Virus record (IMG/VR): IMGVR_UViG_3300017739_000046
DNA from: a virus
DNA length: 33,671 bases
Strand: one strand, 5' to 3'
Shown: piece after piece, positions 1 through 33,671 of the stretch
How positions within the stretch are numbered: position 1 is the stretch's first letter
Layout: every line of letters begins with the position of its first letter
Notes under the pieces: generated by a model
The model's input: only the letters and a program-made list of their open reading frames with translations
Databases searched by the model: none
What the model was told of the DNA's origin: nothing
Made by a program: the position numbers and the translations under genes

Positions 1-123
1 TAATTTTCATTATTTTACAACGTAAATAAATAAAGGAATGTAATATGGCAAATGGTGATTTAACTAAAGAAATAGAATATGACAAAATAGAAGTTGTACA
101 AACATGGAGTATACAAGTTCGCA
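1..123. repeat. Terminal direct repeat, copy 1 (overlap closing a circular or circularly permuted genome)
   Basis: Bases 1..123 read identical to 33549..33671. The repeat runs from the last 25 nt of ORF 32923..33573 into the first 79 nt of ORF 45..359, so it cuts through coding sequence. Confidence 0.9.
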
Positions 124-359
124 GAGCAACAAAGGTAATGGAAGAACAAGCAGATGGTTCTAAAAAACAGCTAAGTCGTTCTTTTCATCGCCATGTATTG
201 CAACCATTTAATTCAATGAAAGGTTCTGATGGAAAGTGGACACATACTGCTACAGATTTAAGTGGTGAAGATGCTAGTGTTAAAGCTATAGCAGAAGCAG
301 CTTGGACTGATGCAGTTAAAGCTAATTATAAAACATTTACAGAAAGTCAGAGTATATAA
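45..359 (+). CDS. Hypothetical 104-aa protein, fibre-cassette small protein (paralog A)
   Basis: Intact ORF. It is 70/104 identical, without gaps, to ORF 1554..1868 by hand alignment. Its stop (357-359) lies 1 nt before the ATG of the fibre-like gene at 361. Confidence 0.75.
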   Translation: MANGDLTKEIEYDKIEVVQTWSIQVRRATKVMEEQADGSKKQLSRSFHRHVLQPFNSMKGSDGKWTHTATDLSGEDASVKAIAEAAWTDAVKANYKTFTESQSI

Positions 360-360
360 T

Positions 361-1533
361 ATGCCATACATAGGAAAAGGAGCAAACGGATTTGGAATTA
401 GGGAAAGGTATCGCTACTCTGCGAGTGGTAGTCAAACTGCATTTACTGGTAGTGACCTTGATAGTAAGACACTCCAGATAGATAATGGTTCACTTATAGA
501 TGTATACCTTAATGGTGTTCTGCTAGACACTGCTGATTACAATACCAATACTGCTAATCAAGTAACTCTTACATCTGGTGCTACGGCTTCTGATGAAGTG
601 ATGATTATAGTGTATGATGTCTTTAGCTTATCTGATGCTTTAAGTAAATCTGGTGGAGCGATGTCTGGAAGTATAACTAATTTTACTTCTACTGGTATAG
701 ATGACAATGCTGATGCTACGGCTATTACAATTACATCTGATGAAGCAGTAGGAATAGGCAAAAGTTTAACTCCAAATAATTATAGTGGGTATCAATCATT
801 AACTATAGGTGGTTCTGATGCAACTACTGGTGCAACTGTTGATTTAGAAGATAGTAGTGGAAATTTAGAGGGAAGAATTAATGGAACTAATGGGATTGTA
901 TATATAGAAGCAGACCCTAGTGGTGCAACTGGTGCAAGTAAAATTAGTCTTGAAGTAGATGGTTCTGCAAAAATGACAGTTCTTGATGGTGGAGATGTAA
1001 ATATTGCTAATGGCAACCTTGTTATAGGAACTGCTGGTAAAGGAATAGATTTTTCTGCACAAACTCATGCAACTTCAACTGGTGGTCACGGCAATCCTAC
1101 TGTTCAAAGTGAAGTCCTTTCACATTACGAAGAGGGGGAATTTAATTACGGAATGAACGTAAATATGACTCAAGAAACTAATGCTAATTATGGAAGATAT
1201 ACAAGGGTTGGTAATTTAGTAACTGTTAATGCTCGTATGGACATTGCTAGTGTTAGTGGAAGTAATACAGTATTTTTTGCTAATTTACCTTTTGCTGTTT
1301 CAGCCCATACTGGTAGTGGAAGAGTTGATAACTTATATATTGGCACTCTTCAAACATACAATGTAAGCAATGGTGGTTATGATGTAATGGGTAAAAATAT
1401 CTTATGTGAAAATGCAAGTGGAACTGCTTACGCTATGTACAGCGTTCATAATGGTAATCATGCATACATTTTAAATTCAATGGTTAGTACCTCAAGTGAA
1501 CTTTATATGACTTTAACCTATAGAACTGGTTAA
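361..1533 (+). CDS. Tail fibre / receptor-binding-like protein (390 aa)
   Basis: ATG at 361 follows the upstream stop; the 310 start in the ORF track overlaps the previous gene. The N-terminus (MPYIGKG...FTGS...VYLNGVLL..DY) is the type seen in podovirus fibre proteins, and a GGAMSGSI motif is present. The C-terminal domain (GNLVIGTAGKGIDFSA...YEEG...) is paralogous to 32923..33573. Confidence 0.7.
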   Translation: MPYIGKGANGFGIRERYRYSASGSQTAFTGSDLDSKTLQIDNGSLIDVYLNGVLLDTADYNTNTANQVTLTSGATASDEVMIIVYDVFSLSDALSKSGGAMSGSITNFTSTGIDDNADATAITITSDEAVGIGKSLTPNNYSGYQSLTIGGSDATTGATVDLEDSSGNLEGRINGTNGIVYIEADPSGATGASKISLEVDGSAKMTVLDGGDVNIANGNLVIGTAGKGIDFSAQTHATSTGGHGNPTVQSEVLSHYEEGEFNYGMNVNMTQETNANYGRYTRVGNLVTVNARMDIASVSGSNTVFFANLPFAVSAHTGSGRVDNLYIGTLQTYNVSNGGYDVMGKNILCENASGTAYAMYSVHNGNHAYILNSMVSTSSELYMTLTYRTG

Positions 1534-1553
1534 TTAACAAGGAGAAATAAATT

Positions 1554-1868
1554 ATGGCTCAAGGCGATATAACAAAAGAAATAGAATATGACAGAATTGA
1601 AGTAGTTAATCAGTGGTACATTCAATGTAGAGAAGCTACTAAAATTATGGAAGAACAAGCTGATGGTTCTTTAATGGAACTTAATAGAAACTTTTTAAGA
1701 TTTGCACTTACACCCTTTCATTCGGAGTTTGATGCTGATGGAAAATGGACACATACACCAACTGACTTATCCAAGTATGATGCAAAGATAAAAGCTATAG
1801 CTGAAGCTAGTTGGACAGATGACGTAAAGGCATTATACAAAACAGTTACAGAAAGTAAGAAGATATAA
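1554..1868 (+). CDS. Hypothetical 104-aa protein, fibre-cassette small protein (paralog B)
   Basis: An AAGGAG Shine-Dalgarno lies 9 nt upstream. Paralog of 45..359. Followed 3 nt later by another fibre-like gene. Confidence 0.8.
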   Translation: MAQGDITKEIEYDRIEVVNQWYIQCREATKIMEEQADGSLMELNRNFLRFALTPFHSEFDADGKWTHTPTDLSKYDAKIKAIAEASWTDDVKALYKTVTESKKI

Positions 1869-1871
1869 TAT

Positions 1872-2336
1872 ATGAGTAATGCACGAAACCTTGCCAATCT
1901 GTTAGGAACTGGAACTACTATATCTACCAGTAAATTAGGACTTACATTTTCTAATGGTTCAGCCACACAAGATGGTACATCAAATAATACAGTTTATGAT
2001 ATGGTTACTGGTCTTACAATTCCATCAAAAGCATTGATAGTAATTGGATATGATTTCAACCCAAAAAGTGGACAAAATGGTGTGCCAGGAAGTAATGCTA
2101 CTTGTTGGGTACTAATTACTGATAGTAGCAATTCTGCGATTGATAGTTCTACTGCTAGTAATATGGTAAATGCAAATCCAGTAGTTGGATATAGAAATGT
2201 TATTGGACAAGTAACTTATTTTAATGAAACTGGTTCAGACTTAACAAGCCATAAAATAAGAGCGCAACAATACGCTGATGGAACTCTAAATTCATCTGTA
2301 ATCACAATAAAATATAAAATTATAGGATTTGGTTAA
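1872..2336 (+). CDS. Small tail fibre / receptor-binding-like protein (154 aa)
   Basis: N-terminus MSNARNLANLLGTG resembles fibre N-termini, and the body is Ser/Thr/Asn/Gly-rich. It holds the same position after a 104-aa gene as 361..1533. Confidence 0.55.
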   Translation: MSNARNLANLLGTGTTISTSKLGLTFSNGSATQDGTSNNTVYDMVTGLTIPSKALIVIGYDFNPKSGQNGVPGSNATCWVLITDSSNSAIDSSTASNMVNANPVVGYRNVIGQVTYFNETGSDLTSHKIRAQQYADGTLNSSVITIKYKIIGFG

Positions 2337-2509
2337 TGCAAATAACTTGGGAAATGATTTTACATATTTATAAAGATGCCATTCCTAGTGATGGGTATAT
2401 AAATTGCGACATAGATAAAAACTATACACTTGTTTGGACAAGTGAAAGATATGCAGAACCTACAACTAAACAATTAGAAGATGCAAAAACAGAGATGGAT
2501 AAACTATAA
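2336..2509 (+). CDS. Hypothetical protein (57 aa)
   Basis: Hand-translated ORF below the track cutoff. Its ATG overlaps the upstream TAA (TAATG). Confidence 0.4.
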   Translation: MQITWEMILHIYKDAIPSDGYINCDIDKNYTLVWTSERYAEPTTKQLEDAKTEMDKL

Positions 2510-2538
2510 CTTTAATGTACACAACCTAGAGGTGACGT

Positions 2539-2655
2539 ATGCCACATATATATGATTTAAACCCACATTTAGCTCCTCCAGGCTGGGGTAAAAAGAAAGA
2601 GGAACCTAAGAAGAAGGAACCTAAAGAAAAGAAGGACAAACCTAAAAAGAAATGA
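2539..2655 (+). CDS. Hypothetical Lys-rich peptide (38 aa)
   Basis: Hand-translated. GAGGTGA lies upstream of the ATG, and the C-terminus is KKKEEPKKKEPKEKKDKPKKK. The stop overlaps the next ATG (ATGA). Confidence 0.3.
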   Translation: MPHIYDLNPHLAPPGWGKKKEEPKKKEPKEKKDKPKKK

Positions 2656-2822
2656 AACCGACTTTGCATAATTTAGATAAACGGCTGACTTCTTTTGAAA
2701 CTGTCTCTGATGAGAGATGGAAGGAAACCATATTGAGAATTAAAAGGCTAGAGGGGGTACTAATCGGCACGGCTGGAACGACAATATTGTTGTTAGTTGG
2801 TGTGCTAATGAGGGGGTCGTAA
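2652..2822 (+). CDS. Hypothetical small membrane protein (56 aa, C-terminal TM)
   Basis: Hand-translated. ATGA coupling upstream and TAATG coupling downstream. Hydrophobic stretch VLIGTAGTTILLLVGVLM. Confidence 0.45.
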   Translation: MKPTLHNLDKRLTSFETVSDERWKETILRIKRLEGVLIGTAGTTILLLVGVLMRGS

Positions 2823-3304
2823 TGGACCCCGTAAGTGCATTTGCTGTAGCCAGTTCGGCTTTTAAATTAATCCAGAAAGGTTTTGAAACAGGGCGATCGA
2901 TAGAGGGTATGTATGGTGACCTCGGTAAATGGATGGGAGCTATATCAGATGTTAAACACGCTCACTCAATGGCTCAAAAGCCTAGCATATTTAAGAAGGT
3001 GTTTGCTGGATCATCAATAGAGAAAGAAGCGTTAGATGCATTTGCTTTTAAGAAGAAAGCTGAAGAGATGGAAGACCAACTTCGCACCCATATAAACCTC
3101 GTTTATGGACCTAATTCTTGGTCGGAGATACTGAAGCTACAAGCCAAAATTCGTAAGGAAAGGCAACAACAAATATATGAAGTACAGGAGTTTAAAAGAA
3201 AAATTTTTAACATAGTTGGGATTATACTTTTATGCACAATTATAGGTGGTGTTGTGATGTGGATTGGATATTTATTTTACTTAAAAAGGATGGGTAATTT
3301 ATGA
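2822..3304 (+). CDS. Hypothetical tail-anchored membrane protein (160 aa)
   Basis: Intact ORF. The body looks helical and charged, and the C-terminal TM is IFNIVGIILLCTIIGGVVMWIGYLFYL. Confidence 0.7.
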   Translation: MDPVSAFAVASSAFKLIQKGFETGRSIEGMYGDLGKWMGAISDVKHAHSMAQKPSIFKKVFAGSSIEKEALDAFAFKKKAEEMEDQLRTHINLVYGPNSWSEILKLQAKIRKERQQQIYEVQEFKRKIFNIVGIILLCTIIGGVVMWIGYLFYLKRMGNL

Positions 3305-3522
3305 CAAAGATGACACAATTAGTAGAGCAATGGTCACACGCCATTGACAGTTTAAGGATTATACCAAGGGCGTTAATACTTTTTTATATGTATCTCACAT
3401 ACGCCACGGTGTTTTGGTATATGGGATTAGAGAACCCTACCCTACAGCAATCGGGCATGGTGTCAGTTATTACTTCTGCACAGGCTGTGGCCCTGGGATT
3501 GTTTATGGGTAAGTCTAGTTGA
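3301..3522 (+). CDS. Hypothetical membrane protein (73 aa, two TM segments)
   Basis: ATGA overlap with the upstream gene. Two hydrophobic stretches. Confidence 0.6.
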   Translation: MTKMTQLVEQWSHAIDSLRIIPRALILFYMYLTYATVFWYMGLENPTLQQSGMVSVITSAQAVALGLFMGKSS

Positions 3523-3701
3523 TATGGGTTTTAGTTGTGATACTCCAGGGAACAGATATAGAGCCAGACCATGTGTTCTTTACTGATATCAAGACTTGCA
3601 TTGAGTACAAAAAACTGGTCGTTGACCAAAACATCTCACAGAGAATTGCTGGGGATAAGGTTTACATCAAGGCTTATTGCATACCTTCAAAAGATAAATG
3701 A
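3519..3701 (+). CDS. Hypothetical protein (60 aa, hydrophobic N-terminus)
   Basis: Overlap-coupled ORF. N-terminus MIWVLVVILQG. No lipobox seen. Confidence 0.55.
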   Translation: MIWVLVVILQGTDIEPDHVFFTDIKTCIEYKKLVVDQNISQRIAGDKVYIKAYCIPSKDK

Positions 3702-3850
3702 CCGAACTAGAAGAAAAGGCACAGCTACTACGATTGCGAATAAATAAATTAAAGCATGAGTTGAAAGAGATTATGGAACAAAAAACGGACAAGGAAAAAG
3801 CAATATTTGTTTACGATAAAAAGGACCCACATTTTATCAAAAAGTTATGA
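3698..3850 (+). CDS. Hypothetical coiled-coil peptide (50 aa)
   Basis: Hand-translated. ATGA overlap with the upstream stop. Charged, heptad-like sequence. Confidence 0.4.
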   Translation: MTELEEKAQLLRLRINKLKHELKEIMEQKTDKEKAIFVYDKKDPHFIKKL

Positions 3851-3947
3851 GGGATGATTGTTTAATTTAAACTTTAATAAACTTAATTAAATTAATAATT
3901 GCTAATATTAATCTGCAATCATCTCTCGCCAAACAAAGGAGTAATAT

Positions 3948-4346
3948 ATGTTAGGAAGTATTATAGGCCCAATCAGTTCACTAGCTGGAACCTGGCTCCA
4001 GGGCAAAGTTGATAAAGCTAAAGCTGAAACGGATATCAAGGTAGCCAAAGCACAAGCAGAAGCCGAGGTGTATCGTACTTCTGCGACATCGGAAATGCTT
4101 AATGAACAGGCACTTACTGCACAAATGGCTGGGAGTTGGAAAGATGAATTTTGGACTATTATTTTTGGTGCTATTCTTGTGGCTTGTTTTGTTCCTTATA
4201 CTCAACCCTATGTAAAAGAAGGTTTTGATTTTCTTAATACATCAACTCCAACTTGGTTCTCTACTTGTTTATATATTTGTATTGGGAGTTCGTTTGGGTA
4301 TCGGTTTGGTAAGACAGGACTACAACTAATGAATAATAAAAAATGA
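3948..4346 (+). CDS. Holin-like membrane protein (3TM, GTA-holin-type architecture)
   Basis: AAGGAG Shine-Dalgarno. N-terminus MLGSIIGPISSLAG, then an Ala/Lys/Glu helix, then hydrophobic segments. It lies immediately upstream of the lysozyme gene. Confidence 0.55.
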   Translation: MLGSIIGPISSLAGTWLQGKVDKAKAETDIKVAKAQAEAEVYRTSATSEMLNEQALTAQMAGSWKDEFWTIIFGAILVACFVPYTQPYVKEGFDFLNTSTPTWFSTCLYICIGSSFGYRFGKTGLQLMNNKK

Positions 4347-4418
4347 CTACGTTAGAACTAGACATACTAATTGTGACTTACGTCTTTGGAATTTTATTAC
4401 TAATTTTTGGGAGTTAAC

Positions 4419-4862
4419 ATGAATATAAATCAGTTAAGAGAAGAAATAGCTATTGATGAAGGTATTAAGCTGGAAAGTTACCACGATCATTTAGGTTTAA
4501 AAACAGTAGGTATTGGACATTTATGCAGAGATGATGAACCAGAATATGATCTGCCTTTAGGCACTAAGATTAGTGAAGAAAGATGCAATGAGTTGTTTGA
4601 TAAAGATATTAAAATGACCATTAAAGATTGTAAAAAATTATATAAAGACTTTAATGATTTACCAGAAGAAGCCAAAAGAATAATAGCTAATATGATGTTT
4701 AATCTAGGCTATCCCAGGCTATCTAAATTTAAAAAGATGAAAGAAGCTGTCGATAATCGGGATTGGTTTGAAGCTAGTGTTCAGATGACCGACAGCCGTT
4801 GGTATAATCAAGTTACTAACCGTGCCAAAAGGTTAGTTGATAGAATGAAAGCTATTACTTAA
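4419..4862 (+). CDS. Endolysin, T4-lysozyme-like (GH24)
   Basis: Aligns by hand with T4 lysozyme: IDEG (catalytic Glu), HDHLG..TVGIGH (Asp/Thr) and SRWYNQVTNRAKR against SRWYNQTPNRAKR. ATG 4419 has a GGGAG 5 nt upstream. The track start at 4407 is a TTG. Confidence 0.93.
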   Translation: MNINQLREEIAIDEGIKLESYHDHLGLKTVGIGHLCRDDEPEYDLPLGTKISEERCNELFDKDIKMTIKDCKKLYKDFNDLPEEAKRIIANMMFNLGYPRLSKFKKMKEAVDNRDWFEASVQMTDSRWYNQVTNRAKRLVDRMKAIT

Positions 4863-5101
4863 TCTAATATACGGATAGACCTAGCCCTACCCGTCTGTCT
4901 TTCTATAACTTTACGTTCCTCTAACTTAGTCAGCAAACGGTGAATGTTACCCGTTGAACTGCTTTTTTCAATTACTTGCTGACCTTCTATCTGGCCTAAA
5001 GATATTTCACGGACACTAGGAAAGATGCCGTACACATTATTAAACCTTTTTATAAAAGCAAATACGTCTTGTTGCCTGGAAGTAAGCCCAAAATTATTCA
5101 T
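4859..5101 (-). CDS. LexA N-terminal DNA-binding-domain-only protein (80 aa)
   Basis: LTSRQQDVFAFIKRF..G.FPSVREIS and STGNIHRLLTKLEERKVIERQTGRARSIRIL align with E. coli LexA residues 1-70. The ORF ends where the LexA hinge would begin, so there is no S24 peptidase domain. Confidence 0.8.
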   Translation of the reverse strand: MNNFGLTSRQQDVFAFIKRFNNVYGIFPSVREISLGQIEGQQVIEKSSSTGNIHRLLTKLEERKVIERQTGRARSIRILD

Positions 5102-5984
5102 CTTCTGTAGCTCCTAAAAATTTATTATATTCAATACGCTTATCGTACAGTTCTGTCCTAAGAGCTTCTTCCATGCTTTCTTCCATAACAACCCGATTAA
5201 TTTTTTCTAGCTGTTTTAGGTTGGTCCGTTTTTCTGCATTAGTGAAGCCGTCATAGTCTATACAATTTTTCATCATCTCCAGATATTTAACCACCCAATC
5301 CTCGATACGCTCATATTTATCTATTTTGCCATTAGGAAAGTGAAACAAAAAGTCAGATGGTACTTCTTTCTCGATTTGAGGGGTTTCTACGGGGGGTAAC
5401 TGTTCATGGAGTGGTTTCGTATCAGTAATAGATACTTTAGCATCTTGTACAGGGTTTATATGAGGAATATTTTTGTCCTCTGGATAATCTCTAGCTTCTT
5501 CTGCTGTGATAAGACCTTTCAATACATCTGGGAAACTATCTCTTAGTGCATTACCCCTGGCCCTCATCTGCAACATACGATTTGGATATTGTTGCCAGGG
5601 TCCAGCTTTATTCCACAACTTAGCTTTGACAGCATCATCTTTGCTAAAGGTTCTGACGATATCTTCTATGCTCCCGTCAATGTGTCTACGCTTAACAGTA
5701 CAGACAGCCGTTTCTCCATCCATCTTTTCTTCAACACCGACACAGCGATTATCAGAACGGGCCAATGCTAACAATGCATCACCATATAATGATGGCTTAC
5801 CATTTATAACGGCTATGTTCTGTAATGATTGCATTGGATTTAAACCAATCTCTTGACCCCATTGTATAGCAACAAGGCAGTTTGCTTGTTTTCCCTGGTA
5901 GGCTTGTGGCACTAAGGCTGACTTAGATACAACTTCTGCCATCTGCATCATGCCTGTCATGTCTAGCTTCATTAAATTACTCAT
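5094..5984 (-). CDS. RecT/Redbeta-family single-strand annealing protein
   Basis: GLNPMQSLQNI..INGKP and GPWQQYPNRMLQMRARGNALRDSFPDV align with lambda Bet GPWQSHPKRMLRHKAMIQCARLAF. Adjacent to the exonuclease gene. Confidence 0.85.
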   Translation of the reverse strand: MSNLMKLDMTGMMQMAEVVSKSALVPQAYQGKQANCLVAIQWGQEIGLNPMQSLQNIAVINGKPSLYGDALLALARSDNRCVGVEEKMDGETAVCTVKRRHIDGSIEDIVRTFSKDDAVKAKLWNKAGPWQQYPNRMLQMRARGNALRDSFPDVLKGLITAEEARDYPEDKNIPHINPVQDAKVSITDTKPLHEQLPPVETPQIEKEVPSDFLFHFPNGKIDKYERIEDWVVKYLEMMKNCIDYDGFTNAEKRTNLKQLEKINRVVMEESMEEALRTELYDKRIEYNKFLGATEDE

Positions 5985-6885
5985 GTGATATCTCCTTTAT
6001 AGAAAAAATGTGACCTGGTACTTCCTCATTAGTCTCAATTTGTTTACGTTTCTTTCTCATAATGTCCTGGCTTTTCAGTACATAATTTTTAGTGTAGCCC
6101 TGTTCGACACCAATACTTTCTAGCTGAATAATGATCCCGTCTTTTATGTTTTGGGCTTCCTTGGTTTTCCTACGGGCTTCAGCCATGCATTGCAGATAAT
6201 CACCACAAAGCTCATCAAGGTCCTGGTTACTATCTTTTAGCAACTCAACCAGATTGACAGCTTCTACAACGGGTTCTTTTAATGGTGCATAATCTTCATC
6301 ATTCTTTACCAGGCTCCAAAACTCATTAACCTTAAATAAAATTGTACCAATCAATTCTTCATCTCTAGGTACAGGATATATTTTAAGATGACCTTTTTGA
6401 TTTAAAACAGCAACGATACCCCAATTATATCCAGAGCAGATCATTTGATGATGTACCTGGATAACCCATTCTTCCCTCACCTTGTCCATGTGATAAAAGT
6501 CTGTTTTAATTTCCAGGATACCGTCACCGTTAAAAGTATAATCTTCCTGGGTAATAGGATCAGTTATATTTATACCTAAATCTGATGATATGATTGCATC
6601 AATCGAAGCTCCCATTTTATGCTCTTTATTTTGATGTGCAAACTCTGGCATTTCAAAACTAGCGTGTAATTGTTTACAGGCCCATTTTGCTATTCCTTCT
6701 TCCAGGAAGTTACCACGGTCTTGTGCCTGGCTAGGTCTGTACTCATTTAATTTTTCAACACCAGCGATTGTAGCACGATGATTGTCCAGGACCTTCTGGT
6801 TTGTTGTATAAGCTGTTCTGCCTAAAACAATAGCTGGACATTCGCTTGATCCGATTTCTTTACCGACTTGTGTAAACTTTGGCAT
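5977..6885 (-). CDS. YqaJ / lambda-Exo-like PD-(D/E)XK exonuclease
   Basis: ASIDAI ... GILEIKT (D...ExK motif), with the typical YqaJ N-terminus (ECPAIVLG). Start chosen at ATG 6885, which has GGGGAG 6 nt upstream. The track start is 6900. Confidence 0.8.
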   Translation of the reverse strand: MPKFTQVGKEIGSSECPAIVLGRTAYTTNQKVLDNHRATIAGVEKLNEYRPSQAQDRGNFLEEGIAKWACKQLHASFEMPEFAHQNKEHKMGASIDAIISSDLGINITDPITQEDYTFNGDGILEIKTDFYHMDKVREEWVIQVHHQMICSGYNWGIVAVLNQKGHLKIYPVPRDEELIGTILFKVNEFWSLVKNDEDYAPLKEPVVEAVNLVELLKDSNQDLDELCGDYLQCMAEARRKTKEAQNIKDGIIIQLESIGVEQGYTKNYVLKSQDIMRKKRKQIETNEEVPGHIFSIKEISHE

Positions 6886-6886
6886 A

Positions 6887-7153
6887 TTACACTCCCCCAT
6901 AATAATAGTAGCAATTATCGGTCAAGACACAGCTAAACATTAACAGCAAATATGCCATTGCTAATACACCACCAAATGCTATAACTGACAGTACAATTCG
7001 GAATACAGATCGTAACAGAAATCCTGTTTCTGTCTGTCTGTTATCCCTATTCTGTTCTATAAGGCTATTAAGTAGGAACTCAAAATCACGGTTAATATAT
7101 ATTATGCGACATCTTGTTATAAATATGTCCATTAGGTGTAGTAATACACTCAT
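6887..7153 (-). CDS. Hypothetical small membrane protein (88 aa)
   Basis: GGAGAG Shine-Dalgarno. One TM segment (IVLSVIAFGGVLAMAYLLLMF). Confidence 0.6.
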   Translation of the reverse strand: MSVLLHLMDIFITRCRIIYINRDFEFLLNSLIEQNRDNRQTETGFLLRSVFRIVLSVIAFGGVLAMAYLLLMFSCVLTDNCYYYYGGV

Positions 7154-7238
7154 ATTTTACTCTCCATCAATTTTATACAAGCTCTAAAGGTAAACCTACA
7201 CCCCGTTTGGTGCTTGTACGTTGTTATATTTAAAGATT

Positions 7239-7616
7239 TTAGCCAGTAAAGCTATCATCATCTTCAAACTTTTTCTTTAGCTCTTCATTACCTGTAACGT
7301 CTGACAAACCAGCCCAGTTATCATACACAAGTTTTTCACCACCCTGGTATAATTTGCGTGGGTCTTTCCATTGTTTCTCCAGACGGGCATGAGCCATCAT
7401 AAGGGAAGATTGAGCCATAAAACACTTTTCTGAATTATCACTTCTGGTGTTCTTCAGAATTTTGTCTAAATCATGTGCAAGGTCCTTAAATACATTACTA
7501 GCCGTTTTTATATGATCTGGATGTATCATTGGTACATTTATTCGTTTCGACATTCTCAGTATCCCAGCCCGTACTGACATCATGGTTGCATTATATTTTA
7601 GTCTAGTGTTTCTCAT
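7239..7616 (-). CDS. Hypothetical protein (125 aa)
   Basis: AGGAAG Shine-Dalgarno. Looks helical. No family recognised. Confidence 0.65.
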   Translation of the reverse strand: MRNTRLKYNATMMSVRAGILRMSKRINVPMIHPDHIKTASNVFKDLAHDLDKILKNTRSDNSEKCFMAQSSLMMAHARLEKQWKDPRKLYQGGEKLVYDNWAGLSDVTGNEELKKKFEDDDSFTG

Positions 7617-7630
7617 AGTTCAATCTTCCT

Positions 7631-7659
7631 AGTATCAATATAAACATTTAATTTGTAAA
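7631..7659 (-). promoter_or_regulatory. Candidate sigma70-like internal promoter of the leftward arm
   Basis: On the minus strand: TTTACA (7659..7654), a 17-nt spacer, then GATACT (7636..7631), in the 54-nt gap upstream of the 125-aa gene. Confidence 0.3.
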
Positions 7660-7670
7660 TAATATGCACT

Positions 7671-8285
7671 TTAGGTGTGCATAATTTTATCAAGTTTTTT
7701 ACAGGCAGAATGGTGCAAACTATAGGTTTCTATCCAATCTTGTGCATTAGACTTTTCAATTAATACGGTTACATACTGTTCCCAATTTTTATAATATTCA
7801 TCCGTAGCTTTGTATCCTAGTTTACGTTTATCGCCATCTATTTCATGTTGAGTTATCCATCCCTCACCGAACATATCTGATAGTATTTTCCTAGCTGAAG
7901 TCCGTGTTATATGCATTTCTTTTTGTAAGGTGGTAACGGTTATGGGTTTCTGAGTAAAATATGTTTTCATTATAAAAATACCAGCGTTCCAATTTAATCG
8001 ACTAGCATTAGTCCATCGCTGTATTCTTGTTGATTTACGGGTTTGTGTCATTCGCCATATCTGAATATAGAAATCGACATATAATTCTGAAATGTCATCT
8101 AAAGTTTTTTGTTTAAGGTTTTGAAAGAGTTTAATTTTTTCTTCAATATTTTTTTTATTTACTGGTGGAGCATTATTAGGGTTTATGATAGAACCCGTTT
8201 GTATTGTCCTTGTTGCTCCACTTTCTACTCTTGAGTTCATGCCTAACCCTTCTCTAGGCTTTATATTTGAATAGATGTTATTCAT
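7671..8285 (-). CDS. MarR-like winged-helix DNA-binding protein (204 aa)
   Basis: PITVTTLQKEMHITRTSARKILSDMFGEGWITQHEIDGDKRKLGYKATDEY matches the MarR wHTH pattern. ATGA-coupled to the recombinase gene. Confidence 0.6.
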   Translation of the reverse strand: MNNIYSNIKPREGLGMNSRVESGATRTIQTGSIINPNNAPPVNKKNIEEKIKLFQNLKQKTLDDISELYVDFYIQIWRMTQTRKSTRIQRWTNASRLNWNAGIFIMKTYFTQKPITVTTLQKEMHITRTSARKILSDMFGEGWITQHEIDGDKRKLGYKATDEYYKNWEQYVTVLIEKSNAQDWIETYSLHHSACKKLDKIMHT

Positions 8286-9070
8286 TGTTTTTTCCCCCTC
8301 TTTACAATGTTGCTGATTGTTGATGCATACCAGGCGAATTTTGGTTTATCGTCTGTTGATCCCCCTGTTACACGGTTTGTTTTATTAAACAGTTGTGCTA
8401 TCCCACGGTAGGAATAACCAGCATCTAAGAGAGCTTTTATCTCTGGGTACATTTCCTTTGCAAATTGATTAGCATTAGCTTGTGTACTTTCAACAGCTTT
8501 CTTTCGAGCTTTTTTAAGGACCTCTTCGGACCTACCGAGCTTCTTAACAATATTACCAGCCTTAGACTTATACAGCCCCTTGTCTTTTATTTCAGATTGA
8601 ATACGATTTAATGATGCCTGGGTTCTTTCCTGGATCATTATTTTTTCGTTGTAATTCATCTGTGCAAAAAAACCGACCGTCTTATGATCTAGCTGTGGGT
8701 TATCCAAAACAACCATTTTAAAGCCCTTCTTATGGACCTCTTCAGAGAAGAACTTAGTCGCTTCCCAAGCTGTTCTAGATAATCTTGATAAACTAGTAAT
8801 GATTAATGTTGCATCTTCTTTACGGCAATACTCTAAAGCTTCTTGCAATACTGGCCTACGAATAAAGGGAGTACTACCCGTAATCCCCTCTTCCTTAAAC
8901 CATTTTACAGTATGCTTGCCACCGTTTAGATATTCCTTAATCAAATGCATCTGGTTCTCAACCTCTTGTTTATCAGTTGACACTCTTACCAGACCAGCAA
9001 ACTTACCAGCATGAGGAACCCCATGGTCTTGCCTATAGATTGGCATACGATCAATCCCGAAACTATGCAT
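8282..9070 (-). CDS. Small serine recombinase (resolvase/invertase catalytic domain, 262 aa)
   Basis: GLVRVSTDKQ (catalytic Ser motif), SLSRLSR, and a C-terminal HTH-like region GYSYRGIAQLFNKTN...W..STISNIVKR. GGGAG Shine-Dalgarno. Confidence 0.85.
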   Translation of the reverse strand: MHSFGIDRMPIYRQDHGVPHAGKFAGLVRVSTDKQEVENQMHLIKEYLNGGKHTVKWFKEEGITGSTPFIRRPVLQEALEYCRKEDATLIITSLSRLSRTAWEATKFFSEEVHKKGFKMVVLDNPQLDHKTVGFFAQMNYNEKIMIQERTQASLNRIQSEIKDKGLYKSKAGNIVKKLGRSEEVLKKARKKAVESTQANANQFAKEMYPEIKALLDAGYSYRGIAQLFNKTNRVTGGSTDDKPKFAWYASTISNIVKRGKKQ

Positions 9071-9125
9071 TAAATGTACTCCCTATGTTTACACTTTGTA
9101 CGCTAGTGTTGTCAAACATTGTCAT

Positions 9126-9296
9126 TTACTTTCTCCCCTGTTCTAAAATTTCTGTAATGCTTTTGCCTTGTATATATTGTGCGACAAAATCCTTATAACT
9201 TAGTGGCTCTACGTCTGGCTGTGCTTTACCATACTCAATACCCCAATCAGCTCCACATTCTTCAACATAATCTTCATATTGCTCTTGATATTTCAT
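9126..9296 (-). CDS. Hypothetical acidic protein (56 aa), first gene of the leftward arm
   Basis: Hand-translated as MKYQEQYEDYVEECGADWGIEYGKAQPDVEPLSYKDFVAQYIQGKSITEILEQGRK. GGAGA lies 4 nt upstream of the ATG. Confidence 0.5.
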   Translation of the reverse strand: MKYQEQYEDYVEECGADWGIEYGKAQPDVEPLSYKDFVAQYIQGKSITEILEQGRK

Positions 9297-9339
9297 ATTG
9301 TCTCCGTTTCGTTACGCTTAAATTTCCAGTTTGTTCCTG

Positions 9340-9367
9340 TTTACAATATCAATGTAATGTTTATTAT
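9340..9367 (+). promoter_or_regulatory. Candidate rightward early promoter
   Basis: TTTACA (9340-9345), a 16-nt spacer, then TATTAT (9362-9367). The predicted start, near 9374, falls in a TTACA-N9-TGTAA dyad. Confidence 0.4.
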
Positions 9368-9379
9368 CGTGGATTACAA
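9351..9379 (-). promoter_or_regulatory. Candidate leftward early promoter interleaved with the rightward one
   Basis: On the minus strand: TTGTAA (9379..9374), a 17-nt spacer, then TACATT (9356..9351). Its spacer contains the -10 element of the rightward promoter. Confidence 0.3.
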
Positions 9380-9402
9380 GTGTTAAATGTAACTTTTAGT
9401 AA

Positions 9403-9765
9403 TTGTACATGAAATATAGAGCAAAAAGAGTAGAACTAGATGGATATAAATTCGACAGCCAGGCTGAAGCCAAGCATTATTGGTTTACGTTAAAGCCTAT
9501 GCTGGAAAAAGGTGAGATAAGTCATTTTGAGGTCCATCCTAAGTTCGAAATAATAATAGATGGAGAAAAGATATGCAGATACATAGCCGATTTCAGCTAT
9601 TTCAAGCAGAAGGCACGGGTCGTGGAGGATGTCAAAGGGTTCAAGACACCAGTTTACAAGCTGAAGAAGAAGCTGGTAGAAGCCACACATCGGGGGGTGA
9701 AAATCTTGGAGATATTGCCGAAACAGTATCAGTCAAAAAAATACTCCTTGCCCTCTCAGACGTAA
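9403..9765 (+). CDS. DUF1064-family protein (putative PD-(D/E)XK-like nuclease)
   Basis: GYKFDSQAEAKHY...YIADFSY...VEDVKGFKTPVYKLKKKL matches the DUF1064 pattern as I recall it. An alternative start is ATG 9409. No Shine-Dalgarno is visible. Confidence 0.75.
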   Translation: MYMKYRAKRVELDGYKFDSQAEAKHYWFTLKPMLEKGEISHFEVHPKFEIIIDGEKICRYIADFSYFKQKARVVEDVKGFKTPVYKLKKKLVEATHRGVKILEILPKQYQSKKYSLPSQT

Positions 9766-10007
9766 CGGGTTGTCCACCATTGGAGTTGATTAATCATAGA
9801 AGGTCCAGGGAAGTTATGCCCTATCGTCATCTTCTTTATGCATTAGCCAAAGAATTAACCTGGCAGTCATTCCCACAACTAGGAAAGACATTGAACCGTG
9901 ACCACAGCACGGTCCTACATGGAGCTAAAAGAGGTCAGAAACTAATAGAAACGGACCCAAAGATAGGCGAGGTTTATGAGCAAGTAAAAAGAAAGTTGGT
10001 GGCGTGA
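9573..10007 (+). CDS. DnaA domain IV-like DNA-binding protein. The ORF is taken from ATG 9573; the true N-terminus is uncertain (see the frameshift finding).
   Basis: KKILLALSDVTG..ELINHRRSREVMPYRHLLYALAKELTWQSFPQLGKTLNRDHSTVLHGAKR aligns with E. coli DnaA [58 protein letters not shown]. Confidence 0.8.
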   Translation: MQIHSRFQLFQAEGTGRGGCQRVQDTSLQAEEEAGRSHTSGGENLGDIAETVSVKKILLALSDVTGCPPLELINHRRSREVMPYRHLLYALAKELTWQSFPQLGKTLNRDHSTVLHGAKRGQKLIETDPKIGEVYEQVKRKLVA

Positions 10008-10252
10008 TGTTTGTAGATGATCCCAGGGCAGATAAATACGATAAGCATGGTCGATACTACCCCGTAGAGACACATATACATCAAGCATCATCTATCGCTA
10101 CCTTCGAGGAGATTATGGGTAAGAATGACAGCCTTAATCTATTTCATAGGGGCAACCGTAAAGCACAACTAAAGCAGTTGAAGCACATGAACTTAAAACA
10201 TGACTTCCACAATTTGTGGAAAATGAGTACAAAAACCAGGGCATCAAAATGA
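10004..10252 (+). CDS. Hypothetical protein (82 aa)
   Basis: Start overlaps the upstream stop (GTGATG). No family recognised. Confidence 0.6.
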   Translation: MMFVDDPRADKYDKHGRYYPVETHIHQASSIATFEEIMGKNDSLNLFHRGNRKAQLKQLKHMNLKHDFHNLWKMSTKTRASK

Positions 10253-10404
10253 GTAAAGAAATACAAGCAGTAAAGAACCTGGACCTATGCCCTAGCTGTA
10301 AATCACACCTAAATACTATGCGAACCGATAAGGACCGTATAGAGCGTAGATGTCCAACTTGTAACATTATAGTAGTGGATACGATTAAGAATGAAGATAA
10401 GTAA
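10249..10404 (+). CDS. Zinc-ribbon protein (51 aa)
   Basis: CPSC...17 residues...CPTC. ATG 10249 forms an ATGA overlap with the upstream stop. The track start is 10216. Confidence 0.55.
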   Translation: MSKEIQAVKNLDLCPSCKSHLNTMRTDKDRIERRCPTCNIIVVDTIKNEDK

Positions 10405-11458
10405 GCTGACACCCGATCCACTTAGGGACCCACCAAAAGGACAAGGTGAGCATCAATGTCCAGGTCCATTTATTATGCTACCACCCAGGGCCTACGGAGA
10501 TGTACGCTTTAATAAATATCCTACGACCTTCAGATGCCTGGCAATATGTTCAGCACACGCTAAACAGAATACATCTATCTTTTTCGTTAATCATGTAACG
10601 ATATCTAAGATAATGGGTAATACCAAGTCAGCTATCTCACAGCACTTTAAACGCCTGTTAGATTGGGGTTACATACAGAAGCTAAAGAGTAGCAATCCTA
10701 AACTACCTTACGGACAAAGAGGAGCTAAGTGGCGTGTTATCTTCGATGAAAGAGTGAGCATAGAAGATCAGTTGGCTGGAGCTACCGACATAGACGATAA
10801 CCAGGTAGTCGAGACACTTAATAAGATAACACCTATGCCTAAACCTCTATCAGAGAAACAGATCACAATGGCTAATGATATCGCCCAGAAGTATATGAAG
10901 AATACCAATGAGTATTATCAGCCAGGTAAGATCGCTAAAGATATACAGATATGGTTGCAAGGTGAACAGACAGAAGCTACCTGGAAAGCTATCGGAAATG
11001 GTCTACGTTCACCCTTCGAAGCTGGTTATTTAAAGAATAAGAAAGTTAAGGTGGGGCTAAACTCTTGCAATGATAAAGTTAAGCTGGAGCTAAACTCTAC
11101 CCCTAAAAAAGTTAAGACGGGGCTAAACCATAACTATAAAGTACTTAACTATAGTACTAGTAGTAGAATTTTAAATAAGAATTTATGTGATATCTATATG
11201 AATGTAGTGAGAAGCATTTACAATTCTGAATGGCGATATGATGAAAGACAGATGATGATTGCTGGTCAGTTGATAGAAGCTGGATACAATTCAGATAAGT
11301 TTAAGACAGAAGCAATGTCAGTATTGCAATGGACCAGGAGTAAGAACAAACAGCCACCACAATCATTGCAGTACTTCCTTACTAAGCATACAAACAAAGA
11401 CAAGCCTACTACAGTTGATGGTATGGTTAAAAGACTGGGAGCAAAGATGAAGTTATGA
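10391..11458 (+). CDS. Putative replication initiator (wHTH; lambda-O-like architecture with iterons inside its own gene)
   Basis: wHTH-like segment VTISKIMGNTKSAISQHFKRLLDWGYIQK. Three iterons and an AT-rich tract lie within the coding sequence (11042..11215). Confidence 0.5.
   Translation: MKISKLTPDPLRDPPKGQGEHQCPGPFIMLPPRAYGDVRFNKYPTTFRCLAICSAHAKQNTSIFFVNHVTISKIMGNTKSAISQHFKRLLDWGYIQKLKSSNPKLPYGQRGAKWRVIFDERVSIEDQLAGATDIDDNQVVETLNKITPMPKPLSEKQITMANDIAQKYMKNTNEYYQPGKIAKDIQIWLQGEQTEATWKAIGNGLRSPFEAGYLKNKKVKVGLNSCNDKVKLELNSTPKKVKTGLNHNYKVLNYSTSSRILNKNLCDIYMNVVRSIYNSEWRYDERQMMIAGQLIEAGYNSDKFKTEAMSVLQWTRSKNKQPPQSLQYFLTKHTNKDKPTTVDGMVKRLGAKMKL
11042..11128 (+). repeat. Three 21-bp iterons at exact 33-bp spacing (candidate origin of replication)
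   Basis: AAAGTTAAGGTGGGGCTAAAC (11042), AAAGTTAAGCTGGAGCTAAAC (11075) and AAAGTTAAGACGGGGCTAAAC (11108). They are followed by AT-rich DNA carrying AACTATA/AGTACT repeats. Confidence 0.6.
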
Positions 11459-11629
11459 CTAGGGTGTACAAATACTATACGTTGGTTAAGAGCTTGTACA
11501 CACAGGCTACAAGTAAGGGTACGGGTGGGGTGTCGATAATAAAAAGGCACCTTATCCCCCCCCTGGGTGCTATGTGCGTATGGGGGCATCACAAAAATAT
11601 TTTCCAATTTTACAACAAGGAGTTTTTCA

Positions 11630-12049
11630 ATGAAGCAAAAAATAAAAGATGATGAAGATGCGAGAATAACATTTAATTTTTTTTCTGAACATAATCACAA
11701 ATTACCTGGAAGAATTTTAACTTACTTTGAATACGACAGTAATCTTAGTGGAGCAGATATATCAGAAAATCTTATTTCTTATATAATGCTATCTTCTCTT
11801 TGGTCCACGTCAATAACAGAACCTTTATCGTGGTGGGCTACAGAACATTACATAACAGAAGAAATAAAAGAAGAAGCAATTAATTTAGACATCTTAAAAG
11901 AAGAAAATGGTGAACTCTATTTTTCCGATAAGATTGTTGAAATGCCTATAGTTAGAAAAGGCGAACTTCAAGATGAATTTTATAAAAGATACAGGGATTG
12001 GGTTGGTAAGTACAGTTTTTCTAATCCATCTGTAAAATACAATAATTAA
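11630..12049 (+). CDS. Hypothetical protein (139 aa), AT-rich orphan gene
   Basis: ATG 11630 has AAGGAG 7 nt upstream. The longer track ORF (from 11567) runs into the non-coding GC-rich island. Confidence 0.6.
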   Translation: MKQKIKDDEDARITFNFFSEHNHKLPGRILTYFEYDSNLSGADISENLISYIMLSSLWSTSITEPLSWWATEHYITEEIKEEAINLDILKEENGELYFSDKIVEMPIVRKGELQDEFYKRYRDWVGKYSFSNPSVKYNN

Positions 12050-12064
12050 AAACAGGAGAAACAA

Positions 12065-12271
12065 ATGGATAAAAAATATGACGTAGTACAATCGCAAGGT
12101 ACTTATCAAAAAGACGGTCAAGAAAAGACCAGGTGGATGACCATAGGTGTTTTATTAGAAAAGCCCGATGGTAAACGGTCCATCAAGCTCAATGCCCTCC
12201 CCTTGCCTAATAAGGATGGTGATATCTGGTTACAGGTTTTTGAGAATAAACCGAAGGTGGAAGGCTGGTAA
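12065..12271 (+). CDS. Hypothetical protein (68 aa)
   Basis: AGGAGA Shine-Dalgarno. TAATG-coupled to the terS-like gene. Confidence 0.65.
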   Translation: MDKKYDVVQSQGTYQKDGQEKTRWMTIGVLLEKPDGKRSIKLNALPLPNKDGDIWLQVFENKPKVEGW

Positions 12272-12666
12272 TGCCAAGAGTTAACAAACGCTTTCCAGCA
12301 GTTGGTGAAGTAACCAAACGTCTAAAGGGTTCAAGTATTATTTATGATAATCGGGATCAGTTAGCCGAACAGTTACTGATGTTAGCTGGGGCCAATATAA
12401 CCGATGTATTAGAATGGAGTGATAACAATGTCAGTATCAAAGAGATCAAGGACATCCCACCGTCAGCGTTACAGGCTATCAAAAAGATTAAGGTTACGCC
12501 GACCAGGTCGGGAGATCAAATCGAAGTCGAGATGATAGATAAGGTCCGTGTGTTACAGATTTTATCGAAGTCTGCTGGATTACTGGACCAGGAAAAAGAT
12601 AGTGAGAAACCAGCCGTAGTTGATATCACGATGGTCATGCCTGGTGAACTGGAGAAGAAGAAATGA
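12271..12666 (+). CDS. terS: Terminase small subunit
   Basis: The C-terminal segment DKVRVLQILSKSAGLL is typical of Terminase_2-type small subunits. It lies two genes upstream of terL. Confidence 0.6.
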   Translation: MPRVNKRFPAVGEVTKRLKGSSIIYDNRDQLAEQLLMLAGANITDVLEWSDNNVSIKEIKDIPPSALQAIKKIKVTPTRSGDQIEVEMIDKVRVLQILSKSAGLLDQEKDSEKPAVVDITMVMPGELEKKK

Positions 12667-13124
12667 GTAAGTTAGTTGCTATTCCAATAAATTTATCAGA
12701 AGCTAATAAGTTTGTAGATAACTTTCACAGGCATAATAAACCAGTAGTTGGTGCTAAATTTTCTATTGGTTGTTCTAACGGTGAAAGACTTGTTGGTGTT
12801 GCTATTGTAGGCAGACCGATTTCCATAAGAAAAGATGACGGTGTTACGGCTGAAGTTACTAGATGCTGTGTTATTGATGATGCACCTAAAGGCTCCTGTA
12901 GTTTTTTGTATGCTAGTTGTTGGAGAGCTTGGAAAGCTATGGGTGGTCAAAAAATAATTACCTATACCTTGCAATCAGAAGGTGGTGCGAGTTTAAGAGG
13001 GTCGGGCTGGACAGTTTTGCATGAAGTTGAAATTCATCCAAACAAAGGATGGACAAATAGACCTGGTAGAGAATGGCAATCAGTAAGTGGTCAACAAAAA
13101 TTTTGTTGGGGTGTAAGCGTATGA
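12663..13124 (+). CDS. XF1762-family protein (GNAT-like fold)
   Basis: LSEANKFVDNFHRHNKPVVGAKFSIG...LVGVAIVGRPIS....VTAEVTRCC........SFLYASCWRAWKAMGGQKIITYTLQSEGGASLRGSGW matches the XF1762-family pattern as I recall it. Confidence 0.65.
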   Translation: MSKLVAIPINLSEANKFVDNFHRHNKPVVGAKFSIGCSNGERLVGVAIVGRPISIRKDDGVTAEVTRCCVIDDAPKGSCSFLYASCWRAWKAMGGQKIITYTLQSEGGASLRGSGWTVLHEVEIHPNKGWTNRPGREWQSVSGQQKFCWGVSV

Positions 13125-14647
13125 CCGATGAAGTACCTTCTGGATTAAAGCTGGATTTTTCTGGCTCTCCTGTCGTAGCTAAGTTTTTAAGAAGTAACTC
13201 TTTTGTCCGAGGTATCATGGGTCCTGTCGGAAGTGGTAAGAGCTACGCCTGTTGTGCTGAAATATTTAGACGGGCCGTTATGCAAAAGCCCTCACCCCGT
13301 GATGGTATCAGATACAGCCGATTTGTTATCGTAAGAAACTCTTATCCTATGTTGAGGACCACGACCTTAAAAACCTGGATGGAGTTGTTGCCCGAACATA
13401 TTTGGGGCCATGTACGACACGCTCCACCGATTACCCATCATCTGAAACTTCCACCCAGGGGCGATGCTTCTGGTATTGATTGTGAGGTTATTTTTTTAGC
13501 CCTGGACCAGCCCAAAGATGTTAGGAAGTTGCTGTCATTAGAATTGACGGGAGCCTGGATAAACGAAGCGAGGGAGTTACCTAAAAGCATTGTCGATGGA
13601 TTAACCCACCGTGTCGGAAGATATCCAACCAAAGCTGATGGTGGTCCTTCCTGGCATGGAATTATTATGGATACGAACCCCTGTGATGATGACCATTATT
13701 GGTATCGTCTAGCAGAAAAAGAAACGCCCAAGGGAAAGTTTAAATGGGAGTTTTTTAATCAAGCTGGAGGTGTCCTGGAAGTAAAACCCGAAAACGTACC
13801 CGATGATATGCCCGAAGCTCAAGGATATATTTCCCAGGCTGGTCGATGGTGGAAGGTCAATGAGAAAGCTGAAAATATAAACAATCTGCCCGAAGGCTAT
13901 TATGTGCAGTTACTGGGTGGAAAGAACCTGGATTGGATCAGATGCTACGCTGAAGGCAAATACACCTATGTCCAGGAAGGCAGACCCGTCTGGTCCGAGT
14001 ATGATGACACCACAATGTCGGCTGACCTGGAGCCTATTCCGAATATTCCTATTAATATCGGCTTAGACTTTGGATTAACCCCAGCTGGTGTTTTTGCTCA
14101 GAAGTTGCCGAATGGTCGTTGGCATATACTGCATGAGGTTGTGACGTTTGATATCGGTCTTGAACGCTTTTGCTCTGTACTTAAAAGCGAATTAGAAATG
14201 AGGTTTCCTGGCTTTGAAGTCAATATGTGGGGCGATCCAGCTGGTATGCAAAGAGATCAGATATTCGAGACAACTGCCTTTGACCATCTTAAAACGCACG
14301 GGCTTTTAGCTAGACCGACTGCGACCAATGATTTTAGGACCAGGCGTGAAGCTGTGGCTATTCCTATGGGAAGATTAATAGACGGTAAACCTGGCTTTAT
14401 GGTCAATCGTAAATGCCAAAGATTAAGAAAAAGCCTGGCTGGTGGATATCATTTCAAGCGTGTTGCGATTGGTGCTGGACAGGAAAGATTTAAAGACAGC
14501 CCTAATAAAAATGAACACTCCCATGTGGGTGATGCTGTCGGCTACTGCCTTCTAGGTGGTGGTGAACATAAACGTATGACCGTCAGACCCCGTTCTGAAT
14601 ATGGCAACTCAACTGCGAAGGTCTTGGATTTTGATGTTTTCTCTTGA
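13121..14647 (+). CDS. terL: Terminase large subunit
   Basis: Walker A motif GPVGSGKS, Walker-B-like LTGAWINEA, and a C-terminal nuclease-like region (GLDFG...WGDPAG...HVGDA). ATG 13121 forms an ATGA overlap with the upstream stop. Confidence 0.85.
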   Translation: MTDEVPSGLKLDFSGSPVVAKFLRSNSFVRGIMGPVGSGKSYACCAEIFRRAVMQKPSPRDGIRYSRFVIVRNSYPMLRTTTLKTWMELLPEHIWGHVRHAPPITHHLKLPPRGDASGIDCEVIFLALDQPKDVRKLLSLELTGAWINEARELPKSIVDGLTHRVGRYPTKADGGPSWHGIIMDTNPCDDDHYWYRLAEKETPKGKFKWEFFNQAGGVLEVKPENVPDDMPEAQGYISQAGRWWKVNEKAENINNLPEGYYVQLLGGKNLDWIRCYAEGKYTYVQEGRPVWSEYDDTTMSADLEPIPNIPINIGLDFGLTPAGVFAQKLPNGRWHILHEVVTFDIGLERFCSVLKSELEMRFPGFEVNMWGDPAGMQRDQIFETTAFDHLKTHGLLARPTATNDFRTRREAVAIPMGRLIDGKPGFMVNRKCQRLRKSLAGGYHFKRVAIGAGQERFKDSPNKNEHSHVGDAVGYCLLGGGEHKRMTVRPRSEYGNSTAKVLDFDVFS

Positions 14648-15125
14648 TGAATTAAACAAAGTTATGCGAATGGATACGCCCAGGCATCGCATCATTCCGT
14701 TTCATATATCGCATCTGGACCGAATAGAACTGAATGACCATGACCACAAAGTTTTGTCACAATTTGATAATTACAGGGAATACATGATGGCTTTTGCAAA
14801 CTACGGTGTTGCTTATACGGCTGTCGGTGATGATATGTTCTATGCTTTTTTTGGCGTATTCCCATTATGGGAAGGTGTAGCTGAAGCCTGGTTGATGCCG
14901 AGCCGACATATTAATAGAAAAACGATATCTATGCACCGTGCTTCACTACGATTTTTTGAGTATTATGCACAGAAAAATAGCCTAAAAAGACTACAGTTCA
15001 CGGTTCATTCCCTAAATGTTCGGGCTGTAACTTGGGCTGAACGGTGTTACTTTAATCGTGAAGGAATTTTAAAACAATATGGTCCAGATGGATTGGATCA
15101 TTATATGTATGCAAGGTATTTTTAA
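14634..15125 (+). CDS. GNAT-like acetyltransferase-fold protein (start uncertain: 14634 or 14664)
   Basis: C-terminus LKRLQFTVHSLNVRAVTWAERCYFNREGILKQYGPDGLDHYMYAR follows the GNAT motif A/B pattern (l.l.V...N..A....e..GF..EG.l). Confidence 0.5.
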   Translation: MFSLDELNKVMRMDTPRHRIIPFHISHLDRIELNDHDHKVLSQFDNYREYMMAFANYGVAYTAVGDDMFYAFFGVFPLWEGVAEAWLMPSRHINRKTISMHRASLRFFEYYAQKNSLKRLQFTVHSLNVRAVTWAERCYFNREGILKQYGPDGLDHYMYARYF

Positions 15126-15382
15126 TGGGTTCATTATTCTCCAGACCAAAACCACCACCCCTACCACCTAAAGAGGTGACGGATACTTTGACGGCTAAAG
15201 AAAACCAGGTCAAGGCTGATGAATTACAGGAAACAAAGATTACTCAAAGTAGAAGAAGATTAAGATCAAGAGGTGGTATGTCGGGAATGATGATGGCTGG
15301 TGGTCAAACTAGGCCCGATTATCTGGAACCATCTAAAACAAAACTAGGTGTTTCTGGTCGTAATCCGAGGAATATTGGTTAG
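15125..15382 (+). CDS. Hypothetical basic protein (85 aa; MGSLFSRPKPPPLPP N-terminus)
   Basis: TAATG-coupled to the upstream gene. Pro-rich N-terminus and an RRRLRSRGG centre. Confidence 0.65.
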   Translation: MGSLFSRPKPPPLPPKEVTDTLTAKENQVKADELQETKITQSRRRLRSRGGMSGMMMAGGQTRPDYLEPSKTKLGVSGRNPRNIG

Positions 15383-15531
15383 TGGCTGAAGAAGAAGAAA
15401 AGAAAGAAGAAGAAAAGAAAGAAGAAGAAAAAGAACTTATTGTTTATGAGTTTGTCGAAAAAAAACCAGATAAAATTTGGCGTAGAAATCCTAAGTTTAC
15501 TAAGCCTGTCCATGAAGAAAAGAAAGAATGA
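15382..15531 (+). CDS. Candidate 49-aa (EEEKK)n peptide with a GTG start
   Basis: Hand-translated. The GTG overlaps the upstream TAG (TAGTG) and the stop overlaps the next ATG (ATGA). It contains a 48-nt all-purine tract. Confidence 0.35.
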   Translation: MAEEEEKKEEEKKEEEKELIVYEFVEKKPDKIWRRNPKFTKPVHEEKKE

Positions 15532-15812
15532 GAAAAGCACATAAAAATCCTACTGGTGGTTTATCTGAAGCTGGTCGTAAGCATTTCAATCGCACTACGG
15601 GCAGTAACTTAAAAAAACCAGTTTCTTCGGGAGATAATCCAAGACGGGCCAGTTTCCTCGCCAGAATGTCTGGTGTAAAAGGTCCAGATTATAAAGACGG
15701 TAAACCGACTAGAAAGTTATTAGCACTCCGTAAATGGGGAGCTAGTTCGTCAGCAGATGCCAAGAAAAAGGCAAACGCTATTTCTCAACGTAATAAAACA
15801 AGGAGTACTTAA
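15528..15812 (+). CDS. Hypothetical basic protein (94 aa)
   Basis: Intact ORF. KNPTGGLSEAGRKHFNRTTGSNLKKPV...RRASFLARM...KPTRKLLALRKWG resembles a small phage protein family that I cannot name with confidence. Confidence 0.65.
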   Translation: MRKAHKNPTGGLSEAGRKHFNRTTGSNLKKPVSSGDNPRRASFLARMSGVKGPDYKDGKPTRKLLALRKWGASSSADAKKKANAISQRNKTRST

Positions 15813-15814
15813 TT

Positions 15815-15943
15815 ATGCCAATGGGTCCTGGTACATACGGAAGTAAAAAAGGTAGGCCAAAAAAAACCTTAACAAGCAAACAAAAAACTTTGCCTTCATC
15901 TTTGCAGAAAAAAATCATGGCTTCTAAGAAGAGGAAAAAGTAA
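15815..15943 (+). CDS. Hypothetical very basic peptide (42 aa)
   Basis: Hand-translated. AGGAG lies 9 nt upstream. 14 of 42 residues are K/R. The stop overlaps the next ATG (TAATG). Confidence 0.45.
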   Translation: MPMGPGTYGSKKGRPKKTLTSKQKTLPSSLQKKIMASKKRKK

Positions 15944-16095
15944 TGGCTAAACGACCTGGTTTATATGCCAACATACACGCTAAAAGAAAGCGTATAAAAG
16001 CTGGTAGTAAAGAGAAAATGAGAAAGCCTGGTAGTAAAGGCTCTCCAACTGCAAAAGCATTTAGAGATAGTGCTAAGACAGCAAAGAAAAGATAA
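15943..16095 (+). CDS. Hypothetical very basic peptide (50 aa)
   Basis: Hand-translated as MAKRPGLYANIHAKRKRIKAGSKEKMRKPGSKGSPTAKAFRDSAKTAKKR. 18 of 50 residues are K/R. TAATG overlaps at both ends. Confidence 0.5.
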   Translation: MAKRPGLYANIHAKRKRIKAGSKEKMRKPGSKGSPTAKAFRDSAKTAKKR

Positions 16096-17660
16096 TGGCT
16101 GAATTATCCCTTACCCAAATAAAGAAACGCTACAAACAAGCTGAAGCACATAAGGACCATTGGAGAGCTATCTACGAAGAAGCCTATGAGTTTGCTTTGC
16201 CTATGCGAAATATGTATGACGGGTATTATGAGGGAGATGTACCTGGTCAAAATAAAATGAAACGGGTATTTGATAGTACGGCTGTCCATTCTACGGCTAG
16301 GTTTGCTAACCGTTTGCAATCATCATTATTTCCACCACAAAGGGAATGGTGTCGATTATTACCTGGTGAAGATATACCAGCCGACAGAAAAATAGAAGCA
16401 CAACAAGCGTTAGATTTTTATTCAACTAAAATGTTTTCTATCATGCGACAATCTGGATTTGATTTAGCTATGGGCGAGTTTCTTTTAGATTTAGCTATTG
16501 GTACTTCTGTTATGCTTATCCAGCCTGGGGATACTGAAACCCCGATACGCTATGAAGCTATACCAAGTTATCAAGTTTGTTTTGAAGAAGGTCCTAATGG
16601 CAATGTTGACACGGTTTATCGTAAATTAAAAAAACCATTCAATATTATAGAGCGTGAATTTCCAGATGCTAAGATACCTGGCGAGTTAGCAAAAAAGTAT
16701 GAAGAGGACCCAACAGAAAAAGTTGAGTTATTAGAAGCGACTTATACCAATGACGGGTTTATTTACTATTGTATATCTACAATGGAAGAAGATTTTAAGT
16801 TAGTTACGAGAACTCTTAAAAGTTTTCCATTTATTGTTTCCAGGTACATGAAAGCCAGTAATGAACGCTACGGTAGAGGTCCAGTATTGTATGCTTTACC
16901 AGATATAAAGACATTGAACAAAGTTACCGAATTAACACTCAAAAATGCTTCATTGTCTATAGGGGGAGTTTTTACGGCTGTTGATGATGGTGTCCTTAAC
17001 CCCGAAACTGTCTCCATTGTACCTGGAGCCGTATTAAGCGTTTCATCAAATGGAGGCCCTAGAGGTCCAAGTTTACAGCCATTGCCAAGAAGTGGTGATC
17101 CTCAACTGTCACAAATTGTTTCATCTGACTTACGGGCAAATATTAAAAAGACTTTATTAGATGAAAGCCTACCACCCGATAACATGAGTGCCAGGTCAGC
17201 TACTGAAATTGTAGAACGAATGAAAGAATTATCACAAAATTTAGGGTCAGCTTTTGGTCGATTAATTACTGAAACCATGAACCCGATTGTACGAAGATCA
17301 TTAGAGCTAATGAATGAAATGGGCATGATAGATTTACCGTTAAAAATAAATGGTTTGGAAGTACAAGTATTGCCTACATCACCGTTGGCTATGGCTGGAA
17401 ATATGGACCGTGTAAATGATGTCATGTCGTTTATGCAGATATCTCAATCATTAGGTCCAGTTGGTCAGACATTAGTGAAACAAGATGCTGTTGGAGACTA
17501 CCTGGCTGATTTATTGTCGATACCAGCCAATTTAAGAACTACGCCACAGGAACGGGTGCAGATGCAACAGCAGATGATGGCTACGGCCCAGGCTATGGCA
17601 GAACAACAGGGAATGGATACATCGCAAATAGAGGAAGCAGTTAATGAGCCAAGCAGATAG
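16095..17660 (+). CDS. Portal (head-to-tail connector), T7 gp8-like
   Basis: Hand alignment to T7 gp8: ERYGRGPVLYALPDIKTLNK against ESYGRSYIEEYLGDLRSLEN, and ARSATEIVERMKELSQNLGSAFGRL against ERVTAEEIRYVASELEDTLGGVYSIL. Confidence 0.9.
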   Translation: MAELSLTQIKKRYKQAEAHKDHWRAIYEEAYEFALPMRNMYDGYYEGDVPGQNKMKRVFDSTAVHSTARFANRLQSSLFPPQREWCRLLPGEDIPADRKIEAQQALDFYSTKMFSIMRQSGFDLAMGEFLLDLAIGTSVMLIQPGDTETPIRYEAIPSYQVCFEEGPNGNVDTVYRKLKKPFNIIEREFPDAKIPGELAKKYEEDPTEKVELLEATYTNDGFIYYCISTMEEDFKLVTRTLKSFPFIVSRYMKASNERYGRGPVLYALPDIKTLNKVTELTLKNASLSIGGVFTAVDDGVLNPETVSIVPGAVLSVSSNGGPRGPSLQPLPRSGDPQLSQIVSSDLRANIKKTLLDESLPPDNMSARSATEIVERMKELSQNLGSAFGRLITETMNPIVRRSLELMNEMGMIDLPLKINGLEVQVLPTSPLAMAGNMDRVNDVMSFMQISQSLGPVGQTLVKQDAVGDYLADLLSIPANLRTTPQERVQMQQQMMATAQAMAEQQGMDTSQIEEAVNEPSR

Positions 17661-17943
17661 AATAACGTCAATCAATGAGCCTGGCTGGGATGGCGTAAAT
17701 GCCAATGACCAGGCAATGAAAGTACAAAATCAAAAACTACAAACTGAATTAGACAAGGTTTTTTTTGAGACTTTTAAAACTGAACCAGGTCAAAAACTAA
17801 TGCATTATTTACGGAACCGATATTTAGAACAGCCGTGTTTTGTGCCTAATGCTGATCCTTCTTATGGTTATTTAAGAGAAGGACAAAACAGTATTATACG
17901 GGAAATAGAATTAAGAGTAAGGAGAGCAAATGAGCCAAGATAG
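17644..17943 (+). CDS. Bbp19-like small head-module protein (99 aa)
   Basis: FKTEPGQKLMHYLRNRY.....REGQNSIIREIELRV fits the Bbp19-like pattern as I recall it. It lies between portal and scaffold. Confidence 0.5.
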   Translation: MSQADRITSINEPGWDGVNANDQAMKVQNQKLQTELDKVFFETFKTEPGQKLMHYLRNRYLEQPCFVPNADPSYGYLREGQNSIIREIELRVRRANEPR

Positions 17944-18715
17944 TCAAGAAGCTGTACAGGAAGCCCCTGTAGAAGATAAAGGTCTATTAGCCAACATGAG
18001 GGCAGAAGAAGCCCAAACAGAGGAAAAGACCGAAGAAGGCATAGAGCATAAAGCAAAAGACCCTGTACCAGAAAGGCCCGAAAATATCCCAGAGAAGTTT
18101 TGGGATAAGGAAAAGGGAGAAGCCAGAATTGATGATGCTTTTAAATCTATTAACGAATTAGAAAAAAAATTATCTCAAGGTAAACATAAAGCACCAGAGG
18201 AATATAATTATGAAATATTGGATAAAAATGGTTGGACAAAAGATGATCCTGTGGTGGGAAAATTTACGGAGTGGTCCAAGCAAAACAACATCAGTCAAGA
18301 TAACTTCAACGAACTTGTCTCCCAAGTTATCGAAATCGCTGGACAAGGTGAAGAGCAAGAAAAAATCAATTCGGAAGAAGAACTTAAAAAATTAGGTAAT
18401 AACGGTAAAGCTATCATCAAACAAAATTTAGATTGGATAGAAGGTAAAGTAAACCAGGGAGTTTTCACTAAAGAAGAAGCTGAAATTATGGATACCTGGG
18501 GTAAATCTGCTGAAAGCATAAAATTAATTTCTAAACTTAAAAATTTATCTGGTGACTTATCCCCTATTCCGATTGTTGATGATGTAGAAGCAAAAGAAAG
18601 TGACGATGATTTTACAGCCCGTATGGACAGTATGATGAGTGATGAGCGTTACGGAAATGATATGGATTTTACTAGGAAGGTAGAAAAAGAATTTCAAATT
18701 CGGTACGGCAATTAA
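17930..18715 (+). CDS. Capsid scaffolding protein
   Basis: Acidic and helical, 261 aa, between the portal and major capsid genes as in T7 (gp9). Confidence 0.7.
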   Translation: MSQDSQEAVQEAPVEDKGLLANMRAEEAQTEEKTEEGIEHKAKDPVPERPENIPEKFWDKEKGEARIDDAFKSINELEKKLSQGKHKAPEEYNYEILDKNGWTKDDPVVGKFTEWSKQNNISQDNFNELVSQVIEIAGQGEEQEKINSEEELKKLGNNGKAIIKQNLDWIEGKVNQGVFTKEEAEIMDTWGKSAESIKLISKLKNLSGDLSPIPIVDDVEAKESDDDFTARMDSMMSDERYGNDMDFTRKVEKEFQIRYGN

Positions 18716-18743
18716 TAAGCATATTTCCTCCTAAATCAAACTT

Positions 18744-18788
18744 GGTGGGTAAGTAGCTGTACCGATTATACTTACCCACTCTTTTTTA
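18744..18788 (+). terminator. Rho-independent terminator between scaffold and capsid genes
   Basis: An 11-bp perfect stem, GTGGGTAAGTA (18745-18755) with TACTTACCCAC (18769-18779), a 13-nt loop, then CTTTTTTATT. Confidence 0.75.
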
Positions 18789-18964
18789 TTGTACAAAGTC
18801 TAAAGGTTGTGCTATGGATAAAGTGTACTACAACTCATTCGAGCAGTACTGGCTGTGCAGAAATGCATCGTAGCGTAAGCGTTTTACGAAGTCCAAAGGC
18901 AGTATATCAATACTATAACCTACTGGCGTTTAACTTAAATTTTAACAAAGTGAGGTAAAATCCT

Positions 18965-19819
18965 ATGAGTACTGGATTATCAACAGCCTTCATACAGTTA
19001 TTCGATGCAGAGGTTAAACAAGCCTATCAAGGTTCTGCTGTTTTAAATAACGTATGTAGGATGAGAACTGGAGTAGTTGGTTCAACAGCGAACTTCCCAG
19101 CCGTTTCTAAGGGACAAGCGACCGTGCGAACTCCACAAACAGATGTGACACCATTAAATACATCTTTTAGCACAACATCTGTTTCGTTAACTGATTACAA
19201 TGCTTCTGAATATTCAGACATTTTTAATCAGCAAAAAGTAAATTTTGACGAGCGTAGAGAACTGGCACAAGTTGTCGGTAATGCGATTGGTAGAAGGCAA
19301 GACCAGGTAATTATTGATGCTTTATCTTCTGCATCAGCTGGATCAACTGTAGCCAATACTGTTGTAACAACTGGTTCAGCTACTGCATCAGACTTAAATG
19401 TTGGTAAAATTTTATCAGCAAAGAAAGCTCTGGATGCTAAGAATGTTCCACCAACTGACCGTCATCTTATCATTCATGCAAATAACTTATCTGCATTATT
19501 AGGTGATGAGAGGGCTGTTTCTGGAGACTATCAAAATTTGAGAGCCTTAGTAGCTGGTCAAATTAATACGTTTCTAGGCTTTACTGTTCACATGATTGGT
19601 GATCGTGATGAAGGTGGATTGGCAATAGATGGTTCTAGTGACCGTATTTGCTATGCATTTCATAAGATGGCTGTAGCGTGTGCAGTTGGTATCGCTCCTA
19701 AGACAGAAGTTAACTATATTCCAGAAAAGACTTCTTTCTTAGTAACTTCAATGCTGTCTATGGGTGCTTCTGTGATTGATACAGATGGCCTTGTGGACGT
19801 AACCTGTAGGGAGAGTTAA
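18965..19819 (+). CDS. Major capsid protein
   Basis: GAGG Shine-Dalgarno. 284 aa. The N-terminal pattern FIQLFDAEVKQAYQ....L and the later RRQDQVIIDAL are typical of phage major capsid proteins. It sits after the scaffold gene. Confidence 0.8.
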   Translation: MSTGLSTAFIQLFDAEVKQAYQGSAVLNNVCRMRTGVVGSTANFPAVSKGQATVRTPQTDVTPLNTSFSTTSVSLTDYNASEYSDIFNQQKVNFDERRELAQVVGNAIGRRQDQVIIDALSSASAGSTVANTVVTTGSATASDLNVGKILSAKKALDAKNVPPTDRHLIIHANNLSALLGDERAVSGDYQNLRALVAGQINTFLGFTVHMIGDRDEGGLAIDGSSDRICYAFHKMAVACAVGIAPKTEVNYIPEKTSFLVTSMLSMGASVIDTDGLVDVTCRES

Positions 19820-19820
19820 T

Positions 19821-20105
19821 ATGGCTTTTGCAAGAAGTGGATGGGGTCCATTAGGTGGACAGGCTAAAGCTGGTCAAACTCCAGCATTATATGTCTATAC
19901 AACAACTGATGCACATACTGCTGTAGATGCTTCTGGTTACTTTAATGATCTATCTGATACGCTAAGTGTCGGAGACATGATTATTGTACACGGAGCAACT
20001 GGTGGTACTAGAACTGTAACCATGCATATTGTGGTTTCAAATGCTAGTGGTGTGGTTGACATTGGTGATGGCACAACTATCGGAGCAGTTTCTGATAGTG
20101 ATTAA
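19821..20105 (+). CDS. Small capsid-associated protein (possible decoration protein, 94 aa)
   Basis: Starts 1 nt after the capsid stop. YFNDLSDTLSVGDMIIV motif. Confidence 0.45.
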   Translation: MAFARSGWGPLGGQAKAGQTPALYVYTTTDAHTAVDASGYFNDLSDTLSVGDMIIVHGATGGTRTVTMHIVVSNASGVVDIGDGTTIGAVSDSD

Positions 20106-20179
20106 TAACTAGAGTTTGGGGGAGGTCTTGGTTTCCCGATTAGCTTTCTCGCCTTCCCCAACCCATAACGGAGTTTTAA

Positions 20180-20812
20180 ATGGCTTCTGGTGATACAGAC
20201 GTTTCAATTTGTAACAAAGCACTTTTATTATTAGGTGCAACTACCATCACAAGTTTTTCAGATGGTTCAACACAGGCCACAGCCTGTTCAACTCTTTACC
20301 CAGATATTAAAAAAACAACATTAGGAATGTATCCCTGGAGCTTTACAGTTGCTAAAGCTGGATTGACCAGGCAGACAGCTACACCAAATAATGAGTGGAC
20401 CTATCAGTTTACATTGCCTAACGATATGCTCAATGGCGTTCCAAGGGCTGTAAGGACATCTAGTAATGCTGGATCACCTATTTATAAGAACTGGGAAATA
20501 GCCCAGGCATCAGACGGTACGGCTGTATTAATGACAGATAGTTTAACTATTTTTATAGATTATCAAAAGGCTGTAGGTGAAACTTTGATGCCACATTATT
20601 TTGTTAATCTTTTAGGATACCAGGTAGCCTGGCATTTAGCCGAAGTAATTACGGACCAAACAACTAAATCACAATACTGGAAAGAAATCGCCCTGGGTAC
20701 TGTAGCCGAAAATCTTAGAGGTGGTTTTTTTAGACAGGCTTGTAACATAGATGCTGGTGGTCAAACACCGTCAGTAGTAGGCGATTATCTATTAACGGAT
20801 GTTCGTGGATGA
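20180..20812 (+). CDS. Tail tubular protein A / adaptor (T7 gp11-like)
   Basis: N-terminus SICNKALLLLGATTITSF parallels T7 gp11 AVNDILASIGEPPVSTL. Size is 210 aa against 196 aa, and it lies directly before the gp12-like gene. Confidence 0.65.
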   Translation: MASGDTDVSICNKALLLLGATTITSFSDGSTQATACSTLYPDIKKTTLGMYPWSFTVAKAGLTRQTATPNNEWTYQFTLPNDMLNGVPRAVRTSSNAGSPIYKNWEIAQASDGTAVLMTDSLTIFIDYQKAVGETLMPHYFVNLLGYQVAWHLAEVITDQTTKSQYWKEIALGTVAENLRGGFFRQACNIDAGGQTPSVVGDYLLTDVRG

Positions 20813-22902
20813 GCAGAGTAAGACAATATCAAAGCAATTTTACGATAGGTGAGATTGACCCGTTATTGCGAGGTCGTGTTGATATTGAACAGTATTATAG
20901 CTCTGTAGAAAAAGCTAAGAACGTAATATTTGAACCCCAGGGTGGTTTTAGCCGTAGACCTGGATTAAAATATGTAGCTGATTATACATCATCTGTAGCT
21001 GTTACTGATGCAATAAGATTAATACCTTTTGAGTATTCAACGGGTCAAACCTATCTTCTTGTTTTAACTATACAAGACACACAAACAATTAGATTTTTTG
21101 TTTACAAAGATGGCGTGCAAATGACTAATTTAAATAGTTCTGGAAATAATTATGTAGATTTTACTTGTACAAGTGGTTTTGGTACAGCAAGTAATTTAAG
21201 AGGTTTAAGCTATACACAGAACGCTGATACAATGATTTTTACTCATCGTGCTGTTTTTCCATTTACTATAGAAAGAGGTTCTGGTGATACAAACTGGACC
21301 GTAGCTCAAATTAGTTTTGTAGGTAAACCACAAGCAAAGCCGACTATATGGGGTGGTAGTTTTGGTACATTTGCTGGTTCAGCACTCTCTGGAAATCCGA
21401 CAGTTACAATTTCAGCAACATCTGGTGTAACTAAAGCTACAACGTCTACTAGTATATTTGGAGTATCAATTTTTGAAAATGACAGAATTGTTGTTACACA
21501 GCCTAAAGGTTTTGGCACTTGCGAAGTAATTGATTTACTATCTGGTACAGAAGCAAGAGTAAATGTATTAATACCTTTTCATTCAACAGATGCCATAAAC
21601 GCTAGTGATTACATTGTAGAGCATGAGTGGTCTGATAATTGGAATGGCAATAGTGGGTTCCCCCACACTTGTACTTTCCATGAAGGTCGTTTGTTTTTTG
21701 GGGGTACGTCTGTTGAGCCAATGACTTTGTTTGCTTCTAAAGTTGGTGATCCATTTAATTTTAGACCAACAGAAGGTTTAGACGATGATGCTTTCCAGGT
21801 AACGCTTACAACTGACAGCGTTAATACAATAACTGCTTTACGCTCTGGAAGAGACTTACAAATATTTACAACGGGTGGTGAGTTCTTTATCCCACAAGCA
21901 GATTTAGACCCTATAACACCATCTAATGTAGCTGTAAAAAGTACAACTAAAAGAGGTTCTAAACCTAATATAAAACCCGTTGCTACTGAAGGTGGTACAT
22001 TTTTTATACAACGCCAAGGCAAAGCGTTAAGAGAGTTTGCTTTTTCAGATGTTGAATTATCGTATGTTTCTCAAAACATAAGTGTATTAGCATCACATCT
22101 AATTGTTGATCCTCAAGCAATGACTATACGACCAGCCACAGATACAACTGAAGGCGATTTATTAATGATATTAAATGGCACAAACACTACAGGGTATCGT
22201 GCTAGTAGTTCTGGTATGGGTGGTAAACTTGTTTGTTTTATGATTAATAAACAGCAAAATATTGTAGCACCATCTTTTATAGAAACTGATGGTACATTTT
22301 GTGATGTTGCTGTCGATTTAGATGTTATTTATTGTATTGTAAAAAGGACCGTCAATTCAGCTACAAAATACTACTTGGAAGTATTTGATGATGATTTTAC
22401 CACAGATAGTTCGGTCCAGAAAACCAGTAGCTTTAGTGGCACTAGCTATAATCTAATATCACATTTACAAGGCAAAACAGCCAAGGTAATAAGAGATGAT
22501 ATAGTTGAGAGTGACGAAAGTAATGTTAGTTCATCTGGTACTATTACGACATCTGCACAGCCGTCATCATATATTGAAACAGGATTAGATTTTACTGTTG
22601 AGGTTATTACAAATCCAGTAGAACCTAGATTACCCGATGGTGTCTCTATCAGCCAGAAGAAACGTATATTAGAAGCTACACCATTATTATTTCGCACACA
22701 GAATTTAACCATTAACGGGTTTGAAGTTCCATTACAAACATTGCCTTACTCTGGTGGTGGTGCTGTGCCAACCATAACGGGCATGAAAAAGATGCATGGA
22801 TTAACGGGTTACGACACAAATGCACAATTAACAATTAGTCAATCAAAGCCAGTATTCTTTACGGTGCTGTCTGTTGATTTTAAATTAGCGTTAGGATTAT
22901 AG
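20809..22902 (+). CDS. Tail tubular protein B / nozzle (T7 gp12-like)
   Basis: 697 aa. The N-terminal motif FTIGEIDPLLRGRVD....Y......N.I..PQGGFSRRPGL resembles the gp12-type N-terminus. Synteny supports the call. Confidence 0.65.
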   Translation: MSRVRQYQSNFTIGEIDPLLRGRVDIEQYYSSVEKAKNVIFEPQGGFSRRPGLKYVADYTSSVAVTDAIRLIPFEYSTGQTYLLVLTIQDTQTIRFFVYKDGVQMTNLNSSGNNYVDFTCTSGFGTASNLRGLSYTQNADTMIFTHRAVFPFTIERGSGDTNWTVAQISFVGKPQAKPTIWGGSFGTFAGSALSGNPTVTISATSGVTKATTSTSIFGVSIFENDRIVVTQPKGFGTCEVIDLLSGTEARVNVLIPFHSTDAINASDYIVEHEWSDNWNGNSGFPHTCTFHEGRLFFGGTSVEPMTLFASKVGDPFNFRPTEGLDDDAFQVTLTTDSVNTITALRSGRDLQIFTTGGEFFIPQADLDPITPSNVAVKSTTKRGSKPNIKPVATEGGTFFIQRQGKALREFAFSDVELSYVSQNISVLASHLIVDPQAMTIRPATDTTEGDLLMILNGTNTTGYRASSSGMGGKLVCFMINKQQNIVAPSFIETDGTFCDVAVDLDVIYCIVKRTVNSATKYYLEVFDDDFTTDSSVQKTSSFSGTSYNLISHLQGKTAKVIRDDIVESDESNVSSSGTITTSAQPSSYIETGLDFTVEVITNPVEPRLPDGVSISQKKRILEATPLLFRTQNLTINGFEVPLQTLPYSGGGAVPTITGMKKMHGLTGYDTNAQLTISQSKPVFFTVLSVDFKLALGL

Positions 22903-23430
22903 ATGGGATTAGAAACAATAGCACTTATTGGAGCATTTGCAAGTGGCGTAGCTGGATATAGGTCTAGCCAGGCACAGGCTGACCAGATGAAGGCTCAAGC
23001 TAAACAAGCCGAGATACAGGGTAGAGCAGATGCAGTAGAATATAAAAGGCAAAGTGTAGAAGTAATGCGAAGAATGAACGCTGTTATATCTGCTAACATT
23101 GCCAGGGCTGGAGCTAGAGGGCTAAACCCTTATGCAAGTGGTGGCGTAACAGAATTAATAAATAATTATAACCGAAGATATGCATTAAAGGATGTAATAG
23201 CATTAAGACAAAATGCGAAGATGGCTAAAGGAATGGCACAATACCAGGCTGGTCAATATAAAGCTTCAGCTAGTGCTATTATGAAAATTGCACCATTACA
23301 ATTTATAGCAACTGTCGGTACTGGTTATGCACAATATAAACAAATCGGTGGACCTAATAGTAGTCCAATGACGAAAACAAGTACGCCTGGTGTTACGACA
23401 GGAGTTCAACCATACGCTGGAGGGGTTTGA
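22903..23430 (+). CDS. Internal virion protein (gp14-like position; N-terminal TM)
   Basis: Hydrophobic N-terminus, then an Ala/Gln/Lys-rich helix. Synteny supports the call. Confidence 0.5.
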   Translation: MGLETIALIGAFASGVAGYRSSQAQADQMKAQAKQAEIQGRADAVEYKRQSVEVMRRMNAVISANIARAGARGLNPYASGGVTELINNYNRRYALKDVIALRQNAKMAKGMAQYQAGQYKASASAIMKIAPLQFIATVGTGYAQYKQIGGPNSSPMTKTSTPGVTTGVQPYAGGV

Positions 23431-23434
23431 CCTT

Positions 23435-25369
23435 ATGGCTGAAGAACTACAAAGATATAATTCCCAGGGTGTAGGATTAAGAGTACCTAAAGTGGATTTT
23501 ACTGCTTCTAAGGTCCAGGCACAAACAATGGCATCATTGTCTCAATCTTTAGACAGAATGAGCAATTATTTTTTTAGGGTAGCTGAAGGTCAAGCTAAGA
23601 TACAAGGTGCTGAATACGGTGCAGAAAATGCTCCAACAAAGGACCAGATAAAAGCAAGTATAGAAAGTGGTGAGCCATTAGAAGTAGTTGGCGATCAATC
23701 AACAGTATTTGGTCAATACGCCCGTAATGCATCATTAACGGCTGTCACCGATGAAATAGACTATATGATGAGTACAGAGATGTCTAAAACGATAAAGGCA
23801 TTTAATGACAGTTTAGATCAACCTGGCTCTGATGCTAACTACGAACCCGATAAATTGTTAGATAAATTATCTGCTATTATAGAAGGTCACGCTTCTGCTT
23901 TAGATGATGTATCACCTGGTACGGCCCGTAAGCTAAGAGCATCGGGTGGTATAAAGGCTAATGCTAAATTTGTGAGTTATGCTGATAAATGGTCCAATAA
24001 TGAATACGCTAAATCTAAATCACAGTTTTTTGCTAAAATAGAAATGGATGATAGTGAATTGTTTGAGCAGATATCAGCTTATGCAGACAATCCTAAAATG
24101 TTAGATTTTTTAATTACGTCATATAAAAACAAAAGATTGGCTGAAGGTTCAACATTTAAATTATCACAGGGCGAATTGCAGAATATAGCCAATAACTTTG
24201 ATAAAAACCTTAAAAATGTAGCAAACAAAATAATGCTGGATGAAATATTAAAATCAGAAGCTATTCCTGGTATGCAAGGCAAAATGCTAGAAGAGCTACT
24301 AAAAAATCCAGAAAGCCGTAATGTTTCAATGGCTATGGCATCTGGTTTAAATATATTAGAACAATTAGGTGAAAGCCGAAGTGACATAGTTAAAAACCTT
24401 TTTAACGAACATCAGAACAAAATTAACTTTGAACAAAACCAACAAATAAACCAAATAAACAACAACGTCAGAGAAGTTAAAGATGTTCTAGGACAGGCTG
24501 TTACAAAATGGATAAGAGGTGAAACAGAAGAAGCAGAAATGTTAATGGGAGATTATATTAACGCTAACGGTGGTGTTATCCTAGAAGGCACAGGGTCACA
24601 AATAGAACAATGGGCTAAATTTAAAGAAACACAAAATAGTGCAGACGTTGATGATGTAAACCAAGTAGTTGTTCGTCTCGAAGCTATGGGAACTAACCTT
24701 ACAACTGATGATGTATTAAAAGAATTTAATGCTGGTAATCTTTCTAAAACAACAGCTTCTGGTTTAATTAATGATGCTCAAAAGTTTGCTGATGATAAGT
24801 ACAAAAGGGCTGTTAAAAATGTTATTTATAAAGCGTTTCAGTTTGAAGAAAATGTATTAATTTTAGATCCTAAAGGTAGAGATAAATTAAACATTGAATT
24901 AAAGAATGAAGCTCAAGCAGAAATAAGTGCAATGTATGAACAGTCATTAATTGATGGCACAACACAAAAATTTAACTGGTCAGCAGAAGCTCAAAAAATT
25001 GTTGATAGATTAGATAAAAATTTAAAACCAGAAATAGAACTAAAGGAAAAAAATAAATCTGTACGAATTATAAAAGCTATTTTACCACAAATTGAAGACG
25101 TTCCATTTAAAAATCAATTTAAAGATTTAAAAGCTGAAGATATTACTGAAGATCAAGTTCAGTTAATTCTAAACACTCTTATAAAAGTTCGAGGGGAAAT
25201 AGATAATCCTACTGCAAAACCTAGTGGTAGTTTATTTAGTTCTGCACCACCAGACCCAATACCGTCTTATATAAGAATATTAACTAAACAATATAAAGGA
25301 AGTACAAATCGACTAGACAGCCAAATAACCATTTTAAAAGAAACTTTAACCCTATATAGCGATGACTGA
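23435..25369 (+). CDS. Internal virion / ejection protein (gp15-like position, 644 aa)
   Basis: ATG 23435 has GGAGGGG upstream. Large helical protein. The call rests on synteny only. Confidence 0.5.
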   Translation: MAEELQRYNSQGVGLRVPKVDFTASKVQAQTMASLSQSLDRMSNYFFRVAEGQAKIQGAEYGAENAPTKDQIKASIESGEPLEVVGDQSTVFGQYARNASLTAVTDEIDYMMSTEMSKTIKAFNDSLDQPGSDANYEPDKLLDKLSAIIEGHASALDDVSPGTARKLRASGGIKANAKFVSYADKWSNNEYAKSKSQFFAKIEMDDSELFEQISAYADNPKMLDFLITSYKNKRLAEGSTFKLSQGELQNIANNFDKNLKNVANKIMLDEILKSEAIPGMQGKMLEELLKNPESRNVSMAMASGLNILEQLGESRSDIVKNLFNEHQNKINFEQNQQINQINNNVREVKDVLGQAVTKWIRGETEEAEMLMGDYINANGGVILEGTGSQIEQWAKFKETQNSADVDDVNQVVVRLEAMGTNLTTDDVLKEFNAGNLSKTTASGLINDAQKFADDKYKRAVKNVIYKAFQFEENVLILDPKGRDKLNIELKNEAQAEISAMYEQSLIDGTTQKFNWSAEAQKIVDRLDKNLKPEIELKEKNKSVRIIKAILPQIEDVPFKNQFKDLKAEDITEDQVQLILNTLIKVRGEIDNPTAKPSGSLFSSAPPDPIPSYIRILTKQYKGSTNRLDSQITILKETLTLYSDD

Positions 25370-27767
25370 TTTAATTAGAGAATATTTAAATAGCAAAGAT
25401 TTAAGGCTTCATGGAAGCAATGTAAGCGTTATGCCTGGAGAGAACGGCAATGTTCTTTCTCCTGGTACTTTTCCTGGTGATATATTTGGTGGCAGTTACC
25501 CACAAATGGACCCAAATGAAACACCCCAAGAAATGGGCCAAAGAATGTCTGATGCTCAACAAAATACTGGATTAGGTAATGTGCTTGTTGGTGGTGCAAA
25601 AAGAGCGATACAGGGTGCTGTTGATTACGGAACAGAACTTTTAGAATTAGGTGGGGAACAATTTTTAGCACAGGCTGGATTAACTCGTGGGGGTGAACCT
25701 ATTAACCTTTCAATTCCAAAACCAGTACTTTTTAAAGACATACCAAAACCAGAAGGAGCTTTAGAAGGTATTGCACAGGATTTTGCTCAGTTTGGTTTTG
25801 GTATGGCTATATCTCCTGGCACAAATGTTATCAAAGGTGCTTTAAGTGGAACTTATTTTGATCCAGAAAACGGTGCATTTATTTCTGGTTTAAGAGAATT
25901 AGGCATTGGTAAAGATGCATTAGCATTTCTTGATTTTAAAGTTGATGAAGATGCTACAACTGAAGAAAGAGTAATTTCACGAATGTTTCAAGGATTAGAA
26001 GAATTAGGTCTTACAGCATTTGGCGAAGGAATTATAAAAGCTCTTAAAGAAATTAAAAACTCACCAGCGTTATTAGAAAAAGCCCGTGAGACTATTGTAC
26101 AAGCTGGACAAAAAATAGGCACAGATGCACAGGCTAGGTTAGATGCTAATAAAGGATCAACATCATTATCAGCTATGGGCGTGGCAGAAGTAGAAAGTGC
26201 TATAGATACTCAACTAGCTAAGTTGGCTCCTACTACTTTTAAAATGTCACCAGAAGGTACAAGAGGTCATAAAGTGCCACACCAATTATTAGTAGAAGGT
26301 AGTGGTGAAAAACCTACAACATTAGTAACTCAAACATTTATTCCAACCAACAAACAAACAAATCTTGATAATATTGATGCTCTTAAAAATAACCATCCAG
26401 ATGCTTTGTTAAGTGCTGAAAATTGGTTAAAAATGGAACAAGAAGGATTAGGTGGAGATCACTTACCAATACCACCAATGGTTGCAATAAACTATGCTAA
26501 TGATCCTAATAAGATGGTAGAAAAATTAAAATCACTTACACCAGAAATGAAAGCTGGAGTTGATGAAGGATTTTCATACGTTAAAAATATAAGAGAGGTT
26601 TATCAAAGTGGGGAAGCAACTCCCAAAATGACAGCCGATTTATTTGTGTGGGGGATACTGTCAAGAGGTGCTGGTCCAGTTCAACAAGAAAGTGCATTTA
26701 TTGATATTATTGATGGATCAAAAGATTTAATTCAAAAAGCCGTAGATGGTAATTTTACAGAAGCCGATCAAATACTATGGGAAAATACTATTAAAAATTT
26801 AATGCCTAAAGGTTCACCAGGCAAACAAGTAACAATGAACGTAAATGCAACTGGAAAATTATTATTTGAACTTTCTAAAAAAGTTGATGGGTCTGATGAT
26901 ACAGTACTACAAACACTACATAATATGATTGGCAATCCAAATAGATCAGCAAAAGATATTAGAAGAGAATTTATGGCTTTAACTGAAGGTGCTGGGATAG
27001 ATAATAAAGTTGTTAGTTTTACTTTGTTAGTTTCTGGAAGGGATGACGTATTAGTTATGGACAGAATACAAGGAAGACATTTATGGGATGATGGTAGGTT
27101 TGAAGGGTTTAATTTATATGACGGTTATAAAAAAGAAGGAACAACTGCTAAAGAAGGTTTACAAGGAATTTTTAGAGGACCTAGAGGATTACTTATAACA
27201 GAAATGTTAGAAGATGGATTAAGAAAAAATATTAATGAAGTTTATAATATTCTTGGTAGACCAGAGGATGCATCATTAGGAAGATGGCATTGGGAAAACT
27301 GGGTTATTGAAGGTGAGCAAGTTGTATCACATAGCACCTTAGAAGCTATTACTAAAGGTTCGGCAGTAGGTACAAATGTTGTAGAGGGTAAGCCAGGAAC
27401 ATTTTCATCTGGAACAAAGTACATAAAAGGCAAAGAGGGTGCTGTAATTGAGTATCCATTATCTGATGGAAGTGTTGTTTATTTAACGCCAGAACGACAA
27501 AAAGAATTTGAAGCCTTTATTAAAAAAGAAAAAAATGGTATAGTACCTAAAGGATTTAAAGTTAGTGAAAACACAGGAGTTCCTTGGTATGAAAGACCCG
27601 AAGTCAACAGAGAAAAACTCGACAGAACAGCAAGAGAGTTCGCAAACTCAAACATCCACGGAGAAGTTTTATCAAGCTCTAAGGGGGCTGGAGAAAGTAA
27701 AAACACCTCTGGATCAAGCAACAGAACAAGTAGAGGAAAAATAACTACCTCTAGTGGAGGTGGTTAA
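25362..27767 (+). CDS. Internal virion / ejection protein (801 aa)
   Basis: Synteny with the T7 gp15/gp16 region. Gly/Ser-rich basic C-terminus. A possible helix-hairpin-helix-like motif lies at about 26985..27090. Confidence 0.5.
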   Translation: MTDLIREYLNSKDLRLHGSNVSVMPGENGNVLSPGTFPGDIFGGSYPQMDPNETPQEMGQRMSDAQQNTGLGNVLVGGAKRAIQGAVDYGTELLELGGEQFLAQAGLTRGGEPINLSIPKPVLFKDIPKPEGALEGIAQDFAQFGFGMAISPGTNVIKGALSGTYFDPENGAFISGLRELGIGKDALAFLDFKVDEDATTEERVISRMFQGLEELGLTAFGEGIIKALKEIKNSPALLEKARETIVQAGQKIGTDAQARLDANKGSTSLSAMGVAEVESAIDTQLAKLAPTTFKMSPEGTRGHKVPHQLLVEGSGEKPTTLVTQTFIPTNKQTNLDNIDALKNNHPDALLSAENWLKMEQEGLGGDHLPIPPMVAINYANDPNKMVEKLKSLTPEMKAGVDEGFSYVKNIREVYQSGEATPKMTADLFVWGILSRGAGPVQQESAFIDIIDGSKDLIQKAVDGNFTEADQILWENTIKNLMPKGSPGKQVTMNVNATGKLLFELSKKVDGSDDTVLQTLHNMIGNPNRSAKDIRREFMALTEGAGIDNKVVSFTLLVSGRDDVLVMDRIQGRHLWDDGRFEGFNLYDGYKKEGTTAKEGLQGIFRGPRGLLITEMLEDGLRKNINEVYNILGRPEDASLGRWHWENWVIEGEQVVSHSTLEAITKGSAVGTNVVEGKPGTFSSGTKYIKGKEGAVIEYPLSDGSVVYLTPERQKEFEAFIKKEKNGIVPKGFKVSENTGVPWYERPEVNREKLDRTAREFANSNIHGEVLSSSKGAGESKNTSGSSNRTSRGKITTSSGGG

Positions 27768-30700
27768 TGGCAATACAAACTGATTTAGATAAACTATCTG
27801 AAAACATTATTAGTCCTCCTACCGATCCATCAGCAGTTACACCTCCTGTTGATCCTAATGCAAATCTTATTGATGAAGTTACTGATACTGAAAAAGAACT
27901 AAACGCTTTACCAGAAAATGAAGGGATACAATTAGCAAGTGCTAGTGGTGGCGTAGATATTGTTAAAGGTATTATTAAAAAAGTTAAAGATGCTACAGGG
28001 GATGCTGAAAAAAGAGTTTACGGTAATATTAATCAAAAAGATTTAGTTGTTGATATGGGTGATAGTTTAATTATTAGACCAGCCGACAACATAGAAATAG
28101 AAGATTTTAAATCTCTTTTATCTGAAGGAGATGATAAGTCACCTGGCATAAATATGTTTCAGTTAGGTAAAGACTTAACGTCTGATGATAGTATTAAAGC
28201 GTTATTTGCTATAGATCAATTTGATCAAGACCTGGCATCATTTTTAGAAAAAGTAAAAGTAGCCAATCAGCCACTATTTAAATCTTTATCAAGAGATAAA
28301 ATCTCTGTTGAAGCAATGGCTAAGTTAGCTGAAAAAAATGGTATGTATGACACTACTATGAGGATGTTATCTCGTAAACCTGGCGAAGTATTACCAGCAG
28401 AAGATACTGTAGGTTCTATAATCGCAATGGTTAATTTAGGTAAACTAGCCAATACTCATGTAAATAAAGCCATAACATCGGGCGATACAAAAGATAAAAT
28501 GATAGCTTTGAGATTTATTTCTTTACAAGCAAAATTGTCAGCATCTATATCTGGAAACGTATCTGAATACGCTAGAGGTATGGCAACAGTAAGATGGTCT
28601 AAAAAAATAACAAGTGGTGGAGTAGATCAATTTACAAATGATTTAAACTTAGCCATTGAAAGAATGGAAGGTGAAGAAAGTGTAGATTACCTACTTAACT
28701 TTTACGCTAGTTTGCCAAAACAGCAACAACTTGAATTTGCTAAAAAAGGTATTTTTGCTAAAGGAATGGATGCTTTAGTAGAAGTTTACATCAATACTCT
28801 TTTATCCTCACCCGTAACCCATATTGTTAATATGTCGGGTAATACTCTTTTCCAGGCTTTAAAGGTCGTAGAAACACTACCAGCTAGTGTAGTTGGTGCA
28901 GTAAGGACAAAACTACTCCCAGGACAAAACCCTAATGACCGTGTGTTTATGGAAGAATTTACTTATAAATTACACGGAATAAAAAAGGCACTAAACGATG
29001 CTGTATTATTATCTAGCAAAACTTTTTTAACGGAAAAACCTGGCATTGACGGAACTAAGATTGACGTTAGAAATACCAGAGCAATAGGTAATGAAGGTGA
29101 TATTCCTACCGTAATGAAAAATATAAATGAAGCAACAATGAATGGTCATTATTTACCAGCTTTTGTCGATATGTTGGGTGTCTATTACAGAATGTCATCA
29201 CGGTTTTTAATAACTGAAGATGAGTTTTTTAAAGTTATTGCAATGCGATCAGCCACTTATAGCGAAGCCATAAGAAGGCATAAGATGGTTTACAATGATG
29301 TTTTACGAACAACAGGCGATGTTGAAGAAGCAACTTTACGAGCTGGTTTAGAATATGACAATGCAATCAAAAACCCAGATACAACTATCACAGAAAATTA
29401 CGCTAAAGAATTAACATTTACTGGTGACTTAGATGGCATATTAGCTAGTGGCCAACAATTTACTAGTACGCCATTATTAAAATTCTTTATACCTTTTTAT
29501 AAAACACCCGTTAATATTTTTACTGAAGTCTTTGACCGTACTTTGCCACCACCTCTTAATTTAAGAGCGTATGATAAAATCAAAAATGGTACGGGTAGAC
29601 AAAAAGATGAAGCTATAGCAAAACTAATAAGTGGCTGGACCATTGGGTATGGGTTTTATTCTTTAGTAAGTGGCGATACAAATGATGATTTTTATTGTGT
29701 AGGTAGTGGACCAGATGATGCTAGAGTAAGGAAAAACTGGTTTAATCAAAATAATCAGCAATACAGTTGTGTAATGACAATGGATGATAATTCACAACGG
29801 TCATTTACTTTTTCCAGGCTTGATCCAGTATCACCTATTTTAGCAATGGCATCAGACTTACATTATTATATTCAGAATGAACCCGATCAAGAAAGTATCC
29901 AGTTTATGTTAAAGGTGTTTACGTTGGCTGTAACAGATTATGCCGACCAACATCCAATGCTCCAGGGTGGACACGAAATATTCGAGATACTAAGCCCTAG
30001 TACACAGATGTCATCATCTGCCAGATTTGATAAAGCTATGAGTTTGATAGGAGAAAAGGCTGGTCAAGCCTTTGTATCTACAAGCCCATTACCAACATTT
30101 GCAAACAAACTATATCCATCAAGTTCTAGTTTTTCTGCTTGGCTTTCTAGAATGGATGATCCTGTTAAAAAGAGTTCTAAGCTACCACCTGGAGAAGCGA
30201 CAAATCCTATTACTGGTGAGAGCATGGGATTATATACAGAACTATCACCAGCCGTTAGAGGGTTTTATACAGCATTAGAAAAAACTAAAGCTAAAAATCC
30301 GTTATGGAACAAAGGCTTAAAACCAGACCTTAATATGTGGGGCGAAGAAATTGAAATGACATCGGGTTTAACTAAGTGGGAATATGTATCACCTATAAGA
30401 ATAAAAGAATTGAAATACAATAAGTTAGATGATGAACTTGTAAATTTAGGTAATGCTGGTGGTGGTGCTATATCCTCACCCAGAAATAAATTAGGTGATG
30501 TCTTATTAAACAGAGATGAGTACTACGATTATGTAATGTTTCTTAACCAGGTAGACGGTAACGGTAATCTTCCAATGGATGATGACTATGATCCTTCTGA
30601 TACATTAAAGAATGTTTTAATGGAAGTAATTACTGGAACAACCGAGAAAGCAGATAAAGCTGGGGATAATTTTAGTTCGCTTTATTTTGATGCTGTATTG

Positions 30701-30817
30701 CCAGAAGAGAAAGTAGATATTTTAAATTATTTTGTTACTCAAAGAAAAAAGTTTGCCAGGAAACAACTAATACAAAAGTATGACAGATTACAATTTCATT
30801 TTCCAATAGATGAATAA
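27767..30817 (+). CDS. Large internal virion / ejection protein (1016 aa)
   Basis: TAATG-coupled. The largest ORF in the genome, in the T7 gp16 position. No enzymatic motif recognised. Confidence 0.5.
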   Translation: MAIQTDLDKLSENIISPPTDPSAVTPPVDPNANLIDEVTDTEKELNALPENEGIQLASASGGVDIVKGIIKKVKDATGDAEKRVYGNINQKDLVVDMGDSLIIRPADNIEIEDFKSLLSEGDDKSPGINMFQLGKDLTSDDSIKALFAIDQFDQDLASFLEKVKVANQPLFKSLSRDKISVEAMAKLAEKNGMYDTTMRMLSRKPGEVLPAEDTVGSIIAMVNLGKLANTHVNKAITSGDTKDKMIALRFISLQAKLSASISGNVSEYARGMATVRWSKKITSGGVDQFTNDLNLAIERMEGEESVDYLLNFYASLPKQQQLEFAKKGIFAKGMDALVEVYINTLLSSPVTHIVNMSGNTLFQALKVVETLPASVVGAVRTKLLPGQNPNDRVFMEEFTYKLHGIKKALNDAVLLSSKTFLTEKPGIDGTKIDVRNTRAIGNEGDIPTVMKNINEATMNGHYLPAFVDMLGVYYRMSSRFLITEDEFFKVIAMRSATYSEAIRRHKMVYNDVLRTTGDVEEATLRAGLEYDNAIKNPDTTITENYAKELTFTGDLDGILASGQQFTSTPLLKFFIPFYKTPVNIFTEVFDRTLPPPLNLRAYDKIKNGTGRQKDEAIAKLISGWTIGYGFYSLVSGDTNDDFYCVGSGPDDARVRKNWFNQNNQQYSCVMTMDDNSQRSFTFSRLDPVSPILAMASDLHYYIQNEPDQESIQFMLKVFTLAVTDYADQHPMLQGGHEIFEILSPSTQMSSSARFDKAMSLIGEKAGQAFVSTSPLPTFANKLYPSSSSFSAWLSRMDDPVKKSSKLPPGEATNPITGESMGLYTELSPAVRGFYTALEKTKAKNPLWNKGLKPDLNMWGEEIEMTSGLTKWEYVSPIRIKELKYNKLDDELVNLGNAGGGAISSPRNKLGDVLLNRDEYYDYVMFLNQVDGNGNLPMDDDYDPSDTLKNVLMEVITGTTEKADKAGDNFSSLYFDAVLPEEKVDILNYFVTQRKKFARKQLIQKYDRLQFHFPIDE

Positions 30818-30870
30818 TGGTGGAACTTATGCTAAATTTAATGTACAAATACTATAAGTAGGGATTAGAT

Positions 30871-32568
30871 ATGACAAGCGTTGATGTAAATGATGTACTA
30901 AAAAGAACTCAATCGACAGCCAATGGATCGACTACGGATTTTAGTTTTTCATTCCAGGTCAACGCTACGAGTGAAATTAAAGTTTACGAAGATAGCACTT
31001 TAAAAACTGAAGGCACACATTACGACATTGTAGATAGTTCGGCTAGTGCTGGATTAAATGCTAACGGTACGGGCGTTGTAAAATTTAAAACCTCCCCTAC
31101 TAACTATACACCAGCTAATAACAAAGTAATTACGATACTATCAGTTATGAGTTTAGCTAGGTCATCTGTCTATTCATCTGGTGGTAATATAACGGCTGGA
31201 TCATTAGAAACAGATTTTGACCGTCTTCATCGCATTGCTGGAGATTTTAAAGAAGTTAAAAGCCGTACAGTTATAGCACCAGAATATTCTGCTACCAACG
31301 TAGATATGACACTACCAGCTAAAGCGACCAGGGCTGGAAAACTACTAGGTTTTAATTCTTCTACGGGTAATCCAGAAGCTACGTTTACTGTAGCTGACGG
31401 TACTACATTGGCATCAGTTACGGCTGACATAGCGACACTAGCAGATATAGAAGATGGTACAGATGCGACAGATGCTATTCAAACAGTTGCTGGTATTGCA
31501 TCAAATGTTTCTACGGTGGCTGGAATATCAAGTGCTGTGTCTACAGTAGCTAGTAATAACTCCAATGTTTCGGCTGTAGCTGGAAATGCAAGTAATATAA
31601 ATACTGTTGCTGGTAATAATTCTAATATAACTACTGTGGCTGGAATAAGCAGTAATGTAACAACAGTAGCTAATGATGGAACTGATATTGGAACGGTTGC
31701 TGGTATATCATCAAACGTAACTACTGTTGCTGGTATTGCATCCAATGTCACAACCGTAGCTGGTAAAGCATCATTAATTACATCTGATTTTGCAACAGAT
31801 ATGGCTTTAATAGACAGCACATTTGTAAGTAAAATGAGTTTAGTTACAAGTGATTTTGTGTCAGATATGGCAAATGTTACATCTGATTTTATAAGTGACT
31901 TAAATGATTTAGCGACATCTGCAATCGTTGAGGACCTCAATTTATTAGCGACAAGTTCGGTTATAGCAGATATGGCTAGTTTAGCTGGTGGTGGTGCTAA
32001 TCCAAACATAACTAGCGTAACAGCAAGTGGCACAGTATCGGCTGGTAATATAGTTGTTACTGAAGATGGTACTATTGTATTTGAGGGTGCTACAGATAAC
32101 GCTAATGAAACAACATTGACGGTAGCTGATCCTTCCGGGGATAGAACCATTACTTTACCAGATGCGACAGGCACGGTGGTACTAGCAGATGCGACACAAA
32201 CATTAACAAATAAATCTATTGTAGCGACACAGCTTACGGGAACGGTAGCAAATGCTAGGCTGGACCAACAGTTACAGGATGTTGCTGGATTGGCTGTTAC
32301 AAATGGTAATTTTATTGTAGGTGATGGGTCTAACTTTGTAGCTGAAAACGGATCAACTGCACGAACATCATTAGGGCTAGGAACATCTGCAACAACTGAT
32401 ACGGGCATAAGCAATGGCAATGTTCCTGTATTTACTTCTGGTGTTGCTGATGATGATTTTTTAAGAGTGAACGGTACTAACATCGAAGGTCGAAGTGCAT
32501 CTGAAGTAGCTACAGATATAGGTGCTGTATCGGCTGGATTTGCTATTGCTATGGCTGTGGCTTTATAG
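30871..32568 (+). CDS. Tail fibre with a T7 gp17-like N-terminal anchor domain
   Basis: GSTTDFSFSFQV...IKVY....YDIV....ITILSVMSLARSSVYSSGGNITAGSLETDFDRLHRIAGDF parallels T7 gp17 GSNRDFNIPFEY...[30 protein letters not shown]. The central part is a 10-aa repeat array. Confidence 0.85.
   Translation: MTSVDVNDVLKRTQSTANGSTTDFSFSFQVNATSEIKVYEDSTLKTEGTHYDIVDSSASAGLNANGTGVVKFKTSPTNYTPANNKVITILSVMSLARSSVYSSGGNITAGSLETDFDRLHRIAGDFKEVKSRTVIAPEYSATNVDMTLPAKATRAGKLLGFNSSTGNPEATFTVADGTTLASVTADIATLADIEDGTDATDAIQTVAGIASNVSTVAGISSAVSTVASNNSNVSAVAGNASNINTVAGNNSNITTVAGISSNVTTVANDGTDIGTVAGISSNVTTVAGIASNVTTVAGKASLITSDFATDMALIDSTFVSKMSLVTSDFVSDMANVTSDFISDLNDLATSAIVEDLNLLATSSVIADMASLAGGGANPNITSVTASGTVSAGNIVVTEDGTIVFEGATDNANETTLTVADPSGDRTITLPDATGTVVLADATQTLTNKSIVATQLTGTVANARLDQQLQDVAGLAVTNGNFIVGDGSNFVAENGSTARTSLGLGTSATTDTGISNGNVPVFTSGVADDDFLRVNGTNIEGRSASEVATDIGAVSAGFAIAMAVAL
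31483..31782 (+). repeat. Ten tandem 30-bp (10-aa) repeats, TVAG(I/N)(A/S)SNV(T/S), inside the fibre gene, decaying into about seven degenerate units up to about 31990
   Basis: Read directly from the translation TVAGIASNVS TVAGISSAVS TVASNNSNVS AVAGNASNIN TVAGNNSNIT TVAGISSNVT TVANDGTDIG TVAGISSNVT TVAGIASNVT TVAGKASLIT. Confidence 0.85.
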
Positions 32569-32577
32569 GAGATATAA

Positions 32578-32913
32578 ATGGCTCAAGATTTTGAACGAAC
32601 ACTAACCAAAGATATAGATGCTAGTCTGACCGATATAAGGGCAACATCAGATAGTGATGATACTGTTGTAGGTTTAAGGCTAGTCAATACATCAACTTCT
32701 ACGATAACGGCTGACGTAGCAATAACTCAAAATGATAATACGGTCCTAGCGTACATTATTAAAAATGCACCGATACCAAGTGGATCATCATTAGAGTTGA
32801 TAGATGGTGGTGCGAAAATAGTTTTACAATCTGGTGATAAGTTAAGAGCCAAATCTGATGCGACAGATAGCATGGATACCATCGTATCGGTGGTAGATGC
32901 GATTAGTACATAG
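32578..32913 (+). CDS. Hypothetical 111-aa protein preceding a fibre-like gene
   Basis: GGAGA Shine-Dalgarno. Composition suggests a beta-rich protein. It occupies the same position as the 104-aa genes but shows no visible similarity to them. Confidence 0.7.
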   Translation: MAQDFERTLTKDIDASLTDIRATSDSDDTVVGLRLVNTSTSTITADVAITQNDNTVLAYIIKNAPIPSGSSLELIDGGAKIVLQSGDKLRAKSDATDSMDTIVSVVDAIST

Positions 32914-32922
32914 GAGTAGAGT

Positions 32923-33573
32923 ATGGGTCACATAGGTAAAACAGTAACACAGAATGTAGTATCTGGAAGTGAGATAACTGATGGTACAGTTACTGGTGCA
33001 GATTTAGCGAGTGATATTGCGATTAATACTACTGGTACAGTAACTGTAGGTGGCACAAGTAATTTAACTATTTCTGATGGTAACCTTGTTATTGGCACAA
33101 GTGGTCATGGAATAGATTTTAGTGCTACGAGTGATGGCACTACAATGTCCTCTGAACTTTTTGACAACTATGAAGAAGGTATAATCACAGTTGGAACAAA
33201 TATGGGTGGTGGTACTTTAACACTAGACAGTACCAATAACCATCTTATTTATACAAAAATTGGAAGAGTTGTTCACATTACTGGTGCAATACAAATGGCA
33301 TCAGAAAGTGGTACAAGTGGACAAGTTTTTCAGCTTACTGGTATGCCTTTTTCTGGAGCAGGAGATTATGATGGTCTTGCAGGAAGGTCGGTAGGTTACA
33401 TCTCACATGATGGTGCTACTGTAACAGATGGTGATGATTTAGTAGGAGTTATAAATGAAGGTGGTGCTGTAATCAATGTATATAGGCAAAATGAAAATGG
33501 GCATAATCTTGGTGGTGGTCAAGTAGACTCCAACTCAGTTTTATATTTTAATTTTCATTATTTTACAACGTAA
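32923..33573 (+). CDS. Tail fibre / receptor-binding-like protein (216 aa), paralog of the C-terminal domain of 361..1533
   Basis: MGHIGK N-terminus. GNLVIGTSGHGIDFSAT...LFDNYEEG and YTKIGRVVHITG...MASESG match GNLVIGTAGKGIDFSAQ...LSHYEEG and YTRVGNLVTVNA..IASVSG in 361..1533. Confidence 0.7.
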   Translation: MGHIGKTVTQNVVSGSEITDGTVTGADLASDIAINTTGTVTVGGTSNLTISDGNLVIGTSGHGIDFSATSDGTTMSSELFDNYEEGIITVGTNMGGGTLTLDSTNNHLIYTKIGRVVHITGAIQMASESGTSGQVFQLTGMPFSGAGDYDGLAGRSVGYISHDGATVTDGDDLVGVINEGGAVINVYRQNENGHNLGGGQVDSNSVLYFNFHYFTT

Positions 33574-33671
33574 ATAAATAAAGGAATGTAATATGGCAAA
33601 TGGTGATTTAACTAAAGAAATAGAATATGACAAAATAGAAGTTGTACAAACATGGAGTATACAAGTTCGCA
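33549..33671. repeat. Terminal direct repeat, copy 2. It includes a duplicated 5' fragment (33593..33671) of the 45..359 gene.
   Basis: Identical to 1..123 by direct reading. Confidence 0.9.

Follow-up and report, generated by a model that had tools for sequence, protein, structure and literature searches.

A small protein encoded directly after YEEG-type fibre tips in marine phages is probably a new type of fibre-assembly helper

In the phage genome IMGVR_UViG_3300017739_000046, two paralogous genes for 104-aa proteins each stand directly after a fibre gene whose product ends in the same type of C-terminal domain, and in other phages the small gene keeps this position. The 104-aa protein is most likely a type of fibre-assembly helper that is new to the known ones and is swapped between phages along with the fibre tip. 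We estimate a probability of roughly 0.6 that it serves in the assembly of the fibre tip, or as an accessory to it, and is new and structurally unrelated to known proteins of this kind. We read its function in this way because it is adjacent to the tip domain, because the two are swapped jointly, and because a Phage_tail_APC family replaces it in relatives.

Results

Layout of the fibre module

The window, that is the whole stretch of 33,671 nucleotides analysed, was compared at its two ends, and positions 1..123 were found to be identical to 33549..33671. The genome is a closed circle of 33,548 bp. The first 78 nt of the first 104-aa gene (104A) recur at 33594..33671. Because the window ends overlap by 123 bp, the stop codon of a 216-aa fibre gene lies 19 nt before the ATG at position 45. 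The features of the module, in the order of the circle, are as follows.

30871..32568, plus strand: 565-aa main tail fibre, encoded behind the internal virion proteins where T7 has gp17
32578..32913, plus strand: 111-aa phrog_1276 protein whose gene keeps its place behind the main fibre in relatives
32923..33573, plus strand: slot-1 fibre or receptor-binding protein, 216 aa, conserved N-terminal part and YEEG domain
33549..33671, no strand: terminal direct repeat of the contig, identical to 1..123, which marks circular closure
26..44, plus strand: 19-nt spacer with ribosome-binding site ATAAATAAAGGAATGTAAT, from the 216-aa stop to the 104A start
45..359, plus strand: 104A, phrog_6228 small partner, 104 aa; with the terminal repeat taken out, it begins 19 nt behind the 216-aa stop
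361..1533, plus strand: slot-2 fibre or receptor-binding protein, 390 aa, phrog_17970, YEEG domain at the C-terminus
1534..1553, plus strand: 20-nt spacer with ribosome-binding site TTAACAAGGAGAAATAAATT, from the 390-aa stop to the 104B start
1554..1868, plus strand: 104B, second phrog_6228 small partner, 104 aa, 67% identical to 104A
1872..2336, plus strand: 154-aa fibre-like protein of slot 3; relatives share its conserved 22-aa N-terminus, and its C-terminal part is not a YEEG domain
2336..2509, plus strand: 57-aa ORF of uncertain status in the partner position after the 154-aa gene, with weak similarities only

The 19-nt gap between the 216-aa stop and 104A is mirrored by the 20-nt gap between the 390-aa stop and 104B. 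As the original prediction had noted, the genes downstream of 104A and 104B start after 1 nt (359 to 361) and 3 nt (1868 to 1872). Each fibre gene and the 104-aa gene that follows it are read in different frames. For the 390-aa gene, the ATG at 361 was preferred over that at 310; its homologues align from the first residue.

The repeated unit is the 216-aa fibre with 104A and the 390-aa fibre with 104B. The original prediction had instead paired 104B with the 154-aa gene, and had counted 32578..33573 as a third unit of small gene and fibre gene. Neither assignment survived: the 154-aa protein has no C-terminal domain homologous to that of the 390-aa protein and its gene is without a 104-aa partner, and the 111-aa ORF at 32578..32913, tried as a third member of the 104-aa family, comes from a different one (hhalign probability 0.2%) and lies outside the repeated unit. 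The 57-aa ORF resembled a Tfa-like small-protein cluster weakly (6-7 bits, with a common C-terminal TEMDKL) and, also weakly, XkdW (E 0.099 in the Pfam search); in relatives, slot 3 is followed by members of that Tfa-like cluster. The 565-aa main fibre, gp17-like in the original prediction, and the annotated tail fibre of Pelagibacter phage HTVC168P have shaft repeats in common, with 58% identity over 126 aa; the 565-aa protein had no Pfam, PHROG or PDB match of its own, and none to the fibre of P-SCSP1u. Promoter and terminator scans of the fibre module yielded nothing beyond shuffled expectation.

The 104-aa proteins form a conserved family with no recognised fold

104A and 104B had been described as gapless paralogs of an old split, and the present analysis agrees. 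Their alignment is gapless with 70/104 residues identical (BLASTP E 3e-51), and at the DNA level they are 67% identical with the 19-mer AAAGAAATAGAATATGACA in common. A dN/dS of 0.20 at a dS of 1.5 indicates two real genes under purifying selection that separated long ago; dN/dS values for the protein are 0.2-0.3. The further claim of a tandemly duplicated cassette was right in that there are two repeated units but overstated their kinship, since at other loci there are 57 small proteins closer to 104A than its paralog is, and 11 such proteins for 104B. A recent in-genome duplication was rejected on the ground that both copies have nearer kin in other phages; three other two-copy genomes showed the same pattern of closer outside relatives. 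Proteins 83-93% identical to 104A occur in many marine contigs. For 104B, no relative above about 76% identity was found among the fetched sequences, and none above 74% over the full length in IMG/VR.

Both proteins match the phrog_6228 HMM (E 6.9e-15 over residues 1-102 and 4.5e-11 over residues 1-103), a family without annotation, abundant among marine phages and with no function assigned in PHROGs, in line with the original prediction, which had not recognised it. Its members are 85-105 aa long; in public data they fall into 183 clusters when grouped at 50% identity and into over 3000 at 90%. All database records of homologues are labelled hypothetical. The gene was found only in aquatic phages, where its conservation extends over phages of cyanobacteria, SAR11, OM43 and Roseobacter; the proteins of a podovirus and of a T4-like myovirus contig share 86% identity. 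A scan of bacterial genomes gave no convincing homologue and one marginal partial match. Among 150 representatives there were no natural fusions of the small protein to fibres; two long matches, taken up as possible fusions, each matched in ten short stretches, and the one retrieved (P0177) was an unrelated repeat protein.

Structure prediction on the 104-aa protein alone, as originally proposed, gave a confident AF2 model for 104A (pLDDT 95.5) with three long and two short beta strands and two C-terminal helices. Neither a known fold nor a known unrelated family emerged. Foldseek against the PDB returned a best E of 0.012 with TM at or below 0.30 and no phage protein in the top 50, and against the BFVD viral library only uncharacterised members of the family. 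The Pfam search with both proteins found no family at E<=0.1, and the PDB sequence set held no credible match; a RanBD-like PDB profile match (whole-sequence E 0.011, per-domain E 39) was judged to be due to chance. By Pfam and by Foldseek against the PDB, the family resembles no characterised fibre chaperone in sequence or fold.

The fibres upstream share a C-terminal YEEG domain

The 216-aa and 390-aa proteins have homologous C-terminal domains (37% identity, E 2e-15). The domain is a beta-sandwich of about 170 aa with an invariant YEEG motif (consensus LDDYEEGTWTP), and its conserved neck and core motifs are GIDFSA, YEEG, YTKIG, LPF and, at the end, TY.T. The 216-aa protein consists of a conserved N-terminal part (aa 1-~40, 32923..33044) and the domain (aa ~41-216, 33043..33570). 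The domain HMM match runs to its last residue, and residues 84-216 are all-beta in the AF2 model, with block-mean pLDDT of about 88-97. In the 390-aa gene, a conserved N-terminal part (361..~732) is followed by a variable middle and by the domain at ~973..1530, which in the 407-aa ORF of this gene matches at aa 222-406. Relatives with different C-termini are still 78-95% identical over the N-terminal 106 aa.

Both fibres match phrog_17970 (E about 1e-12), a nameless family with no assigned function. The link between phrog_6228 and phrog_17970 is absent from the annotation we saw, where neither family has a name. Neither protein had any Pfam match, and hence none to the Peptidase_S74 auto-chaperone; a few other loci have an S74-like fibre before the small gene, and there the YEEG-domain gene comes after it.

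The fold resembles that of a known tailspike domain. Foldseek superposed the YEEG domain of the fibres on the C-terminal domain of Det7 gp208 with an rmsd of 2.1 A over 138 columns (E 6e-4, probability 1.00), and the domain profile matched residues 411-515 of 6F7D in hmmsearch (E 4.4e-6). The domain boundaries of Det7 gp208 were taken from a preprint (10.64898/2026.07.31.742079).

The small gene follows the YEEG domain in all three tailed morphotypes

Adjacency was counted in about 230 loci from podo-, myo- and siphoviruses, gathered with single-sequence queries. In other phages, the ORF directly upstream of the small gene carried the YEEG domain in 212/224 cases (95%), and the ORF directly downstream in 12/212 (6%). 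Conversely, 211 of 241 YEEG-domain genes had the small gene directly after them, and for many of the remainder the next gene was a second YEEG-domain gene, followed in turn by the small gene. In carriers of 166 to 1310 aa, the domain always forms the very C-terminus, a median of 0 residues from the last one. In a deduplicated set of 500 unique gene pairs, members of the small family came after this domain type in 179/184 cases (97%), and small-gene family and upstream C-terminus cluster shared an adjusted mutual information of 0.79. The order is kept in T7-like cyanopodoviruses, pelagiphages, the SAR11 siphovirus Kolga, a T4-like cyanophage, an OM43 phage and metagenomic T4-like contigs; it is opposite in about 7 loci.

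The original prediction of modules made of a fibre and a small partner was thus right in kind and out of phase by one gene, as these counts place the partner upstream. That the 104-aa protein serves instead as adaptor or chaperone for the protein encoded directly downstream (104A for the 390-aa and 104B for the 154-aa protein) seems to us very hard to sustain. Such a client would agree with the tight downstream spacing, which elsewhere is commonly an overlap of -4 or -1 nt, with the 7 or so loci of opposite order, and with the finding that, among pairs with small proteins 90-98% identical, 17% reach at least 80% identity in the downstream protein and 0% in the upstream YEEG domain. However, the downstream proteins make up no family, being 54 to about 640 aa long and mostly unrelated to each other, with the YEEG domain in only the 6% given above. 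In T7-like cyanophages, where the small gene comes after the single tail fibre, only short ORFs are next. In relatives, moreover, the small families found before a 390-type or 154-type N-terminus differ and go with the C-terminus upstream.

Sequence divergence of the two partners is only weakly coupled. The Spearman coefficient between small protein and upstream YEEG domain was 0.24, and pairs whose small proteins are 90-98% identical had a median domain identity of 23%. This weak co-divergence reflects a tip that is hypervariable while its small partner is conserved.

Fibre C-terminus and small gene are exchanged jointly

Related genomes were compared for cassette swapping, as had also been proposed at the outset. 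Close relatives keep the fibre N-termini and exchange the fibre C-terminus jointly with the small gene that follows. Written as (C-terminus type, small family), the combinations behind the 216-aa-type N-terminus were (0,S) twice, (3,T) twice, (3,#39) once and (2,#1) three times; those behind the 390-aa-type N-terminus were (0,S) 15 times and (8,#1) three times, plus single other types. Among these anchor-matched proteins, S never came after any C-terminus type but 0. The 93-aa members of small cluster #1, which occupy the same slot in relatives, matched PF16778 Phage_tail_APC with 33.4 bits (cutoff 26.6) as well as PHROG families annotated 'tail fiber assembly'.

The breakpoints of the DNA mosaic fall at the junction of the fibre N- and C-termini and at the end of the small gene. 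Homology of the 216-aa gene to the relatives L268 and L269 ends at 33044. Contig L004 is 91% identical in nucleotides exactly over the YEEG domain and 104A (33082..33893) and shares nothing downstream; this DNA stops at the 104A stop codon, which also speaks against a downstream client.

The 85% nucleotide homology to the T4-like contig L010 is confined to the small gene plus or minus 8 nt. Such an island of DNA conservation amid hypervariable neighbours, the lack of co-divergence with the YEEG domain, and the RecT and YqaJ recombination proteins that the phage encodes would fit a gene with no fibre function, either mobile or hitch-hiking (for example an exclusion or host-interaction factor) or conserved mainly as a recombination homology arm beside the hypervariable tip. 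We regard this as improbable. It leaves unexplained that the small gene goes with a single C-terminal domain type in 97% of cases and in one orientation, over three morphotypes and four or more host groups, and recognised tail-fibre assembly proteins fill the same slot when the tip type differs. The protein is, besides, well folded in its model and under purifying selection, and a role as recombination arm could be a by-product of a chaperone rather than an alternative to it.

Discussion

We propose that the fibre module is a three-slot array placed after the main fibre and the conserved 111-aa gene. Each slot would hold a fibre with a lineage-conserved N-terminal part and an exchangeable C-terminal part for host recognition, followed by a small cognate partner. 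Slots 1 and 2 of this phage would be of one cassette type, a YEEG-domain fibre with the phrog_6228 gene 19-20 nt further on. The 104-aa protein would act on the C-terminal domain of the fibre encoded directly upstream, helping this distal domain to fold or trimerise, and might remain attached; physical binding and chaperone activity are here putative. With a highly conserved small gene beside a hypervariable tip domain, what the protein recognises is probably the neck and core that the domain conserves, not its variable surface. Since it does not co-evolve with the bulk of the tip, a specific binder would have to read the conserved core only. The YEEG fold as such may not need the small protein, because distant relatives of the domain, in the Det7 and epsilon15 tailspikes, belong to phages outside the range in which the small family was found.

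The arrangement resembles lambda Stf/Tfa, P2 H/G and Mu S/U (PF02413 Caudo_TAP, PF16778 Phage_tail_APC), where a small gene likewise lies directly after the fibre gene and is swapped with the fibre C-terminal part while the N-terminus stays lineage-specific. Close relatives of this phage even have PF16778 members in the identical slot. Tfa, gp38 and Phage_tail_APC proteins assist folding or trimerisation of other fibre tips. The 104-aa family differs from them in matching no Pfam family at the threshold used, in its predicted fold (a long three-stranded meander and two C-terminal helices, with no PDB match), in its smaller size, and in being far more conserved than its fibre tip; its activity is putative. 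In T4 gp37/gp38 and with T2-type gp38, too, a small gene follows the distal fibre gene and its product acts on or at the tip; there is no homology to the 104-aa protein. Cassette-like exchange bounded by conserved segments is a further feature that the gp37/gp38 systems have in common with this one.

The distal C-terminal beta-sandwich of Det7 gp208 (DettilonTSP, PDB 6F7D/6F7K) and of the epsilon15 gp20 tailspike is homologous to the YEEG domain of the 216-aa and 390-aa fibres. In those tailspikes it sits on a beta-helix enzyme body, whereas here it is carried by a thin fibre or a short N-terminal part, has the invariant YEEG neck, and is coupled to a phrog_6228 gene.

A different reading is that the 104-aa protein is no transient chaperone and stays in the virion as a subunit on the YEEG domain, as a cap, knee, connector to the next fibre protein, or co-adhesin. 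The same synteny and co-swapping would support it, and some downstream-encoded fibre partners, T2-type gp38 and Mu Tfa, do remain bound. Fibre-like genes often come next, which makes serial or branched fibres conceivable, and HTVC168P fuses into a single protein pieces that are separate genes here. On the other hand, a subunit in contact with the receptor should vary with the host. T2-type gp38 has hypervariable receptor-binding loops; no such segments were seen in the 104-aa family, which has the low dN/dS and the 86% identity across morphotypes given above and is conserved across host groups, and the variable partner is the neighbouring YEEG domain. In cyanopodoviruses and SynMITS9220M01, only ORFs of 54-172 aa come next, none recognised as a fibre gene. 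A sequence search found no homologue in the deposited P-SCSP1u virion model, a weak point as the distal fibre is unresolved there; the cryo-EM paper on P-SCSP1u does not mention the gene after the fibre, and we found nothing usable in the virion-proteomics literature on phages that carry homologues. A retained subunit is possible, though we consider it unlikely.

A broader reading, which we find doubtful, is that the phrog_6228 gene and the YEEG neck serve as universal docking and recombination boundaries. The tip would then be a plug-and-play cassette across podo-, myo- and siphoviruses of unrelated marine hosts, one small protein would fold or stay bound to tips about 20% identical, and its gene would supply the downstream homology arm for exchange of host-range determinants between phage families. 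If true, it would provide a general marker for receptor-binding genes of uncultured marine phages and an engineering handle.

The 85% nucleotide identity of the small gene between this 33.5-kb podovirus and the 141-kb T4-like contig points to relatively recent gene flow between very different phages. In the most abundant ocean phages, which infect SAR11, Prochlorococcus/Synechococcus and OM43, nearly every receptor-binding gene is labelled hypothetical. The adjacency found here offers an annotation rule: as the small gene lies directly after a YEEG-type tip in 95% of cases and in all three tailed morphotypes, it helps to find host-range determinants in metagenomes, and it also marks the limits of the exchangeable cassette. 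Should the 104-aa protein prove to be a chaperone or to stay on the tip as a subunit, it would represent a new structural family of fibre-assembly factor with unusually broad client tolerance, and such tolerance would be useful for expressing marine phage fibres.

Organization of the fibre module

Nucleotides 1..123 of the window are an exact copy of 33549..33671, forming a 123-bp terminal direct repeat. This identity indicates a circular, closed genome of 33,548 bp. The start of 104A, the first of two 104-aa genes, lies inside the repeat and occurs twice in the window. With the circle closed, the stop codon of the 216-aa fibre gene is located 19 nt 5' of the 104A ATG, and similarly the 390-aa fibre gene stops 20 nt before the second copy, 104B. 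The order on the plus strand is as follows.

Genes of the fibre module and its 3' flank, in order
565-aa protein (+), putative main fibre
32578..32913 (+), 111-aa protein
32923..33573 (+), 216-aa fibre, slot 1
45..359 (+), 104A
361..1533 (+), 390-aa fibre, slot 2
1554..1868 (+), 104B
1872..2336 (+), 154-aa fibre-like protein, slot 3
2336..2509 (+), 57-aa ORF, overlapping the 154-aa gene stop by one base
2652..4862 (+), small proteins, several of them (56, 160, 73 and 132 aa) hydrophobic towards the C-terminus; T4-lysozyme-like endolysin at 4407..4862
5094..5984 and 5977..6900 (-), RecT-family annealase and YqaJ-type exonuclease

Region 2652..4862, 3' of the fibre module, is probably a lysis cassette that is kept in relatives. 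Portal, scaffold, capsid and nozzle genes were recognized by Pfam matches, and an internal-virion-protein gene by a PHROG match. The capsid protein shares 60% identity with its counterpart in Methylophilales phage MEP301 and about 36% with the one in EXVC031P Hodr, a 34-kb Pelagibacter podovirus. A 334-aa ORF (31479..32483, minus strand) runs antisense within the VAGISSNVTTVAG repeat region of the fibre gene, and most likely arises from the repeats and does not represent a gene.

The small gene is linked to the fibre gene upstream

The original prediction paired each small gene with the fibre gene downstream. The 216-aa protein, however, is homologous to the C-terminal half of the 390-aa protein (37% identity, E 2e-15), and both match phrog_17970, whereas the 154-aa protein has no homology to this shared domain of about 170 aa. 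Among the first 12 loci, the domain ends every protein encoded directly 5' of the small gene (12/12), while the proteins encoded 3' are mutually unrelated. We then built an HMM for the domain and applied it to about 230 loci, retrieved with four family members as queries. The domain was present in the ORF directly upstream of 212 of 224 small genes (95%), as against 12 of 212 for the ORF directly downstream. Conversely, 211 of 241 genes with the domain are directly followed by a small gene; most exceptions are tandem pairs of such fibre genes with a single small gene after them, or loci of inverse order (about 7), where the small gene comes first. An unbiased table of 500 unique pairs, each an ORF of at least 120 aa and then a small ORF, placed 179 of 184 family members after the C-terminus cluster of this domain (181 members). 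The small gene thus very probably pairs with the fibre encoded upstream.

The inverse order was seen in a minority of cyanophage-type loci (L174, L176, L167, L183, L177, L172 and L226). In L167 and L174, the fibre before the small gene ends in what by eye appears to be a Peptidase_S74-type auto-chaperone motif, and in L177 the preceding protein has a Phage_tail_APC-like motif.

The shared domain is a distal fibre or spike domain, and its probable partner has a distinct predicted fold

The shared domain is marked by a YEEG motif that does not vary (consensus LDDYEEGTWTP), after which come YTKIG, LPF and, at the end, TY.T. It always closes its carrier protein (166 to 1310 aa), at most 22 residues and in the median 0 residues from the C-terminus, and its sequences form 131 clusters at 50% identity. 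Its profile matches the C-terminal beta-sandwich of the Det7 gp208 tailspike (6F7D/6F7K, E 4e-6), for which domain boundaries were taken from the epsilon15 tailspike preprint (10.64898/2026.07.31.742079). In the AlphaFold2 model of the 216-aa protein, residues 81-216 (block-mean pLDDT about 88-97) superpose on 6F7D/6F7K at 2.1-2.2 Å over 138 columns. Profile and superposition together identify a distal fibre or spike domain. In Pelagibacter phage HTVC168P, gp39 (L002, 2788-5970) is a single 1060-aa tail fibre in which shaft repeats like those of the 565-aa fibre, a segment like the 390-aa N-terminus and the YEEG domain are fused, pieces that the window encodes as separate genes.

Both 104-aa proteins match the unannotated family phrog_6228, and neither matched Pfam or PDB sequences. 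This large marine family comprises over 3000 clusters at 90% identity, of which many are 83-93% identical to 104A, and 183 clusters at 50%, almost all of which are stand-alone proteins of 85-110 aa. Homologues occur in 56-68 isolate genomes (cyanopodoviruses, cyanomyoviruses, pelagiphages, the SAR11 siphovirus Kolga, the OM43 myovirus Melnitz and one roseophage), all annotated as hypothetical, and are apparently absent from bacterial genomes. An AlphaFold2 model built on a 63-sequence alignment was very confident (pLDDT 95.5), and predicted five strands, three of them 13 residues long and two short, with two helices at the C-terminus. Foldseek found no relative of this model in the PDB (TM<=0.30), and its only BFVD matches were uncharacterised proteins of this very family.

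Fibre tips and small genes are exchanged together

Swapping of cassettes was found in the close relatives L268/L271 (a 34-kb contig), L269/L270, L273, L277 and L278. These retain the main-fibre N-terminus, the 111-aa gene and the first 40 or so, about 106 and 22 aa of the 216-, 390- and 154-aa proteins, respectively, and exchange the C-terminal part of each fibre jointly with the small gene after it. When proteins were sorted by N-terminus, the C-terminus type predicted the small-gene family, and among anchor-matched proteins the phrog_6228 gene was found only after the YEEG domain. DNA breakpoints agree with these protein-level boundaries: homology to L268 ends at 33044, the junction of N-terminus and YEEG domain, and restarts at the small gene, and contig L004 is 91% identical exactly over the YEEG domain and 104A, with none beyond.

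Among the alternative small genes is a cluster whose 93-aa members score above the Pfam threshold for PF16778 (Phage_tail_APC) and likewise match PHROG "tail fiber assembly" families. Another is an unannotated family of 88-91 aa (MADYTVKLTDTEDKAM...CNANG...), which occupies the slot held by 104A in the window and is a further candidate fibre-partner family. It always follows one other type of fibre C-terminus (7/7).

Members of the 88-91-aa family
L268, 3724-3996
L269, 3726-3992
L272, 3715-3990
L275, 1133-1402
L279, 2775-3044

A homologue of 104A is also carried by L010, a 141-kb marine T4-like contig with T4-type gp13/14/15 genes, within a region termed the host recognition cluster in pelagimyophage work. 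The proteins are 86% identical, and the 85% nucleotide identity is confined to the gene (45..359 versus L010 6001-6318; dS 0.44). On sequence grounds, this similarity points to a relatively recent exchange between morphotypes. The phage-encoded RecT/YqaJ recombination system could favour cassette mosaicism of the fibre module.

Origin of the two copies and neighbouring genes

As originally described, 104A and 104B are gapless paralogs identical at 70 of 104 residues (E 3e-51), share the 19-mer quoted at the time (67% DNA identity overall), and are followed by the next gene after 1 and 3 nt, respectively. The split was rightly judged old: dN of 0.31, dS of 1.52 and dN/dS of 0.20 indicate old paralogs under purifying selection. 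A simple tandem duplication of one cassette did not hold up, as 57 proteins from other loci, among them the L010 homologue, are closer to 104A than 104B is. The best relatives of 104A reach 90-93% identity; for 104B none exceeded about 76% among fetched sequences, and IMG/VR held no full-length relative above 74%. The same pattern was seen in three further genomes with two copies. The units would be better described as two cassettes of the same type in adjacent fibre slots.

Nor is 32578..32913 a third unit of this kind, since its 111-aa product matches phrog_1276 and has no relationship to the 104-aa family. Most relatives have this protein immediately 3' of the main fibre, conserved at 79-95% (L280, 47%) regardless of the C-terminus of the main fibre. 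L010 has two tandem 109-aa genes (645-974 and 987-1316) at the equivalent place, only one of which matched (36%). The 57-aa ORF has only a C-terminal TEMDKL in common with Tfa-like small proteins after the equivalent gene in relatives, and a weak XkdW match (E 0.099).

Discussion

From its position and orientation, its co-swapping with the tip and its positional equivalence to recognized fibre-assembly proteins, the 104-aa protein appears to assist the YEEG domain as its cognate partner, whether by chaperoning its folding or trimerisation or by staying on as an accessory subunit; we put the probability of this reading at about 0.6. Small proteins 90-98% identical pair with tips of median 23% identity, which argues that the small protein reads a conserved neck or core of the hypervariable tip; it would not itself be the receptor-binding surface. 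We found no proteomics literature for phages carrying a homologue. The arrangement parallels that of lambda Stf/Tfa, P2 H/G, Mu S/U and T4 gp37/gp38, but by every sequence and fold comparison the 104-aa protein falls outside the Tfa/G/U/gp38-type families. We class phrog_6228 as a family of fibre partners that had gone unrecognized, is distinct in structure and goes with a single class of tip domain; it is widespread in aquatic phages. The logic of fibre plus partner is familiar; the family is abundant and spans morphotypes and hosts, and its link to the YEEG domain provides a usable rule to locate host-range genes in marine viromes.

Follow-up and report, generated by a model that had tools for sequence, protein, structure and literature searches.

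Two proteins appear to be encoded in different reading frames of a 193-nt segment of a marine phage genome. The genome, referred to below as the window, is the whole stretch of 33,671 nucleotides that was analysed (IMG/VR record IMGVR_UViG_3300017739_000046) and represents a ~34-kb marine podovirus-like phage. A gene for a DUF1064 protein overlaps, out of frame, a gene for a protein resembling domain IV of bacterial DnaA. Comparison with related phages makes it very probable that ribosomes initiate independently within the DUF1064 gene, at position 9573, and so produce a DnaA-domain-IV-like protein of 16 kDa, of which the ~50 N-terminal residues are encoded over part of the nuclease gene. When two genes of a prokaryote or tailed phage overlap out of frame for a long distance, the overlap is usually put down to faulty annotation. 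The comparisons described here make the present case a well-supported new example of overprinting, not of recoding.

The DUF1064 gene extends from 9409 to 9765 on the plus strand (ATG at 9409, TAA at 9763-9765) and encodes 118 residues. Its frame is open over 9403-9765, from a TTG at 9403 onwards. The DnaA-domain-IV-like gene (plus strand, 9573-10007; ATG at 9573, TGA at 10005-10007) is situated in the -1 frame relative to DUF1064 and encodes 144 residues; this frame is open over 9543-10007. The dual-coding segment (plus strand, 9573-9765) thus specifies DUF1064 residues 55-118 when read in frame 0 and, when read in frame -1, residues 1-64 of the DnaA-like protein. Two same-strand ORFs are therefore open over a long distance in different frames, 193 nt in the window and 193-202 nt in its relatives, as is expected of overprinted genes. 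The junction at the 3' end of the 144-aa gene is an ordinary GTGA/TGATG overlap, which makes the 193-nt overlap exceptional within the operon.

The ATG at 9573 is the sole ATG, GTG or TTG of the -1 frame that lies 5' of the DnaA-like domain. The next in-frame starts, TTG 9780, TTG 9786 and ATG 9816, are all within that domain. A Shine-Dalgarno (SD) core, GGAG (plus strand, 9562-9565), is positioned 7 nt before the ATG and is made of the DUF1064 Gly-Glu codons GGA-GAA, and no RNA structure is predicted around the ATG. The second frame is thus predicted to have an initiation signal of its own, GGAG-N7-ATG. The segment 9573-9722 (plus strand) encodes the overprinted N-terminal tail, residues 1-50 of the 144-aa protein, and the segment 9723-10004 (plus strand) encodes residues 51-144, the putative DnaA domain IV-like DNA-binding fold. 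A run of seven adenines (A7; plus strand, 9735-9741) encodes Lys-Lys in both frames (TCA AAA AAA and GTC AAA AAA ATA). In the DUF1064 frame it is phased TC[A AAA AAA] TAC, with seven sense codons remaining before the stop, and it is a potential, unconserved slippery site. The ATG, the GGAG and its 7-nt spacer, the length of the overlap and the phasing of the A7 run had been described in an earlier note on this DNA, and every position checks out. The same note's statement that ATG 9573 is the only canonical -1 start is also correct, there being no other until TTG 9780.

The DUF1064 product matches Pfam family PF06356 with a score of 72 bits against a cutoff of 24.7 (E=7e-20, residues 2-100) and PHROG 190, 'Holliday junction resolvase' (E=4e-30). 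Its AlphaFold model has a pLDDT of 90 and is folded to about residue 107. The half that is overlapped by the second gene is folded throughout, consisting of strands at 53-75, a helix at 81-93 and a strand at 98-102. The Foldseek neighbours of the model are the Bax1 nuclease, RecU and Hjc, which are PD-(D/E)XK nucleases. Residues D61, D74 and K76 are invariant across 35 DUF1064 homologues, as is V75 within D74-V75-K76; the DUF1064 proteins found in protein searches are 109-170 aa long. With its family match, D...(D/E)xK motif and restriction-endonuclease-like modelled fold, the product is a predicted PD-(D/E)XK-type nuclease-like protein. DUF1064 has previously been assigned to the PD-(D/E)XK superfamily (PMC1189080).

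The 144-aa protein matches Pfam PF08299 (Bac_DnaA_C) over residues 55-119 with 50.8 bits, the gathering cutoff being 31.5. The match starts exactly at the two Lys codons of the A-run, in agreement with the earlier placing of A7 at the onset of the DnaA-like homology. The DnaA_C proteins found in the protein searches are 143-144 aa long, and homologues of 143-145 aa use the same start. In the AlphaFold2 model, residues 1-50 have a pLDDT of 36-43 and are disordered; this is the extension that had been called low-complexity on first inspection. Residues 51-144, with a pLDDT of 77-94, form six helices. Upon superposition by Foldseek onto domain IV of E. coli DnaA (1J1V_A), residues 51-144 gave a target-normalised TM score of 0.92 and an rmsd of 1.2 Å over 94 columns, which are all 94 residues of 1J1V. 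A phmmer comparison with the PDB entry 1j1v (E=1.5e-9) aligns the segments RRSR and RDHSTVLH, pairing R77 with R399, and D110/H111/S112/H116 with D433/H434/T435/H439. These residues of E. coli DnaA, and the segments aligned with RRSR and RDHSTVLH, are the ones that contact the DnaA box in 1J1V. Across the clades described below, R77, N108, R109, D110, H111 and T113 are invariant. By family match and modelled structure, residues 51-144 have the fold of DnaA domain IV, and the aligned contact residues predict binding to DnaA-box-like DNA. In the window, TTATCCACA-like DnaA boxes are not enriched (16 found, 12.6 expected). The protein is like bacterial DnaA domain IV in its fold and its aligned DnaA-box contact residues. 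However, bacterial DnaA also has domains I-III. The phage protein has neither the AAA+ ATPase nor the DnaB-loading domain and, because domains I-III are missing, cannot be a DnaA-type initiator.

Related DNA was collected from metagenomes and IMG/VR, and 24 loci in six clades were examined. Clade 1 contains the window, L008, L012 and L013; clade 2, L004; clade 3, L001 and L014-L019; clade 4, L020-L030; clade 5, L026 and L029, with L055 having the same layout; and clade 6, L032. Identity to the window ranges from 99% down to 56% for DUF1064 and falls to 34% for the DnaA-like part. Nevertheless, all 24 loci have an ATG at the K-[I/V]-C site of DUF1064, formed by ATA-TGC or GTA-TGC, and in all 24 the -1 frame is open from this internal ATG into the DnaA-like domain, with an overlap of 193 or 202 nt. 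The DnaA-like proteins of the window's clade group are 144-156 aa long. In some clades the domain boundary carries a start codon as well (GTG in the L001 clade, TAATG in L020-L028), from which shorter isoforms may be produced.

The open frame was evaluated by synonymous resampling, in which the DUF1064 protein was kept fixed and its codons were redrawn from each phage's own usage. For the window, the -1 frame was open in none of 20,000 draws (P<5e-5), and for the other lineages the probability was 0.0001-0.026 per lineage over the 64-67 shared codons. Between clades, 46-53% of the codons for identical amino acids differ, so that the codon choices are largely independent. The -1 frame has no stops in the overlap in any of the six clades, compared with 3-8 in the upstream half of DUF1064, and the +1 frame within the overlap has 4-8. 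Every lineage uses ATA or GTA for the Ile or Val whose codon contributes the A of the ATG, the expected frequency being 0.10-0.53 per lineage. An SD core precedes the internal ATG in 10 of 11 representative loci, covering five of the six clades, with a chance per lineage of 0.08-0.5 in the resampling. It is retained through co-varying codons (GGA-GAA, GGA-GTA, GGG-AGA and GGG-AGG). In the sixth clade, L032, only a purine-rich tract precedes the ATG, lacking an SD core. These comparisons strongly support the conclusion that selection keeps the -1 frame open, beyond what chance and the coding of DUF1064 would produce. Of the two unusual outcomes offered in the earlier note, the long overprinted overlap is borne out by the ATG and stop-free frame of all six clades and the SD core of five. 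Its caveat that the -1 frame may already be translated upstream of the A-run is likewise in agreement with the conserved ATG and stop-free frame found there. An open frame and start kept in six clades that are saturated at synonymous sites, with the SD core in five, make this an unusually clean comparative case.

A natural relocation of the start is seen in one lineage, L054. Because its Ile codon is ATC, L054 lacks the ATG; the -1 frame runs straight into two stops. Farther on it reopens, and a new AGGAAGGA-N8-ATG is situated 130 nt before the DUF1064 stop, the probability of an open frame being 0.013 over 43 codons. A further ATG lies 2 nt past the DUF1064 stop. Two loci served as controls. 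In L053 an unrelated gene comes after DUF1064, and the corresponding 64 codons contain 8 stops in the -1 frame. In L056, where DUF1064 has no DnaA_C neighbour, there is only one such stop; the resampled probability of an open frame, 0.023, is inside the range of the overlap-bearing lineages, so that L056 is a weaker control than L053. This result shows that an open frame is less improbable in less A+T-rich phages than in the window.

The peptide encoded by the overprinted segment appears to be under little constraint. The synonymous difference between clades is 0.53 outside the overlap and 0.46 inside it, with a bootstrap 95% confidence interval of the difference from -0.03 to 0.165. Synonymous-site variation in the DUF1064 frame thus reveals no significant amino-acid constraint on the tail beyond the avoidance of stops. 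The earlier note had proposed comparing codon conservation in both frames. The comparison confirms that the -1 frame is stop-free, but the lower synonymous variation in the overlap is not significant. The tail sequence is not conserved, and its net charge varies from -4 to +6 across lineages; an 'acidic autoinhibitory tail' was considered and dropped because of this range. Selection could be acting on the position of initiation and not on the tail peptide, which in the window includes FQLFQAEGTGR and VQDTSLQAEEEAGR. The shared DNA encodes a folded catalytic core and, in its second frame, a tail predicted to be disordered, which is the usual pattern of overprinted genes; their tendency to disorder has been reviewed (PMC8227390).

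The A7 run offers another way of expressing the second frame. A programmed -1 frameshift, or transcriptional slippage, at A_AAA_AAA would give a selected DUF1064-DnaA-IV fusion of 199 aa (23 kDa), instead of or alongside the 144-aa protein, with the junction peptide SKKILLALSDVTGCPPLELINHR proposed in the earlier note. The heptamer (9735-9741) is correctly phased in frame 0 and is situated at the domain boundary, and since the two genes form a conserved pair, joining their domains physically would be functionally plausible. The motif A_AAA_AAA is a genuine slippery sequence that has been proven to cause frameshifting in one IS cluster, and transcription tends to slip on A7 runs (PMC4066793). 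However, the heptamer lacks conservation: the window, L008, L012 and L013 alone have it, and it is absent from the five other clades, all of which keep both genes (L004; L001/L014-19; L020-30; L026/29; L032) and have TCAAAGAAAT, TCAGAAAAGTGG, TCCGGGAAGTGG or GTCCGTGAAATT at this position. Relatives without the run that retain both genes were part of what the earlier note itself had named as evidence against recoding. Neither of the usual stimulatory elements was found, whether a structure downstream or an SD-like sequence ~10 nt upstream. The predicted fold of the 96 nt from 9735 to 9830 is no better than that of shuffled sequences (z = 0.21) as regards a stem-loop or pseudoknot 3' of the run, the first 24 nt after A7 being unpaired, and the Rfam search gave no match above noise. 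The nearest upstream SD-like sequence, GGAG at 9708-9711, is 23 nt away. In addition, the -1 frame is kept open over the 54 codons that precede the run and is equipped with a conserved SD and ATG of its own, which frameshifting would not need.

A natural fusion of the two domains was not found in either of two protein searches. The hypothetical fusion and the DnaA part were compared with 5.8 billion proteins, and the 236 proteins with E<=0.001 included no genuine two-domain protein. There was likewise none in the best 150 phmmer matches of the 199-aa fusion to 1.84 billion representative proteins. The only protein joining both frames, P0121, was rejected as an assembly artefact: its contig, a pilon-polished assembly of long reads, differs from its close relatives L017 and L018 by four indels within 650 nt. 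P0121 is a spurious 143-aa 'fusion' (L052, 1780-2440; ena:ERZ28548090, myrmidon_3 contig_34139_pilon) and serves as the representative of a 50%-identity cluster. The local conservation of the run is sufficiently explained by coding, as any substitution in it alters a Lys in one frame or the other. The plus strand of the window, which is 33.5% A, contains 13 runs of at least seven A. Three of these are phased as A_AAA_AAA inside ORFs, at 9735, 15611 and 16628, so that two occur in ordinary genes. The A7 run, unlike the long open -1 frame, is not beyond chance. At those two (15611-15617 in ORF 15528-15812, and 16628-16634 in ORF 16095-17660) the -1 frames close after 6-7 codons, and the runs look like ordinary Lys-Lys codons. 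The A7 run at 9735 is, on this evidence, best described as a by-product of Lys-Lys being encoded in both frames, not as a programmed recoding site, and the fusion is very unlikely to be a selected product. The recoding suggested earlier is thus not supported, given an unconserved heptamer, the absence of a stimulator, an independent -1 start and the lack of fused homologues. Spontaneous slippage at a low level may occur at A7 in the window's own sub-clade.

A shorter product would also be compatible with parts of the data. If the upstream part of the -1 ORF were untranslated, a protein of ~75-90 aa beginning at or past the DUF1064 stop could arise by termination-reinitiation, from a non-canonical start at about 9714-9741, or from TTG 9780 or 9786. 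Standalone phage DnaA_C proteins are short, 72-119 aa (L047, L051, Phage C72C1 and L054), gene callers chose short versions in L054 and L055, and the tail sequence is poorly conserved. However, a short product leaves unexplained the avoidance of stops over 64-67 codons, the conserved ATG, the mostly kept SD core and the shifted open frame of L054 with its new ATG. The window has no ATG, GTG or TTG between 9573 and 9780, and a protein begun at 9780 would lack helix 1 and some of helix 2 in a domain that, when complete, matches all 94 residues of 1J1V upon superposition. The short product alone is therefore improbable, if somewhat less so than the selected fusion. The remaining alternative is a sequencing or assembly error, the true genome having A8 and a single fused gene, or the overlap being otherwise erroneous. 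Homopolymers are error-prone, and P0121 is a database protein that joins both frames. Against this, the two-frame layout recurs in more than 25 independent contigs, which come from different samples and assemblers and differ in their junction sequences, and the contig of P0121 is the indel-bearing polished assembly described above. This explanation is effectively refuted already. Internal initiation at 9573 is also favoured by the structure of the product, since the DnaA-IV fold needs residues from about 51 onwards, which are encoded 5' of the DUF1064 stop, where there is no other start.

Independent initiation at 9573 would operate as follows. Two separate proteins would be made from one early or replication-module transcript. 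Some ribosomes would translate DUF1064 from 9409, while others would load independently at GGAG-N7-ATG, within DUF1064 codons 51-56, and read the -1 frame. Their product would be the 144-aa (16 kDa) protein, with a disordered tail of ~50 residues encoded over the folded catalytic half of the nuclease gene, followed by the domain of DnaA domain IV type. We infer this initiation, a joint action of the two proteins in phage DNA replication or recombination, and the evolutionary route that is suggested by the occurrence of the gene pair elsewhere.

The same two genes follow each other in distant phages. In the IMG/VR contig L047 (1941-2590), DUF1064 is followed by DnaA_C with a 4-nt ATGA-type junction. 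In Microcystis phage Mvi-Yong1342-1 (PP496355.1; L051, 1283-1944) the pair has a 4-nt overlap, or possibly a 40-nt one. These pairs resemble that of the window in their families, order and -1 frame relation, but have ATGA-type junctions and DnaA_C proteins of 72-119 aa, whereas the window's clade has overlaps of 193-202 nt and proteins of 144-156 aa. An ATGA junction puts the downstream gene into the -1 frame, so that the frame relation in the window is as expected if the start migrated upstream. The -1 relation probably goes back to an ancestor in which the same pair had a 4-nt ATGA stop/start overlap, and the start codon would then have moved ~190 nt upstream in the marine clade. The suggested route is thus an ATGA junction followed by upstream capture of a start codon. 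The recurrence of the pair points to a functional link between the nuclease and the DnaA-domain-IV protein, and this conserved, uncharacterised gene pair is a candidate replication or recombination module. A more specific proposal is that the two proteins form a unit, in which the tail docks the DnaA-box-type protein onto the PD-(D/E)XK nuclease. Together they would nick or resolve DNA in a site-directed manner and so start replication or recombination at DnaA-box-like sites, the phage being without its own polymerase, and occasional slippage at A7 would add the fusion as a third product in the window's sub-clade. This proposal is speculative and, as a whole, doubtful.

Overprinted same-strand overlapping genes are known in other phages, as in phiX174 A/B/K and D/E and in lambda Rz/Rz1. 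As in the window, one DNA segment is read in two frames, each with its own SD and start, and the newer frame is disordered or weakly constrained over an older folded protein. In contrast to those systems, overprinting in the window would be confined to the N-terminal tail of a domain protein that existed before; the overlap is partial and was probably formed by upstream migration of a start. Furthermore, the window is a ~34-kb tailed dsDNA marine phage, and what the second frame overlaps is the catalytic core of a predicted PD-(D/E)XK nuclease. A folded nuclease core can thus tolerate a second frame that encodes a disordered tail. The region also resembles known -1 frameshift sites (A_AAA_AAG in dnaX, A_AAA_AAA/G in IS1/IS3, and the G/GT site of phage tail chaperones) in having a phased A-rich heptamer near the end of the upstream ORF and a -1 ORF that continues. 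It differs from them in that the heptamer is unconserved, no stimulator is detectable, the -1 ORF has its own start far upstream, and no fused homologues were found.

The overlap appears to have been overlooked in annotation. On every related contig examined, the deposited gene calls for the region equivalent to 9409-10007 of the window contain only one of the two overlapping genes in complete form. DUF1064 alone is called in L001 and the 144-aa ORF alone in L004 and L008, and L055 has DUF1064 with a truncated 73-aa piece. The nuclease or the DnaA-like protein is consequently absent from the public annotations of an abundant marine phage group, a blind spot of gene callers.

The large terminase of the window (13073-14647) shares 69% identity with its counterpart in Methylophilales (OM43) phage MEP301 and 45% with the one in Pelagibacter phage EXVC031P, which places the window in a group of ~34-kb marine phages. 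MEP301 has been described as being without a DNA or RNA polymerase (PMC8024684). Its genome description lists a RusA resolvase where the window phage has DUF1064. MEP301 gave no match to the 144-aa query. Among deposited phages, blastn found no close relative and tblastn found distant DnaA_C matches only; a search of 185,579 genomes for a host or prophage gave no match. Upstream of the overlapping pair, genes for RecT, a YqaJ/RecE-like exonuclease and a serine recombinase are arranged divergently on the minus strand. Downstream, on the plus strand, are small unknown ORFs, followed by the small and large terminase.

Some minor features were also noted. The DUF1064 gene has no obvious SD at its own start. 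A sigma-70-like site, TTTACA-16-TATTAT (10/12), is situated upstream of it at 9340-9367; a scan of the window found no more sigma-70-like sites than in shuffled sequences. In L001, the intergenic region upstream of the DUF1064 gene contains masked bases (N) at ~2860-2960. Overlaps of 40-50 nt between consecutive plus-strand ORFs are present in the ORF list at 310-359, 13073-13124, 14601-14647 and 23390-23430, and these may merely result from the ORF finder's first-start rule. The divergent intergenic region of the window contains a 16-nt direct repeat (AATGTAATGTTTATTA / AATGTAACTTTTAGTA) at 9351-9401.
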